Positions 1-64,000 are shown, numbered from the stretch's first letter. The stretch is 64,000 nt of DNA from an uncultured Chloroflexia bacterium (GCA_963735455.1 CAVTKZ010000004.1:504758-568757), one strand, 5' to 3'. Numbers and translations are program-made. Notes: generated from the letters alone by a model not told the origin.

Positions 1-77
1 GGATCGAGTCGCCGCCGCTCCGCGCGCTGGCCGGCGGGGAGGCCGCCTCGAGCTGACCAGCGGCGCGGTACCAACCG

Positions 78-2987
78 GTGGCCGATCGCCCAACCCGACC
101 CTTCCCGGAGGAGCAATTCGTGGCCCAGACCGGACCGTCGCCCCGAGCGAAGTCGCCAGGCGGGCGCGGTGCGCCCGCCGCCCGGCCGGAGCCGACCCTG
201 ACGATCGTCGAGACGCGGATCCTGCGCGGCCCGAACTACTGGGCCCGCGAGCCGGTCGTGCGGATGCTGGTCGACCTGGGCAGCCTCGAGGAGTTCCCGA
301 GCAACACGATCCCGGGCTTCGTCGATGCGCTGGTCGAGCTGCTGCCCAGCCTCGAGGACCACGCCTGCTCGCTCGGCCGGCGGGGCGGCTTCATCACCCG
401 CCTTCGCGAGGGAACCTGGAGCGGCCACGTCGCCGAGCACATCGCGCTCGAGCTCCAGAACCTGGCCGGGACCGATGTCCGCCATGGCAAGACCCGCTCG
501 GCCGGCGTCTACGGCCGCTACAACGTGATCTACGAATACCGCGAGGAATCGGTCGGGATCGAGGCCGGCCGGATCGCGGTGGCCCTGGTCAACCACCTCG
601 TTGACCCGCCGGCGAGCCCCGATTTCGACCTGATGGCCGAGCTCGAGGGGCTGATCCGGCTGGCCGAGCGGGCCGCCTTCGGCCCCTCGACCCAGGCCCT
701 GATCGACGAGGCGATCAGCCGCGACATCCCCTACATCCGGCTCGACCGCCACTCGCTGGTCCAGCTCGGCCAGGGCGTCCACCAGCAGCGGATCCGGGCG
801 ACGATGACCTCGCGGACCGCGGCGATCGCGGTCGACATCGCCTCGGACAAGAGCCTGACCAACAAGCTCCTCGATTCGGCCGGCTTGCCGGTGCCCCGCT
901 CGGAGCTGGTCGACAACGAGGAGGACACCGTCGCCGCCGCCAAGCGGCTGGGCTACCCCTGCGTGGTCAAGCCCCTCGACGGCAACCACGGCCGGGGCGT
1001 CCACCTCGACCTGCGTTCTGAGGCAGCCGTGCGGGCGGCGTTCCACGGCGCTCGCCGCGAGAGCCGCTCGGGCGACCTGGTCGTCGAGACGTACGTCGCC
1101 GGCAACGACTACCGCTGCCTGGTCATCGGGGGCAAGGTCGCCGCGATCGCCGAGCGGGTGCCGGCCTCGGTCGTCGGCGACGGCGAGCACACGATCGGCC
1201 AGCTGGTGGACATCGCCAACGCCGACCCCCGCCGGGGGATCGGCCACGAGAAGGTCCTGACCCGGATCAGCGTCGATGCCGACGCGGTCGAGCTGGTCCG
1301 GTCGCAGGGCTTCGAGCTCGACGCCGTCCCGCCCGCCGGCCAGCGGATCAAGCTGGCCCTGACCGGCAACATGTCGACCGGCGGCACGTCGATCGATCGG
1401 ACGATCGAGGCCCATCCCGACAACGTCGAGATCGCCGAGACGGCGGCCCGGATCATCGGCCTCGACGTGGCCGGGATCGACTTCATCTGCCCCGACATCG
1501 CCACCCCGGTCCGCGAGACGGGCGGCGCGATCGTCGAGGTCAACGCGGCGCCCGGCTTCCGGATGCACACCCACCCGACCGAGGGCGAGCCGCAGTACGT
1601 CGCCCGGCCGGTGATCGACGGGCTCTTCCCGGCCGGCACGCCGTCGCGGATCCCGATCCTGGCGGTGACCGGCACGAACGGCAAGACGACCACGGTCCGG
1701 ATGATCGCCCACATCCTCAAGCTGATGGGCCGGCGGGTCGGGATGACCTCGACCGACGGCATCGTGATCGATGGCCGGATGATCAAGAAGGGCGACATGT
1801 CCGGCCCGAAGTCGGCCCAGATGGTCCTCCAGAACCCGACCGTCGACACGGCGGTCTTCGAGGTCGCCCGGGGCGGGATCCTGCGCGAAGGGCTGGGCTA
1901 CGACCGCAACGACGTGGCGGTGGTGACCAATGTGACCGGCGACCACATGGGCCTCGGCGGGATCACCTCGCTCGGCCAGCTGGCGAACGTCAAGGCGGTC
2001 GTCGTCGACGCCGTTCCCCGCTCGGGCACGGTCGTCCTCAACGCCGACGACCCGCTCGTCGCCCGGATGGGCCGCCATTCCGCCGGCCGGGTCGTCTACT
2101 TCTCGATGCAGACGACCAAGGGCGAGGAGGGCTACGACCGGGTCGACGGCCACGTCGGCCGGGGCGGCGCGGCGTTCAGCATCGACGAGACGCCCGAGGG
2201 CGACCTGGTCGTCCTGCGCCTGGCCGGCCGGACGATGCCGATCCTGTACACCCACCTGATCCCGGCGACGTTCGGCGGCAAGGCCCGGATGAACGTGGCC
2301 AATGCCCTCGCCGCCGCCGCCGCGGCCTGGGCCGCGGGCGCCCACCTGCACGACATCCGGCAGGGCCTGCGGACGTTCTCGACCTCGTTCTTCCAGGCGC
2401 CGGGCCGGCTCAACCTGCTCGAGCTGGGCGGCGTGCGGGTCGTGATCGACTACTGCCACAACGTCGACGGGATGCGCCAGCTGACCGATTTCGTGACCCG
2501 GATGATGAGCGAGCCGGACCTCACCTCGGGCCGCGGCCCCCGGACCAGGGCCGCCCGCTCGAAGGCGGCCGAGGCGGCCGCGGTCCGCCATGGCCGGGCG
2601 ATCGGCGTGATCGGGATCCCCGGCGACCGGCGCGACCAGGACCAGCGCGACTACGGGGCGGTGGCGGCGACCGCCTTCGACGAGATCATCATCCGCGAGG
2701 ACAAGAACCTGCGCGGCCGCGCGCCGGGCGAGACCGCCGGCCACGTCGTCGAGGGCACGCAGGCGGCCAGGAGCGACGGCTCAGGCCGGGCCACGAAGGT
2801 CGAGGAGGTCCTCGACGAGATGGGCGCGGTTCGGCTGGCGCTCAAGCGGGCCGCACCGGGCGACCTCGTCGTGATGTGCGTCGACGACGCGGTCGGCGTC
2901 TACCGCGAGGCGATGGCCGCCGCCCGCGGCCTGGGCGAGGCCAAGGCCTTCGCCGACCCCGGCGAGCTCGACGTCCCCGAAGGCTAG
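78..2987 (+). CDS. cphA: Cyanophycin synthetase CphA1 (N, ATP-grasp and Mur-ligase domains)
   Basis: 969 aa; LRGPNYW and HACSLG..GHVAEH N-domain; VVKPLDGNHGRG and EVNAAPGFRMH ATP-grasp; VTGTNGKTT, EVARGG and DYCHN Mur-like domain. The true start may be slightly downstream. Confidence 0.95.
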   Translation: MADRPTRPFPEEQFVAQTGPSPRAKSPGGRGAPAARPEPTLTIVETRILRGPNYWAREPVVRMLVDLGSLEEFPSNTIPGFVDALVELLPSLEDHACSLGRRGGFITRLREGTWSGHVAEHIALELQNLAGTDVRHGKTRSAGVYGRYNVIYEYREESVGIEAGRIAVALVNHLVDPPASPDFDLMAELEGLIRLAERAAFGPSTQALIDEAISRDIPYIRLDRHSLVQLGQGVHQQRIRATMTSRTAAIAVDIASDKSLTNKLLDSAGLPVPRSELVDNEEDTVAAAKRLGYPCVVKPLDGNHGRGVHLDLRSEAAVRAAFHGARRESRSGDLVVETYVAGNDYRCLVIGGKVAAIAERVPASVVGDGEHTIGQLVDIANADPRRGIGHEKVLTRISVDADAVELVRSQGFELDAVPPAGQRIKLALTGNMSTGGTSIDRTIEAHPDNVEIAETAARIIGLDVAGIDFICPDIATPVRETGGAIVEVNAAPGFRMHTHPTEGEPQYVARPVIDGLFPAGTPSRIPILAVTGTNGKTTTVRMIAHILKLMGRRVGMTSTDGIVIDGRMIKKGDMSGPKSAQMVLQNPTVDTAVFEVARGGILREGLGYDRNDVAVVTNVTGDHMGLGGITSLGQLANVKAVVVDAVPRSGTVVLNADDPLVARMGRHSAGRVVYFSMQTTKGEEGYDRVDGHVGRGGAAFSIDETPEGDLVVLRLAGRTMPILYTHLIPATFGGKARMNVANALAAAAAAWAAGAHLHDIRQGLRTFSTSFFQAPGRLNLLELGGVRVVIDYCHNVDGMRQLTDFVTRMMSEPDLTSGRGPRTRAARSKAAEAAAVRHGRAIGVIGIPGDRRDQDQRDYGAVAATAFDEIIIREDKNLRGRAPGETAGHVVEGTQAARSDGSGRATKVEEVLDEMGAVRLALKRAAPGDLVVMCVDDAVGVYREAMAAARGLGEAKAFADPGELDVPEG

Positions 2988-4756
2988 CGCCGGGGGCGCT
3001 CCTGGAGGCGGGGGATCAGCTCGGTCAGCTCGGAGTGGAGGTCGACCGGCCGGGCGCCCAGGTCGCGCAGCAGGGCGAAGACCGCGTCGCGCTGCTCGTG
3101 GCACATCAGGACCACGATCCGGGCGGTGTCCGGCCGGGCGCCGGTCCGGGCGGCCTCGGCCGCCGCGGCGCCGTTCAGCTCGGCGTGGAGCGCGGCGGTC
3201 TCCGACTCGTAGACCGGCACGTCGCCGGCGGCGACGGGGGTGGCCGCCGAGCGGATCCCCGCCAGCAGCTCGCCCACGATCGACTGGCGGGTCCGGCCGC
3301 GGAGGTAGTTGAGGGTCTCCTTGATCGCCACCCGCTGGGCCCGCTCGGCGGCGATCCGGCCGATCCCGCGGAGGGTGTCGTCGGGCCGGTCGCCGGCGGT
3401 GCCGATGATCGCCGTGATCGGGGTCGTCCGACCCGCGGCGCCCGCGGCAATGCCCTCGGCCACGTCGAGGATCGCCGCGATGCCCGCCTCGTTATGGGCG
3501 AAGTCGACGATCACGATCCGGTTGCCCAGCTTGAAGATGTTCAGCCGGCCCGGCGAGCGCTCGGAGGTCGGCCGGAAGTCGATCAGCCCGTCGCGAACCT
3601 GCTCGATCGTGGCCCCCAGCGCGCGCGCCCCGCCGGCCGCCGCCAGGGCGTTGGCGACGTTGTGGCGGGCCAGCCCGCCGATCGTGATCGGGACCTCGGC
3701 CAGCTCGGCAATCGGTCGGGTCCGGCCCTGCTCGACCTCGACCATCCGGTTGCGCTGGAGGAGGTACGCCCGCCCGCCGGCGGCGACGTGGCGGGCCACC
3801 AGCCCGGGCGGGACGGCCGCGATCGAGAAGTAGGCGACCTGGGCCCGGACCCGGCGGTCGACCGCGGCCACGAACGGGTCGTCGCCGTTGAGGATCGCCC
3901 AGCCGTCGGGCCGGGTGATCCGGCAGATCGTGGCCTTCACCTCGGCCAGCTCGGGCAGGGTATGGATCCCCTGCAGGTCGAGGTGGTCGGAGCTGACGTT
4001 GGTCAGCACGCTGGCATCGTTCGACTCGTAGCCGACACCCTTGAGGACGATCCCGCCCCGGGCGGTCTCGAGGACCGCGACATCGACGTCGGACCGGCCC
4101 AGGATCTGGGCCGCACCCCCCGGGCCGGTCCAGTCACCCTCCTCGACCATCCGCTCGTCGACCAGGACGCCGTCCGAGGTGGTCGTGCCGGTGCGCCGGC
4201 CGGCGCGGATCAGGATGTGGCTGATCAGCCGGGTGGTGGTGCTCTTGCCATTCGTGCCGCTGATCGACACGATCGGGATCCGCCGGTCGGCGTCCCGGAT
4301 CCAGGACGGCGGAGCCGTGTCGCCGTCGTCGATCCGGGCCGCCCAGCGGGCGAGGAGGCGGGCCTGGCCGCCGGTCAGGCGGGCGGTCCGGGCCGGCGAG
4401 ACGTTGCGCTCGACCAGCCCCAGGGCGGCATCGGCGATCGCCCGGGCCCGGCCGGCGGCGGTCCACGGAAAGGTCACGATCCAGTGGCCCGGGTCCGACG
4501 AGCGATGGACGGCCAGCCCGGCCCGGCCCTGGCCATGGTCGGCCCGCAGGCGGCGCAGCCAGGCGGCCAGCGCGGCGACGTCGTCCGGCCAGTCCCGGAC
4601 GGGGACGGCCCGGCCCAGGTGGACCAGGGCGTAGCGCGCCGGGTTCCGCTGGCCGTACCAGGTCCGCCGCCGGCCGATCGCGACCTCGACCTTGACCACC
4701 GGCTCGAGCCGGTAGACGTTGGGTCCCTCGAGCAGGCGAATCTCGATCAAGCGCAC
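2984..4756 (-). CDS. CphA-like protein: divergent N-domain plus Mur-ligase domain, no ATP-grasp domain
   Basis: 590 aa; RLLEGPNVY resembles the CphA N-terminus and runs almost directly into ISGTNGKSTT, ETARGG, TNVSSDHL, PGRLN, DFAHN, GDRPDD. Confidence 0.88.
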   Translation of the reverse strand: MRLIEIRLLEGPNVYRLEPVVKVEVAIGRRRTWYGQRNPARYALVHLGRAVPVRDWPDDVAALAAWLRRLRADHGQGRAGLAVHRSSDPGHWIVTFPWTAAGRARAIADAALGLVERNVSPARTARLTGGQARLLARWAARIDDGDTAPPSWIRDADRRIPIVSISGTNGKSTTTRLISHILIRAGRRTGTTTSDGVLVDERMVEEGDWTGPGGAAQILGRSDVDVAVLETARGGIVLKGVGYESNDASVLTNVSSDHLDLQGIHTLPELAEVKATICRITRPDGWAILNGDDPFVAAVDRRVRAQVAYFSIAAVPPGLVARHVAAGGRAYLLQRNRMVEVEQGRTRPIAELAEVPITIGGLARHNVANALAAAGGARALGATIEQVRDGLIDFRPTSERSPGRLNIFKLGNRIVIVDFAHNEAGIAAILDVAEGIAAGAAGRTTPITAIIGTAGDRPDDTLRGIGRIAAERAQRVAIKETLNYLRGRTRQSIVGELLAGIRSAATPVAAGDVPVYESETAALHAELNGAAAAEAARTGARPDTARIVVLMCHEQRDAVFALLRDLGARPVDLHSELTELIPRLQERPRR

Positions 4757-4766
4757 GGTGCCGGGG

Positions 4767-4788
4767 AGTCTAACAACGCGGGTAGACT
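4767..4788. promoter_or_regulatory. Back-to-back TAGACT -10 boxes for the divergent CphA-like and M20 genes
   Basis: TAGACT on + at 4783-4788, 6 nt before ATG 4795; TAGACT on - at 4767-4772, 10 nt before GTG 4756; no SD for either gene. Confidence 0.55.
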
Positions 4789-4794
4789 GCCGGA

Positions 4795-6066
4795 ATGGAG
4801 ACCCTGCACCCGCCCGGCGCGGCGGTCACGCCCGACGAGCTCGAGGAGCTCGAGGAGATCGTCCAGGACGAGCTGCCGGCCTACCTCGAGGACCTGGCCA
4901 CCCTGGTCAACATCGACTGCGGCAGCTACACCAAGGCCGGCGTCGACCAGGTCGGCAAGTGGACGGCCGCCTTCCTCGAACGGCTCGGCGCACAGGTCGA
5001 GATCCACGCCCATGCCACCCTGGGCAACACCGTCGTGGGCACCTTCAGCGGCCGGCCCGGCGCGCCCCGGGCGCTCCTGATCGGTCACCTCGACACCGTC
5101 TTCCCCGAGGGCACCGCGGCCCAGCGCCCGCTCCGGATCGATGCCGGGATTGCCCGCGGACCGGGCGTGACCGACATGAAGGGCGGCCTGCTGGCCGGCC
5201 TCTACGCGATCCTGGCCCTGATCTCGCTGGGCGAAGGCGACGACGACACGACGCCTGCCCCGATCCAGCCGCGCGGTGAGCTGCCCTTCGAGCGCCTGGT
5301 CTACGTGGCCAACCCGGACGAGGAGATCGGCTCGATCTCGAGCACGCCGGTGATCCGCGAGCTGGCCCTCGCGTCCGACGTCTGCTTCGTCCTGGAGTGT
5401 GCCCGGGCGAACGGCGACATCGTCTCGGCACGCAAGGGCACGGTCGACCTGCGCCTGACCGTCCACGGCCGGGCGGCCCACGCCGGGGTCGAGCCGGAGA
5501 AGGGCCGCAACGCGATCCTGGCCGCGGCCCACCAGGTGATCGCCCTGCAGGCCCTCAACGGGCGCTGGCCGGGGGTCACCGTCAACGTCGGCGTGATCAA
5601 GGGTGGCACCCGCCCCAACGTCGTGGCCGAGGAGACGATCCTCGAGGTCGACCTGCGAGCGATCAGCGCGGCATCGCTGGCGGAGGCCGAGGCAGCGGTC
5701 CGCGCGATCGCGGCCGCGACCGCGGTGCCCGACACCCAGGTCACGGTCGAGGAGACGGCCCGCCATCAGCCGATGGAGCGCCTCGAGCGGAGCGTCCGGC
5801 TGATCGACCACGCCCGGGCGATCGCCGGCCGGCTGGGCTTCGAGCTGGCCGATGCAGCGACCGGCGGGGCGTCCGACGCGAACACGACGGCCGGCCTGGG
5901 GATCCCCAGCCTCGACGGCCTGGGCCCGGTCGGCGGCAACGACCACTCCCCGAGCGAGTACCTCGAGGTCGACTCGATCGTGCCCCGGACCACCCTCCTG
6001 GCCGGATTGCTGCTGGCCGTGGGCCGCGATCCGCTGGTCGGATCGTGGCGGCCCCACCGGGCCTGA
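4795..6066 (+). CDS. M20 family metallopeptidase (glutamate carboxypeptidase-like)
   Basis: GHLDTVF, GPGVTDMKGG, PDEEIGS, GGASD and HSPSEY metal-binding motifs. Confidence 0.92.
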   Translation: METLHPPGAAVTPDELEELEEIVQDELPAYLEDLATLVNIDCGSYTKAGVDQVGKWTAAFLERLGAQVEIHAHATLGNTVVGTFSGRPGAPRALLIGHLDTVFPEGTAAQRPLRIDAGIARGPGVTDMKGGLLAGLYAILALISLGEGDDDTTPAPIQPRGELPFERLVYVANPDEEIGSISSTPVIRELALASDVCFVLECARANGDIVSARKGTVDLRLTVHGRAAHAGVEPEKGRNAILAAAHQVIALQALNGRWPGVTVNVGVIKGGTRPNVVAEETILEVDLRAISAASLAEAEAAVRAIAAATAVPDTQVTVEETARHQPMERLERSVRLIDHARAIAGRLGFELADAATGGASDANTTAGLGIPSLDGLGPVGGNDHSPSEYLEVDSIVPRTTLLAGLLLAVGRDPLVGSWRPHRA

Positions 6067-6068
6067 CG

Positions 6069-6467
6069 ATGGTCCGCGCCGAACGCCGGCGGATCTCCTC
6101 GGGTGGGCCGTACGAGGCGCGCTTCGGCTACAGCCGGGCGCTCGTCGTGGGCAACGCCTGCTGGGTCTCGGGCACGACCGACGCCGGCCCGGACGGCCGC
6201 TCGCTCCACCTCGCCGATCCGGCCGGCCAGACCCGGGCGATCCTGGCGATCATCGAGGGGGCGCTGCACGAGGCCGGCTTCTCTCGCCACGACGTCGTCC
6301 GGGTCCGGATCTTCACCACGAAGATGGCCGCCAGCCGGGCGATCCTCGATGTCCTCGGGGAGCGCTTCGCCGGGATCGGGCCGGCGGCCACGATCGTCGC
6401 GGTCAAGGGCTTGATCGAGCCCTCGCTGCTGGTCGAGATCGAGGCCGACGCGGTTCGCGATCCCTAG
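6069..6467 (+). CDS. RidA/YjgF family protein
   Basis: SSGGPYEARFGYSRA..VSGTT..LVEIEADA; ATG 2 nt after the M20 stop. Confidence 0.88.
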   Translation: MVRAERRRISSGGPYEARFGYSRALVVGNACWVSGTTDAGPDGRSLHLADPAGQTRAILAIIEGALHEAGFSRHDVVRVRIFTTKMAASRAILDVLGERFAGIGPAATIVAVKGLIEPSLLVEIEADAVRDP

Positions 6468-6802
6468 CCCGCCAGGCCCAGCGCCCGGGCGCCGGCCACG
6501 ATCGCGACGGCCAGCACGATCCCCAGGAGCAGGTTGCGCCGCCAGGCCACGGTCGTGATGCAGGCGGCAACCGCCAGCCACTCGATCCCGACGTGGAATG
6601 CTCCGCCGGGGCCGCTGGTCGCCGGGGTGACCAGGACCTGCGAGGCGGCGATCGCCGCCAGCACGGCCGGTCCGACCAGGCGCAGGTAGTCGAGCGCCCG
6701 GGGCGGGAGGCGATCGAAACCGGGCGCCAGGAGCGGGATCGCCCGGCTGGGGTAGGTCACGAGGGCCATCAGGACGGCGAGGCCGACCAGTCCGGTGGTC
6801 AT
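6464..6802 (-). CDS. azlD: AzlD-type branched-chain amino acid exporter, small subunit
   Basis: VTYPSRAIPLL..LDYLRLVGPAVLAAI; hydrophobic; 4-nt start/stop overlap with azlC. Confidence 0.8.
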   Translation of the reverse strand: MTTGLVGLAVLMALVTYPSRAIPLLAPGFDRLPPRALDYLRLVGPAVLAAIAASQVLVTPATSGPGGAFHVGIEWLAVAACITTVAWRRNLLLGIVLAVAIVAGARALGLAG

Positions 6803-7599
6803 GACGGCAACCCGTCGTCGTGCTCGGCGGCGATCCCGTCGATCAGTGTCGCCTCGGGGGCCCTCGCGGGAATGGCCAGCCCGACCAGCGGGCCGATCAG
6901 GCCGCCGGCCACCACCCCCGCGCGGCTGTCCCAGAGCAGGCCGATCACGACCGCGCAGACCACGCCGACTCCGGCCGCGACCACTTCCCGGCGGCCCAGC
7001 GTGAGGCCGACCGCCAGGCCGGCCATCGCCGCCGGAAAGACGATGTCGAGGCCAAGGACGCGCGGATCCGGGATGAACTGCCCGCCGACCACGCCCAGGA
7101 TCGTGGCCAGGTTCCAGGGGATGAACGTCGAGCCGATCGCGGCCAGCCAGTAGCCGGCCGGATCCGCCCGGCCGAGGCGCCGGAAGTGGACGCTGACCAG
7201 GGCGAACGCCTCGTCGGTGAGCAGGTGCGCCATCACGATCCGCTTGAGGACCGGCTGGCCCCGCAGCCAGGGTGCCAGCGCGGCCGAATACAGGAAGTGG
7301 CGGGCATTGACGAGGGCGGTCACCACCACGATCGCCGGCCAGGCAAAGCCGGCCGCGACCATGCCCGCCGCCGCGAACTGGCTGGCCCCGGCGAAGACGA
7401 TCACCGAGAACGCGATCGCCTCGATCGGCGAGAAGCCCGCCGAACGGGCCGTCAGGCCGAAGACGATCCCGAAGCCGGCCGCCGAAGCGACCAGGCCCAG
7501 CCCGTCGATGGCCAGCCGCCGGCGGGCCGCCCGCAGGATCGCGGGATCGAGCGGTGCCAGGTCCCCGTCCGGCCCGGCCGCGGCGCCTGGCGGGGTCAG
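6799..7599 (-). CDS. azlC: AzlC-type branched-chain amino acid exporter, large subunit (start approximate)
   Basis: FGIVFG..SVIVFAGASQF..VNARHFLYS..LTDEAFA AzlC signature. Confidence 0.85.
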   Translation of the reverse strand: MTPPGAAAGPDGDLAPLDPAILRAARRRLAIDGLGLVASAAGFGIVFGLTARSAGFSPIEAIAFSVIVFAGASQFAAAGMVAAGFAWPAIVVVTALVNARHFLYSAALAPWLRGQPVLKRIVMAHLLTDEAFALVSVHFRRLGRADPAGYWLAAIGSTFIPWNLATILGVVGGQFIPDPRVLGLDIVFPAAMAGLAVGLTLGRREVVAAGVGVVCAVVIGLLWDSRAGVVAGGLIGPLVGLAIPARAPEATLIDGIAAEHDDGLPS

Positions 7600-7868
7600 C
7601 GCAGGAACGTCTTGGCGCAGGTCCCGTCGCACACGACGTAGACGGCATGCAGGTCGTGGGCGAAGCCCGCGACGTGGAGCAACCCGGGGCAACCCGGCGT
7701 CGGGCACTTGTAGACCCACCAGCGGTCGCTTGGGTCGACCGGCGTCGTCTCGGCGGCAAGCTTGGCGGCCAGGCCATCGCGCTCGCTCGTCAGGCGCTCG
7801 ATCGTCGCGGCGCGAACAGCCTCTGTCTCGCTCGTATAGGGGTAGTTCTGACCGACGTTCGACGTCAC
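7596..7868 (-). CDS. Small hypothetical protein (90 aa) with CxxxxC...CxxxC, possibly zinc-binding
   Basis: GGAGG SD before GTG 7868; MTSNVGQNYPY...WWVYKCPTPGCPGLLH...VCDGTCAKTFLR; hidden at the end of ORF 7596..9695. Confidence 0.75.
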   Translation of the reverse strand: MTSNVGQNYPYTSETEAVRAATIERLTSERDGLAAKLAAETTPVDPSDRWWVYKCPTPGCPGLLHVAGFAHDLHAVYVVCDGTCAKTFLR

Positions 7869-7936
7869 GCGATCCTCCGGATTGGCCTCGCCTCCGAGTA
7901 TAGGTGAGGGTCGCGGGGCCCGGTCGCCCGGCGCCT

Positions 7937-9599
7937 CTACCAGGTCGCCGGCAGGCCCTGGCTGCGGGGGTCGGTGGCCGCGGCGACGCTGCCCCCGGCC
8001 GCCGGGCCGCCGGCGACCAGCTCGATCGCGTGGCAGTGGCCGAGCGCACTGTCGAACGGCTCGGTGGGGCTGACCCGGTGGCCGAGGGCGGCCAGGCCGT
8101 CGAGCAGCCCAGGCCCGAAGCGCGGCTCGATCCGGACGATGTCGGGCGGGGCAAAGTGCTCGGCCGGCTCGACGAACCAGCGCGGCTCGGCGACCGCGCT
8201 GGCCACGTCGGCGCCGGCGTCGACGAGGGCCGACACGACCTGGGCGTGGACCTGGGGCTGGGCGTCGCCGCCCATCGAGCCGGTGACCAGCCACGGCCGG
8301 CCGGCCCGGAAGAGCATCGCCGGCATCAGGGTGTGGAGGGTCCGCTTGGATGGCCCGAGGACGTTCGGGTGGGCCTCGTCGAGGCCGAAGTACGAGCCCC
8401 GGTTCTGGTAGGCGATGCCCGTCACGGGATCGACGATCCCGGACCCGAAGCCGGCGTAGTTGCTCTGGATCAGGCTGACCGCGTTGCCGTCGCGATCGAC
8501 GACGCCCAGCCAGATCGTGCCCCCGCCCCGGGGCGTCCGGGCGGCCGCCGGCGCGCTCGCTCGGAGCGGGTCGATTCCGGCCGCGAGCTCGCGGGCATAG
8601 CCCTTGTCGAGCAGCCGCTCGAGGGGCGCCGAGTGGTGCTCGGGATCGGTCAGGTGCTCGTCCCGGTCGGCCATCGCCAGCTTCGAAGCCTCGATCCCGA
8701 GGTGCGCCCAGCGGACCTGGTCGGCCAGCCTTGCGGCGTCGGTTCCGCCCGCATCCGGCGGTTCGAACGACTCCAGGATGTTGAGCAGCTCGAGGGCCAC
8801 GAAGCCCGAGCTGTTGGGCGGGTGGCCGGTCACCCGGACCCCGCGATAGTCGGTCGCAATCGGCTCGGTCCAGGTCGAGGCGTGGGCGCGCAGGTCGCCG
8901 AGGCTGATCGCCGAGCCGGCCGCGGCCAGGGCGCGGGCCTGCTGCTCGGCCGTCCGGCCCTCGTATGGCTCGGCCCAGCCCTCGCCGGCGATCCGTTCGA
9001 GGGTCGCGGCCAGCGCCGGCAGGCGGACCCGGGCGCCTGCCGGCCAGGGCCGTCCGTCCGGCCGGTAGACGGCATGCCAGCCGGCGGCCTGCGAGCCGAG
9101 CTCGCGCTCGAAGACGGCCGAGCTGGTCTCGGTCGCCCGGCAGAACGCCTCGTCGGCCGGGAAGCCGTCCCGGGCGAGCTCGATCGCCGGGGCCAGCAGG
9201 CTGGCTCGGCGGCAGCCGCCCGAATCGGTCGTGGGCATCGCCCCACGAGCGGACTGCGCCGGGGACCGTGATCGACTGGCCACCGCGCTGGGGGATCGAG
9301 CGCAGGCCGCGCCGGCGCAGGGCGGCGGCGCTGGCCGTCGCGGCCGACCGGCCGCTGCCGTTCAGGCCGACCTGCCGCTCGGCGGCCTGGTCCCAGATCA
9401 GCCAGAAGGCGTCGCCGCCGATGCCGCAGGCCTGGTTGTCGACCACGGCCAGGACCGCGTTCGTGGCGATCGCGGCGTCGACCGCCGAGCCGCCGGCGCG
9501 CAGGATGCCCAGCCCCGCGGCCGTCGCCAGGTGGTGGGGCGCGACGACCGCCGCCTGGCCGCCACGGGCAAGGAAGGCCGGGACGAGCGGGCGGTTCAT
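7937..9599 (-). CDS. ggt: Gamma-glutamyltransferase family Ntn-hydrolase (frameshift near 9200-9240)
   Basis: AGGSAVDAAIA..GIGGDAF..TVPGAV in one frame; GGGT-IWLGVVDRDGNAVS (catalytic Thr), GSMGGDAQPQ and ATDPRS in the next. Confidence 0.9.
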
Positions 9600-9681
9600 C
9601 GTTCGGCCGAGTCTACCCGCCCGACGGTCGTGTGGCCGGGACGCAACAGGTGGCCGGTGCGGGCCTGTAGGCTTGCCGGGC

Positions 9682-11005
9682 ATGGAGCCCGCCATCGTCC
9701 AGGCCAGCTCGCCGTCGCGCCCAGCCGATCATTCGGGACGCTCGCTGACCGCGGTCCTGTTCGGCACGTTCACCCTGCGCCTGAGCACGGGGCTGACCGG
9801 CGCCCTGCTGACCTACCACCTGGCCCACTTCGAGCGGGTCGGCGGGGTTCGGATCGAGCCCGGGATGATCGGCCTCCTGGCTGCCCTGTTCTACGTCTCG
9901 GAGCTGGTCATGTCGCCCGTCTTCGGGGTGATGTCCGACCGCTTCGGCCATCACCGGCTGATGCAGCTCGGGCCGCTGTTCGGGTTCGTTGCCGTGCTGA
10001 TCACCGGCCTGACCGTGGCCATCCCGGTCGTCGCCGGGACGCGGGTCCTGGCCGGCCTGTCGACGGCCGCCTCGGTGCCCTCGATCCTGGGCTTCATCGC
10101 GATGGCCACGGCCGGCGACGAGCTGGCCCGCGGCCGCGCGTCGGCCCGCTTCGAGGGCGCGACCCTGGCCGGCCTCGGCTTCGGGATCGTCCTGGCCGGC
10201 CTGCTGATCGACCGCTTCGGGGTCAACGCCTTCTTCATCAACGCCGGGATCTACGCGATCTCGTTCTTCATCTACCGCTATGGGGTCAGGTTCCGGGAGG
10301 ACCTCCAGGCGATGCGCCGGGTGGACCACGGCGGCCTGAAGCGCTACCTCGAGATCCTGGGCAGCAGCCACGTCTGGCTCCTGGCACCGACCTGGATCGC
10401 GATCAACGCCGCGCTCGGCATGTGGACCAACCAGTCGCTCTTCCAGCTGACCCAGAAGCCCTCGCCGGAGTTCGCCGACCAGTACCTGATGGGCCACTTC
10501 GTGCCGACCGAGATCAGCATCGGCCTGGGCCTGGGGCTGATCGTGTTCTTCGCCGGCCTGGTCTTCTGGGGCAACCGCTTCAAGCGCTTCCGGCGGACGT
10601 CGATCATCTTCTTCGGGATCCTGGGCGGCCTGCTGGTGATCGTTGCCGCGGCCGTGATCAACCACAGCGAGGGCCTGCCCGGCCTGGCCCGGGCGGTCCC
10701 GGCGGGTGCGGTGGTGGGCGGCCTGTTCGTGCTGGCCGGGGCGACGCCGGCCGCGCTGGGCCTGCTGGCCGACGTGTCCGAGGCCTACCCCGAGGACCGC
10801 GGCGCGATCATGGGCCTCTACTCGGTCTTCCTGGCCGATCGGCCAGATCGGCGGCAGCCTGATCGGCGGCGAGGCGGCCCGGATGGCGGGCATCGACGGC
10901 CTCCTGGTCGGTACCCTCATCCTGCTGTTCATCGCCCTCGTCCCGCTCGCTCGCTTGCGAGCGGTCGAGCACCTGATCGGCCAGCCGGCCGCGAACGCAA
11001 CGTGA
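9682..11005 (+). CDS. MFS transporter (frameshift near 10835)
   Basis: About 12 hydrophobic segments; motif A GVMSDRFGHHRL; EDRGAIMGLY; C-terminus continues in frame 10706..11005. Confidence 0.88.
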
Positions 11006-11009
11006 GGGA

Positions 11010-11867
11010 GTGCCCATGACCGGGGTTGCGATCGTCACCGACTCGGCCAGCGACCTGTCGCCGGGCCGGGCCGCCGAGCTGGGGATCGCCCTGGTGCCCC
11101 TCCTCGTGTCGTTCGGCAGCGAGGAGTTCCAGGCCGGTGTCCAGCTCAGCGCCGAGGATTTCTGGGCGCGGATGACCGCACCCGACGCCCCCTTGCCGAA
11201 GACCGCCGCGGCCAGCCCGGCGGCCTTCCGGGACGCCTTCGAGGCCCAGTTCGCAACGGGCGCCGACTCGGTCGTGTGCATCACCGTGGCGGCCAGCCTG
11301 TCGGCCGCGTTCAAGTCGGCGACCCTCGGCCGGGAGATGCTGCCCGAGCGCGAGATCCACGTCGTGGACTCGGATACGGCGGCCTTCGGCCAGGCGCTCC
11401 TGGCGATCCTCGCCCGGGATCTCGCCCGGGCCGGCAAGTCGGGCGCCGAGGTCGCCGCCGAGGTGCTCCGGCGGGCGCCCGATGTCGAGGCGATCGTCTG
11501 CCTCGACACGCTCGAATACCTCCGCCGCGGCGGCCGGATCAGCGGCCCCCAGGCGGTGATCGGGACGCTCCTCAGCGTCAAGCCGATCATCGCGATCCAT
11601 AACGGCAAGGTCGACAAGATCGACCAGGTCCGGACCCGCGGCAAGGCCCGCGAACGGGCGATCGAGTTCGTCGCCTCGCGGCCGATCGAGCGTCTGGCGG
11701 TCTTCCACAGCATCAGCCCCGACCTCGACGACTTCCGCTCGGCGGTGATCGCCCGGGTCGGGACGGTCCCCGCCGCGGAGGTCGAGACGGCGATCATCGG
11801 ACCGTCGGTCGGACCGCACCTGGGGCCGGGCGCCCTCGGCGCGGCGATGCTCTACCGCGAGGCCTGA
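11010..11867 (+). CDS. DegV family fatty-acid-binding protein
   Basis: IVTDSASDL, LEYLRRGGRI, LSVKPII, HLGPGALG. Confidence 0.93.
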   Translation: MPMTGVAIVTDSASDLSPGRAAELGIALVPLLVSFGSEEFQAGVQLSAEDFWARMTAPDAPLPKTAAASPAAFRDAFEAQFATGADSVVCITVAASLSAAFKSATLGREMLPEREIHVVDSDTAAFGQALLAILARDLARAGKSGAEVAAEVLRRAPDVEAIVCLDTLEYLRRGGRISGPQAVIGTLLSVKPIIAIHNGKVDKIDQVRTRGKARERAIEFVASRPIERLAVFHSISPDLDDFRSAVIARVGTVPAAEVETAIIGPSVGPHLGPGALGAAMLYREA

Positions 11868-11928
11868 GGCGGAGGTCCGCGGCCGGCGGGTCGGCTCTCG
11901 ACGGCCAAGCCGGGCCGGCAGGTGCGCT

Positions 11929-11983
11929 GGTTGCGGTCAGGTTGCGGGCTGGTTGCCGGTCGGTGGCCCGGGCGGGCTATACT
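11929..11983 (+). promoter_or_regulatory. gdh promoter with four 11-bp-phased GGT(T/G)GC repeats and TATACT -10
   Basis: GGTTGC at 11929, 11940 and 11951, GGTGGC at 11962; TATACT at 11978-11983. Confidence 0.55.
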
Positions 11984-12092
11984 CCGCCCTGATTGACGCA
12001 GCGGCAGGTGCCCGATCGGCTCGACCGGGCGTTTCGTCGCGACCGTGGGGTCGTCCGGGAGACGGCCCACAGATTCGAGGAACACGGACTTC

Positions 12093-13362
12093 ATGACGAC
12101 CGAACGAGCCACCCGCGGCACGATCAACCCGTGGGAAGTGGCCCAGCAGCAGTTCGACCTCGCCGCCGACCGGCTCAACCTCGATCCCGGCCTGCGCCGG
12201 GTCCTGCGCGAGCCGCGGCGCGAGCTGATCGTCCACTTCCCGGTGAAGATGGACGACGGCAGCGTGCAGGTCTTCACCGGCTATCGCGTCCAGCACAACC
12301 TCGGCCGCGGGCCGGCCAAGGGCGGCATCCGCTACCACCAGGGGGTGACCCTCGACGAGGTCAAGGCCCTGGCCATGTGGATGACCTGGAAGTGCGCGGT
12401 CGTCGGCATCCCCTACGGCGGCGGCAAGGGCGGCGTGATCGTCGATCCCAAGCAGCTCTCGCAGCGCGAGCTGGAGGGCCTGACCCGGCGCTACGCGACG
12501 GAGATCAGCATCATCATCGGGCCGGAGCGGGACATCCCGGCACCCGACGTCAACACCAACAGCCAGACGATGGCCTGGATCATGGACACCTACTCGATGC
12601 ACGTCGGCTACACGGTGCCCGGCGTGGTCACCGGCAAGCCGATCGCCCTGGGTGGCTCGGAAGGCCGCAACGAGGCGACCGCCCGGGGCACCGTGTACTG
12701 CATCGTCGAGGCGGCCCGCCACCTGAACCTCGACCTGACCAAGGCCACGGTCGCGGTCCAGGGCTTCGGCAACGCCGGCTCGATCGCCGCCCGGCTGATC
12801 AGCGAAGAGGGCTCGACGGTCGTGGCGGTGAGCGACTCGACCGGCGGGATCCACGACCCGAGCGGCCTCGACATCGCCAAGGTGATGGCCTGGAAGGCCG
12901 AGCACGGCACGCGTCCAGGGCTTCCCCGGCGCGACGGACATCAGCAACGCGGCGCTCCTCGAGGTCGCCTGCGACATCCTGATCCCGGCCGCCCTCGAGA
13001 ACCAGATCACCGAGCGCAACGCCGGCAAGATCAAGGCCCGGATCGTGGCCGAGGCGGCCAACGGGCCGACGACGCCCGAGGCCGACGCGATCCTGTTCGC
13101 CAACGGCGTCTTCCAGATCCCCGACATCCTGTGCAACGCCGGCGGCGTCACGGTCAGCTACTTCGAGTGGGTGCAGGACCTCAACCGCGACTTCTGGGAC
13201 GAGGCCGAGGTCAACAGCAAGCTCAAGGGGATCATGGTCAAGGCGTTCAAGGACTGCCTGGCGATGAGCCTCCGCGAGAACGTCAACATGCGCACGGCCG
13301 CCTACCTGCTGGCCGTCCAGCGCGTCGCCGACGCCACCGCCATGCGCGGCCTGTACCCGTAG
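12093..13362 (+). CDS. gdhA: Glu/Leu/Phe/Val dehydrogenase, likely glutamate dehydrogenase (frameshift near 12910-12930)
   Basis: [35 protein letters not shown], then EAANGPTT and [12 protein letters not shown] in the next frame. Confidence 0.93.
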
Positions 13363-13450
13363 GACCGAGGCCGTCGCCAGCGGCACCGGAACCTCGCGGC
13401 CCCGCCCCGGCCGCCCGGAACCGGTGCCGCCCGGTGCTACCATCGGCGCC

Positions 13451-14056
13451 ATGCTCGACCACGAAGAGAAGTTCCTGTTCAAGGAGGAGATCCTCCACCT
13501 GGCCAACTCGGTCGCCGAGCCGGGCATCCTCGACAACGTCGAGGACCTGCTCACCGACGTGATCACCAGCCCGCGCTTCGATTCCGAGGTCTTCACCCTC
13601 GAGCGCAGCCTCCAGGTGATGCTCGGCCCGCGGGCCGGGACGACCCTGGTCGGGCTGCTGACGGTCGCCCCCGAGGTCTTCGAGGAAGTCGCCGACGTCC
13701 ACATCCCGTCGGAGGTCCACGAGCGGCTCGTCGCCTGGCGGGCCCGCTTCGGCCTGGCGATCGACAACGCCCTGAACTTCCTGAACAACCCCGACGGGAT
13801 CCAGGGCCACAACTTCGCCACCCAGATCGCCCATGTCGAGGATCGCCGGGTCCTCCAGGGCCGCCTGACGATGGTCCGCTACAACAACGAGCCGCAGTTC
13901 TTCGTGGCCGACGCGAGCGTGTTCATCGGCCTGATCGCCGACATCATGGAGCGCCTCGGGCCGTATCTCGAGGCCGATGCCGTCGATGCCGAGACGATCA
14001 CCCGGCTCAAGGACGCGGTCGCCATGGTGGATCGCCGGACCACGACCCGCAGCTAG
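13451..14056 (+). CDS. Hypothetical protein (201 aa)
   Basis: Strong GC3 codon bias and globular composition; extended -10 TGcTACCAT 7 nt upstream of the ATG. Confidence 0.8.
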
Positions 14057-14064
14057 GGCCGGGC

Positions 14065-15187
14065 GTGCGCCAGGTCTACCTCGCCGCGACCGGCCAGAAC
14101 CGGGGCAAGACCACCACCAGCATCGGCCTCCTCGACGGCTTCCTGCGGCGCGGGCCTCGACACCCGGTTCATGAAGCCGGTTGGCCAGCGCACGATCATC
14201 GAGGACGGGCGTGCCCGCCGACGAGGATGCGGTCCTCGTCCGGAACGTCTTCGGGCTGACCGACCCGATGACCGTGATGAGCCCGGTCCACATCCCGCGC
14301 GGGCTTCACCAAGGCGTACATCAACGGCGAGATCGTCGAGGACCTCGCCGCCCGGATCCGGGCCGCCCACGTCGCCGGTCACCAGGGCCGGCGAGATCCT
14401 GCTGATCGAGGGCACCGGCCATGCCGGGGTCGGGGCGGTGATCGGGCTGTCGAACGCGACGGTCGCGGCGATGCTCGGCGCCCCGGCGATCATCGTGTCC
14501 GAGGGCGGCGTCGGCCGGCCGATCGACGAGATCGTGCTCAACGCCTCGCACTTCGCCAGCCACGGGGTGCGGGTCGCCGGGGCGATCGTCAACAAGGTCG
14601 ACCTCGACGCCCAGCCCGGGATCGTCCAGACCCTCGAGCGCGGGCTGGCCCTCCACGACATCCCGCTGCTCGGCGTCCTGCCCTACCGCCCGATCCTGTC
14701 CAACCCGACCCTGGCGATGATCCTCGAGGGCGTCCACGGCGAGACCGTCCATCCCGGCCCGGACCTCGATCGGGTGATCGGCGGGGTCGCGATCGGGGCG
14801 ATGGAGCCGGCCCACATGCTCGAGCGGATCCAGCCCGACACGCTGGTGATCGTGCCCGGCGACCGCGAGGACGCGATCCTGACCCTGACAACGGCTCACC
14901 TGACCGGCGGCCTGGACGAGGGCGGCGAGCCGCGCGGCGCGGCCCTCGGCCTGGTCCTGACCGGCGGCTATCGCCCCCGGCAGGCCGTCCTCGAGGCGAT
15001 CCGCCGGGCGAACCTGTTCGCCTCGATCGTGCCCGAGGACACCTACGTCGTCGCCTCCGAGGTCCACGACCTGCTGGTCAAGACCCATTCGGCCGATGCC
15101 GGCAAGATCGAGATGATCAAGGCCCTGGTCTGGGAGCACCTCCACATCGACCGCGTCCTCGAAGCCGCCGGCCCCGTCCCAGGCTGA
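14065..15187 (+). CDS. BioD-like P-loop plus DRTGG protein resembling the phosphotransacetylase N-terminus (several frameshifts 14150-14390)
   Basis: ATGQNRGKTT, FMKPVGQ, LIEGTGHAGVG, IVNKV, IVPGDRED (DRTGG); no catalytic PTA domain. Confidence 0.82.
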
Positions 15188-15261
15188 GCGGCTGGCCGCG
15201 ACGGCGGGCAGAGGGCCGCGGCGCTCGAGCCGACCTCACCCACAGGCGACCGGGCCCCAGG

Positions 15262-16107
15262 TCAGGCGCGCATCTCCAGGAGCTCGTTGTCGATCAGGCG
15301 GGTCGAGCCGAAGCGGACGGCCAGGGACAGGAGCGTCGAGCGGTCGGCCTGCTCGAGCTCGGCCAGGGTCAGGGCGTCGGCGACCGAGACGTACTCGGTC
15401 AGGGCCTTCGGCTCCGTGGCCAGCATCCGGCGCATCGTCTCGCGCATGACCTCGGCCGATCGCTCGCCCATCCGCCATTGGGCGGCCGCCTCGAGGAGGG
15501 CCCGGTGGAGGACCGGGGCCGCCGCCCGCTCCGATGGCGTCAGGTGGACGTTGCGCGACGAGAGGGCCAGGCCGTCCGGCTCCCGGACGGTGGGGCAGGC
15601 GATCACCTCGGTCGGCAGGGCCAGGTCGTGGGCCATCCGCCTGATCACCATCACCTGCTGGGCATCCTTCTGGCCGAAATAGGCGCGCTCGGCGCCGACC
15701 AGCCCGAAGAGGATGGCCACGACCGTCGCCACGCCATCGAAGTGGCCGGGCCGGGCCGCACCCTCGAGCGGCCGGGCAATCGCGCCCACCGAGACGGTCG
15801 TGTCGAAGCCCGGGACATAGACCTCCTCAACCGGTGGCGCCCACACGATCGTGACGCCCTCGGTGGCACAGATCTGGACGTCACGATCCTCGTTGCGCGG
15901 GTACTTCGTGAAGTCCTCGGCCTGCTGGAACTGGCGGGGATTGACGAAGATCGAGGCGACGACCGTGGGATTCCCGGCCCGGGCCTGGCGGATCAGCGAC
16001 CGGTGGCCGGCATGGAGCCAGCCCATCGTGGGCACCAGGCCGACCGGCCGGGGTGCGACGGCCAGGGCGGCCCGCAGCTCGGCGCGCGTGCGCAGGATCT
16101 GGGTCAA
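15262..16107 (-). CDS. panC: Pantoate-beta-alanine ligase
   Basis: VPTMGWLHAGH, SIFVNPRQF, RPGHFDGV, FGQKDAQQ, GLALSSRN, RLIDN. Confidence 0.96.
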   Translation of the reverse strand: MTQILRTRAELRAALAVAPRPVGLVPTMGWLHAGHRSLIRQARAGNPTVVASIFVNPRQFQQAEDFTKYPRNEDRDVQICATEGVTIVWAPPVEEVYVPGFDTTVSVGAIARPLEGAARPGHFDGVATVVAILFGLVGAERAYFGQKDAQQVMVIRRMAHDLALPTEVIACPTVREPDGLALSSRNVHLTPSERAAAPVLHRALLEAAAQWRMGERSAEVMRETMRRMLATEPKALTEYVSVADALTLAELEQADRSTLLSLAVRFGSTRLIDNELLEMRA

Positions 16108-16113
16108 CGCCGG

Positions 16114-17049
16114 CTAGAGGTCGCGATCGAGGGGGATGCCGCCGGCCGGGATCGAGCGGCTCGGTCGGTCGAGGGGGGAGTGGCCGAGGACCGCGTCGAT
16201 CACGTCGTCGTCCATCCGGACCGTCTCGGCCGGTCCCGGGAACGTGCCCGCCTCGACGTCGGCCCGGTAGGCCCGGGCGGCGCCCAGGATCACCTCGCGC
16301 AGGTTGGCGTACGGCCGGGCATGGCGGGGATGCCAGTCCTCGTAGCCGAGCAGGTCGGTCAGGACCTGGACCTGGCCGCTGCACCCTGGCCCGGCGCCGA
16401 TCCCGATCGTCGGGATGGTGAGCCGCTCGGTGATCGCCGCCGCGAGCTGCTCGGGCAGGAGCTCCAGGACGATCGAGAAGGCGCCCGCCTCCTGGACGGC
16501 GAGCGCGTCGGACAGCAGCTCGCGGGCCGCCTCACGGGTCTTGCCCTGGACCCGCAGCTTGCCGATCTGGTTGATCGATTGGGGCGTCAACCCGATATGG
16601 CCCATCACCGGGATCCCGGCCCGGGTGATCGCCTCGATCGTCCGCGCGCTGCGCCGGCCGCCCTCGACCTTGACCGCCTGGACACCGGCCTCGGACAGGA
16701 AGCGGCCCGCGTTGTGGACGGCTTCGTCGGGCGTGGCGTACGACAGGAAGGGCATGTCGCCGACGACCAGGGCGGCCCGCGCCCCGCGAACGACGGCCGT
16801 GGCGTGGTGGAGCATGTCGTCCATCGAGACCGGGATCTCGTTCTCGTAGCCGAGGACCGCCCGGCCGAGCGAGTCACCGACCAGGATCAGCGGCAGGCCG
16901 GCCTCGTCGAGCAGGCGGGCGGTCGGGAAGTCGTAGGCAGTGATCATCGCGATCCGGGTGCCGTCGGCCCGGAGGCGGGCGATGTCGCTCACGGTGAGGC
17001 GCCGGACGGGGGCGGCGGGCTTGGGATCGGGGTTGGTGCTGGCACTCAC
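16114..17049 (-). CDS. panB: 3-methyl-2-oxobutanoate hydroxymethyltransferase
   Basis: TAYD, LVGDSLG, GDMPFLSY, VKVEGG, GHIGLTPQ, IGIGAG. Confidence 0.96.
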   Translation of the reverse strand: MSASTNPDPKPAAPVRRLTVSDIARLRADGTRIAMITAYDFPTARLLDEAGLPLILVGDSLGRAVLGYENEIPVSMDDMLHHATAVVRGARAALVVGDMPFLSYATPDEAVHNAGRFLSEAGVQAVKVEGGRRSARTIEAITRAGIPVMGHIGLTPQSINQIGKLRVQGKTREAARELLSDALAVQEAGAFSIVLELLPEQLAAAITERLTIPTIGIGAGPGCSGQVQVLTDLLGYEDWHPRHARPYANLREVILGAARAYRADVEAGTFPGPAETVRMDDDVIDAVLGHSPLDRPSRSIPAGGIPLDRDL

Positions 17050-18410
17050 GATGCTGACTCCTGGGGGACGTCGCTGCGTCCAGTCTGCGCGGCGGCGTCG
17101 CGGGCGTCCAGCCGGGCGGCCAGCCGGTCGAGGAGCCGGTCGGCCACCTCGCGCTTGGTGAGCAGCGGCCAGGCCTCGGCCGGGGCATCGGCGGCCAGCA
17201 GGGTGACCCGATTGGTATCCGTCCCGAAGCCCGATCCGGGCTCGGCCACGTCATTGGCGACGAGCAGGTCGACCCCCTTTCGGTTCAGCTTGTCGACGGC
17301 CCGCTCGAGCGAGCCGGTCTCGGCCGCGAAACCGACCAGGATTGGGACGGGCCGCAGGCGGCGGGCGGCCTGCACGGCCCCGGCCAGCAGGTCGGGGGTC
17401 GGCTCGAGCTCCAAGTTCAGGGCTCCGCCGCGGGGCAGCTTGGAGGTTGCCGGCCGGCGCGGCCGGAAGTCGGCGACGGCGGCGGCCATGATCAGGGCGT
17501 CGAACCCTGCCCGCCCCTCGGCCCCGGCAGCCAGGATCGAGCCCAGCGCCGCTTCCAGCTCGGCCGTGCTCTCGACCCGGATCAGCTCGGCGGCCGGCGG
17601 CAGTCCGACGTCGACGCTGCCCGCGATCAGGGTCACCCGGGCCCCGCGATCGAGGGCCGCCTCGCTCAGCGCCAGGCCCATCTTGCCGCTCGAGCGATTG
17701 CCGATGAAGCGGACCGGGTCGATCGCCTCGCGGGTCCCGCCGGCGGTGACGACGATGTGCCGCCCGTCGAGATCGGCCTCGTGGACGACCCGGCTGAGGC
17801 GTGGTGGCCGGAGCGCCGGGTCGGCGGCTCGAATGGGGCGATCGCCGAGGACCTCGACGGCGGCATCCACGATCCGGCCGAGGTCGGCCAGCCGGCCGAC
17901 GCCGGTCTGGCCCGACGCGAGCGCGCCGCTCTCGGGCTCGACGATCCGGTAGCCGAAGTCGTCGCGCAGCCGGGCGACGTTCGCGCGGGTCGCCGGGTGG
18001 GCGTACATCTCGCCGTCCATCGCCGGCGCCACGACGACCGGAGCCGCGCTGGCCAGGCAGGTGGCGGTCACGACATCGGCCGCCAGGCCGTTGGCCATCG
18101 CCCCCAGCCAGTTGGCGGTGGCCGGCGCGACGACGATCACGTCGGCCGCGTCCGCGACCACGATATGGCCGATCCGGCCGTCGGCCTGGAGGGCCAGCAG
18201 GTCGCTCTCCACCGCCCGCCCGCTGAGCGCCTCCAGGGCGAGCGGCGCGACGAACCGGGCGGCCGACGGCGTCAGGAGGACCTGGACCTCGGCCCCTTCG
18301 GCCTGCAGGGCCCGGAGCAGCTCGACCGACTTGTAGGCCGCGATCGAACCGGTGATCCCCAGGCCCACGAACCGGCCGGCCAGGCGGCCCACCAGCCGCC
18401 CCGTGCTCAT
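17046..18410 (-). CDS. coaBC: Bifunctional phosphopantothenoylcysteine decarboxylase/synthase
   Basis: GITGSIAAYK, APATAN, TAGGTREAIDPVRFIGNRSSGKMG, VGFAAET. Confidence 0.95.
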   Translation of the reverse strand: MSTGRLVGRLAGRFVGLGITGSIAAYKSVELLRALQAEGAEVQVLLTPSAARFVAPLALEALSGRAVESDLLALQADGRIGHIVVADAADVIVVAPATANWLGAMANGLAADVVTATCLASAAPVVVAPAMDGEMYAHPATRANVARLRDDFGYRIVEPESGALASGQTGVGRLADLGRIVDAAVEVLGDRPIRAADPALRPPRLSRVVHEADLDGRHIVVTAGGTREAIDPVRFIGNRSSGKMGLALSEAALDRGARVTLIAGSVDVGLPPAAELIRVESTAELEAALGSILAAGAEGRAGFDALIMAAAVADFRPRRPATSKLPRGGALNLELEPTPDLLAGAVQAARRLRPVPILVGFAAETGSLERAVDKLNRKGVDLLVANDVAEPGSGFGTDTNRVTLLAADAPAEAWPLLTKREVADRLLDRLAARLDARDAAAQTGRSDVPQESAS

Positions 18411-19219
18411 CCGAGGCCCGCCTCGATCGGCTCGCCGCCGGTCACCTCGGCATGCAGGATCGAGAGGCCCTTGAGGGTCAGGTCGGGATCGACCATCCCG
18501 ATGCCCTCGATGCCGGCCGCCCACGGGGCGCGGCTCAGGCCGCCGGTCAGGATCGTCTTGACCCCGGCCGACTCGATCCCGCTGGTGTCGGCCAGCTCGC
18601 GCCGGACACGGGCCAGGAGGCCGCTGACCAGCGCCTGGTAGCCCAGGATCGCGCCGGACTGCAGCGCGCCGACGGTGTCCCGGGCGATCGCCCGATCGGG
18701 CTGGCGCAGCTCGATCCGGGGCAGCTTGGCGGTCCGGGCGGCGAGCGCCTCGAGGCCGACCTCCAGCCCGGGTGCGATCGCTCCACCGAGGAACGCCCCG
18801 TCGACCGCGATCGCGTCAAAGGTCGAGGCCGTGCCCAGGTCCACGACGACGGCCGGGGTGCCGTACAGGCGGGCCGCGCCAAGGGCGTTGACCAGGCGAT
18901 CCGCGCCGACCTCGTCGGGCCGCTCGACCCGGACCGGCAGGGGCACGTGGCCGGCGCTGGCCAGGACCAGGCCCACGTCCCGGCGAGCCGCGACCGACTC
19001 GAGGGCCGCGGTGAGGCCGGGCACCACCGAGGCGCAGGCGATCGCGGCGATGCCCCGCAGGTCGAGGGTGTCCAGGCCGAGCAGGCCCTCGATCAGCAGC
19101 TCGAGCTCGTCCGGGGTGGCGGCCCGGTCGGTGGCCGCCCGGCGGCTGGCCACGAGCAGCCCGTTCTGGAACAGGCCGGTCGTGATGTTCGAGTTGCCGA
19201 TGTCGATGGCCAGCAGCAT
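18407..19219 (-). CDS. coaX: Type III pantothenate kinase
   Basis: LAIDIGNSN, VGADR, VDLGTA..D, GGAIAPG. Confidence 0.95.
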   Translation of the reverse strand: MLLAIDIGNSNITTGLFQNGLLVASRRAATDRAATPDELELLIEGLLGLDTLDLRGIAAIACASVVPGLTAALESVAARRDVGLVLASAGHVPLPVRVERPDEVGADRLVNALGAARLYGTPAVVVDLGTASTFDAIAVDGAFLGGAIAPGLEVGLEALAARTAKLPRIELRQPDRAIARDTVGALQSGAILGYQALVSGLLARVRRELADTSGIESAGVKTILTGGLSRAPWAAGIEGIGMVDPDLTLKGLSILHAEVTGGEPIEAGLG

Positions 19220-19320
19220 CGCTCGATGATACGCGGCACGGATGGCCCACCGGCCCGTAGCGGCAGGAGTACGATTCGAGGCCACCGATCCCGTCCAGCC
19301 GGTCCGCGCAGGAGATCGCC

Positions 19321-19749
19321 GTGTCGCCCGTGCCGCCCGCGAAGTTCTTCGTCAACCGGGGCATCGTGTCGACCCGGACGGACCTCTCCAACCTCCTCCG
19401 GCCACTGCTCAAGCAGACCGTCACCTACCGCTTCCTGCGCGGTCGCGAGCTGGTCGCCCACGGCACTGGCTGGGTCGAGCGAATCGTGATGGACCAGCCC
19501 GAGGTGTCGACCTACTTCACGCCCCTGGCGATCTGCCTGAACATCGATTCGTTCGAGCACCTCGAGTTCGAGACGCGGCCCGACCAGCTCATCGTGTACA
19601 CCCTGGTCCAGGGCGACGAGCGGGTGATCATCGAGTTCGCGCCGATCGACCCGTCGGCCGAGTCGCCCTTCGCGCCCCGCCAGCTCGAGTTCGACACGAG
19701 CGGCTTCGTCCAGATGGAGCTCCTCGGCCTGGAGCGCGACGAGGCCTGA
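19321..19749 (+). CDS. Hypothetical protein (142 aa)
   Basis: AGGAG SD before GTG; strong codon bias. Confidence 0.8.
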   Translation: MSPVPPAKFFVNRGIVSTRTDLSNLLRPLLKQTVTYRFLRGRELVAHGTGWVERIVMDQPEVSTYFTPLAICLNIDSFEHLEFETRPDQLIVYTLVQGDERVIIEFAPIDPSAESPFAPRQLEFDTSGFVQMELLGLERDEA

Positions 19750-19798
19750 CGCCGGCCACTGACCGGGGGAGCGGCCGCGATCAAGTACGATCCCCGGG

Positions 19799-21067
19799 AT
19801 GTTCGAATGCACCGCGCTGCCCGACGGGCCGCGCGTGATCAGCGCCCGGGTCCCCGGGTCGCGCTCCGTCTCGATCGCCGCGTATGTCCTGGCCGGATCG
19901 CGCCATGAGGGCCCCGGCCAGGCCGGTGTCGCCCATTTCATGGAGCACATCACCTTCAAGGGCACTGCCGCCTACCCCACGACCCGGGTGATATCGGAGG
20001 CGATCGAGGGCGTGGGCGGCTCGTTCAATGCCGCCACCGAGCGCGAATCGACGGTCTACTGGGTCCGCGTGCCGGCCCGCCAGGCGGCCCGCGGCGTGGA
20101 TGTCCTGGGCGAGCTGATCGTGCGGCCCAAGCTGCAGGACGCCGAGATCGACCACGAGCGGACGGTGATCATCGAGGAGATCCGCTCGTACCTCGACGAC
20201 CCCTCCGAATACGCCCAGATCCTGCTCCAGCAGGCCCTCTTCGGGGCGGGCGCGATGGGCCGCGAGATCTGCGGCGACGAGGCGGATATCCGGACCCTGC
20301 CAGAGCAGACGATCCGTGACTTCTGGGCGGCCACCTACCGCCCCACGAACATCGTGGTGGCCGTCGCCGGCGACCTCGACCATGCCGCCGCGCTGGACCT
20401 CGTCGGGTCGAGCTTCGGCCGGGGGGACGGTGCCCGGACCGCGTACGCCGCGGCGCCGATCCTGCCTGCCGGCGAGCGCTACCTGCTCGGTCATCGCGAC
20501 GCCTCGCAGGCCCAGCTGGCGATCGCCGTGCCGGCCTATCGCCGCGACCATCCCGACGCCTGGCCGCTGGCCGTCCTGAACGGGGTCCTGGGCGACGGCA
20601 TGAGCAGCCGCCTCTTCCTGTCGGTCCGCGAGGAGCGCGGCCTGGCCTATGACGTCGGCTCGGGCGTCACCGAATACGCCGATGCGGGCTCCCTGGCGAT
20701 CTACGCCGGGGTGGATCCCAAGGGCCTCGAGGCCGCCCTCCAGGCGATCCTGGTCGAGCTCGAGCGCCTGCGCGACGAAGCCGTGCCGCCCGACGAGCTC
20801 GCCCGGGCCAAGGCGTTCCTGTCCGGCGGCCTCGAGCTGCGGATGGACGACTCCCGCCACGTCGCCTCGTGGCTGGGCGGCCAGGAGGCGCTCCACGACC
20901 GGGTGCTGACCCTCGAGGAGGCGCTCGCCGCGATCGATGCCGTCGAGGCCGGCGACGTCCAGCGGGTGGCCGGCGAGCTGTTCCGGGACGACCGGCTGCG
21001 AATGGCGGTGGTCGCCCCGGCGGGCCATGGTGCCAAGCTCGATCGGGCGCTCCGCCTTGGTGCCTGA
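19799..21067 (+). CDS. M16 family (pitrilysin-like) zinc peptidase
   Basis: Inverted zinc motif HFMEH, GGSFNAAT, SSRLF..VREERGLAY. Confidence 0.93.
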   Translation: MFECTALPDGPRVISARVPGSRSVSIAAYVLAGSRHEGPGQAGVAHFMEHITFKGTAAYPTTRVISEAIEGVGGSFNAATERESTVYWVRVPARQAARGVDVLGELIVRPKLQDAEIDHERTVIIEEIRSYLDDPSEYAQILLQQALFGAGAMGREICGDEADIRTLPEQTIRDFWAATYRPTNIVVAVAGDLDHAAALDLVGSSFGRGDGARTAYAAAPILPAGERYLLGHRDASQAQLAIAVPAYRRDHPDAWPLAVLNGVLGDGMSSRLFLSVREERGLAYDVGSGVTEYADAGSLAIYAGVDPKGLEAALQAILVELERLRDEAVPPDELARAKAFLSGGLELRMDDSRHVASWLGGQEALHDRVLTLEEALAAIDAVEAGDVQRVAGELFRDDRLRMAVVAPAGHGAKLDRALRLGA

Positions 21068-21073
21068 GCACTG

Positions 21074-22159
21074 ATGGCCGACGAGACGCCAGCGCTCGAG
21101 CCAGCGCCCGCAGGCGACGACGCCGCCCAGGCGGACCTTCTCGACGATCCGCAGCCGGACGAGCTCCAGTCAGACGACCCTCAAGCCGACGACCTTCAAG
21201 CCGACGACCTTCAAGCCGACGACCTTCAAGCCGAAGACCTTCAGCCCGACCAGGCGCAACCTGGCCAGGGTCAGCCGGCGCCGGCGCCCCTGCCCGCGGC
21301 CGCCGACCGGCCGGTGGAGCTGCGCCTGGCGGCGATCCACCTCCGGACGGGCCTCCTGGCCCTCGCCCGGGCCGAGCTCGAGACGAGCGCCGGGCGGGGC
21401 GAGCTGGACGATGCGGCCCTGCTCGACCTGGCCGAGGTCCGCTGGCGGACTGACGACATCACCGGCGCCGGCGAAGCGGCCGCGGCGTACTTCGCGACCG
21501 GCCGGGAGGACACCCTGGCCCTGGTGATCGCGACCGAGGCAACTGCCTCGCTGGGCCGCTCGACCGAGGCTCGCCGCCTGGCAAGCCGGGCCCTGGCCCG
21601 AGGCGACGTCGCGCTCGACTCGATCTTCCTGGGGATCCGCCCGAGCTCCTACTGGCCGACCCTCGGCCCGACCGCCGGCGAGCCGGCGGGGACCCTGTTC
21701 GGCGGTCCGCCGCCGGGCTCCACGGCGGGCACCGCGGGGATCACCGGGGCGGCGGTCCTCCACCGGCTGCCGGCCGGCCCGGAGCTCCCGGCCCGGAGCG
21801 AGGATCGACGCAGCGCGCCCACCCTCTGGTCGGATGCCGAGACGCTGCCGGCCATCGCCGGGCGGGCAGCGGCCGGAGCGGTGGGCCGCCTGCCGGAGCC
21901 CGCCGACGAGCTGGATGCCGCGCGGGACGACCTGCGCCTCGGTCGGACGGCCGCGGCCGCGATCCGCCTGGCCGTGGTCCTGCGCCTGGCGCCGGCCCTG
22001 GCCCCGGCCGTCCTCGACGCCCTGGCCGGTCTGCACGGGCCGTCGATCGAGCTGGTCCGGGGCGACGCCCTCCGGCTGGTCGGCCATGAACGCAACGCCC
22101 GGCAGGCCTACGCGGCCGCGGCCGCCCAGCTCGACGAGGACCAGCCGCTCGCCGACTAG
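21074..22159 (+). CDS. Hypothetical helical (TPR-like) protein with an acidic N-terminal repeat
   Basis: 361-aa ORF directly after the M16 gene; Ala/Leu-rich helices. Confidence 0.7.
   Translation: MADETPALEPAPAGDDAAQADLLDDPQPDELQSDDPQADDLQADDLQADDLQAEDLQPDQAQPGQGQPAPAPLPAAADRPVELRLAAIHLRTGLLALARAELETSAGRGELDDAALLDLAEVRWRTDDITGAGEAAAAYFATGREDTLALVIATEATASLGRSTEARRLASRALARGDVALDSIFLGIRPSSYWPTLGPTAGEPAGTLFGGPPPGSTAGTAGITGAAVLHRLPAGPELPARSEDRRSAPTLWSDAETLPAIAGRAAAGAVGRLPEPADELDAARDDLRLGRTAAAAIRLAVVLRLAPALAPAVLDALAGLHGPSIELVRGDALRLVGHERNARQAYAAAAAQLDEDQPLAD
21143..21247 (+). repeat. 15-bp in-frame tandem repeat encoding DDLQA-like units
   Basis: GACGACCTTCAAGCC three times exactly, flanked by degenerate copies (about 7 units). 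Confidence 0.9.
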
Positions 22160-22236
22160 CCCTGCGGTTGGCGCCGGCTGCGGTATTGTTCGGCGGCTCG
22201 CAGCAGTCCAAGCCAGCCACCAAGGTGATCTCCTCC

Positions 22237-22698
22237 GTGACCGAACGAACCCTCGTCCTGATCAAGCCCGACGGTGTCCAGCGCCTGCTGGTCGGCCGGA
22301 TCCTGGCTCGCTACGAAGAGCGCGGCCTGAAGCTCATCGGCCTCAAGCTGGTCAGGGTCGACCGCCAGCTGGCCGAGCGGCACTACGCCGTCCATCGCGA
22401 GAAGCCGTTCTTCACTGGACTGGTCGAGTTCATCACCTCCGGCCCGCTTGTCGCCCTGGCCCTCGAGGGCCCCAATGCGATCGCGGTGATTCGGGCGACG
22501 AACGGCGCGACCCGGCCCTGGGAAGCGGCGCCGGGCACCGTCCGCGGCGACTTTGCCCTGGAGGTGGCCCAGAACATCGTCCATGCCTCGGACGGGCCCG
22601 AGACCGCGGCGACCGAGCTCGAGCTGTGGTTCAGGCCGGAGGAGCTCCTGACGTACGAGCGCGAGATCGACCGCTGGGTGGACGCCCCGGCCGACTGA
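22237..22698 (+). CDS. ndk: Nucleoside diphosphate kinase
   Basis: ERTLVLIKPDGVQR, GTVRGDF, NIVHASD. Confidence 0.97.
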   Translation: MTERTLVLIKPDGVQRLLVGRILARYEERGLKLIGLKLVRVDRQLAERHYAVHREKPFFTGLVEFITSGPLVALALEGPNAIAVIRATNGATRPWEAAPGTVRGDFALEVAQNIVHASDGPETAATELELWFRPEELLTYEREIDRWVDAPAD

Positions 22699-22704
22699 CC
22701 GGAG

Positions 22705-24153
22705 CTACTGGCCGAGGGCCGGCAGACTGGGCTCCGGTGCCGCGGCGCGAGCCGCCTCGGGTCCGCCCAGCCCGCCGTTGGCGACCACCAGGCTGACGAG
22801 GACCAGGATCAGCACCAGGCCGGCCGCGATCGGTGCCCGGTTCGTCTGCCAGCCGGCCTGGACCGCCTCGATCGCCGTTCCTGCCCGGGTTGCGGGCAGG
22901 GGTCGGTCGGTCGGCGCGGCGGCGACCAGGAGGCTCGGGTGGCCGATCCCGACCAGCCCGATCCGGGCGTAGTAGACGAGCGACGCCAGGCCGGCCAGCA
23001 GCAGGATCAGCTGGAGCGGGCCGGCGCTGGCGTCCTGGACGAGCGACGTCCGGACGCTCCAGGCGAGGAGGCCCGGCGCCCCCACGGTGGCCAGCACGAT
23101 CCCCAGCAGGGCGATCGCCAGGACCGGCGATCGACGCGCCCAGCCGTGCAGCTCCGGCAGGCGAGCCGTCCGGAAGCGCGCCTGGACGACCGTCACCCAG
23201 GCGGCGAAGGCGGTCTTGGTCGTGAGCATGATCAGCAGCCAGATCCGGGCCGGCTGGTGGGCATCAGGGCCGCCGATGGCCAGGCCCAGCAGCACGAATC
23301 CGGCGTCCTGGATGATCGAATAGCCGAGGACGTGCTCGAGATCGTCCTGCAGCCAGGCGCCGACCGCGCCCAGGACCAGGCTCGCCCCGCCGACCGCGAC
23401 GATGAGCGCAGGGCCGATTCCACTGGGCACCAGGAAGGTCATCGCCGAGCCGTCGGTCGCGCCCAGGGCGACCACGGCCAGGGCGGCCGGGCCCCAGACG
23501 AGGATCAGCGGCACGGCCAGGCCTGGCGCCGTGTCGGTCAGCCTGGCGACCGGCCGATGGAAGGGGACCGCGCCGAAGCGCAGCGCGACGGCCAGCACGA
23601 TCGCCAGGTCCGCCAGGCCGAAGGCCGCTGGGTCGCTGCCGATCCCCGACAGGGCCGGAGCGGCCCAGGCCACGGCGACGTAGGCCAGGGCACCGGCCAC
23701 GGCGATCGTGCGCACCTGGCGGACGATCACCCGCAGGTCGCCCGGGCCGGCCGAGGTACCCAGGCTGACCAGGGCAACCGTGACGGCGGCGGCCAGGAGG
23801 ACGAGCAGGGCGATCAGGGGATCGGTCAGGGTCAGGCCCAGGCCCATCCCGGCCAGTCCGACCAGGATCGCGGGCGGCAGGTTGGGCTGCCACGTCGTGA
23901 GCAGGGCGACCACCCCCAGGGCCAGCCCCGGGCCGGCGGCCAGGAGCAGGAAGAGGCGGCCGTAGCCGGTCGCCAGGAGGACCTCGCCGGAACCCAGCCG
24001 GAGCACGTCGCCAGGCGCGATGGCCAGGGCCGCGACCGTGGCCGCCGCCAGGCCGCCGAGGCCGACCGGGACATCGAGCCGGGGCCGGTAGCGGGCGACG
24101 ATGCTGAGCACCGCCCCCACGCTGGTGACCACGAGGAACGGCAGCAGGCTCAT
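22705..24153 (-). CDS. Proton-conducting membrane transporter-like protein (NuoN/MrpD/HyfF fold, degenerate)
   Basis: LRFGAVPFH, GAWLQDDLEHVLGYSIIQDAG, LHGWARRSP, GAPGL; about 14 TM segments. Confidence 0.8.
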   Translation of the reverse strand: MSLLPFLVVTSVGAVLSIVARYRPRLDVPVGLGGLAAATVAALAIAPGDVLRLGSGEVLLATGYGRLFLLLAAGPGLALGVVALLTTWQPNLPPAILVGLAGMGLGLTLTDPLIALLVLLAAAVTVALVSLGTSAGPGDLRVIVRQVRTIAVAGALAYVAVAWAAPALSGIGSDPAAFGLADLAIVLAVALRFGAVPFHRPVARLTDTAPGLAVPLILVWGPAALAVVALGATDGSAMTFLVPSGIGPALIVAVGGASLVLGAVGAWLQDDLEHVLGYSIIQDAGFVLLGLAIGGPDAHQPARIWLLIMLTTKTAFAAWVTVVQARFRTARLPELHGWARRSPVLAIALLGIVLATVGAPGLLAWSVRTSLVQDASAGPLQLILLLAGLASLVYYARIGLVGIGHPSLLVAAAPTDRPLPATRAGTAIEAVQAGWQTNRAPIAAGLVLILVLVSLVVANGGLGGPEAARAAAPEPSLPALGQ

Positions 24154-24968
24154 TCCGGGTCGGGTGGTGCCGGCGGGCCGGCGGCCGCGGCCGGTTCGTC
24201 GGCCGGCCCCGTCCGGCGGAGGCGTTCCTCGAGGGTCAGCTGGTGGGCCGCCGCATCGCGCCGCGGCCGGGCGGCCGGGCCGCGACCGGCCATCCTCTGC
24301 CGGACCTCGGGATCGCTCGACGCTCGCCTGGGCGCCGCCACGGGGTGTGCCTCGAAGAGGGTCTCGCGGATGGTCCCGCCGGTCACGGCCAGGCCGTTGC
24401 CCGCCCGCAGGGCGCTGGCCACGACCGCCGCGGTCACGCCCAGGATGCCGGCCGTCACCAGCCCGATCACGGCCTGCTCGAGCGGACCCGGGGTGCCGGC
24501 CAGGCCGGCCCGGACCAGCTCGGCGGCCGTGGCCAGGAGGGCCATCCCGGCGCCGATCCGGATGATGTCCCGACCGAGGAGGAGGGGCCCGACTGCGATC
24601 GTCGCCAGGCCCAGCCCGGCGGCGGTTGCCAGGGCCGGGCCGGCGGCCGGTGAGCCGACGCCCGACGAGGCGTAGCCGACGACGACGGCGGCCGCCCCGG
24701 CCAGGGCCACGCTGAGCGGTCCAAGCGGCGCACCCTGGGTGGGATCCGGCGCACCGCGGACCGCAAGCAGGACGAGGTCGGCGCCCAGCACGGCTGCCAC
24801 GAGCCGGATCGCCACGGCCAGGATCGAGGGCAGGGGATCGGCCACGACGGCCGCCAGCCCGATGCACACGACCAGCCCGCCCAGGATCCAGCGGGGATCG
24901 CGGGCCGAGACCGCGACCAGGGCGCCGGCCAGCAGGACGAGTGCCGCCCCGAGCTGGAACGGGCTCAC
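24150..24968 (-). CDS. Membrane protein, possibly HyfE/NuoJK-like
   Basis: Multi-TM protein overlapping the next start by 4 nt; GPLLLGRDIIRIGAG resembles a NuoK-type segment. Confidence 0.6.
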   Translation of the reverse strand: MSPFQLGAALVLLAGALVAVSARDPRWILGGLVVCIGLAAVVADPLPSILAVAIRLVAAVLGADLVLLAVRGAPDPTQGAPLGPLSVALAGAAAVVVGYASSGVGSPAAGPALATAAGLGLATIAVGPLLLGRDIIRIGAGMALLATAAELVRAGLAGTPGPLEQAVIGLVTAGILGVTAAVVASALRAGNGLAVTGGTIRETLFEAHPVAAPRRASSDPEVRQRMAGRGPAARPRRDAAAHQLTLEERLRRTGPADEPAAAAGPPAPPDPE

Positions 24969-24978
24969 CGGCTGTGGC

Positions 24979-25557
24979 TCATGGAGCGGGTGCCGGGACT
25001 CCTGGATAGGCCGGGGTCGAGAGGATCCCGAAGCCGCTGAACGGCCAGTAGCGCAGCCACGCCCGGCCGATCACCGACGACTTCTGGATGAATCCGAAGA
25101 CCCGTGAATCCTGCGATGCGGCGCGATGGTCGCCCAGCACGAACAGCTCGCCGGCCGGCACCACCCAGGTGCTCTGGGCCGCGGGCGGGTCGGTCGGCTG
25201 CCCTTCGTAGACGTAGGGCTCGACGAGGGCCTGCCCGTTGACCCAGACCTGGCCGTCGTGGATCGCCACCGTGTCGCCCGGCACCCCGATGACCCGCTTG
25301 ATGAATGGCGTCGTGCCGCCATCCTCGAAGCCCGGCGGCGGCGAGAAGACGATCACGTCGCCCCGGTTGTAGTCGTCGAAATGGGGCGTGAGCTTGTCGA
25401 CCAGGACGTAGTCGCCGGGCTCGAGCGAGTGCTCCATCGACATCTGCTGGACGAGGTACGGCTGGGCGACGAAGTTCTGGATGACCAGGAAGATGACGAG
25501 GGTCAGGACGAGTGTCTCGACGACCTCGAACAGACACCCGAACGGGCGCTTACTCAC
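24979..25557 (-). CDS. lepB: Signal peptidase I
   Basis: SMEHSL (catalytic Ser), FIKRVIG (catalytic Lys), LGDHR..SQDSR. Confidence 0.95.
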   Translation of the reverse strand: MSKRPFGCLFEVVETLVLTLVIFLVIQNFVAQPYLVQQMSMEHSLEPGDYVLVDKLTPHFDDYNRGDVIVFSPPPGFEDGGTTPFIKRVIGVPGDTVAIHDGQVWVNGQALVEPYVYEGQPTDPPAAQSTWVVPAGELFVLGDHRAASQDSRVFGFIQKSSVIGRAWLRYWPFSGFGILSTPAYPGVPAPAP

Positions 25558-25661
25558 AAGTCCGGCAGTATAGGCGGTGGGGATTGGGCCCGCCCCCGGA
25601 GCTTCCGGGCGACCCGGAAATGCCACCGCGATGGCTGCATAACCCGGCACTGCGGGCCGGT

Positions 25662-25691
25662 TTGACCCGGTATCTGGCCGCTTGCTACACT
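25662..25691 (+). promoter_or_regulatory. Sigma70-type promoter of hppA
   Basis: TTGACC-N18-TACACT with an extended TG. Confidence 0.6.
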
Positions 25692-25815
25692 CGCCCGCGG
25701 CCTGCAAGGTTTCGTTCCCGCCTGCAAAGCGGTCAGCGCCGGCCGGCCGCCCTCCCGGAAGCGCCGCGAGATGGTCTGCGCTCCGGTCACGTCCCAGGAG
25801 GAGTCGCTCAAGCGC

Positions 25816-28035
25816 ATGGACGCTTCAACTCTCAAGCTGATCATCCTGCCGGCCGGCCTGATCGCCGTGCTGTTCGCGCTCTACCTGGCCCGCGACGTCC
25901 TGCGTCGGGACACCGGCACCAAGGAGATGCAGGACGTCGCCGGGACGATCTTCGAGGGCGCCGTGGCGTTCATCCGGCGGCAGTACTCGACGATCGGGAT
26001 CTTCGCCCTCGTCGGGGCCGTGGTGATCACCGGGGTGATCACGGCCCTCGTCACCAAGCAGGTCGCCGACACCCAGTACAACGGCTTCGACCTCGGCTGG
26101 CGGACCGGAATCGCCTTCCTGGTCGGTGCCGCCTGCTCGATGGCCTCGGGGATCATCGGCATGTTCATCAGCGTCAAGGCCAACGTGCGGACGGCCGCCG
26201 CCGCCCGGCGCAGCCTGGTCGAGGCGGTCCAGGTCGCGATGCGCGGCGGGGCCGTCTCGGGCTTCCTGGTGGTGGCCCTGTCGCTTCTCGGCGTGTACCT
26301 GATGTTCGTGGCCTTCGGTGGCTTCGACCATCCCGAGGAGGCGCCCTTCCTGATCGTCGGCTACGGCTTCGGGGCGTCGTTCGTGGCCCTCTTCGCCCAG
26401 CTCGGCGGCGGGATCTACACGAAGGCCGCCGACGTCGGCTCGGACCTCGTGGGCAAGGTCGAGAAGGGGATCCCCGAGGACGACCCGCGCAACGCCGGAG
26501 TGATCGCCGACCTGGTCGGCGACAACGTCGGCGACTGCGCCGGCCGCGGCGCGGACCTGTTCGAATCGACCGCCGCCGAGAACATCGGGGCGATGATCCT
26601 GGGCGTCGCGGTCTACACGATCGCCAAGGCGGCCGGCTGGGCCCATCCCGAGGCCTGGATCTTCTTCCCGCTCGTCGTCCGGGCCTTCGGCCTGCTGTCG
26701 ACGATCGTGGCCATCTTCTTCGTCCGCGGGCGCGAGGACGAGGACCCGATGAACATGCTCAACCGGGGCTACTGGGTCACGACCCTGCTGTCGGTGGTGG
26801 GCCTCCTGATCACCACCAACGTGATGATGCAGACCGGCAGCCAGACCTCGCCCAGCGGCCTGCCGACCTGGGTCTGGTTCTTCGGCGCCGGGGTCGTCGG
26901 CCTGGCCACCAGCGTCGCCTTCGTGTACATCACCCAGTTCTACACGGCCGGCTCGTACCGGCCCGTGCGCGAGATCGCCGAGGCCTCCAAGACCGGTCCG
27001 GCGACGAACATCATCTCGGGCGTTGCGGTCGGCTTCGAGACGACCTTCGCCACCGCGATCACGATCGGGATCGCCCTCTTCGCCAGCCACTGGCTCGGCT
27101 CACAGGCCGGCCTGACCGATGCCAACGGCACGAACGTGGGCGGCATCTTCGGCACGGCCGTGGCGACCATGGGGATGCTGATGACCACGGCCTACGTCCT
27201 GGCCATGGACACCTTCGGGCCGATCACCGACAACGCCGGCGGGATCGCCGAGTTCAGCCGGGCCGAGGCCGGCGCGCGCGAGATCACCGACCGGCTCGAC
27301 GCGGTGGGCAACACGACCAAGGCCCTGACCAAGGGCTACGCGATCGCGTCGGCCTCGCTGGCCGCCTTCCTGCTGTTCAGCGCCTACATCGACAAGGTCA
27401 ACCTGATCCTCGGCCGCCAGATCGCTGCCGGCCAGTCCGGGGTCAAGCTGCTGACCTCGGTCGACCTGTCCAACGTCAACGTGTTCATCGCCGCCCTGCT
27501 GGCGGCGATGCTCGTGTACTTCTTCAGCTCGCTGGCGATCCGGGCCGTGGGCAAGACCGCCCAGTCGATCATCGTCGAGGTCCGCCGCCAGTTCCGGGAG
27601 ATGCCCGGGATCATGGATTACACCCAGCGCCCGGACTACGCCCGGGTCGTCGACATCACCACCCGCGCCGCCCTGCGCGAGATGGTCCTGCCGGGGGTCG
27701 TCGCGGTGAGCACGCCGATCATCGTCGGGGTCCTCCTCGGCTATGAGGCCGTGGCCGGGATGCTGATGGTCGGCACGATCTCGGGGGTGATGCTGGCCAC
27801 GGTCCTGAACAACAGCGGCGGGGCCTGGGACAACGCCAAGAAGTACATCGAATCGGGCCACCTCCTCGACGAGGCCGGCGCGGTTCTGGGCAAGAAGACG
27901 GACGCCCACGCGGCCGCGGTGGTCGGGGACACGGTCGGCGACCCGTTCAAGGACACCGCCGGTCCTTCGCTCCACGTCCTGGTCAAGCTGCTGGCGACGG
28001 TCACCCTGGTCCTCGCCCCGCTGTTCATCCGCTAA
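25816..28035 (+). CDS. hppA: Membrane pyrophosphatase, K+-independent (H+-translocating) type
   Basis: GGGIYTKAADVGSDLVGKVE, DNVGD, GNTTKA (Lys form), GDTVGDPFKDTAGP. Confidence 0.96.
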   Translation: MDASTLKLIILPAGLIAVLFALYLARDVLRRDTGTKEMQDVAGTIFEGAVAFIRRQYSTIGIFALVGAVVITGVITALVTKQVADTQYNGFDLGWRTGIAFLVGAACSMASGIIGMFISVKANVRTAAAARRSLVEAVQVAMRGGAVSGFLVVALSLLGVYLMFVAFGGFDHPEEAPFLIVGYGFGASFVALFAQLGGGIYTKAADVGSDLVGKVEKGIPEDDPRNAGVIADLVGDNVGDCAGRGADLFESTAAENIGAMILGVAVYTIAKAAGWAHPEAWIFFPLVVRAFGLLSTIVAIFFVRGREDEDPMNMLNRGYWVTTLLSVVGLLITTNVMMQTGSQTSPSGLPTWVWFFGAGVVGLATSVAFVYITQFYTAGSYRPVREIAEASKTGPATNIISGVAVGFETTFATAITIGIALFASHWLGSQAGLTDANGTNVGGIFGTAVATMGMLMTTAYVLAMDTFGPITDNAGGIAEFSRAEAGAREITDRLDAVGNTTKALTKGYAIASASLAAFLLFSAYIDKVNLILGRQIAAGQSGVKLLTSVDLSNVNVFIAALLAAMLVYFFSSLAIRAVGKTAQSIIVEVRRQFREMPGIMDYTQRPDYARVVDITTRAALREMVLPGVVAVSTPIIVGVLLGYEAVAGMLMVGTISGVMLATVLNNSGGAWDNAKKYIESGHLLDEAGAVLGKKTDAHAAAVVGDTVGDPFKDTAGPSLHVLVKLLATVTLVLAPLFIR

Positions 28036-28127
28036 CCCGGCTCGCCGGCGGGCGCGACCGAACGCGGTCCGCCGGCTGACGAAGCGGAACGTCGGCCGGC
28101 TCCGGCAGGCCCCCCAAGGAGGCCGCG

Positions 28128-28955
28128 GTGGATATCACCTTCCAGGCGCTGATCATGGGCATCGTCCAGGGGCTGACCGAGTTCCTGCCGGTGTCCAGCT
28201 CGGGCCACCTGGTCATCGTCCCCCATCTCCTGGGCTGGACCGATCCGTTCATCACCTCGCTGGCGTTCAGCGTGATGCTCCACATGGGCACCCTGGTCGC
28301 CCTGCTGGTCTACTTCCGGGCCGACTGGCTGGCGATCGTGCCGGCCGGCCTGGCCACGATCCGCGACCGCTCGTTCAAGGGCGACCCGAACCGCCGGCTG
28401 GCCTGGCTGATCGCGGTTGCCACGATCCCGGCCGTGATCGTCGGGCCGATCCTGAACGACCGGCTGGAGGCGGCAGTCCGGACCGCCGAGGACGTGGCCA
28501 TCGCCCTGGTGATCGGGGCGGCGATCCTGTGGCTGGCCGACCAGCTCGGGCGCAAGGTGAATGGCCTCGATCGGATCAGCTTCCGGCTCGCCCTGGGCAT
28601 TGGCCTGGCCCAGTCGATCGCCCTGGTGCCCGGGATCAGCCGGGCCGGGATCACGATCTCGGCCGGCCTGTTCGCCGGGCTCACCCGCGAGGCCGCCGCC
28701 CGGTTCAGCTTCCTGATGGCCACCCCGGTCATCGCCGGGGCCGGCCTGTTCGAGGCGCGCAACCTGCTCAGCGGCGATGCCGGCGTGACGGTCCAGGTCG
28801 GACCGCTGCTGGTGGGCCTGATCGCGGCCCTGGTTGCCGGCCTGGCGGCGATCCACCTGATGCTGCGCTACCTCCGGACCCGAAGCTACCTGGTCTTCGT
28901 GATCGAGCGGCTGGTGGTCGCCGCGATCGTCCTCGTCGTCTTCCTGTCGCGCTGA
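28128..28955 (+). CDS. uppP: Undecaprenyl-diphosphate phosphatase
   Basis: QGLTEFLPVSSSGH, PGISRAG. Confidence 0.96.
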   Translation: MDITFQALIMGIVQGLTEFLPVSSSGHLVIVPHLLGWTDPFITSLAFSVMLHMGTLVALLVYFRADWLAIVPAGLATIRDRSFKGDPNRRLAWLIAVATIPAVIVGPILNDRLEAAVRTAEDVAIALVIGAAILWLADQLGRKVNGLDRISFRLALGIGLAQSIALVPGISRAGITISAGLFAGLTREAAARFSFLMATPVIAGAGLFEARNLLSGDAGVTVQVGPLLVGLIAALVAGLAAIHLMLRYLRTRSYLVFVIERLVVAAIVLVVFLSR

Positions 28956-28968
28956 GCGGCGGCTCGTC

Positions 28969-29445
28969 ATGGAGGTCATGAAGCAGCTTCGCCAGCGCTC
29001 GATCCGGGACCTCGTCGAGCAGCGCCTGATCCGGACCCAACAGGAGCTGGCGGCGGCCCTCCGGGAGCGTGGCTTCCGGACCACTCAGGCCACGATCAGC
29101 CGCGACGTGGCCGAGCTCGGGCTGATCAAGGTCGGCCGCGAGGGGACCCAGGCCTACGCCCTGCCGCCGCGCCTGGTCGAGGCCGAGATCAGTGGCGAGG
29201 ATCGCTTGCGCAAGCTCTTCCGTGACCTGCCGGTCGAGATCCGGGAGGCCGGCCTGCTGCTCGTGGTCCGGACCCTGCCGGGCTCGGCCCATGCGATCGC
29301 GGCGGCCCTCGACCGGGCTCGCTGGCCGGAGGTGGCCGGCTCGATCGCCGGCGATGACACCCTCTTCGTGGCCTTCACCGACCGGGGCTCGCTGGGCCGG
29401 GTGAAGCGCCGTTTGCTGCGCCTGACCGAGCCGGCCGCGCTTTGA
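28969..29445 (+). CDS. argR: Arginine repressor
   Basis: TQQEL, TQATISRD, GSIAGDDT. Confidence 0.95.
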   Translation: MEVMKQLRQRSIRDLVEQRLIRTQQELAAALRERGFRTTQATISRDVAELGLIKVGREGTQAYALPPRLVEAEISGEDRLRKLFRDLPVEIREAGLLLVVRTLPGSAHAIAAALDRARWPEVAGSIAGDDTLFVAFTDRGSLGRVKRRLLRLTEPAAL

Positions 29446-29470
29446 CACTCGGACGGCCGCGAAGTAGCAT
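29442..29470 (+). promoter_or_regulatory. Sigma70-type promoter upstream of greA
   Basis: TTGACA-N17-TAGCAT. Confidence 0.7.
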
Positions 29471-29481
29471 TCGGGCCGGCT

Positions 29482-29527
29482 GAACTTCAGGTCCGCCCCA
29501 CCGGCGGAGGCCTGGAGTTCTTCGTTT
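29482..29527 (+). terminator. Terminator-like hairpin inside the greA leader
   Basis: GAACTTCAGG-TCCGCC-ccacc-GGCGGA-gg-CCTGGAGTTC followed by TTCGTTT. Confidence 0.6.
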
Positions 29528-29579
29528 ACCAAGACCCCGCTGGCCATTGCGCCCAGATCCCGATGGGGGCCCACCCGAC

Positions 29580-30044
29580 GTGAACAACAAGCCCACCTAC
29601 CTCTCCCAGGGCGGACTCGAGAAGCTCCGGACGGAGCTCGACGAGATGGTCCAGGTCCGCCGGGCCGAAGTGGCCGGCCGAATCCACGACGCCAAGGAAC
29701 ACGGCGACCTGTCCGAGAACGCCGAGTACGAGGACGCCAAGAACGAGCAGGCCTTCGTGGAGGGCCGGATCCAGACCCTCGAGGCGCTGATCAAGAACGC
29801 CACGATCATCGACGAGCACCATTCCACCGAGCACGTCCAGATCGGCTCGACGGTGATGGTCGAGAGCGGCGACGGCACCGAGTCGTTCACGATCGTCGGC
29901 TCGGCCGAGGCCGCCCCCCGCGAGGGCCGGATCTCGAACGAGTCACCGGTGGGCCGGGTCCTCCTGGGCAAGCGCAAGGGCGACCGGGTCGTGGTCAAGG
30001 TGCCCGCCGGCGACTTCACCTACACGATCACCAAGATCAGCTGA
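29580..30044 (+). CDS. greA: Transcription elongation factor GreA
   Basis: GDLSENAEY, ISNESPVG. Confidence 0.96.
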   Translation: MNNKPTYLSQGGLEKLRTELDEMVQVRRAEVAGRIHDAKEHGDLSENAEYEDAKNEQAFVEGRIQTLEALIKNATIIDEHHSTEHVQIGSTVMVESGDGTESFTIVGSAEAAPREGRISNESPVGRVLLGKRKGDRVVVKVPAGDFTYTITKIS

Positions 30045-30070
30045 CCCGGTCCGGCGAGGGAGTTCGGGCC

Positions 30071-31684
30071 ATGGATTGGGCCGACGAGCTGGCCGCCTCG
30101 GTCGATGGGCCGCAGGTCGTCAACGACAGCAAGACGCCCTCGGGGACCGTCCACGTCGGGAGCCTCCGCGGGCCGGTCATCCTGGACGTGATCAGCCGGG
30201 CGCTCCGAGCGCGGGGGACCGCGACCACCCTCCTCTACGGGATCGACGACCTGGACCCGATGGACGCCCAGGCCCTCCTGACGCCGGACGCCGTCGAGCA
30301 CGAGATGGGCCGGCCGCTGGCCCACGTCCCGGACCAGGCCGGCGATTGCCACCCGTCGTACGCCCGCCACCATGCCCAGACGTTCATCGACACGTTCGCC
30401 GGCCTGGGCATCCGGCCCGACCGCTACTACTGGATGAGCGAGCTGTATGCCGCCGGCGAGGTCGATCCGTACATCCGGATCGCGCTCGACCGGGTGGAGG
30501 CCGTCCGGGCGATCTACCGGCGGGTGGCCAAGGTCCAGCATCCGGCCGACTGGCACCCGATCCAGGTCGTGTGCGAGAGCTGCGGCAAGATCGGCACGAC
30601 GATCGTGACCAGGTGGGACGGCCGCCGGATCTACTACGAGTGCCGGCCTGACCTCGTGACCTGGGCCCATGGCTGCGGCCATGCCGGCTGGGTCGAGCCG
30701 TTCGGGGGCCGGGCCAAGCTGGGCTGGAACCTGGAGTGGGCTGCCCAGTGGAGCATCTTCGGGGTGACCATCGAGCCGTGCGGCAAGGACCTGGCGACGG
30801 CCGGTGGCTCGCGCGACCGGGCCGACGCGATCGCCCGGGAGATCTTCGAGCGCGAGCCACCGCTCAACGTGGCCTACGAGTTCCTGAACATCGGCGGGCG
30901 CAAGATGTCGACCTCGAAGGGGCTGGGCGTCGCCGCCCACGAGATCGTCCGGGTCGTTCCGCCCGAGCAGCTCCGGCTGCTCTTCCTGCGCCCCCGGCCG
31001 CAGACCGCGATCGAGTTCGACCCGGTCGGCAGTGACGCGATCCCGCGCCTGTTCGACGAGTTCGATCGGTTGGCCGACGCCACGGCCGGCCGGCCGGTCC
31101 GGGGCGAGCTGCCGGCCGGCCACGAGAGCGTCTTCCGCTACTCCTTGCTCGACCCGGCGGCCGACGTGGCCGCCATCGCGACCGCCTTCCGGCCGGCCTT
31201 CGGCCACCTGGCCCTCCTGCGCCAGATCCCGGGCGTCGACATCGAGGCCCGCATCGCGGCCGAGAAGGGCGGCCCGCTGACCGCCCTCGAGCGGGCGACC
31301 CTGGCCGAGCGAGCCGCCGCCGCCGACGCCTGGCTGGAGACGTTCGCCCCCGACAAGTCGCGGATCGTCGTCCGGCGCGACGGGCTGCCCGACGAGGCGG
31401 CCGGCCTCGACGCCGGCCAGCGATCCTGGCTGGGCAGCCTGGCGGCCGCGGCCGCCGTCGCGCCCGGGCCTGGATCGGGGGATGCCTGGCAGGCCCTGAT
31501 CTTCTCGACCGCCACGGCGGCCGGCCTGCCACCGGGGCAGGCCTTCGCCGCCCTGTACCTGGCCTTCCTGGGCCGGCCCAATGGACCCCGGGCGGGCTGG
31601 CTGCTGGCCAGCCTCGAGCCGGCCTTCGTCCTCGAGCGCCTGCGGGCCGCCGCGGGCCCGCCACCCCTGAAGGAGAGCGCATGA
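30071..31684 (+). CDS. lysS: Class I lysyl-tRNA synthetase
   Basis: TPSGTVHVGS (HIGH-like), CESC and CGH zinc motifs, EPCGKD, KMSTSKG, GPRAG. Confidence 0.93.
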   Translation: MDWADELAASVDGPQVVNDSKTPSGTVHVGSLRGPVILDVISRALRARGTATTLLYGIDDLDPMDAQALLTPDAVEHEMGRPLAHVPDQAGDCHPSYARHHAQTFIDTFAGLGIRPDRYYWMSELYAAGEVDPYIRIALDRVEAVRAIYRRVAKVQHPADWHPIQVVCESCGKIGTTIVTRWDGRRIYYECRPDLVTWAHGCGHAGWVEPFGGRAKLGWNLEWAAQWSIFGVTIEPCGKDLATAGGSRDRADAIAREIFEREPPLNVAYEFLNIGGRKMSTSKGLGVAAHEIVRVVPPEQLRLLFLRPRPQTAIEFDPVGSDAIPRLFDEFDRLADATAGRPVRGELPAGHESVFRYSLLDPAADVAAIATAFRPAFGHLALLRQIPGVDIEARIAAEKGGPLTALERATLAERAAAADAWLETFAPDKSRIVVRRDGLPDEAAGLDAGQRSWLGSLAAAAAVAPGPGSGDAWQALIFSTATAAGLPPGQAFAALYLAFLGRPNGPRAGWLLASLEPAFVLERLRAAAGPPPLKESA

Positions 31685-33027
31685 GCGTCGGCCTGCAGCG
31701 ACTGCGGGGGGATGCGCCGGCGGTCCGCCAGGGCGCGATCGACAAGGGCGAGGATCCGGCGATCGTCGATGCGGCCCTGGCCGCCGACGCGCGACGGCGT
31801 GAGCTGCTGGCCGAGGGCGACCGGTTGAAGGCCGAGCGGAACGTGGCCTCCAAGGCGATCGGCGAGGCGATCCGGGCGGGGGCCGACCCGAACGGCGCGG
31901 AAACCGCGGCGCTCAAGGCCCGCTCGACTGAGACTGGCGCCCGGATCGCGGCGATCGATGCCGAGCTGGCCACAGTCGAGGCGACGGTCGAGGACCTCCT
32001 CCTGCGGATCCCCAACCCGGCCGACCTGGACATCCCGGTCGGCGGCGAAGAGGCCAACGTCACGATCCGGGAATGGGGCGAGCAGCTGCCCCGGATCCAG
32101 CCGCTGAGCGGCGAGGTCGGGGCGGACGCGCTGCCCGGGGGGCCGGCCTGGGAGCGCAAGGCGCACTGGGAGATTGCCGCCGGGCTGGGAATCTTCGAGC
32201 TCGAACGGGGGGCCAAGATCGCCGGCTCGGGCTTCCCCGTGTACCGCGGCCTGGGCGCGGCGCTCCAGCGCGCCCTGATCAGCTGGTTCCTCGACGTCCA
32301 TACCCGCGAGAACGGCTTCACCGAGATCTGGCCACCGGCCGTGGTCAACGCCGTGTCGGCCCGGGGCACCGGCCAGATCCCGGACAAGGAAGACCAGATG
32401 TACGTCGTGACCCGCGACGACCTGTACCTGGTCCCGACGGCCGAGGTCCCGGTCACCAACCTCCATCGCGACGAGATCTTCGAAGGCGCGCAGCTGCCGG
32501 TCCGCTACGCGGCCTACTCGCCCTGCTTCCGGCGCGAGGCAGGGGCGGCCGGCAAGGACACCCGGGGGATCCTGCGCGTCCACCAGTTCGACAAGGTCGA
32601 GATGGTCCTCTTCGAGCGACCGGAGGCATCGGCCGCGGCCCTCGAGTGGATGACCGGTCGGGCCGAGGACCTCCTTCAGCGCCTCGGGCTGGCCTACCGG
32701 GTCCTGCTGATGGCCACCCGCGAGATGGGCTTCACCCAGGGCCGCAAGTACGACATCGAGGTCTGGGCGCCGGGCGTGGAGCGCTGGCTCGAGGTCAGCT
32801 CGTGCTCGAACTTCCGGGACTTCCAGGCCCGCCGGATGGCCGTCCGCTATCGGCCCGGGCCGGGGGCCCGGCCCGAGCTGGTCCACACCCTCAACGGCTC
32901 GGGCCTGGCCCTGCCCCGGGTGGTTGCGGCGATCCTCGAAACCGGCCAGAACCAGGACGGGTCGGTGACCGTGCCCGAGGTCCTCCGGCCATACCTGGGC
33001 GCTGCTACGATCGAGCTGCCCGGCTAG
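31681..33027 (+). CDS. serS: Seryl-tRNA synthetase
   Basis: LVPTAEVP, FRREAG..RVHQFDKVE, EVSSCSN, HTLNGSG. Confidence 0.97.
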   Translation: MSVGLQRLRGDAPAVRQGAIDKGEDPAIVDAALAADARRRELLAEGDRLKAERNVASKAIGEAIRAGADPNGAETAALKARSTETGARIAAIDAELATVEATVEDLLLRIPNPADLDIPVGGEEANVTIREWGEQLPRIQPLSGEVGADALPGGPAWERKAHWEIAAGLGIFELERGAKIAGSGFPVYRGLGAALQRALISWFLDVHTRENGFTEIWPPAVVNAVSARGTGQIPDKEDQMYVVTRDDLYLVPTAEVPVTNLHRDEIFEGAQLPVRYAAYSPCFRREAGAAGKDTRGILRVHQFDKVEMVLFERPEASAAALEWMTGRAEDLLQRLGLAYRVLLMATREMGFTQGRKYDIEVWAPGVERWLEVSSCSNFRDFQARRMAVRYRPGPGARPELVHTLNGSGLALPRVVAAILETGQNQDGSVTVPEVLRPYLGAATIELPG

Positions 33028-33073
33028 GTCCACCCTCCGGGAGCCTACGGCCTCCGCCAGGGAGAGGGAGACG

Positions 33074-33547
33074 ATGACCAGCGCAGGTTGGCAAGCACCG
33101 GAGCCTGAGCCGGGTCCCGCCCCCGGCTACGCCTTCGGGGGCTTTGGCCCCCGTCTCGTGGCCTACATCATCGATATCGTGATCTTCGGCGTGATCGCCA
33201 CGATCCTGCTGATCGTGGGCACCCTGCTGGCCGTCACCAGTGCGGTTGCCGGCGCCGCCGGGCTGCTGATCCTGGTTGTCCTGCTGGCGGTCGCCAGCCT
33301 GGCCTACTTTCCGTACTTCTGGGCAACCAGCGGCTCGACGCCAGGGATGCGGGTAATGGGCTTGCGGGTCGTCCGCGACAGCGATGGCGGGCCGATCTCC
33401 AGCGGCCAGGCGATCCTCCGGATGGTCGGCTACTGGGTGTCCGGGGCTGTCTTCTACCTCGGCTACATCTGGATCTTCATCGACAAGCGCCATCGCGGCT
33501 GGCACGACCTGATCGCCGGGACGGTGGTCGTCCAGCGCATTCCCTAG
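33074..33547 (+). CDS. RDD family membrane protein
   Basis: RLVAYIID, TPGMRVMGLRVV, RGWHDLIAGT. Confidence 0.92.
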   Translation: MTSAGWQAPEPEPGPAPGYAFGGFGPRLVAYIIDIVIFGVIATILLIVGTLLAVTSAVAGAAGLLILVVLLAVASLAYFPYFWATSGSTPGMRVMGLRVVRDSDGGPISSGQAILRMVGYWVSGAVFYLGYIWIFIDKRHRGWHDLIAGTVVVQRIP

Positions 33548-33587
33548 GGTCCGGCCCGCGCCCCGGATCAGGCTATCCTCGGCAGTC

Positions 33588-33677
33588 GGAGAGGTGGCAG
33601 AGCGGTCGAATGCGGCGGTCTTGAAAACCGCAGAGGGTGCAAGCCCTCCCTGGGTTCGAATCCCAGCCTCTCCGCCA
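33588..33677 (+). tRNA. tRNA-Ser(UGA)
   Basis: Cloverleaf with long variable arm; anticodon arm GCGGT-CTTGAAA-ACCGC; encoded CCA. Confidence 0.97.
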
Positions 33678-33716
33678 GCTCCCCTCGTCCGGCTGGCTGC
33701 CCGGACCGCGAATCGA

Positions 33717-33742
33717 AACGGGCGCCGCTACCGGCGCCCGTT
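33717..33742. terminator. Hairpin between the tRNA and the convergent pilin gene
   Basis: AACGGGCGCC-gctacc-GGCGCCCGTT; followed by TCGATT on the - strand. Confidence 0.55.
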
Positions 33743-33765
33743 CGGGATCGAATGGCCGTGGAGCG

Positions 33766-33978
33766 TCAGACGCTATGTCCGACGTTGCTCAGGATCTTCG
33801 AGACCTGTCCGCCCAGGAAGATGAGGGCAATGATTGCAACAATCGCGATCAAAGCGAGGATGAGTGCGTATTCAGCAAGGCCCTGGCCGGCTGTCACGGT
33901 GATGAGCTTCTTGAAACGCATGACGATGGTCACGGTCTCGGATGAAATGTTCGAGAACCAGGCACTGACTCGGGTCAA
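33766..33978 (-). CDS. Flp family type IVb pilin
   Basis: GQGLAEYALIL prepilin motif plus hydrophobic helix; AAGGAGGTGA SD before TTG 33978. Confidence 0.9.
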   Translation of the reverse strand: MTRVSAWFSNISSETVTIVMRFKKLITVTAGQGLAEYALILALIAIVAIIALIFLGGQVSKILSNVGHSV

Positions 33979-34118
33979 TTCGTTCACCTCCTTTCCTTGA
34001 GATTCGACTACGAAGTGGATGACCACGGCAAGGCTAGCCGCCGAACGTTTATGGGGTCAACAGTACCCATGGGGTATCAAGTCCCATCCCCGCCTTCAGA
34101 ATTCGATCAGGTTGACGT

Positions 34119-34337
34119 GTGATCCAGCCCGGCCTGTGTGGTGCCTGCCGGCACGCCCGCCAAACGGGTAACGCCCGGCCGTCTGTCTTCTGGCTGTGCG
34201 AGCGCTCGGTCAGCGATCAGGCTTTCGCCCGCTATCCGCGCCTGCCGGTGCTTGACTGCGCCGGGTTCGAGCGCGCGCCGGAACCGCCGGCGGACCACCA
34301 ACCGGGCTCCCGGCCAGCCGCTGACAAGGTCACCTGA
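34119..34337 (+). CDS. Small four-Cys hypothetical protein
   Basis: GLCGACRHAR..FWLCERS..YPRLPVLDC. Confidence 0.65.
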   Translation: MIQPGLCGACRHARQTGNARPSVFWLCERSVSDQAFARYPRLPVLDCAGFERAPEPPADHQPGSRPAADKVT

Positions 34338-34489
34338 GCGGTGCGCCGGTGCACCGGTCGGTTGGCCGACTGGTACGATATTTGGGCAACGCTGGGGTAC
34401 GCTCAACCCCGGACCCGGGCGGCCCGTCGCTGGCCGGTCCCAGACTCGAGCCGCCGAGCGGTGCATCGAGCGCGTTTGAGAGAAGCGAC

Positions 34490-35764
34490 ATGCCAAGCAT
34501 GCGGGGATTCCTGCGCTCCAAGCCGAAGATTGATGAGGCCGAGGCAGCGCTGGCCGAGTCGCGCATCGTCGCCCGGATGGCCGGCCTCTTCGGTGACGAG
34601 ACCGTCGACGAGGCCGCCCAGCAGGACCTGCCCGATGGCGGCCCCGATTCCGGCATCCCGGACGCGCTGACCCCCGATCTGCAGGCGCCACCGGTCACCG
34701 ACCGCGAGGCCGAGATGGCGTCCCGGCCCCGACCGGCGATCATCGTGATCGGCGGCGTGGCGGACATGGATCCGGCCGGCAAATCCGCCCACGGACCGGC
34801 CGTCGAGGGCATCGGGGTGATGGCCCGCCCCGACGAGGACCTCGGCGATGACCCCTGGCAGTTGCCGCTCCGCTCCGCGCCGCCACCGATCCGGCGCCCC
34901 GCCCAGCGGCGCTCCGCCCGGCCACCGTCCGCCGCGCAACCGCCGGCCCGGCGACCTGCCCTCCTGCGGCCGGCTGAGCCCGCCCCCCGGCAGGTCGTCG
35001 TCTCGGCAGCCTATTGCCCCTACTGCGGGACCCTCCTCGAGCCGCCGCCGACGGCCAGCCGGCGCTGCTTCGAGTGTCGCCAGCAGATCATCGTCAAGCG
35101 GATCGACGGCCGGACGTTATATCTCGCTGCCGCAGCCCTGCCGGTGTTCGCGGCCGAGCGGCGCCGGGCCGCCGAGTCGGCACGGCTCCTGCGGACCCGC
35201 GCCCGCTGGCTGGAGCTAGCCGGCGCGGCCGGGGCCCCGGCCCCGGGGATCGCCGCAGTCCAGGTGGCCCGGCCGACGTACGCCAGCGTGGCCGCCGCGC
35301 GGGAGCTCTACCTGCTGGCCGCCGATCGGATGTTCCGGATCGCCAAGCGCGACAGGGACTGGGCGGCGGCCGGCCGCCAGCGCCGAGACCAGGCCGCGAC
35401 GATCCACCGGCTCGAGGGCTCGCCCTGGCCGCCGTCGCCGGACGTCGTCACCCTCTTCCGCGAGGGCGTTGCCGCCGAGCTGCGTGGAATCTCCGAGATC
35501 AGCCGGGACGCCCAGCTGGCAGCCGCCTCATGCTGTGACGCCTGTCGAGCCGACGACGAGGCCGTGACCCGAATCGCGACTGAGCTGCGCCAGCCGCGCC
35601 TCCCCCACGCGAGCTGCCCGAAGGGCCTGTGTCGCTGCCGCTGGGAGCTGGCCGCGCGCGATCGGGCCAACCTGCGCCGCTACCTTCGACGCCGGCCGGC
35701 CAGCAGGACGGGCGCCGCGCCGATCGAGCGACCCACTCCGATCGGGCGCTCCGTCGCGCGCTGA
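34490..35764 (+). CDS. Hypothetical protein with two Cys clusters
   Basis: CPYC..CFEC zinc ribbon and C-terminal CCDAC..LPHASCPKGLCRC; start uncertain. Confidence 0.75.
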   Translation: MPSMRGFLRSKPKIDEAEAALAESRIVARMAGLFGDETVDEAAQQDLPDGGPDSGIPDALTPDLQAPPVTDREAEMASRPRPAIIVIGGVADMDPAGKSAHGPAVEGIGVMARPDEDLGDDPWQLPLRSAPPPIRRPAQRRSARPPSAAQPPARRPALLRPAEPAPRQVVVSAAYCPYCGTLLEPPPTASRRCFECRQQIIVKRIDGRTLYLAAAALPVFAAERRRAAESARLLRTRARWLELAGAAGAPAPGIAAVQVARPTYASVAAARELYLLAADRMFRIAKRDRDWAAAGRQRRDQAATIHRLEGSPWPPSPDVVTLFREGVAAELRGISEISRDAQLAAASCCDACRADDEAVTRIATELRQPRLPHASCPKGLCRCRWELAARDRANLRRYLRRRPASRTGAAPIERPTPIGRSVAR

Positions 35765-35802
35765 CGAGGCCCGCCGCGCGCTGGCCGGGTCCGCGGTCCC
35801 GG

Positions 35803-35832
35803 TTGACGTCGCCGAGCGCCGCCGACTAGACT
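35803..35832 (+). promoter_or_regulatory. trp operon promoter
   Basis: TTGACG-N18-TAGACT upstream of the T-box. Confidence 0.65.
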
Positions 35833-35853
35833 GCCCGCCACATCACGAATACC

Positions 35854-36040
35854 AGGCGATGATCGGGATGAGTACCCGTCGGGAGCCGGCACAGAGACCC
35901 GGTGGTTGGTGGAAACCGGGACGGCAGCGACGGTGAATGGACCCGTGAGCCCATTGCTCTTGAGTGCGGCAGCGCTGCCGAATGCGGGTGGTACCGCGGA
36001 AGGTTCGACCTTTCGTCCCTGGACGAGAGGTCGCATTGAT
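35854..36040 (+). promoter_or_regulatory. T-box riboswitch, Trp (UGG) specifier
   Basis: Stem I with AGTA, AGAGA and GGTGGAA motifs; GAA-TGG specifier (TGG 35938-35940); T-box GGGTGGTACCGCG; hairpin CGACCTTTCGTCC/GGACGAGAGGTCG. Confidence 0.92.
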
Positions 36041-36081
36041 TCCGGGCCCAGGCCCGGTCTCGCCGGAGGAAGCCCGCAACC

Positions 36082-37716
36082 ATGAGCATCACGGACCCGC
36101 TCAGCCTGACCGAGGCAAAGCGCCTGGCCGGCAGCGCCGACACCGTGCTCCTGCGGGCCACGCGGGACGCCGATCTGGAGACCCCGATCGGGGCCTTCCT
36201 GCGCCTCGACGACGGCGGCCCGGCCTATCTCCTCGAGTCGGTCGAGGGCGGCGAGCGGCTGGGCCGCTACAGCTTCCTGGGCACCGGGCCGCGCCGCCTG
36301 CTCGAGGTTCGGGGCAGCCGGGCGACGATCCAGGACCGGCCCCTGAGCGTCGACCGGTTCGACGCCGGCCTGCCGATCCAGACCCTTGACTCCGTCGATC
36401 CGCTGAGCACGCTCCGCCAGTTCCTGCCCCGCCGCCGGGTACTGCCGATCGAGGGCATGCCCCGCTTCACCGGCGGAGCGGTCGGAGCGCTGGCCTACGA
36501 TGCCGTCAGCGCCTTCGAGCCGAGCGTGCCCCAGCCCGTCGCGGATCCCGTCGGGGTGCCTTCGGCGGCGTTCATCGAGTCCGACCTGGTCATCGTCTTC
36601 GACCACCTGACCCACACGATCAGCGCGATCGCCTCGCTCCACACCGAGGTGCCCGACCTGGACGGCCGCTACCGGATCGCCGAGCGGGCGATCTTCGCGG
36701 CCCTCGACCGGACGTCGCGCCCGTCGGAGGCGGAGATCGCGGCGCCGCCGCCGGCCGCCGGCCGGACGGCCGGTGGGGGAGAGCCAGGGACCGTCGCCGC
36801 CCCGTTCGAGGCGACGGCCACCAGCCTCGGCCGGGACCAGTACATCCACGCCGTGGAGCTGGCCAAGGAGGCGATCGCGGCCGGCGAGGCGATCCAGGTC
36901 GTCCTCGCCCGGCGCCAGTCGTTCGAGCTGCCCACCACCGCCGAAGGCAAGCCGGTCGACGGGATCGGGCTCTACCGCGCCCTGCGCCGGGTCAACCCCA
37001 GCCCGTACCTGTTCTTCGTGCGCACGCCGTCGTTCGAGGTCGTGGGCGCCAGCCCCGAGCTCCTGCTGCAGGTCGAGGGCGACCGGCTCACGACCCATCC
37101 GATCGCCGGCACCCGGCCGCGGGGGGGCACTCCGGCCGAGGACGACCTGCTGAGCGAGGAGCTCCAGCGCGACCCCAAGGAGAAGGCCGAGCACGTGATG
37201 CTCGTCGACCTCGGCCGCAACGACCTCGGCCGGGTTGCCCGAGCCGGCACCGTCCGGGTGACCAAGTACATGGAGGTCGAGCGCTACAGCCACGTCCTGC
37301 ACCTGGTCAGCCACGTCGAAGGCCGGCTCAAGCCGGAGCTCGACGCTCTCGACGCGCTCCGCTCGGTCTTCCCGGCGGGGACCCTGTCGGGTGCGCCCAA
37401 GGTCCGGGCGATGCAGCTGATCGCGGCCGCCGAGAACGAGCGCCGGGGGCTGTACGGCGGGGCGGCCGGCTACCTGGGCTACGACGGCAACCTCGATACG
37501 GCGATCACGATCCGGAGCGCGGTCCTGCGCGACGGGGTGGCCCACGTCCACACCGGGGCGGGCATCGTCGCCGGCTCGGTCCCCGAACGCGAGTTCGAGG
37601 AGACCGAGCACAAGGCGGCCGCCCTGCGCCGGGCGATCGACCTGGCGACCGGCCGGAGCCCCTCGCCGGCCCAGCCGGCCCAGCCCGTGCCGGCCGGCGG
37701 CGGAGAGCGGCCGTGA
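36082..37716 (+). CDS. trpE: Anthranilate synthase component I
   Basis: LLESVEGG..GRYSF, NPSPY, PIAGTRPRG, AGTLSGAPK. Confidence 0.96.
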   Translation: MSITDPLSLTEAKRLAGSADTVLLRATRDADLETPIGAFLRLDDGGPAYLLESVEGGERLGRYSFLGTGPRRLLEVRGSRATIQDRPLSVDRFDAGLPIQTLDSVDPLSTLRQFLPRRRVLPIEGMPRFTGGAVGALAYDAVSAFEPSVPQPVADPVGVPSAAFIESDLVIVFDHLTHTISAIASLHTEVPDLDGRYRIAERAIFAALDRTSRPSEAEIAAPPPAAGRTAGGGEPGTVAAPFEATATSLGRDQYIHAVELAKEAIAAGEAIQVVLARRQSFELPTTAEGKPVDGIGLYRALRRVNPSPYLFFVRTPSFEVVGASPELLLQVEGDRLTTHPIAGTRPRGGTPAEDDLLSEELQRDPKEKAEHVMLVDLGRNDLGRVARAGTVRVTKYMEVERYSHVLHLVSHVEGRLKPELDALDALRSVFPAGTLSGAPKVRAMQLIAAAENERRGLYGGAAGYLGYDGNLDTAITIRSAVLRDGVAHVHTGAGIVAGSVPEREFEETEHKAAALRRAIDLATGRSPSPAQPAQPVPAGGGERP

Positions 37717-38387
37717 TCCTGGTCATCGACAACTACGACTCGTTCACGTTCAACCTGGTCCAGGCCCTCCAGGCGGCGGGCGCCGAGGTCCGGGTCGTGC
37801 GCAACGACGCGATCGACCGGGCCGGGATCGAGGCGCTGGCCGCCGATCCAGCCGGCGACCTGCGCGGGATCGTGATCTCGCCCGGTCCCGGCGACCCGTC
37901 GGCGGCGGGCGTCTCGGTCGACGCGATCCAGGTCGCCGCCGAGCACGCGATCCCGCTCCTGGGGGTCTGCCTCGGGATGCAGTCGATGGCCGTCGCCTAC
38001 GGCGGCACGATCGTCCGGGCGCCGACCCTGGTCCACGGCGAGGCCTCGGAGGTCAGCCACGATGGCGCCGGCCTGCTGGCCGGTCTGCCGCCGGCGTTCA
38101 TGGCCGCCCGCTACCACTCCCTGGCCGTCGATCCCGCGAACATCCCGGCCGAGCTGCTGGTCACCGCGATGTGCGAGGAGGACGGCGTCGTGATGGGCCT
38201 CCGCCACGCCACCCTGCCCCTCGAAGGCGTCCAGTTCCACCCCGAGTCGGTCCTGACCCCCGAGGGGCCCCACCTGCTGGCGAACTTCCTGCGCCTGGCC
38301 GGCGAGGGCGAGGCAGGCCGCCTCGACGCGGTCGGCGGCAGCTTCGCCACCGGGGGCATGGCCGAGCCGACCGGAGCCGCCCGGTGA
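37713..38387 (+). CDS. trpG: Anthranilate synthase component II
   Basis: IDNYDSFTFN, SPGPG, GVCLG, QFHPES. Confidence 0.96.
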   Translation: MILVIDNYDSFTFNLVQALQAAGAEVRVVRNDAIDRAGIEALAADPAGDLRGIVISPGPGDPSAAGVSVDAIQVAAEHAIPLLGVCLGMQSMAVAYGGTIVRAPTLVHGEASEVSHDGAGLLAGLPPAFMAARYHSLAVDPANIPAELLVTAMCEEDGVVMGLRHATLPLEGVQFHPESVLTPEGPHLLANFLRLAGEGEAGRLDAVGGSFATGGMAEPTGAAR

Positions 38388-39463
38388 GCGAGCTCGTCCG
38401 GGCGGCCCTCGCGGCGGTCGTCGACGGCCACTCCCTGACGATGGACGACGCCCGGGCGGCCATGGGCGCGGTGATGGACGGCGAAGCCACCCCGGCCCAG
38501 CTGGCCGCCCTCCTGGTCGCCCTCCGGATGCGGGGCGAGACGACGGCCGAGCTGGCAGGCTTCGCCACGGCGATGCGTGAACGGGTCCTGCGGGTCTCCG
38601 CTCCGCGCGGCGCGATCGACCTCGTCGGGACGGGCGGTGACCGGAGCGGCACGTTCAACATCTCGACCACCTCGGCCCTGGTCGTGGCCGCCGCCGGGGT
38701 GCCCGTGGCCAAGCACGGCAACCGGGCGATCACCTCGCGCTCCGGATCGGCCGACGTCCTCGACGCCCTGGGCATCCGGATCGACCATGACGACTTCTCG
38801 GCGGCCGAGGCGCTGCGCACCGACGGCTTCGCCTTCCTGTTCGCGCTGGCCTTCCATCCGGCGATGCGCCACGCCGGCCCGACGCGCAAGGAGATCGGCG
38901 TCCGGACGGCGTTCAACCTGCTCGGCCCATTGACCAATCCGGCCGGGGTGGCCCGCCTCGTCGTCGGGGTCGGGGATGCGGCGATGGCGCCCAAGGTGGC
39001 CGAGGTCCTCCGCTTGCTCGGCCAGGAGCGGGCGATCGTCGTCCACGGCGCCGGGGTGGATGAGCTGCCGCTCGACGGTTCGGGCGTGATCCACGATGTC
39101 AGCCCGGCGGGGATCAGGGTCTCGGCGATCGACGTCCGGACGCTCCAGGGGCTGGGCCTGACCAGCGTCCCGACGAGCACCCTGGCCGGCGGCACGCCCG
39201 AGGAGAACGCGGGGCTCGTCCAGAGCGTGCTGGGCGGGACGCCCGGACCGCGGCGGGAGGTCGTGCTGCTCAATGCGGCGGCCGGCTTCGTCGCGGCGGG
39301 CCGGGTGGCCGACCTGGCCCAGGGTGTCCGCCTGGCGTCGATGACCCTCGACTCGGGTGCCCCGATCGCTCTCGTCGGCCGGCTGCGGGCGGCGCGCCTG
39401 GCGGCCGACGCCGCCCGGCAGGCCCTGGCCCGGCTCGAGTCGGACGTGGGCGGGCCGGCATGA
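38384..39463 (+). CDS. trpD: Anthranilate phosphoribosyltransferase
   Basis: GTGGD..TFNIST, KHGNR, GSADVL. Confidence 0.96.
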   Translation: MSELVRAALAAVVDGHSLTMDDARAAMGAVMDGEATPAQLAALLVALRMRGETTAELAGFATAMRERVLRVSAPRGAIDLVGTGGDRSGTFNISTTSALVVAAAGVPVAKHGNRAITSRSGSADVLDALGIRIDHDDFSAAEALRTDGFAFLFALAFHPAMRHAGPTRKEIGVRTAFNLLGPLTNPAGVARLVVGVGDAAMAPKVAEVLRLLGQERAIVVHGAGVDELPLDGSGVIHDVSPAGIRVSAIDVRTLQGLGLTSVPTSTLAGGTPEENAGLVQSVLGGTPGPRREVVLLNAAAGFVAAGRVADLAQGVRLASMTLDSGAPIALVGRLRAARLAADAARQALARLESDVGGPA

Positions 39464-42312
39464 CCGGCGCGCTCGCGACCCGCCCCGCAGCACGGCGCAA
39501 CGTTGTCGCCGAGATCGCCGCACGACGCGCGACGGACCTGGCCAGCGAGCTCGCCGGTGTATCGGTGGCCCGCCTCGAGCGGGCCGCAGCCGCGGCTCCC
39601 GCCCCCCGCGACCTCAGCCTGCGCCTGGCCCGGCCGGGCCTGGCCCTGATCGCCGAGGTGAAGCGTGCCTCGCCCTCGGCCGGCCGGATCGTGGCCGCGT
39701 CCGACGATCCGGTCCGCCGCGCCCGCGCCTACGCGGCCGGTGGCGCCGCAGCGATCTCGGTCCTGTGCGAGCCGCACTGGTTCGGTGGCTCGGTGGCCGA
39801 CCTGACGGCGGTCCGGGCCGCGGTCAGCGTGCCGGTCCTGGCCAAGGAGTTCGTCGTCGATCCGCGCCAGCTGCCGATCCTGCGGGCCGCCGGGGCCGAC
39901 CTGGTCCTGCTGCTGGCCAGCCTGCATCCCGCCGCGCGCCTGGGCCGGCTGGTCGACCTGGCCCTCGACCTCGGGCTCGAGCCGCTTGTCGAGGCCCACG
40001 ATGAGCGCGAGCTCGAGCGGGCGCTCGGCACCCGGGCCCGCCTGGTCGGCCTGAACAACCGCGACCTGCGGACCCTGGCTGTCGATCCCGAGCAGGCGGT
40101 CCGCCTCCGCGCGCTCGTGCCGGCCGACCGCCTGGTGGTGGCCGAATCCGGCGTTCGCGAGCCGGCCACGGTCGCCGGCTGGCGCGCCCTGGGCTTCGAC
40201 GCGGTGCTCGTCGGCGAGGCCCTGATGCGCGCCGGCGACCCGGCCGCGGCCGCGGCCCGGTTCGCGGCTGCCGGCCGGCTGCCCGACGACCTGGCGGCCC
40301 GCGCCCGAGTGCCGCTCGTCAAGATCTGCGGGGTCACCGACGCCCGTGGAATCGAGGCCGCGCTGGCGAGCGAGGCGGACGCGATCGGGCTGAACCTGGT
40401 CCCGGGCACGCCCCGCTGCCTGTCGCTCGAGGAGGCCGTCGAGCTGGCCCGGCGGGCCCGCTCCGGCGGTCCGCTGGCAGGCCTGCCGCGGATCGTGGCG
40501 ATCACCGCCGACGCCGGCCTCGAGCGCCTCGCGGCGATCATTGCCGGCCTCGACCCGGACGTCGTCCAGCTCTCCGGCGACGAGAGCCCCGAGCTGGTCC
40601 ACCGGCTTGATCGGCCGGCCTGGAAGAGCATCCGCCTGCCGACCGAGGCGTCCGGCGACGGCGTCCTCGAGGTCGCGGCGATCGTGGCCCGGGGCCAGGC
40701 CTACCTCGACGCGGGCGTCGAGCGGATCCTCCTCGACACGGCCGGCGGCCCCCACCCGGGCGGCACCGGGGTCCGCTCGTCGACTGAGCTGGCCGCCGCG
40801 GTCGCCCGCGCCCTGCCGGTGATCCTGGCCGGCGGCCTGACCCCGGCCAACGTCGGCGAGGCGATCCTGGCCGTCCCGGCGATCGGTGTCGACGTGGCCT
40901 CGGGCGTCGAGGCGCCGCGGACCGCCGGCGAGCGACCGCGCAAGGACCCCCTCCGGGTCGCCCTGTTCAGCAAGCGGGCTCGCGCGGCGCGCTGGGACCA
41001 GCCCAACGTGGCCGCCCGCCCGACCCCGGTCTTCGCCGGCCTGCTCGAGGCAGATGGGCAGGGACGCTGGGGCTGCAACCGGGAATTCGGCGGTCGCTAC
41101 GTGCCCGAGACCCTGATGGCCGCCCTGGAGGCCCTCGAGCGGGCCTACTTCGCGCTCCGCCGCGACCCGCGCTTCTGGGCCGAGTTCCGGGAGCTGCTGG
41201 CCACCTACTCCGGCCGACCGACGCCGATCTATCGGGCCGACCGGCTGGCGGCGGCGACCGTCGAGGAGGCGGCCCGGCTGGTCGCCCAGGCGCCCGGCGT
41301 CCCAGTCCGGATTCCGGCCGCCCTGCGGGTCTACCTCAAGCGCGAGGACCTGGCCCACACCGGTGCCCACAAGATCAACAACGCCCTGGGGCAGGCCCTC
41401 CTCACCCGGCGCCTGGGCAAGTCCCGGGTGATCGCCGAGACCGGGGCCGGCCAGCACGGGGTGGCCACGGCCACCGCCTGTGCCCTGCTCGACCTGCCCT
41501 GCGTCGTGTTCATGGGCGCCGAGGACATCCAGCGCCAGCAGCCGAACGTCCTCCGGATGCGCGCCCTGGGCGCCGAGGTCCGGCCGGTCACGTCCGGCTC
41601 GGCGACCCTCAAGGACGCCGTCAACGAGGCGATGCGCGACTGGGTCACGAACGTCGAGACGACCCACTACGTCCTGGGCTCGGCGATGGGCCCCCACCCC
41701 TATCCGACGATCGTACGCGACCTCCAGCGGATCCTGGGCGACGAGGCGGCCGCCCAGCTCGAGGCGGTCGAGGGCCGCCTGCCCGACCTCGTCCTGGCCT
41801 GCGTCGGGGGCGGCTCGAACGCGATCGGGCTGCTCGACCGGTTCATCGGCGAGCCGGCCGTCCGGCTGGCGGTCGCCGAGGCGGCCGGCGACGGGATCGC
41901 CACCGGCCGGCATGCCGCGGCGCTGGCCGGGGGCACGCCGGGGATCCTCCACGGGTCACGCTCGCTCATGCTCCAGGACCTCGATGGCCAGGTGGTCGAG
42001 GCCCACTCGATCTCGGCCGGCCTCGACTACCCCGGCGTCGGCCCCCAGATCGCTGCCCTGGCCGCGGGGGGCAGGCTCGAGCTGGCCGCCGCGACCGACG
42101 CCGAGGCCCTCGCCGCCCTGCGCCACGTCGCCCGCCTCGAAGGGATCCTGCCGGCGCTCGAGACGGCCCACGCCTTTGCCGTCCTGCCCCGCCTGATCGC
42201 GGGCATCGAAGGCTCCGGGGCGGGCTATCCCGCCGAGACGGTCGTGCTCCTCGGCCTGTCCGGTCGCGGCGACAAGGACTTGGCCGCGCTCGAACCGGGC
42301 GTCCCCGGCTGA
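39460..42312 (+). CDS. trpB: TrpC-TrpF-TrpB triple fusion
   Basis: One 950-aa frame: IAEVKRASPS, NNRDL, VAESG (TrpC); VKICG, LAGGL, DVASGVE (TrpF); FGGRYVPE, HTGAHKINN, GLDYPGVGP, SGRGDKD (TrpB). Confidence 0.88.
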   Translation: MTGALATRPAARRNVVAEIAARRATDLASELAGVSVARLERAAAAAPAPRDLSLRLARPGLALIAEVKRASPSAGRIVAASDDPVRRARAYAAGGAAAISVLCEPHWFGGSVADLTAVRAAVSVPVLAKEFVVDPRQLPILRAAGADLVLLLASLHPAARLGRLVDLALDLGLEPLVEAHDERELERALGTRARLVGLNNRDLRTLAVDPEQAVRLRALVPADRLVVAESGVREPATVAGWRALGFDAVLVGEALMRAGDPAAAAARFAAAGRLPDDLAARARVPLVKICGVTDARGIEAALASEADAIGLNLVPGTPRCLSLEEAVELARRARSGGPLAGLPRIVAITADAGLERLAAIIAGLDPDVVQLSGDESPELVHRLDRPAWKSIRLPTEASGDGVLEVAAIVARGQAYLDAGVERILLDTAGGPHPGGTGVRSSTELAAAVARALPVILAGGLTPANVGEAILAVPAIGVDVASGVEAPRTAGERPRKDPLRVALFSKRARAARWDQPNVAARPTPVFAGLLEADGQGRWGCNREFGGRYVPETLMAALEALERAYFALRRDPRFWAEFRELLATYSGRPTPIYRADRLAAATVEEAARLVAQAPGVPVRIPAALRVYLKREDLAHTGAHKINNALGQALLTRRLGKSRVIAETGAGQHGVATATACALLDLPCVVFMGAEDIQRQQPNVLRMRALGAEVRPVTSGSATLKDAVNEAMRDWVTNVETTHYVLGSAMGPHPYPTIVRDLQRILGDEAAAQLEAVEGRLPDLVLACVGGGSNAIGLLDRFIGEPAVRLAVAEAAGDGIATGRHAAALAGGTPGILHGSRSLMLQDLDGQVVEAHSISAGLDYPGVGPQIAALAAGGRLELAAATDAEALAALRHVARLEGILPALETAHAFAVLPRLIAGIEGSGAGYPAETVVLLGLSGRGDKDLAALEPGVPG

Positions 42313-43164
42313 TGGCGGTCGCCGAGCCGCCGGCGGGCACGAACCGGACGACCGGGGCCGGCCGAATCGCCGCCGCCTTCGAGCAGGCCGGCCGGGAAGG
42401 CCGGATCGCCCTGATCCCGTACGTCGTGGCGGGCTATCCGGACGCCGAGACGAGCTTCCGGATCGCCCTCGCCGCGGCCGACGCCGGGGCGGACCTGCTC
42501 GAGATCGGGTTGCCCTACTCCGACCCGCTGGCCGACGGCGCGACGCTCCAGCGCGCCTCGCAGGTGGCCCTCGCCGCCGGTGCCACGTTCGCCTCGTCGA
42601 TCGCCCTGCTGGAACGGATCGCGGCCGCCCGACCGGGCGCTGCCGCTCGTCCCGATGGCCTACGCCAACCAGGTGATCGGCGGCGGCGACGGCGCGGCCA
42701 CGGCCCGCGGCCCTGGTCGCGGCCGGCGCGTCGGGGGTGATCGTGGCCGACCTCACCCCGGACGAGGGCGGGCCGTTCGAGGCGGTCGCCGCCGGGGCCG
42801 GCCTGGCCGTCGTCTACCTCGTCGCGCCGACGACCGAGCCCGCCCGCCGGGCGGTGGGTCGCCGCCCGCTCCGGCGGCTTCCTGTACTGCGTCTCGCTGG
42901 TCGGCGTGACCGGTGCCCGGGCGAGCCTGCCGGCGTCGGTCGGCGCGCCTGGTCCGCGACGGTCAAGGCCGTCTCGCCGGTGCCCGGTCGCGGTCGGCTT
43001 CGGGGTCAGCCGGCCGGCCCACGTCCGGGCGATCGCCCGGGCCGGCGCGGACGGCGTGATCGTCGCCTCGGCCCTCGTCGACGCGCTCGGCCGCGACGGC
43101 CGCGACGTGGCCGCCCTGGGGCGACTCGTCGACGGGCCTCCGGGCGGCCACGGCACGGCGATGA
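42312..43164 (+). CDS. trpA: Tryptophan synthase alpha chain (several frameshifts)
   Basis: LEIGLPYSDPLADG, VYLVAPT, GVTG and VGFGVS spread over successive frames; TGATG overlap with trpB. Confidence 0.9.
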
Positions 43165-43847
43165 GCCGGGGCACCGGATCCCGATCGGCGAGGAAGCCGG
43201 CAAGACCCGGTCGTTCGCCTGGGCGCTCGACTGGCCGGGCTGGTGCCGGGCGCAGCAAGGACCGGCTCGACGCTGCCGGCCGCCCTGGCCGCCGCCGCGT
43301 CCGCGCTACGCTCGGGTCGCGGCCCTGGCCGGCCTCGACTTCGTGGCGGATCCCGGCGACCTGTCCGCCGGCCGACTTCGAGCTGGTCGAGACGGGTGGC
43401 CGGCTCGGCCGGCACCGACTTCGGCGTGCCGGGCAGCGTGGCCGAGACGATCGCCGGCCGACTGACGGCGAGCTCGACGCGGACCGGATTGCCCGCCTGG
43501 TCGGGGCGGCCTGGGCGGTCCTCGACCCGGTCGTCGCCGGCGCGCCGGCCGAGCTGCGCAAGGGACCCCGGGGCGGCGGCCGGGATCGGGACGCGATCGT
43601 GGCCCACTGCGTCGCCTCCGACTCGGCCTACGCCAGCCAGGTCGGGCTGAAGCTCAGGGAGCCCGAGCCCGCTCGATCGGCCGGCCGTCGACGCCGAGCG
43701 CGAGGCGATCCTGGCCGTGCTCCGCCTGCCGTCGGACGGTTCGCCGCTCGCCGGACGGCGCTGGCCCGCCCGCTACGCCGCCCGCCGGATCGCCTGGCAC
43801 GCGCTCGATCACGCCTGGGAGATCGAGGACAAGTCGGACCGGCTAGG
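43161..43847 (+). CDS. Conserved hypothetical, DinB-like four-helix protein (frameshifted, end approximate)
   Basis: FAWALDWPGWCR, TDFGVPG, LRKGPRGGGRDRD, RRIAWHALDHAWEIED across frames. Confidence 0.7.
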
Positions 43848-44165
43848 GACGTCGCCGGCGCGGTCGCGGGCCTCGAGGGCCCGGGTCGCCGCGATCAGCC
43901 GCCGGTAGATCGCCAGCAGGTCGGCCTGGGCCAGCGGACCGAGGTTGGCCAGGGCTACCCGCAGGAGGACCTCCCGCTCGCGCTCGAGGTCGCGGACGGC
44001 TCGCCGGCCGGCGGCCTGCTTGGCCCGGCCGACCTGCGCGGCCGAGCTCGGCCCGCTCGTTGAGCAGGGCCACGATCCGCCGGTCGAGGGCGTCGATCCG
44101 GCGGCGCAGGCGGGCCAGCTCGGGCGATCTCGGGCCGGGCCGCGGGGCGTCCGGCGGCCGGTCAT
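43843..44165 (-). CDS. Chorismate mutase, AroQ class (frameshifted)
   Basis: RLRRRIDALDRRIVALLNERAEL..K..VRDLERE across frames. Confidence 0.85.
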
Positions 44166-44612
44166 CCGGGCAGCTCGCCCGCGGCGACCCGGCGGGCGAT
44201 CGATTCGAGGGCCAGGCCGTAGCCCGCGGCGCCCCGGCCCGACGATCGACTCGAGGGCGATGTCGGTGAGGAAGTTGACCGAGCGGAACGGCTCGCGGCG
44301 TCGCCGGGTCGGACAGGTGGACCTCGACGAACGGACGCTCGACCGCGAGCAGCGCGTCGCGCAGGCTGACGCTGGTGTGGGTCAGGCCGCCGGCGTTGAC
44401 GATCGCGACGTCGAAGTCCTTGCGCTGCAGCCGGTCGATCAGGGCGCCTTCGTGGTTCGACTGGAAGAAGTCGACCTGCAGGCCGAGCTCGGCCGCCCGG
44501 GCCGCGATCCCGGCGTGGATCTCCTCGAGGGTCGCCCGGCCGTAGATCTCCGGCTCGCGCGTGCCCGAGCAGGTTGAGGTTGGGACCCTGGAGGACGAGG
44601 ACCGCGGGTCAT
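44162..44612 (-). CDS. aroQ: Type II 3-dehydroquinate dehydratase (frameshifted, absent from the ORF track)
   Basis: Reverse strand reads VLVLQGPNLNLLG..EPEIYG, FQSNHEG, NAGGLTHTSVSLRDA, EVHLS. Confidence 0.9.
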
Positions 44613-46303
44613 GGCCGGGCCGCCAGGAGCTGCCCGGCGACCCGCGCGATCAGGTCCGCCGGGACGTCCTTCCGGACGGCGACGAAGTCGGCCGTCGGCA
44701 GGACCCAGCGGAGCTGCCCGCCGGCGTGCTTCTTGTCGGCGCCGAGGGCCGCCAGGACGGCGTCGGACTCCAGCCCGAGCTCGGCCAGGCCGCCGGCGGG
44801 GGCCAGCTCGAGGGTCGTCAGGAGGTCCTCGATCCGGGCGGCCCGATCGGCCGGCGTGACCCCCAGGGCGACGCCGATCCGGCAGGCCGCCCGCAGGCCG
44901 TAGGCGACCGCCTCGCCGTGGAGCAGCCCGTCGCCGTAGCCCGCCGCGGCCTCGAAGCCGTGGCCGAGCGAGTGGCCCAGGTTGAGCGCCAGCCGGCCGG
45001 CCTCGATCCGGGCCGCGACGAGCGGATCATCGGACGCCTTCGGCCGGCCGCCCGACTCGCGCTCGTCGGCGAGGACCACCTCGACCTTGGCCCAGGCGCA
45101 GCGCTCGACCAGCTCGGCCAGGGCGCCGTGGGCGATCACCGCCGGGTCGCCGCGGGCGATCCCCGGGCCGTCGCGCTCGAGCAGGCCGAACAGGGCCTCG
45201 TCGCCGAGGGCGGCCATCTTGACCGCCTCGCCGAGGGCCGAGCGGCGCTGGCGGATCGGCAGGCCGGCCACGAGGGCGACGTCGATCAGGATCGCCGCCG
45301 GCTGGTGGAAGGCGCCGACCAGGTTCTTGCCGTCGGCCAGGTCGACCGCGGTCTTGCCCCCGATCGAGCTGTCGATCTGGGCGACGAGCGTCGTCGGGAC
45401 CTGGACCAGGGGCACGCCCCGCAGCCAGGTCGCGGCCAGGAAGCCGGCGGCGTCGCCGAGCGCCCCGCCACCGAGGGCGATCAGCGGCTCGGTCCGCTCG
45501 ACCCGCAGCCGGGCCAGTTCGCCGGCCGCCGCCTCGATCACGCTCAGGCGCTTGGCCGCCTCGCCCGTCGGCAGCAGGATCCGCTCGACGCTGAGGCCGG
45601 CCCCGACCGACCTCGGCGGCCAGCGCCTCGCCGACCGCCGCCCAGGCGCCGGGCTCCGAGACGAAGATCGCCCGTTCGCGCGCCGAGCTCGGCGAGGGTC
45701 GCCAGGAGGGCGCCGCGACACGAACGATTCGCCGATCCGGATCCGGCCCAGGCGGGTGTCGGCGGCTAGCAGCAACGTGCCCGGCCGTGCGTCTGCCCCG
45801 AGGACGGCATCGAGCCGGTCGATCACTGCGCCGACCTGGGACAGGCCGTTGAGCCGCACGGCCGGGGCGTAGAACCGCTCCCGCCCGGCCGCCAGCTCGC
45901 GGATCGTGCCGACCGGATCACGGCCCTGGAGGAGCGGCCGCGGGTTGGGCGAGTTGCGCAGGCGCTGGGCGAGGACCTCCGGCGGCCCGTTCAGCCAGAC
46001 CGCCCGACGGCCGCGGTACAGCGCCCAGCGATTGGCCGGGTCGACGACCGTGCCGCCGCCCGTGGCGATCACTCGGCGCAGCTCGGGCGCGCCATCGGCC
46101 TGGCCCAGGGCGGCGACGGCCGCCCGCTCGCGGGAGCGGAAGCCGGCCTCGCCCTCGGACTCGAACAGCTGGGCGATCGTCTGGCCGGCCGCGGCCTCGA
46201 TCGTCGCGTCGAGGTCGACGAACCGGGCGCCATGGCGGGCCGCGATCCGGCGTCCGACCGAGCTCTTGCCGCTGCCCGGCAGGCCGACGAGGACGAGGTC
46301 CAT
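44609..46303 (-). CDS. aroB: Shikimate kinase / 3-dehydroquinate synthase fusion (AroK-AroB)
   Basis: GLPGSGKS, ATGGG, RPLL, then GGGALGD, PTTLVAQIDSSIGGKT, LNLGHSLGH; compensating frameshifts around 45600-45720. Confidence 0.9.
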   Translation of the reverse strand: MDLVLVGLPGSGKSSVGRRIAARHGARFVDLDATIEAAAGQTIAQLFESEGEAGFRSRERAAVAALGQADGAPELRRVIATGGGTVVDPANRWALYRGRRAVWLNGPPEVLAQRLRNSPNPRPLLQGRDPVGTIRELAAGRERFYAPAVRLNGLSQVGAVIDRLDAVLGADARPGTLLLAADTRLGRIRIGESFVSRRPPGDPRRARRANGRSSSRSPAPGRRSARRWPPRSVGAGLSVERILLPTGEAAKRLSVIEAAAGELARLRVERTEPLIALGGGALGDAAGFLAATWLRGVPLVQVPTTLVAQIDSSIGGKTAVDLADGKNLVGAFHQPAAILIDVALVAGLPIRQRRSALGEAVKMAALGDEALFGLLERDGPGIARGDPAVIAHGALAELVERCAWAKVEVVLADERESGGRPKASDDPLVAARIEAGRLALNLGHSLGHGFEAAAGYGDGLLHGEAVAYGLRAACRIGVALGVTPADRAARIEDLLTTLELAPAGGLAELGLESDAVLAALGADKKHAGGQLRWVLPTADFVAVRKDVPADLIARVAGQLLAARP

Positions 46304-46310
46304 GGCCGGC

Positions 46311-47618
46311 CTAGTCGTCGCCGCCGGAGCCGGCTTCGCCACCCCGGCCGCGCTCGTCGCCGGCCGCGACCGGACGCGCCCGGCCCCGGCCGCCGGCCAC
46401 GGGCGCCTCCGGCAGGCTCGCCAGCTGGGCCTGGTAGGCCGCGAGGTTTGCCCGGGTCTCGTCGATCGAGTCGCCGCCGAACTTGTCCAGGATGAAATCG
46501 GCCAGGGTGAGCATGACCATCGCCTCGCCGACCACGCCGGCCGCCGGCACCACGCTGATGTCGCTCCGCTCGTAGTGGGCCTGGTCGACGGCCTCGCCGC
46601 TGATCAGGTCGGCCGACGGCAGCGGCCGGGCCAGGGTCGAGATCGGCTTGACCGCTCCGCGCACGACGAGCGGCTCGCCGTTGGTCACCCCACCGGTTAG
46701 CCCGCCGGCGTTGTTGGTCCGATGAATCCAGCGTCCGCCGGTCCCTCGCCCCTCGATCACGTCGTGGACGGCCGAGCCGAAGCGGCGGGTCTGCTCGAAG
46801 CCCAGCCCGAACTCGACGCCCTTGACGATGTTGATGCTGACCACTGCCGCGGCGAGGGCGGCATCCAGGCGGCGATCCCAGTGGACGTAGCTGCCCAGCC
46901 CGATCGGCAGGCCATGGGCCACGACCTCGAACACCCCACCGACCGTATCCCCGTTTGAGCGAGCCTCGTCGATCCGGGCAATCATCCTGGCCTCGGCCTC
47001 GGGATCCGGGCAGCGCAGCGGCGATTCGTCGGCCTCCGCCCGGGTCCGGCTCGCCTTGGCCGGGTCGAGGGCGACGCCGCCGACCTCGGCGGTGAACGAC
47101 CAGACATCGATCCCCAGCTCGGCCAGGAAGGCCCGGGCCACGCCGCCGGCCGCCACCCGGGCGGCCGTCTCGCGCGCGGAGGCCCGTTCCAGGACGTCAC
47201 GGACGTCGTTGAAACCGTACTTCAGGGCGCCGGCCAGGTCGGCGTGCCCGGGCCGCAGCCGGGTGACCGGCGTCGCCCGCTTGTTGCCCTCGTCAGCGTG
47301 GTGGGCCAGCTCGGCGGCCTGGGCCTCGCTCAGCGGCTCGACCTGCATCACCTCGGTCCAGTTCTCCCAGTCCCGGTTGCGGACGAGGAGGAGAATCGGC
47401 GAGCCGAGGGTCAGGCCGTGGCGGACCCCGCCCAGGATCTCGGCCCGGTCGTGCTCGATCGCCTGGCGCGCGCCCCGACCATAGCCCCGCTGACGCCGGG
47501 CCAGGTCCACCGCGAGGCCGTCGGCGGTCAGGGCCAGCCCGGCCGGGACGCCCTCGATCGTGACCCCCAGCGCCGGGCCGTGCGACTCGCCGGCCGTCAG
47601 GAACCGCAAGCGGCCCAC
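46311..47618 (-). CDS. aroC: Chorismate synthase
   Basis: [27 protein letters not shown]. Confidence 0.97.
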
Positions 47619-48503
47619 TCAGGCCTCCGCGACGGCGCCGGTCGGCTCGCCCTCGGCCGATTCGATGCCGCCGGCGCGGGCCGCCGTCAGGGCACTCTCC
47701 ATGACCTCGAGCGGGGCCGGCTGGCCGGTCCACAGGCTGAACGCGGCGGCGCCCTGGTGGAGGAGCATCGTGGCACCGTCGGCGACCGTCGCCCCGTTGG
47801 CCGCGGCGTCGCGCAGCAGCCTCGTGCGCCGGTAGATCAAGTCCAGGACGAGCAGGTCAGGCGGGATGATCTCGCCCGGGATCGGCGATTCGTCGCCGTG
47901 CAGCCCGATCGACGTGGCATTGACCAGGATCCGGGTCTTGGCCAGCTCCGCCTCGATGATCGACTCGTGCCAGGGCATCGCCTTGAGCTCCATGTGGGCG
48001 GCGCTCTTGCCGAAGAACTTGACCAGGCTCTCGGCCCGGTGGAGATGGCGGTTGAACACGATGATCCGCAGGAAACCGGCCGTGATCAGCCCGTGGATCA
48101 CCGCCCGGCTGCCGCCGCCGGCGCCGAAGACGACGGCCTGGCGGGGCATCTTCTGGCGGCCGACCAGCTTGTCGATCGCCTGCTTGAAGCCGGGCACGTC
48201 GGTGTTGTGGCCGACCAGCCGCTTGCCCTCGCGGGTGATCGTGTTGACGGCCCCCGTCGCGTGGGCGTCCTCGGTCAGCCGGTCGACGAGGGGCACGACC
48301 CGCTCCTTGTGGGGGATCGTGATGTTGGCGCCCAGGAAGTCGTCGGCGCGCAGCTCGCCGATCGCGCCGGCCAGGGCGATCGGCGCCCGGTCCCAGAGCT
48401 CGTAGCGGGCATCGATCCCGAGCGAGTCGAAGGCGGCCTGTTGCATCGCGCCGGACAGCGAGTGGCTGACCGGGTGACCGATGAGGACGACGCGCTTCGT
48501 CAT
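47619..48503 (-). CDS. aroE: Shikimate dehydrogenase
   Basis: [29 protein letters not shown]. Confidence 0.95.
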
Positions 48504-49891
48504 GCTCGCACCCCTTCGAGTACCGCGAAGAAGCCTGGATAGGAGATCGAGGCGCAGCCGGGATCGCTGATCGTCGTCGCGCCACTGGCGATCAGGCCGG
48601 CGATCGCGAAGGTCATTGCCAGGCGATGGTCGGAGCGGCTGTCGGTCGGCGCGCCGACCAGCCGGGTCGGGCCGCTGATCGTGATGTCGTCGCCGTCGAC
48701 CGTCAGCCGGGCGCCCAGCGCCGTCAGCCCGGCGACGATCCCGGCGATCCGGTCGGACTCCTTGGCGCGCAGCTCGCCGGCGCCCCGGATCGTGGTCGTG
48801 CCGTGGGCCTGGGTCGCCGCCAGGCACAGGATCGGGATCTCGTCGATCGCCTGGGCCACCTCGGTCGGCGAGACGTCGATCGCGCCCAGCTGGCTCGAAC
48901 GGACGACCAGGTCGGCCAGCGGCTCGCCGCTGTCCGGATCGGGGCTCGGGTCTCGGTCCGCCGCGTCGGCGTCGGGCCGCTCTTCGATCGACGCGCCCAT
49001 CCGCCGGAGCAGGTCGACGATCGCCCGGCGGGTCGGATTGAGCCCGACGGCCGGCAGGCTCAGCTCGGCGTCGGGATGGATCGCCCCGGCGACCAGCCAG
49101 AAGGCGGCCGCGGACGGATCGGCGGGAACCACCTGGAGGACCGCCTGCACCGGAAACCCTCCCTCGACGCTGACCACCAGCCCCCCATCCTCGCCCGCCG
49201 TGCTGACCACCGCGACACCCCGCGCCCGGAGCATCCGCTCGGTGTGGTCCCGCGTCGCGACGGCTTCGCGGACGGTCGTCCGACCCTCGGCCCGCAGCCC
49301 CGCCAGCAGGATCGCCGACTTCACCTGGGCGCTGGGAACCGCCGTCCGATGATCGATCGCCTGGAGCGGGCGGTGACCGACCACGGTCATCGGCAGGAGG
49401 GAATTACCCCGGCGCGCATGGACCTCGGCGCCCATCGCACGCAGTGGCTCGATGATACGAGCGAGGGGTCGCCGGCGCAACGAGTCGTCGCCGTCCAGGA
49501 CGTGGTACCCGGGCAAACCGGCCAGGATGCCGGCAATCAGCCGGGTGGTCGTCCCGGAGTTGGCGCAATCGAGGACGCCGTCCGCCTCGTGCAGCCCGTC
49601 GATGCCCGGCGAGACCACCCGGTAGTCGACCCGGCGGCCGTCCGACCGGCCCCGCTCGACGCTCGCCCCGAGCCGCTCGATCAGGCCGGCGGTGGTCCGC
49701 ACGTCGGCGCCGTCGCCGGCAGCCCGGATCTCGGAGCTGCCCTCGGCGAGGGCAGCCAGGAGGAGCGCCCGATGGCTGATCGACTTGTCGCCGGGCAGGC
49801 CGGGCCGGCCGCGCAGGCGGGCCGCCGGGCGCACGCCGGCCACGTCGGGCTCGGTGCCGCCGGCCAGGTTCGGAGCTGCCTGGGTGGTCAA
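48500..49891 (-). CDS. aroA: EPSP synthase
   Basis: [38 protein letters not shown]. Confidence 0.96.
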
Positions 49892-50964
49892 TGCTTGGCC
49901 GCTCCGCCGACCTTGAGCACCGCGTTGGGCAGGACCGGGTCGCCGTGCAGGTCGCCGACCTGGGAGTGGATCGCCCGGAGGCTGGTCATGAGCTCGGCGA
50001 ACTGGCCCAGGGTGATCGACTGCTCGCCGTCGGACAGCGCCTCGTCGGGTCGCGGGTGGACCTCGACCATCACCCCGTCGGCGCCGGCGGCGACGCCGGC
50101 CATCGACATCGGCTTGATCAGCCAGCGCTTGCCGGTGGCGTGCGACGGGTCGACGATCACCGGCAGGTGGGTCAGGTGGTGGAGGAGGGGCACGGCGGCC
50201 AGGTCGAGCGTGTTGCGGGTGTACGTCTCGAAGGTCCGGATGCCCCGCTCGCACAGGATCACGTTGGGATTGCCGGAGCTGACGATGTACTCGGCCGACA
50301 TCAGCCACTCCTCGATCGTGGCGCCGTAGCCGCGCTTGAGCATGACCGGCCGGGCGACCCGCCCGACGGCGGTCAGGAGCGAGTAGTTCTGCATGTTGCG
50401 GGTGCCGACCTGGAGGATGTCGGCGTACTCGGCCACGATGTCGACCTGGTTGGGCTCCATCACCTCGGTGATCACCGGCAGGCCGGTCCGCTCGCGCTCC
50501 TCGGCCAGGTAGCGCAGGCCCTCCACGCCCAGGCCCTGGAACGAGTACGGGCTGGTGCGCGGCTTGAAGGCGCCGCCACGGATGATCGTGGCGCCGGAGG
50601 CCACCACGCCGTCGACCGTCTCACGGAGCTGGTCGCGACTCTCGATCGAGCACGGGCCGGCCATCACGGTCAGGCTGCCGTCGCCGATCACCGCGTCAAG
50701 GACCCGGACGACCGTGTCCTCGGGGTGGAACTCGCGCGAGGTGAGCTTGAACGGGCGGCTGATCGGGGTGACCGCCTCGACGCCGCCGAGGGCCTCGAGC
50801 CGGCTGATCAGGACCGGCTTGCGGCTGCCGATCTCACCGACGACCGCGATCACGAGCCGCTCGGCGCCGGCGTGGTCGTACGGCACGAGCCCTTCCGCCA
50901 GGATCAGGCTCTTGACCGCATTCGTCTCGGCCTGGCTGGCCGAGGCGCTCATCACCACGAACAT
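49888..50964 (-). CDS. aroF: DAHP synthase type I-beta with N-terminal regulatory domain
   Basis: [31 protein letters not shown]. Confidence 0.96.
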
Positions 50965-51022
50965 CGGTGCTCCGCGTCCTTTCGCGTGGTTTGCTTTCCC
51001 GTAGTGGCCCGGCTCGGCCAAC

Positions 51023-51049
51023 AAAAAAAGCAGAGGTCTGACCTCTGCT
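51023..51049 (-). terminator. Attenuator terminator upstream of aroF
   Basis: Minus strand reads AGCAGAGGTCAGACCTCTGCT (hairpin) running into a T7 tract. Confidence 0.88.
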
Positions 51050-51095
51050 CATCCCGGCACGACCCGTGCTCCCGGGTCTCAGCTTCCGGGTTCGG

Positions 51096-51134
51096 TCATG
51101 CCGGGCGTTGGTAGGCGAAAAAGAAGGTGTGCAT
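51096..51134 (-). CDS. Aromatic-amino-acid leader peptide MHTFFFAYQRPA
   Basis: ATG CAC ACC TTC TTT TTC GCC TAC CAA CGC CCG GCA TGA between the promoter and the terminator of the aro operon. Confidence 0.82.
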   Translation of the reverse strand: MHTFFFAYQRPA

Positions 51135-51146
51135 GTGCGTCCCCGA

Positions 51147-51176
51147 ACGGTAGCCGAGCGCCGTCCGCCCTGTCAA
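51147..51176 (-). promoter_or_regulatory. aro operon promoter
   Basis: TTGACA-N18-TACCGT on the minus strand. Confidence 0.65.
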
Positions 51177-51198
51177 CGAGTTGGCTACAGTGGCGGGC

Positions 51199-51552
51199 AT
51201 GCTGCGCGTCGGCTCCATCGTGATCCGCGTGGATGACCTCGAGCGCCAGGCCCGCTTCTGGTCGGCTGCCCTCGACTACCAGCGGCGGCCGGGCGACGGC
51301 GACGATTTCGCCCTGCTCAGCCCGAGCGACGGCAGCGGCCCGAACGTCTCGCTCGACCGGGTCCGCTCGACGGTCCACGTGCCGCCCCGGATCCACCTCG
51401 ACCTGTACGCCGGGGACCAGGCCGCAGAGGTCGCCCGGCTGGTCGGGCTGGGGGCCACCGAGGTCCACTGGGACAAGCGGCCGCCCGATGCCGACTACGT
51501 CATCCTGGCCGACCCCGAGGGCAACCGCTTCTGCGTGATCGACGCCGGCTGA
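51199..51552 (+). CDS. VOC/glyoxalase-like family protein
   Basis: RFWSAALDY, RIHLDL, LADPEGNRFCV. Confidence 0.9.
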   Translation: MLRVGSIVIRVDDLERQARFWSAALDYQRRPGDGDDFALLSPSDGSGPNVSLDRVRSTVHVPPRIHLDLYAGDQAAEVARLVGLGATEVHWDKRPPDADYVILADPEGNRFCVIDAG

Positions 51553-51614
51553 CGCCTGGGCAACGTGCCCGGTCGGCGCATGACCCCGTGCTATTCTGGC
51601 GCCCGCGGTCCCGC

Positions 51615-51706
51615 GGAGAGGTCGCATAGTGGCCTAGTGCAGCGGTTTGCTAAACCGCCAAGTGGGGTAACCTGCTTCGAGGGTTCGAATCCCTCCCTCT
51701 CCGCCA
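51615..51706 (+). tRNA. tRNA-Ser(GCU)
   Basis: Anticodon arm GCGGT-TTGCTAA-ACCGC; long variable arm; CCA. Confidence 0.96.
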
Positions 51707-51716
51707 CTCCCGCAAT

Positions 51717-51792
51717 GCGCCCGTAGCTCAGCGGATAGAGCGTTAGGTTGCGGACCTAAAGGTCGTGGGTTCGAGTCCCGCCGGGCGCGCCA
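51717..51792 (+). tRNA. tRNA-Arg(GCG)
   Basis: 76-nt cloverleaf GCGCCCG..CGGGCGC-GCCA; anticodon arm TTAGG-TTGCGGA-CCTAA; GCG at 51750-51752. Confidence 0.93.
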
Positions 51793-51836
51793 CCATTCGA
51801 GCCGGGGCGTCACCTCGGGCGGAGTAGCACGCAGGC

Positions 51837-53063
51837 ATGTTCGAGCGACCGGCGCATCGGAAGCAACCTGCTCCGGGATCCACCCGCCCGGGATCGACGA
51901 GCGCCGATCGAGCCTCGCAGGATGCCGGCAGCCATCCCCTCCTGGGCCTTCAGCGTTCGGCGGGCAATGCCGCCGTAGCGGCCCTGGTCGCGCCGCCGCC
52001 GTTCGTCCAGCGGCGGGCCAGCACGCCCTCCGAGCACGTCCTCAGCGCGGCTGATGAGAAGGACCTGCCGGCTGTCGAGGACGCGCCTGGACTCGTCGCC
52101 GAGCTGGCCGCCCTCAACGACGAGGCTGCCGAGGCGCGCAAGGCAAAGACGGCGCTGGCCCCCGACAAGGCTGCCCGGATCGCCGAGATTCGACGCCTGC
52201 TGAACCTCAGGACGATCGGCGACGAAGCCGAGACCCTCCGGCGCAACAGCCGCAAGGAGACGGCCGCGGCCTGGTTCAAGGAGGTCAAGTCTGTCCAGTT
52301 CCTGGGCAGATCCGTCTTCGTCCATCAGCTCCTGGCCGACCGCCTCACGCTGGCCGAGGCAGCCCTCCAGGCGGAAGCGCCGCCACCCGACGGCTGGGTC
52401 CGCGAGGGACACAGCGGCCTGCGGGAACCGGGTCAGGGTCTTCATTCCCTGGGGCTGGCGATCGACCTCAACCCCCACACGAATCCGTGGCTGGTCAACC
52501 CGGACGCGAACTACGCGAGCACGGTCGAGGCCCCCGCCCAGAGCCGGGCGGTCCGAGACGTGATCGATCGCGCCGTCCTGCTGGTCACCGGCCAGACGCC
52601 CAAGGAGGCCGACCTGCAATCCCGGCCCAAGGTTGACGACCGCGACGCCCGGGTGGAGGCCAGCTACGACAAGCTTTCCGCGGCCTCCAGCGCCCTCGCC
52701 CAGTACTTCAGCCTCACCGAGGACACGCTCAGGCCGCTGGTGGAGGGGCTGGGCGACAAGGACAAGCAGAAGCGATCGGTGGCCCAGTGGCTGAAGGTGA
52801 TCGCCGCCGACCGAGCCACCCTCGACGCGAAGGGCGCCGCCAAGGACTGGACAAACCCGCAGGGCGGATTCCTGGACCTGGACAAGCGCCTCGTGAAGGC
52901 GATGACCGACAGTTCCGGCGCCGGCCTGACCTGGCTCGGCGACGCGACCACGGCGATGGGCCGGGACATCATGCACTTCGACACGCGCGGGCTGGACTCG
53001 GTCCACGTCCGCCGAATCTGGAACTCGACGCAGGGCGGCTCGATCAACATCGGGGAGGGCTGA
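51837..53063 (+). CDS. Hypothetical protein with a split M15-type peptidase motif
   Basis: HSLGLAID (HxxGxAxD) and distal WLG..DIMHFD; N-terminal LQRSAGNAAV..VQR. Confidence 0.7.
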   Translation: MFERPAHRKQPAPGSTRPGSTSADRASQDAGSHPLLGLQRSAGNAAVAALVAPPPFVQRRASTPSEHVLSAADEKDLPAVEDAPGLVAELAALNDEAAEARKAKTALAPDKAARIAEIRRLLNLRTIGDEAETLRRNSRKETAAAWFKEVKSVQFLGRSVFVHQLLADRLTLAEAALQAEAPPPDGWVREGHSGLREPGQGLHSLGLAIDLNPHTNPWLVNPDANYASTVEAPAQSRAVRDVIDRAVLLVTGQTPKEADLQSRPKVDDRDARVEASYDKLSAASSALAQYFSLTEDTLRPLVEGLGDKDKQKRSVAQWLKVIAADRATLDAKGAAKDWTNPQGGFLDLDKRLVKAMTDSSGAGLTWLGDATTAMGRDIMHFDTRGLDSVHVRRIWNSTQGGSINIGEG

Positions 53064-53078
53064 CGGGGTCGCCGGTCC

Positions 53079-53951
53079 TCAGGTCCGCCCGATCATCAAC
53101 CGGCCGATCGAGCCGACGTGCAGGCCATCGCTCCGACCGGCGAACCAGCGGGCGTTGATCGCGGCGCCGTCCAGGTCGAGCAAGCCCCGGGCGCCAAGCT
53201 CGCGCATGCCCTGGGCCAGTGCTCCTGGCTCGAAGAACGCCGTCCAGGGCTCACCGGCCCGGGCCACCCGATCGGACATCCGCCCGAGGGCCAGTCGCTC
53301 GAGCGAGCTCAGCATCGCCGGCGGCAGGGCGTAGTCGAAGACGATCGCGCTGCCCGGTGGTCGGGCGAGGACATAGGCCAGGACGTCCCAGACCGAGGCC
53401 TCGGCCAGGTACATCGTCACGCCCAGCCAGGCGAAGACGGCCGGCCGCTCCGGATCGAAGCCTCCCGCCGCGAGCTCAATGTCCAGGCGTTGCCGGTCGA
53501 AGTCGACGGCGACGAATGAGGCGCCGGCCGGTCCGCCCGGGATCGCGATGCCGGCCCCGGCCAGGCACTCCTGCTTCCAGGCCTGGGTCGCCGGGTGGTC
53601 GATCTCGAAGACCCGCAACCAGGGCCAGGGATTGCGGTAGGCAAACGTGTCGAGGCCGGCGCCGAGGACCACGTACTGGTTCAGGCCGGCCTCCGCGGCG
53701 GCTCCCACGACCTCCTCGGCGCAGCGGCTCCGGGCTACCACGAACGCGCGCAGCAGGCGCGCGGCCGGGTGCTCGTCCGGATTGGGCGGGAACGTCCGGC
53801 CCAGCCGGGCCTCGAGCCGCTGGCGCTCGTCGGCACCGATGATCCGAAGGGCGAGGGGATCATCGAGGACGAGCGGCCGGTCGAGGAGCTGATGGGCCGC
53901 GCGCCGGCGAGCGACGCCGAGGGCCGTGCGGCTAGGTCGAGCCGGGATCAT
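53079..53951 (-). CDS. SAM-dependent methyltransferase, leucine carboxyl methyltransferase-like
   Basis: TALGVARRRA, VVLGAGLDTFAYR, FEIDHP, WLGVTMYL. Confidence 0.92.
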   Translation of the reverse strand: MIPARPSRTALGVARRRAAHQLLDRPLVLDDPLALRIIGADERQRLEARLGRTFPPNPDEHPAARLLRAFVVARSRCAEEVVGAAAEAGLNQYVVLGAGLDTFAYRNPWPWLRVFEIDHPATQAWKQECLAGAGIAIPGGPAGASFVAVDFDRQRLDIELAAGGFDPERPAVFAWLGVTMYLAEASVWDVLAYVLARPPGSAIVFDYALPPAMLSSLERLALGRMSDRVARAGEPWTAFFEPGALAQGMRELGARGLLDLDGAAINARWFAGRSDGLHVGSIGRLMIGRT

Positions 53952-54058
53952 GGCCTGAGGCTACACGCGCGGCGTACCCTCGAGCCAGCGCCACACGGGC
54001 GACCGCCATTCCGTCACCACGACGACCGCCGGTTGGCGCGCCACAAGCACAGGACCTG

Positions 54059-54910
54059 ATGCCCAGTCTTCGATCCCGCACCCTCTTGGCAGCCCTGGCA
54101 ACCGTCGGCGCGCTGCTCCTGGTAGGGGGCGGCCTGCTCGTGCGGGCCGGCCAGCCAACGGACACCGGCTCCGCCCTCCTCGCCGCTGCCTCCGTCCCGC
54201 CTGCGACCATCGCCTCCACGCCAGGCCCAACCCTGGCGGCCAGCTCGCCGACGATCCTTCCTTCGCCCCTTCAATCTGCCCCGGCAGCACCGACGAAGGC
54301 TCCGTGGCCGGCGCCCAACATGCCCTTCGCAATGGACCTCTATCGGAAGGGCGACTACGTCGGCGAGCTCGAGAAGGTCTGGTGCCTGCCCGCCGCGATG
54401 CAGACCTCGATGAACATCATGGATCCCGGTGCCGACACGACCCGGGCGACCCAGGCCCGGATCTTCAAGCTGGCCCGGTCGCTCGACCCGGCGCCCGATG
54501 GCGCGGCCGAGCCCGAAGCCTGGGCGAAGGGCCTGACCAAGCTGGGCTACGGGAGCTACGCGGTGGCCGTGCAGTCCTCGATCCGGGACGCGATCCAGCT
54601 GGCCGCCCGCCAGGTCCGGCTGACGAACCGTCCCGCCGGCCTGCTGGTCTGGCGGGGCGCCCACTCGTGGGTGATGTCCGGCTTCACCGCCACCGCCGAT
54701 CCCGCCCTCACGAATCGGTTCACGGTCACCGCGGTTCGGATCGAGGACGTCTGGTATCCCCGGTTCTCGACGATCTGGGGCTACTCCAATCCGCCCGACA
54801 CGCTCGTGCCGGTGTCGGCCCTCCACCTTGACTACCTGCCCTGGAAGCGACCGACCGGCAAGTACCCGGGCAAGGACGGCAAGTTCGTCCTGGTGATCCC
54901 GACGACCTGA
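54059..54910 (+). CDS. Exported protein with a putative C39/papain-like Cys-His-Asp triad
   Basis: N-terminal signal/TM segment, Pro/Ser linker, WCLPAAMQ..GAHSWVM..EDVWYP. Confidence 0.65.
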   Translation: MPSLRSRTLLAALATVGALLLVGGGLLVRAGQPTDTGSALLAAASVPPATIASTPGPTLAASSPTILPSPLQSAPAAPTKAPWPAPNMPFAMDLYRKGDYVGELEKVWCLPAAMQTSMNIMDPGADTTRATQARIFKLARSLDPAPDGAAEPEAWAKGLTKLGYGSYAVAVQSSIRDAIQLAARQVRLTNRPAGLLVWRGAHSWVMSGFTATADPALTNRFTVTAVRIEDVWYPRFSTIWGYSNPPDTLVPVSALHLDYLPWKRPTGKYPGKDGKFVLVIPTT

Positions 54911-54946
54911 CCCACGCTCGAGGGCTGGATCCTCGTCGTTGGCCGC

Positions 54947-56632
54947 CTAGGAGCGAGCCGTCTTGGGCGTCCTGGGGGTCCTGGCCGGCTCGGGCGTCTT
55001 GGGCGTTGCCGGGCGGCGAGTCCGGGCACGCTTGGCCGGCTTCACCGACTCGGGCGGGTCACTGACGGCCGCCGCGGTCTGGGCGACTTCCAGGGCTCGT
55101 GCCCGGGCGGCAGCCGCGAAGGCGCCCATCGCGACCTCGGCCTCGATCGAGTCGGGTGGCGGTGGCGGTTCGACGACGGGCTCCTTGCGCATCGGCGGAG
55201 CGTCGTCGATGACGGGCTCGGGCTCCTCGTCGGTTGACCGGAGCGTGGTTCGGTGAATCCAGCCCTCGGCCCCGACCGGTGTCCTGACCTTGACCCAGGC
55301 TCCCTGGCGGCTGGTGATCTCAACTTCGTCGTTGGCCTGGAGCTGGCCGACCTGGGCGCCCCGGATCTCGTCGGGGATATCGGTCAGGGCCACGAGGTCA
55401 TAGCGAACCCGACGGCGCTCGAGGCCGGCAGCCGCCTCGGCGCCGAAGGTCAGGGCCGCGACTGGAGCCGCGGCGATCCGGGGGCTCGCGTAGCGGGCCG
55501 TCTTGAGCGAGGGCCGCCGCCAGCGGGGCATCAGCGCCTCGCCGTATGGCTCGAGCATCGCTGCACTGGCCGCCGCAGGGAATGCCGCAGCCGGGCTTGG
55601 GATCGCGAGGGCCGGTGCCGCCGGGAGCGGCGCGACCGTGGCCGGCTTGACCTTGGGCGCCTTGGGTGCCTTGACCTTGCTGCCCTTGTCGGGCTTGGGC
55701 GGAATCGCCAGGGCAGCCGGGCCCAATGCCGGGCGGCCACCGAACGGCGGTGGTCCGGCGGGAACGGGCTCGGGCTTGGGCTTCCGGCCCCGGCGCCGGA
55801 ACAGGAACCACCACAGGCCGGCCAGAATCGCGGCGGCCAGGATGACCAGGAACGGACTGCCTGAGCCACCCGGTGGCGAGACTGGCGTGAGCGGCGCCGC
55901 GCCGGAGCCGGCGGAGTCGCCCGGCCCACTGCTCGAGCCGACCGCGCCGACCGCGCCCAGGACGCCGTCAGTCGAGGTCGGGCTGGGCGTCGGGGCCGCG
56001 CTGGCGATCGTTGGCGTCGGGGTCGCCGTCGCGGCGACGGTCGCGGCGGGCGTCGGAGTCGGCGCTGGCGTCGGCTTGGGAGTCGGCTTGGTCGTCGGCT
56101 TCGGGGTTGGCTTGGGCGTCGGCTTTGGTGTGGGTTTCGGTGTCGGCTTCGGTGTCGGCTGTCGGTGTCGGGGCCGTCACGCTGATCGGGGTCGGGGCGC
56201 CCGCCATGTTCTGTTTAGCGCACGTCGTGCCTTGGCCGTCGGTGAACGAGTAGGTGTGGGAGCCCTGGGCGAGGGTCATCGAGTGAGTAAATGTGATGCC
56301 AGACTTGAGGCTGGGATCGTTGACCGGTGGGTCCACCCCGCCAGGGGGTGTCATCGCAATCGGAGCGCCGCCGTCGATGATCAGTTCGGCACAGGCATTG
56401 GCGCGCATGTTCCGATCGGCGTAGAAGACAGAGAAGTGGAACGTCGTTGCGGTCGTCCCGCTGCGTCGGGGACACGGTCCCGCCACAGATGAACGTCGCG
56501 GGCGCTGGCGTCGGCGGCGGAGTGCACACCGCGGCTGCGGCCGGGACGCGCGGTCCCGAAGACCGTCAACGAGACGGCCAGGAGCAGGGCCGCGACCAGG
56601 ACGGCCGTTGCCCGATTGGCGCCGGAAGCCAA
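54947..56632 (-). CDS. Membrane-anchored protein: signal peptide, Cys-containing domain, (PTPK)n stalk, TM helix, SH3b-like domain (frameshifted)
   Basis: GGAGG SD and TTG 56632; ORF pieces 56381-56644, 56215-56529, 55968-56864 and 54947-55726; FLVILAAAILAGLWWFLFRRR TM; GAWVKVRTPVGAEGWIH. Confidence 0.7.
56020..56175 (-). repeat. Imperfect 6/12-bp in-frame repeat encoding a Pro/Thr/Lys linker
   Basis: Repeated GGTGTCGGCTT/GGCGTCGGCTT units on + (PTPKPTPK on -). Confidence 0.8.
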
Positions 56633-56789
56633 ACTCCTCCGCATAGCGACGCAAAAGTACGGTGCGCCCGGGGCGATATCCGTGACCTATCCGTCCCGTT
56701 GGGCGGTGACCCTTTCGGTTTCGGCGCTGGGGCGTCCGCGCACCACGCCGCCCACCACGAAGTCCGCCGAGGGGCCTAGACTCCGCCTC

Positions 56790-57671
56790 GTGGAGCGGAT
56801 CGGTTTCCTGGGCCTGGGCACGATGGGCTCGGCGATGGCCGGCCACCTCCTTCGCTCGGGCCACCCGTTGACCGTCTGGAACCGGACGCCCGGCCGGGCC
56901 GCCGAGCTGGTGACGGCCGGGGCGGCCGAGGCAGCCAGTCCGGCCGCGGTCGCGGCGGAGAGCGACGTGATCGTGATGTGCGTCTCCGATACGCCCGACG
57001 TCGAGGCGATCCTCTTCGGTCGGGCCGGCGTCGCCGAGGGCGCCCGCGCCGGGACCCTCGTGATCGACTGCTCGACGATCGCGCCGGGGGCCACCCGGGA
57101 CATGGCCGGCCGCCTGGCGGGGCTGGGGGTGGACCTCGCCGATGCCCCGGTCTCAGGGGGCTCGGAGGGCGCCCAGAAGGCCACCCTGACCATCTTTGTC
57201 GGCGCCGAGCCGGCGGTCTTCGAGCGCGCCCGGCCGATCCTCGAGGTGATCGGCAAGACGATCACCCATGTCGGTCCGATCGGCAGCGGCCAGGCCGTCA
57301 AGGCCGTCAACCAGGTGATCCTGGCCGGTACATACCTGGGCGTTGCCGAGGGGATCGTGCTGGCCCTCAAGTCCGGCCTGGACGTCGAGCAGGTGGTGGC
57401 CGCCCTGAGTGGGGGAGCGGCCCAGAGCTGGGTCCTGGCCAACCGCAGCGGACGGATGCTGGCCAACGACTACCCGCTCGGCTTCAAGGTCGAGCTCCAC
57501 CTCAAGGACCTCGGGATCGCCTTGGGCCTGGCGGCCGAGTCGGGCGTCGAGCTGCCGGTCAGCCAGCTCTGCGCGGAGATCGAACGGGGGCTGGTCGAGG
57601 GCGGCCACGGCGCCGACGACATGTCGGCCGTCGCCCGCCGGATCCGGGCCCTGGCCGGCCTGCCCAGCTAG
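56790..57671 (+). CDS. Beta-hydroxyacid dehydrogenase (3-hydroxyisobutyrate / tartronate semialdehyde reductase family)
   Basis: GFLGLGTMG, DAPVSGG, KAVNQ, KDL. Confidence 0.93.
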   Translation: MERIGFLGLGTMGSAMAGHLLRSGHPLTVWNRTPGRAAELVTAGAAEAASPAAVAAESDVIVMCVSDTPDVEAILFGRAGVAEGARAGTLVIDCSTIAPGATRDMAGRLAGLGVDLADAPVSGGSEGAQKATLTIFVGAEPAVFERARPILEVIGKTITHVGPIGSGQAVKAVNQVILAGTYLGVAEGIVLALKSGLDVEQVVAALSGGAAQSWVLANRSGRMLANDYPLGFKVELHLKDLGIALGLAAESGVELPVSQLCAEIERGLVEGGHGADDMSAVARRIRALAGLPS

Positions 57672-57678
57672 CCCCGGC

Positions 57679-58863
57679 CTACTCCCCGGGCGCGCCCAGG
57701 AGGAGCAGCGGTTCGCCCAGCTTGCCCGAGTAGATCGGCCGGAAGCGCTCGACGTCGTACATCTTGGGAACGTCCACCGAGCGCGGTGGCACGCCCGGCT
57801 CGGGCAGGTGGGTCTGGGCGTAGCGGCCGTCGCGGATCGCGACCATCCGGCCGCTGACCCCGTCCCGGATCAGGTCCATGGCCACGTTGGCAAAGGTCAT
57901 CGCCACCATCTGGTCGAGCTGGTCGGCCTCCCCGCTGCGCAGGTCGTAGGTCAGCTCGCTGGCCACCGCCTCGATCCCCGTCCGCTTGCGCAGCTCGTCG
58001 GCCAGGACCTCGCCGATGTTCACCTTGTGGCGGTGGCCGAAGGAGTCCGCCTCGCCCCATTCGGCCAGCTTGGCGCCCTGCCAGATCGCGCCCTCGGCGG
58101 TGATCACGAAGGCATACCGGCTGGGGTTGTTGCGCCAATCCTCGGCCAGCAGCTCGGCCAGCGCCGCGAGGTCGAAAGGCGCCTCGGGGATCACGCAGCG
58201 GCCCGAGGCGACATAGGCCGTGAATAGGGCCGTGAAGCCGCAATCGCGCCCGAAGATCCGGAAGACGCCGATGCGCTCGTGGGATCCAAGGGTCGTCCGC
58301 TGGCGGTTGATCAGCTCCTTGGCCCGGGTGATCGCCGTCGAGAAGCCGATGCAGTACTCGGTTCCCTGGACGTCATTGTCCATCGTCTTGGGGATGCCGG
58401 TCAGGGGAATCCCGGCGTCGACCAGGACCCGGGCGAAGCTCAGCGTGTCGTCGCCGCCGATCGCCACCAGGTGGTCGATCCCGAGGGCTGCCACGTGGTC
58501 GAGGACGAGCGGGGTCAGGTCGAACGTGTCCGGGCCGCTCGCATACTGGGCCGCGGCGGCGGGCGTCAGCCAGGGCGGCAGGTTGCGCGTGGCGACCTTG
58601 CGCGGGTTGGTCCGCGACGTGTGCAGCCAGGTCCCGCCGGTCCGGTCGATTGTCCGGGTGTTGGTCCGGTCGAGGGGCCGGATGTAGGCCGGGTCGAGCT
58701 GGGGACCGGGCTGCATGTGGGTCAGCCCTTCCCAGCCGCGCCGAATCCCGAGGACCTCGTAGCCGAGCTCGGTCGAGCGATAGACCACGCCCTTGATCAC
58801 CGAGTTGAGGCCGGGCACGTCGCCGCCGCCGGTAAGGATCCCGATCCGCCGGGTCCGGGTCAT
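57679..58863 (-). CDS. pfkA: 6-phosphofructokinase, PPi-dependent signature
   Basis: TGGGDVPGLN, GGDDT, PKTMDND, FGRDCG. Confidence 0.92.
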   Translation of the reverse strand: MTRTRRIGILTGGGDVPGLNSVIKGVVYRSTELGYEVLGIRRGWEGLTHMQPGPQLDPAYIRPLDRTNTRTIDRTGGTWLHTSRTNPRKVATRNLPPWLTPAAAAQYASGPDTFDLTPLVLDHVAALGIDHLVAIGGDDTLSFARVLVDAGIPLTGIPKTMDNDVQGTEYCIGFSTAITRAKELINRQRTTLGSHERIGVFRIFGRDCGFTALFTAYVASGRCVIPEAPFDLAALAELLAEDWRNNPSRYAFVITAEGAIWQGAKLAEWGEADSFGHRHKVNIGEVLADELRKRTGIEAVASELTYDLRSGEADQLDQMVAMTFANVAMDLIRDGVSGRMVAIRDGRYAQTHLPEPGVPPRSVDVPKMYDVERFRPIYSGKLGEPLLLLGAPGE

Positions 58864-58920
58864 CGTGGTTCGTCCTCCATTGCCTGCGTCATGGGAATCC
58901 TACTCGGCTACCATCCCTCC

Positions 58921-59421
58921 ATGAACTACGAGCTGTTTATGGGCGAGGCACTGGCCGAAGCGGGGATCGCCCTCGAGGCCGGCGAGCGCCCGGTGGCGGC
59001 GGTCGCGGTGGTCAACGATGCGATGGTCGCCCGCGCCCGCGACCGGGTCCGCGAGACGAAGGATCCCACGGCCCATGCGGTGATCACCGCCCTGCGCGAG
59101 GCCGCTCGCCGGCTGGGCCCCGGGGCGCTGGCCGACGCCACCGTGTTCTGCACCCGGGAGCCCTGTCCGATGTGCGTCGGGGCGCTCCTCGAGAGCGACG
59201 TCGGCGCGCTCGTCTTCGCGGTCCCCAACCTGATCGACGGCGCCGCCGGCTCGGTCATCCAGCTGGCCCAGCACGCCGGCCTCCGCCGCCGGCTGCAGGT
59301 CGTCAGCGGGATCCGCCAGGCCGAGGCCGAGGAGCTCTTCGCCGCGCATCGCGCCGGCCGGCCGGCCGGCGCGGACAAGCCCGCCGGCCTGCCTGACGAG
59401 GGGCTCGCGGCTCGGGCCTGA
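58921..59421 (+). CDS. tadA: TadA-like nucleoside deaminase with degenerate active site (HAV in place of HAE)
   Basis: FMGEALAEA, GERPVAAV, DPTAHAV, EPCPMC, GAAGS; syntenic with tRNA-Ser, ffs and dnaX. Confidence 0.85.
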   Translation: MNYELFMGEALAEAGIALEAGERPVAAVAVVNDAMVARARDRVRETKDPTAHAVITALREAARRLGPGALADATVFCTREPCPMCVGALLESDVGALVFAVPNLIDGAAGSVIQLAQHAGLRRRLQVVSGIRQAEAEELFAAHRAGRPAGADKPAGLPDEGLAARA

Positions 59422-59444
59422 AGCGCTTTGGTATCCTCCCCGAC

Positions 59445-59530
<86 letters not shown>

Positions 59531-59594
59531 ACGTTCCCCTGACCGGTCGGTCCCGGGCGGCCGACCACGACCATCGGGCTGATGGTCGATTCCG

Positions 59595-59682
59595 GGAGAG
59601 GTCGCCTAGTGGCCTATGGCGCCGCATTGGAAATGCGGTTCGGGGCAACCCGTCGGGGGTTCGAATCCCCCCCTCTCCGCCA
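59595..59682 (+). tRNA. tRNA-Ser(GGA)
   Basis: Anticodon arm CCGCA-TTGGAAA-TGCGG; long variable arm; CCA. Confidence 0.96.
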
Positions 59683-59771
59683 CGCCTCCGCTCGGCCCAA
59701 GGTCGAGGTCACCCTGGCCCGGCCCGGCAGCCGCAGGCCGGGCGGGACGGTCCCCCTGCTATGATTCGGCG

Positions 59772-60037
59772 GCCGTGCTAGGCGGGGAACTAGCGGTGCC
59801 CTGTACCTGCAATCCGCTCCAGCAGGGCTGAATTCCCTCCCGAGGTCTCCGTTCTCGAAAGCCGCTGTCACGAGCGACGTTGAGGGCCGGGTCCCGCGCA
59901 GCGGCGACTCGTGAACCGTGTCAGGTCCGGAAGGAAGCAGCACTAAGCGATCTTCGCCGAGTGCCGCGGTACGGCCTGGTCCGAGCCGCTTGTGATGGAG
60001 GGCGCGGGGGCGTTCTGATCGACGGGGGGTGCACGGC
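59772..60037 (+). ncRNA. ffs: Signal recognition particle RNA, large bacterial type
   Basis: GCCGTGC..GCACGGC closing stem; Alu-like 5' part; GTCAGGTCCGGAAGGAAGCAGCA domain IV; extended -10 TGCTATGAT upstream; lies before dnaX. Confidence 0.95.
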
Positions 60038-60060
60038 ATATTGCTACCGGTGGACGGCCT

Positions 60061-61878
60061 TTGAACTCGAGCGACCCGCAGCCCAGCACCGCCTCCCTGG
60101 CAGATGCCGTCCCGGCGCCCCACCGCGCGCTGTACCGCCGCTGGCGGGCGCAGACGTTCGCCGAGATCGTCGGCCAGGAAGCCGTGGTCACCACGCTGCG
60201 TAATGCCGTGCGCACGAATCGGCTGGCCCATGGCCTCCTCTTCGTCGGTCCGCGGGGCACCGGCAAGACCTCCCTGGCCCGGATCGTGGCCAAGGCGATC
60301 AACTGCCCCAACGTCCATGACGGCGAGCCCGACGACACCTGCGAGGCGTGCACGGCGATCCGCGACGGTCGGGCCCTGGACGTGATCGAGATGGATGCCG
60401 CCTCGAACAACAAGGTCGACGACATGCGCGAGCTGCTCGAGCGGACCTGGACGGCGCCCTCGGACCTCAGCCGCAAGGTCTACATCGTCGACGAGGTCCA
60501 GCGGATCAAGGAGGGCTGGGACGTCCTCCTGAAGACCCTCGAGGAGCCGCCCGACCACGTCGTCTTCATCTTCTGCACGACCGACGCCAGCCAGATCCGG
60601 CCCGCCGTCCTGTCCCGCGTCCAGCGCTTCGACTTCACCCGGCTGAGCGTCGACCAGATCGCGGGCAAGCTCGACCGGATCCTGGCCGCCGACGGCCGGA
60701 CCGCCGAGCCGGGTGCGATCCAGCTGGTCGCCCGGCTGGCCGCCGGCGGGATGCGCGACGCCGAGTCGATCCTCGACCAGGTCCTGGCCTCGGGCGAGGA
60801 TCCGCTGACCGAGGCGCGGGTCGGCGACCTGCTGGGGCTGGTCGATTCGGAGACCGTCCACGGCTTCCTCGATGCCCTGGTGGGCGGCCGGGCGCTGGCC
60901 GGCCTGGCCGCCATCGACGGCCTGGAGGAGCGCGGCCGGGACCTGCATGTCTTCCTCGACCAGGTCGTCGACGCGGTCCGCCTGGCGCTGACCGGCCAGC
61001 TCGGTGACGCCGGCGCCGCCTGGCCGCTGGCCGACCTTGTCGCCGTTGGCCGGCGGCTGGCGGCGATCGACCCGAGCCGGGCGTCGATCGGTGGCCTCCG
61101 GTTCCAGCTCGAGCTGGCCCTTCTCGAAGGTGCGATGCCGCGGACCCCTTCGGCGATCCCGGTCGCGCCGGTCGCCATCGCAGTCGGACCGACGCCGGTG
61201 GCCGGCTCGCCGGCCAAGCCCGCCGAGCCGGTCAAGCCGGTTGTACCACTCAAGCCCGCTGAGCCGACCGTGCCTGCCCGGACGGGCGAACCGGACGAGC
61301 CGGGCGACCCGGTTCAGCCCGTCGCGCGGAGCTCGGCGCCCGAAGGGGCCGAGCCGCGCGAAGAGCGTGAACCGCCGGCTGCGGCGAGGATCGCGAAGTC
61401 GCCCGGGTCGAGCAAGGTTGCCAAGCCGGCCGAAGCGGACGAGCCCGACGAGCCGGCCGAGCCGGCCTCGGCGGCCGAACCGACCGAGCCGGCCATGCCG
61501 GCCGCGGCCGCCGGAGGCGTGCCGGCCAGCGCCGGCCTGGCCGAGCTGATCGCCGCCTGGCCCCGGATCGTCGCCGAGCTGAGCAGCAGCCCGCCGATCA
61601 AGCCCCTGGTCGAGGCCTGCCGGCCGATCGACATGACCGGCAACCAGGTGATCCTCGGCTTCCCCGAAGGCAAGGCCTTCCTGCGCGATGTCGCCGAGCG
61701 GCGCCGAACCCACCTGGAGGAGGGAATCGGGCGGGTCCTCGGCCGTGCCGTCGCCGTCCGGCTGGTGGCCACCAACCTCGACCTCCTGCCGGCGCCGGCG
61801 GCCGAGGAGATCGACCTGCTGACGATGGCCCGGCGCGTCTTCGCCGAGGACCTGGTCGATGCCGAGGAGGTCCACTGA
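60061..61878 (+). CDS. dnaX: DNA polymerase III subunit gamma/tau
   Basis: LYRRWR..F.EIVGQ, GPRGTGKTS, EMDAASN, LLKTLEEPP, GGMRDA. Confidence 0.95.
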   Translation: MNSSDPQPSTASLADAVPAPHRALYRRWRAQTFAEIVGQEAVVTTLRNAVRTNRLAHGLLFVGPRGTGKTSLARIVAKAINCPNVHDGEPDDTCEACTAIRDGRALDVIEMDAASNNKVDDMRELLERTWTAPSDLSRKVYIVDEVQRIKEGWDVLLKTLEEPPDHVVFIFCTTDASQIRPAVLSRVQRFDFTRLSVDQIAGKLDRILAADGRTAEPGAIQLVARLAAGGMRDAESILDQVLASGEDPLTEARVGDLLGLVDSETVHGFLDALVGGRALAGLAAIDGLEERGRDLHVFLDQVVDAVRLALTGQLGDAGAAWPLADLVAVGRRLAAIDPSRASIGGLRFQLELALLEGAMPRTPSAIPVAPVAIAVGPTPVAGSPAKPAEPVKPVVPLKPAEPTVPARTGEPDEPGDPVQPVARSSAPEGAEPREEREPPAAARIAKSPGSSKVAKPAEADEPDEPAEPASAAEPTEPAMPAAAAGGVPASAGLAELIAAWPRIVAELSSSPPIKPLVEACRPIDMTGNQVILGFPEGKAFLRDVAERRRTHLEEGIGRVLGRAVAVRLVATNLDLLPAPAAEEIDLLTMARRVFAEDLVDAEEVH

Positions 61879-62008
61879 GGCTGCGCCCGGCCCCCGGCCG
61901 GAGCGACGCGACCGGCGAGCCACCGGCCGACCCGGGCAGCGCCCTGCGCTGGCCCGCGCCATCCGCCAGACTGTCGAGCGCAGACCGGATCACGGAGGAG
62001 TCTCTCGA

Positions 62009-62314
62009 ATGAGCATGGCCAACCTTCAGCGGATGGCGCAGCAGATGCAGCAGGAGATGCTGCGCGTCCAGGGCGAGCTGGCGACCGCGACCGTCGACGG
62101 CTCGGCCGGCGGCGGCGTCGTCAAGGCAACCGTCACCGGCAAGCAGGAGCTGGTCAGCATCACGATCGACCCGTCGGCGGTCGACCCGGCCGACGTCGAG
62201 ATGCTCCAGGACCTCGTGACCGCGGCGGTCAATGACGCCTTGAACGCGTCGCGTGAGCTGGCCGAGACGAAGATGGCGGCCGTCACCGGCGGCCTGCGCC
62301 TGCCCGGGATGTAG
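62009..62314 (+). CDS. ybaB: YbaB/EbfC nucleoid-associated protein
   Basis: AQQMQ, GSAGGGVV, EMLQDLVTAAVNDA. Confidence 0.95.
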   Translation: MSMANLQRMAQQMQQEMLRVQGELATATVDGSAGGGVVKATVTGKQELVSITIDPSAVDPADVEMLQDLVTAAVNDALNASRELAETKMAAVTGGLRLPGM

Positions 62315-62327
62315 GGCCGCCGCCAGC

Positions 62328-62951
62328 GTGTCCAGCCCGGTCATCGAACCCGTCGCCCGCCTGATCGAGGCGTTCTCACGGCTGCCCGGGATCGGGCCCA
62401 AGACCGCCCAGCGCCTGACCTTCCACCTGCTCCGGGCGCCCGACGCCGAGGCTCGCCAGCTTGCCGCGGCCCTGGTCGCCGTCCGCGACGAGGTCGTCTT
62501 CTGCGAGCGCTGCTTCAACATCAGCGACGCGGCTCTCTGTCCGCTGTGTCGCGATCCGGCCCGGGATGGCCGCCGGCTGTGCGTGGTCGAGGAGCCGCTC
62601 GACGTCCTGGCCCTGGAGCGGACCGGCGAGTTCAAGGGCCTCTACCACGTCCTCCACGGGGCGATCTCGCCGATCGACGGGATCGGCCCGGACCGGCTCC
62701 GGATCCGCGAGCTGCTCGGGCGGGTCGAGGAGGCGTTCGCGGCCGGCGAGCCGTTCGAGGAGGTGATCCTGGCCACCAATCCGACCCTCGAGGGCGAGGC
62801 GACGGCGATGTTCCTCGACGAGCGGCTCGACGGCCGGGTCGGCGTGGTCAGCCGGATCGCCCGCGGGATCCCGGTCGGGGGCGACCTCGAGTACGCCGAC
62901 GAAGTGACCCTGATCCGGGCCCTTCAGGGCCGCCGGGCGATCCGGGCCTGA
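62328..62951 (+). CDS. recR: Recombination mediator RecR
   Basis: LPGIGPKTAQR, CERC..CPLC, YHVLHG, LATNPTLEGEATA. Confidence 0.97.
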   Translation: MSSPVIEPVARLIEAFSRLPGIGPKTAQRLTFHLLRAPDAEARQLAAALVAVRDEVVFCERCFNISDAALCPLCRDPARDGRRLCVVEEPLDVLALERTGEFKGLYHVLHGAISPIDGIGPDRLRIRELLGRVEEAFAAGEPFEEVILATNPTLEGEATAMFLDERLDGRVGVVSRIARGIPVGGDLEYADEVTLIRALQGRRAIRA

Positions 62952-63023
62952 GATTGACTGCCGTGAGCCGCATCTCGTGAGCCACAGCTTGCCGGCGAAG
63001 CGGCGTCCCCCGAGCCGCATCTC

Positions 63024-63209
63024 GTGAGCAACCTGATCGTCGAGCTGCTGCTGCGCCTGGCCAAGGCCGGCGCGGCGGCCGTCGTCGGATTGTTGGTCTA
63101 TCTCGTCTCGATCGGCCTGCTGGGCGCAGCCCCGTCGGTCGAGCTGGCCCTGCTGTGCTGGCTGTCCGGGGCCGCGTTCCTGCTCCTGGTGGAATCCTCG
63201 CCGTTCTGA
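63024..63209 (+). CDS. Small two-TM membrane protein (61 aa)
   Basis: Two hydrophobic helices and GC3 bias. Confidence 0.55.
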   Translation: MSNLIVELLLRLAKAGAAAVVGLLVYLVSIGLLGAAPSVELALLCWLSGAAFLLLVESSPF

Positions 63210-63240
63210 GGCCGCGGGTCTCTGGTGGCGCCCAGGCGCC

Positions 63241-63620
63241 CGGATATGACCCCCATGCTTAGCAGATGCGTTTCAGGGCCCCTCGAACCCCACCTCGCGC
63301 ACTGTCGACCCGGCTCGCGGCCCGGCTCGTCTCGCGCCCACGCACGAATCACTTCGAAGGCGCCGGACACGGGCGTCTGCGAAGTGCTCCAGGGGCCCGC
63401 TAACGTGCTTCCTAAGCATGGGGGTCATATCCGCGACGCCAGCGACGGGCGGCCCGCACCGGCCCCAGCCGCTGGCCGCTGACGCGCTCCCTATCCGCGA
63501 CGCCAGCGACGGGCGGCCCGCACCGGCCCCAGCCGCTGGGCGCTCACGCGCTTCCTAAGCATGGGGCTCATATCCGCGACGCCAGCGACGGGCGGCCCGC
63601 ATCGGCCCCAGTCGCTGGCC
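63241..63620. repeat. Composite inverted and direct repeat array upstream of the rRNA promoter
   Basis: 22-bp CGGATATGACCCCCATGCTTAG (63241) inverted at 63412 and near-copied at 63555; 48-bp TATCCGCGACGCCAGCGACGGGCGGCCCGCA..GCTGG at 63428, 63492 and 63571. Confidence 0.88.
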
Positions 63621-63644
63621 GCGAATCCACCCCGGCCTCGGGGT

Positions 63645-63673
63645 TTGACACCCCTCCTGGGCTCACCTAGTAT
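63645..63673 (+). promoter_or_regulatory. rRNA operon promoter
   Basis: TTGACA-N17-TAGTAT; boxA-like TGCACCTTAACAA at about 63814. Confidence 0.75.
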
Positions 63674-63912
63674 TCGGCCTCGCGCCCCCAGGATTCCTGG
63701 GGTCAACGCTCGGGCCGGCTCACCGGTCCACCCGGTCCCTCTCGTTTGACAGGTCGGGTTCCGATGCGTCAACATAGACGCTTGCGCCCGGTGCCGTCGT
63801 GCCCCGGATGCACTGCACCTTAACAATTGAAGAGTGACAGGAAATCCGGGTAAGGAATGTGCGAGCGGTCAAACCCTCGAAATTGGAGTCCCGGCCGCAA
63901 GGTCGGGGCTTT

Positions 63913-64000
63913 TTGTCGGAGAGTTTGATCCTGGCTCAGGATAAACGCTGGCGGCGTGCATGAGACATGCAAGTCAAACGGACGATCAGGGCTTGCTCTG
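63913..64000 (+). rRNA. rrs: 16S rRNA, 5' end (truncated by the window)
   Basis: AGAGTTTGATCCTGGCTCAG at 63920-63939, then AACGCTGGCGGCGTGC..ACATGCAAGTC. Confidence 0.98.

Follow-up and report, generated by a model that had tools for sequence, protein, structure and literature searches.

A conserved TadA-like protein with valine in place of the catalytic glutamate in Chloroflexota that carry tRNA-Arg(GCG)

A TadA-like reading frame and its genome

The stretch of DNA analysed here (the window, 64,000 nucleotides from an uncultured Chloroflexia bacterium) contains an open reading frame of 166 amino acids at positions 58921 to 59421. The original prediction described it as an intact TadA ortholog in the canonical tadA position, with valine instead of the catalytic glutamate of the HAE motif. 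The translation is indeed free of stops, and both codon reading and alignment to 8e2q confirmed the substitution (GTG, 59080-59082) and the retention of the histidine and PCPMC motif. The features of the region are the following:

51615..51706, + strand: tRNA-Ser(GCT), adjoining tRNA-Arg(GCG), a pairing kept in families f1, f2 and f4 (Aragorn)
51717..51792, + strand: tRNA-Arg(GCG), loop UUGCGGA (Aragorn; Rfam tRNA, 70 bits)
57679..58863, - strand: phosphofructokinase-family gene, divergent upstream neighbour (NCBIfam TIGR02483, 254.5 bits, below the cut-off of 430.55)
58921..59421, + strand: putative TadA-derived pseudo-deaminase gene, HAV for HAE (166 aa, stop-free ORF)
59074..59076, + strand: codon of His52, zinc ligand, invariant in 47/47 HAV and 74/74 HAE sequences
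59080..59082, + strand: codon 54, GTG (Val), at the catalytic Glu position of HAE, within DPTAHAV
59164..59175, + strand: Cys82-Pro-Met-Cys85, PCxxC zinc ligands in EPCPMC; C82 and C85 invariant in the HAV and HAE sets
59445..59530, + strand: tRNA-Ser(CGA), 23 bases past the stop codon of the ORF (Aragorn, Rfam)
59595..59682, + strand: tRNA-Ser(GGA) (Aragorn, Rfam)
59773..60036, + strand: signal recognition particle (SRP) RNA, Bacteria_large_SRP (Rfam RF01854, 181.2 bits)
60061..61878, + strand: dnaX (DNA polymerase III gamma/tau), conserved downstream neighbour (NCBIfam TIGR02397, 342 bits, above the cut-off of 250)

In what follows, f1 is the family of this genome and f2 its sister family, while f1 and f4 belong to different orders of Limnocylindria; genes are called HAV or HAE according to their motif. 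The neighbouring serine tRNAs, SRP RNA and dnaX support the assignment of the ORF to the conserved tadA position, as had been predicted. The order tadA-like gene, tRNA-Ser(CGA), SRP RNA, dnaX is common to the HAV gene and to the HAE tadA of f5 and f3. The downstream tRNA-Ser(CGA) arrangement is shared by the HAV genes of f4 and the HAE tadA of f5 and of the f3 genus g54, and the HAE tadA of f3 lies 2-6 kb from dnaX. Further upstream, 7 kb from the ORF, tRNA-Arg(GCG) stands where other bacteria have tRNA-Arg(ACG). A -10 element proper to the gene, also part of the original prediction, was not recovered: a consensus scan of 58600-60100 gave no promoter-like site, and the terminator scan was likewise empty.

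The ORF protein matched Pfam families PF14437 (MafB19-deam, 82.3 bits) and PF00383 (dCMP_cyt_deam_1, 69.3 bits). Against the NCBIfam TadA equivalog NF008113 it scored 101.7 bits, below the 150-bit cut-off, which was reached in none of the 61 genomes of its order. Residues 2-141 aligned without gaps to E. coli TadA variants (8e2q, E 9.6e-26), with Val54 in the column of the HAE glutamate and His52, Cys82 (codon 59164-59166) and Cys85 (codon 59173-59175) in the zinc ligand columns. The AlphaFold2 model, built from an input alignment of 58 rows, reached a pLDDT of 92.2 and was assigned with Foldseek to the cytidine-deaminase fold, helix-4 division. It superposed on TadA crystal structures with TM 0.84-0.85 and rmsd 1.0-1.5 Å. 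The protein starts directly with helix 1 of the deaminase fold, with no additional N-terminal domain, and its C-terminal tail (150-166) has a pLDDT of 45-53 and is conserved only inside the genus.

A 151-base DNA contig (run X2) covers 59078-59228 with no differences, starting just 2 bases before codon 54. The best shares of the sampled words of the stretch found in sequencing runs were 0.29 and 0.25, and no run reached half. Metatranscriptome contigs over parts of the ORF were of low depth and came from relatives; they are too weak for a claim on expression or habitat. The lineage is putatively one of soil Chloroflexota.

The assembly comprises 3.04 Mb in 5 contigs, with 70% G+C, and is 85% complete. 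Aragorn detected arginine tRNAs with anticodons TCG, TCT, CCT, CCG (at C3:202291) and GCG, all five confirmed by Rfam, and no tRNA-Arg(ACG) in this 85%-complete assembly. Odd-length Aragorn calls, for example a 'tRNA-Gly(ACC)', were not confirmed by the Rfam tRNA model; therefore no A34 tRNA is present among the 44 Rfam-confirmed tRNAs. The claims that tRNA-Arg(GCG) takes the place of tRNA-Arg(ACG) in the window, and that the lineage dropped inosine decoding, thus held at the level of the whole assembly. Arginine is encoded by CGC (36%), CGG (43%), CGA (7%) and CGU (4%), a mixture that the G34, U34 and C34 arginine tRNAs can read. On another tRNA, the order of this genome is without TilS and carries tRNA-Ile(UAU).

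Searches of the 85%-complete assembly with PF00383 and with NF008113 each found the ORF alone, and no second cytidine-deaminase-fold gene. This bears on whether the ORF protein could be the inactive subunit of a heterodimeric deaminase, as ADAT3 is with ADAT2. The Glu-to-Val change is identical, zinc is retained in both, and Foldseek matched the predicted model to ADAT3 chains with a TMq of 0.77. Such a role is nevertheless very improbable: the ORF is the sole gene of its fold in the assembly, other HAE deaminases are merely sporadic in f1, and the ADAT3-like N-terminal domain is absent.

Spread of the substitution and co-variation with tRNA-Arg

The distribution of the gene was assayed in several genome samples. 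The protein query gave matches in 22 of the 24 other f1 genomes and in none of 16 f2 genomes. With the TadA family model, an order sample gave matches in 28/30 f1 and 0/30 f2 genomes, and a class sample in 22/23 f1, 0/4 f2, 26/26 f3, 26/26 f4 and 1/1 f5 genomes. Failures in f1 result from assembly gaps: the whole tRNA-Ser/SRP region is missing from the assembly in G097 and G105, the contig stops at tRNA-Ser in G080, and the gene of G021, which reads DPTAHPV, is broken by a run of N.

Reading of the fetched loci yielded 74 distinct genes, 49 of HAV type (45 from f1 and 4 from f4) and 25 HAE (23 from f3, 1 from f5 and 1 additional copy in the f4 genome G153). Two same-genus f1 copies (G003 and G004), apparently frameshifted, were left out, leaving 47 intact HAV-type genes. 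Of these, 45 have Val at position 54 and 2 have Ile, encoded by GTG (24), GTC (20), GTT (1) and ATC (2). The gene of G020 reads DPTAHAV. A fifth f4 copy, on contig C56 of G153, is also HAV; the motif was read in 5 f4 genes, and the other f4 matches were assigned by score alone (105-128 bits).

The same picture emerged from protein databases. A word-indexed search returned 121 close homologues, HAV in 117 and HAI in 4. Close homologues are 83-90% identical, and their sources name 'Candidatus Limnocylindrales bacterium' (Chloroflexota). In a search of clusters built from 1.84 billion proteins, the 150 top-ranking representatives comprised 47 HAV sequences near the query, 78 HAE sequences and 19 fragments or unmatched entries. 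As a side observation, P0152, P0153 and P0161 are independent TadA-like proteins without the catalytic glutamate.

All 47 intact orthologues and all 121 homologues thus have Val or Ile where canonical TadAs have the glutamate. Since independent assemblies keep the same substitution, chance or sequencing error is excluded, and Val/Ile at this position is a trait of the clade. The genomes are metagenome assemblies, and five of those counted are unpublished: G164 (HAE set, trees and omega), G190 (among the six f3 genomes with ACG below), G174 and G180 (f4 genomes with GCG) and G185 (f4 sample). No claim depends solely on these five.

The original prediction proposed comparing loss of HAE with the anticodon of tRNA-Arg in orthologs. 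In f1 (HAV), GCG was the best arginine match in 58 of 61 genomes; in the remaining three it was TCG (twice) and CCG (once), and no ACG occurred in the 70 loci read. The f4 genomes (HAV) carried GCG in 26/29 cases, and the f2 genomes, which have no gene, in 23/30; neither family gave any ACG. In f3 (HAE), a match was obtained in 8 of 29 genomes and was mostly ACG (6), with GCG in one (G122) and TCG only in another. The anticodon loops of the GCG tRNAs are all UUGCGGA, and those of the ACG tRNAs CUACGRA. These data support the co-occurrence of HAE loss with tRNA-Arg(GCG) across families.

Two f3 species with GCG, G122 (97% complete) and G154 (86%), are without any TadA. In both, tRNA-Arg(GCG) occupies the place of their relatives' ACG tRNA, beside tRNA-Arg(TCG), and the sole NF008113 matches are weak (47 and 41 bits). 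In G122, the 9.9 kb that precede dnaX contain no remnant of tadA; in G134, a congener, tadA lies 3.2 kb upstream. In G140 (89% complete), ACG is present and TadA was not found.

At the level of the phylum, NF008113 was matched at E <= 1e-15 in 38 of 151 Chloroflexota genomes (each at least 85% complete). Twelve of these matches are of canonical strength (147-175 bits; f9, f19, f26 and f28) and 14 are Limnocylindria HAV. Weaker phylum matches were considered as further HAV genes and rejected, as the seven loci read all encode other HAE deaminases, for example guanine-deaminase-like. TadA-less Chloroflexota genomes from five families had tRNA-Arg(GCG) in 5/5 cases; TadA-bearing genomes had ACG in 4/5, the fifth being without an arginine match. 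Therefore, GCG without TadA is common in the phylum, and tRNA-Arg(GCG) without an active TadA is the majority state among the sampled Chloroflexota. Outside the phylum, the Thermotogae and Spirochaetes sequenced so far are described in a review as having tRNA-Arg(GCG) instead of ACG (PMC8007984), and the Mollicutes are the studied case of this replacement (PMC3711424). The paired change had been put forward as the best candidate for an undescribed system. The pairing of GCG with TadA loss is not the unusual element; what is unusual is the retention of an apparently dead protein, and that part of the proposal stands.

Residue changes, selection and phylogeny

Residues were compared between 74 HAE TadAs and 47 HAV sequences. 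Conserved in both sets are D48, P49, T50, A51, H52, A53, E80, P81, C82, M84, C85, G87, A88, G107 and A108. Two positions are switched, E54 to V and Y76 to F; the catalytic Glu is present in 74/74 of the HAE TadAs. Further positions that are constant or nearly so in the TadAs diverge in the HAV set:

Position 41: N in 74/74 TadAs; D 35, E 5, N 3 and R 3 in the HAV set; Asp in the ORF protein
Position 105, before GAAGS: K/R in 68/74 TadAs; V, R, I and E in the HAV set; Ile in the ORF protein
Position 122: N in 61/74 TadAs; variable in the HAV set
Position 123: H in 64/74 TadAs; R in 40 of the HAV set
Positions 143 and 144: F in 69/74 TadAs each; variable in the HAV set
Position 148: R in 69/74 TadAs; variable or a gap in the HAV set

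The Asn-His pair of the TadAs (122-123) is Arg-Arg in the ORF protein. The differences previously noticed by eye (Asn to Asp, Ile before GAAGS, and RR for NH) thus hold against the 74 HAE TadAs. The HAV set has constraints of its own at N2, E4, L5, A29, A34-M35-V36-A37, R63, T74, L97, A109, Q114-L115-A116, S129 and I131.

Several of the lost residues have a known place in the family. Iyer et al. (PMC3239186) list among the synapomorphies of TadA/Tad2 a strand-2 Asn, a basic residue after strand 4 and a Phe in the first C-terminal helix. These three are lost in the HAV set, which retains EPCxMC and the Glu that precedes strand 1. In E. coli TadA, PMC3711424 places His57, Lys111 and Phe149 in the anticodon-loop contact region, and by this placement the residues lost in the HAV set include ones at that contact. 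The HAV proteins are also more acidic than the TadAs (median pI 5.2 versus 5.6-5.9). Because of this acidity and of the loss of TadA-conserved residues, the new RNA-binding role suggested by the original prediction found no support, and an RNA ligand is possible but unsupported.

The suggestion that a zinc-binding, catalytically dead TadA fold has been kept agrees, in its first part, with the conserved zinc ligands and with Val/Ile in 47/47 sequences. The second part, catalytic inactivity, would follow from the loss of Glu and from the precedent of ADAT3. Alternatively, the protein might still be an enzyme whose zinc pocket deaminates or hydrolyses a new substrate, using another general acid/base such as Asp/Glu41. 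Indeed, the zinc site, DPTAH and EPCxMC are invariant, purifying selection is very strong (see below), and the acidic residue that replaces Asn41 in 40/47 sequences could in principle supply a carboxylate. However, position 41 varies, being Asn, Arg or other in 7/47 HAV sequences and Arg in 3 of the 4 aligned f4 sequences, and the Glu itself is kept in every canonical TadA compared. Moreover, ADAT3 is inactive with the same Glu-to-Val change, and the genome is without an A34 tRNA. We therefore consider a new-substrate enzyme unlikely.

Selection was estimated on codon alignments. With the GY+F3X4 codon model, omega was 0.033 for the 47 HAV genes and 0.081 for 22 f3/f5 HAE genes, values that saturation may distort on long GC-biased trees. 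Within the genus, where the median dS is 0.69, NG86 dN/dS had a median of 0.075 (range 0.03-0.17, 66 pairs); over all pairs NG86 saturates, at 0.29 (HAV) versus 0.32 (HAE). Val54 itself shows synonymous turnover among orthologues (GTG 24, GTC 20, GTT 1). The gene is thus under strong purifying selection and is not decaying, which answers the question of neutral decay raised by the original prediction.

These values also bear on the view that the ORF is a decaying relic, either kept for transcription or a promoter of the downstream tRNA-Ser and SRP RNA or simply slow to decay. The short distance of 23 bases to tRNA-Ser(CGA), the whole loss of the gene in f2 and in two f3 species, and the apparent frameshifts in G003 and G004 could be read in this way. 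Yet selection acts at the amino-acid level, new residues have become invariant, and the gene is intact in two families of different orders; in the f1 genomes where it was not matched, the assembly lacks the whole region, breaks off there or is interrupted by N. This view is already contradicted by omega, by the within-genus dN/dS and by the codon turnover at Val54, and we give it very little credence.

A quick maximum-likelihood analysis of 125 proteins joined the f1 and f4 HAV proteins in a single clade (SH-aLRT 99), with a stem of 0.61, and placed the f3/f5 TadAs in a separate clade (98) among canonical TadAs. The dnaX tree had the topology (outgroups, ((f3,f5), (f4, (f1,f2)))). Support for (f1,f2) against the rest was 99.1, and the branches by which f4 joins the (f1,f2) pair instead of (f3,f5) had support of 92.9 and 37.3. 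Given this topology, the simplest history, read from one marker gene, is a single switch in the ancestor of f1, f2 and f4 followed by loss of the gene in f2.

The position of the HAV clade, on its own long branch and not sister to the f3/f5 TadAs, might instead indicate a TadA-like gene that arose as an old paralogue or came by horizontal transfer, and whose product was never the tRNA-Arg editor of this lineage, all the more so as the f4 genome G153 carries an HAE TadA in addition to its HAV copy. This HAE copy looks foreign, however, because it lies on a 3.4-kb contig and is placed outside the TadA clade of the class. Besides, the tRNA-Ser(CGA), SRP RNA and dnaX neighbourhood of the HAV gene is that of the HAE tadA in f5 and f3, and no second match of HAV-like strength occurs in f3 (26-61 bits, mostly in frames of 350-490 aa). 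A long stem is also what a change of function predicts. A foreign or paralogous origin is accordingly improbable. We consider it likely that the ORF is the positional descendant of tadA, now a pseudo-enzyme.

Proposed history and comparison with known systems

The history that we propose starts in the common ancestor of f1 and f4, two Limnocylindria lineages, where tRNA-Arg(GCG) would have replaced tRNA-Arg(ACG). Together with tRNA-Arg(UCG) and tRNA-Arg(CCG), it would cover all four CGN codons without inosine. After this tRNA switch, the catalytic Glu of TadA would have changed to Val. The cytidine-deaminase fold and the His/Cys/Cys zinc site would have been kept, and the proton-shuttling Glu, the strand-2 Asn, the basic residue before GAAGS, the Asn-His pair and the Phe-Phe...Arg of the C-terminal helix lost. 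Invariant positions would have been gained at the N-terminus (N2, E4, L5), in strand 2 (A34-A37) and in the Q114-L115-A116 loop. The long stem followed by constraint, the intact but apparently inert zinc site, the lost recognition residues and the new invariant positions point to a change of function rather than decay. The protein would no longer deaminate A34 and may have been retained in a non-catalytic role, as a zinc-stabilised binding or scaffold protein with RNA or protein as its ligand. It appears dispensable in some relatives, since the 30 f2 genomes gave no match and two f3 species with GCG are without TadA.

TadA reportedly edits mRNAs in E. coli. For this reason, the Glu-to-Val change may itself have been selected, as it could silence off-target A-to-I editing once the tRNA substrate had gone; this last step is purely conjectural.

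Compared with bacterial TadA (E. coli 1z3a, S. aureus 2b3j, B. subtilis 7cph), the ORF protein has the same predicted fold, aligns without gaps at 35-39% identity, and shares the zinc ligands, DPTAH, EPCxMC and the genomic neighbourhood. It differs in being without the catalytic Glu, Asn41, the basic residue, Asn-His and Phe-Phe...Arg, and in scoring below the equivalog cut-off; moreover, the substrate of TadA, tRNA-Arg(ACG), is absent from its genome.

The closest parallel to the substitution is eukaryotic. ADAT3 is an inactive subunit that has Val for the proton-shuttle Glu, continues to bind zinc and has lost tRNA determinants, as described in PMC8216470 and likewise in the table text of PMC3239186. 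The ORF protein resembles ADAT3/Tad3 in its TadA-derived domain, in Glu to Val with His/Cys/Cys kept, and in the loss of TadA-conserved residues. However, ADAT3 has an active ADAT2 partner, whereas the assembly of the ORF is without an active paralogue. ADAT3 also has an N-terminal tRNA-binding domain and a C-terminal zinc cap, and the ORF protein carries no extra domain. Unlike in the ADAT3 case, the organism gave up I34 altogether, and the bacterial change arose independently. Given the ADAT3 precedent and the absence of a partner deaminase from the assembly and of an added domain, we read the ORF as a stand-alone bacterial pseudo-TadA with a predicted binding role. That the same Glu-to-Val change occurred in both suggests a structural preference for an inert, stable zinc pocket.

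The Mollicutes provide the other comparison. Their 'life without TadA' (Yokobori et al. 2013, PMC3711424) relies on inosine-free decoding of CGN codons, and the replacement of ACG by tRNA-Arg(GCG) and tRNA-Arg(UCG) is found in the present genome too. In the account of PMC3711424, the Mollicutes lost tadA outright as well as tRNA-Arg(CCG), and their genomes are reduced and AT-rich. In contrast, the present genome has 3 Mb and 70% G+C, keeps tRNA-Arg(CCG), and maintains its tadA descendant under selection.

In its fullest form, our reading would make this the first stand-alone bacterial pseudo-TadA, a partnerless, convergent counterpart of ADAT3. Inosine would have been abandoned, Glu replaced by Val, and the zinc-bound fold recruited to non-catalytic binding with a reshaped surface, all before the two Limnocylindria orders split. 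Taken as a whole, this account could equally well prove right or wrong. In the literature searched, no inactive bacterial TadA and no TadA loss in Chloroflexota were found, and the loss/gain map of PMC6063277 may already show the absence of TadA in Chloroflexi.

These lineages offer a natural experiment on the fate of an essential editing enzyme once its only tRNA substrate disappears. The fates seen are outright loss (f2, two f3 species and most sampled Chloroflexota) or a conserved pseudo-enzyme (f1 and f4). Strong selection on a dead TadA descendant would imply another job for the protein, which is small and easily expressed, so that activity, zinc content and partners are directly testable. 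There is also a consequence for annotation. Surveys of tRNA modification score the presence of a homologue as function, an assumption stated in PMC6063277. Here the homologue is present and the deaminase function almost certainly gone, yet one public source names close homologues of the ORF 'tRNA(adenine34) deaminase' and another 'nucleoside deaminase'.

TadA and tRNA-Arg in the phylum and the class

The phylum survey covered 151 Chloroflexota genomes, each at least 85% complete (G199-G329, loci L239-L260). TadA was without a match at E <= 1e-15 in 113 of them. All five TadA-less genomes that we checked carried tRNA-Arg(GCG), and tRNA-Arg(ACG) was carried by four of the five TadA-bearing genomes checked. 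A literature search found no paper describing the absence of TadA together with tRNA-Arg(GCG) in Chloroflexota. A distinct deaminase-fold protein, with the motifs ...HAELNALL... and VEPCxMCLGA, was observed at loci L264 (G237) and L267 (G212); G237 lacks TadA and carries tRNA-Arg(GCG).

Exceptions were also observed within two families. Family f3 combines tRNA-Arg(ACG) with a canonical HAE TadA, except in two species, G122 (L190/L229) and G154 (L230), where tRNA-Arg(GCG) occupies the ACG slot and TadA was not found. The GCG tRNAs of these two species share the U32 loop with those of the families carrying the HAV gene (f1, that of the source genome, and f4, from another order), and their anticodon stem is f1/f4-like; the ACG tRNAs of their congeners differ in both features. 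The extended anticodon could have converged on the same form, or these tRNAs could have been transferred laterally. The second exception is the f4 genome G153, which contains the HAV gene (L266, on G153:C56) plus a canonical HAE TadA scoring 184.5 bits:

L090 = G153:C60:1-3415, HAE TadA copy on a 3.4-kb contig also bearing tRNA-Ser(CGA)

In the tree, this copy was placed outside the TadA clade of its class, and neither an ACG nor a GCG tRNA was found in the G153 genome. The HAE copy may be a contamination or a lateral acquisition.

In G108, from the streamlined sister family f2, no more than about 1.4 kb separates tRNA-Arg(GCG) from tRNA-Ser(CGA) (L200, 1576-2970). This interval holds a 135-aa ORF and a gene resembling that of 3-hydroxyisobutyrate dehydrogenase, and it lacks both the tadA-like gene and the phosphofructokinase gene.

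tRNA-Ile(UAU), lysidine and the rRNA operon

A tRNA-Ile(UAU) gene was detected in the source assembly (G000), outside the window:

G000 contig C3:350488-350563, tRNA-Ile(UAU), Rfam tRNA 73.1 bits

Only two CAU tRNAs are present in this genome, and ATA makes up 0.4% of Ile codons. Searching the genome with the TilS lysidine-synthetase family TIGR02432 gave no match. The same family was without a match in the f1 (0/17) and f2 (0/3) genomes, and matched in all those of f3 (19/19), f4 (20/20) and f5 (1/1). Lysidine seems to have been dropped by the whole order containing f1 and f2. The loci of relatives for this observation are L278 (G007) and L279 (G094). According to PMC6063277, TilS occurs in about 98% of bacteria.

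The window closes within an rRNA gene:

63913-64000, 5' end of the 16S rRNA gene, starting at 63913 and continuing past the window edge

The contig ends about 640 bases beyond this segment. Neither tRNA-Ile(GAU) nor tRNA-Ala(UGC), which are usually located in rRNA operons, was found in the source assembly. The rRNA operon of this genome is probably unassembled.

C-terminal tail, apparently frameshifted copies and other TadA-like proteins

The HAV protein ends in an extension with the following position:

59350-59418, C-terminal tail, residues about 145-166

The tail terminates in ...EGLAARA, a motif kept within the genus but not in other genera, whose proteins stop before it, near residue 146-150. 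The structure model has low confidence over this region. For ADAT3, PMC8216470 describes a zinc site capped by the C-terminus. Within the same genus, the HAV gene copies of G003 (L015/L026) and G004 (L020/L027) are apparently frameshifted. Both genomes are 62% complete with few contigs, and the frameshifts may be either assembly indel errors or a real disruption.

Three TadA-like cluster representatives, each from a single-member cluster, also lack the Glu: P0152 reads HAV at this site, P0153 reads HAA with the first Cys gone (EPTPMC), and P0161 reads HPI. P0152 and P0161 were placed among canonical TadAs in the tree, which left out P0153. The three may be sequencing noise or further dead TadAs. 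Finally, six long representatives of 431-589 aa (P0176, P0185, P0214, P0252, P0228 and P0247) have a C-terminal HAE TadA domain. All of these except P0228 start with a TilS-like PP-loop, and the proteins combining the two appear to be fusions of two wobble-modifying enzymes.
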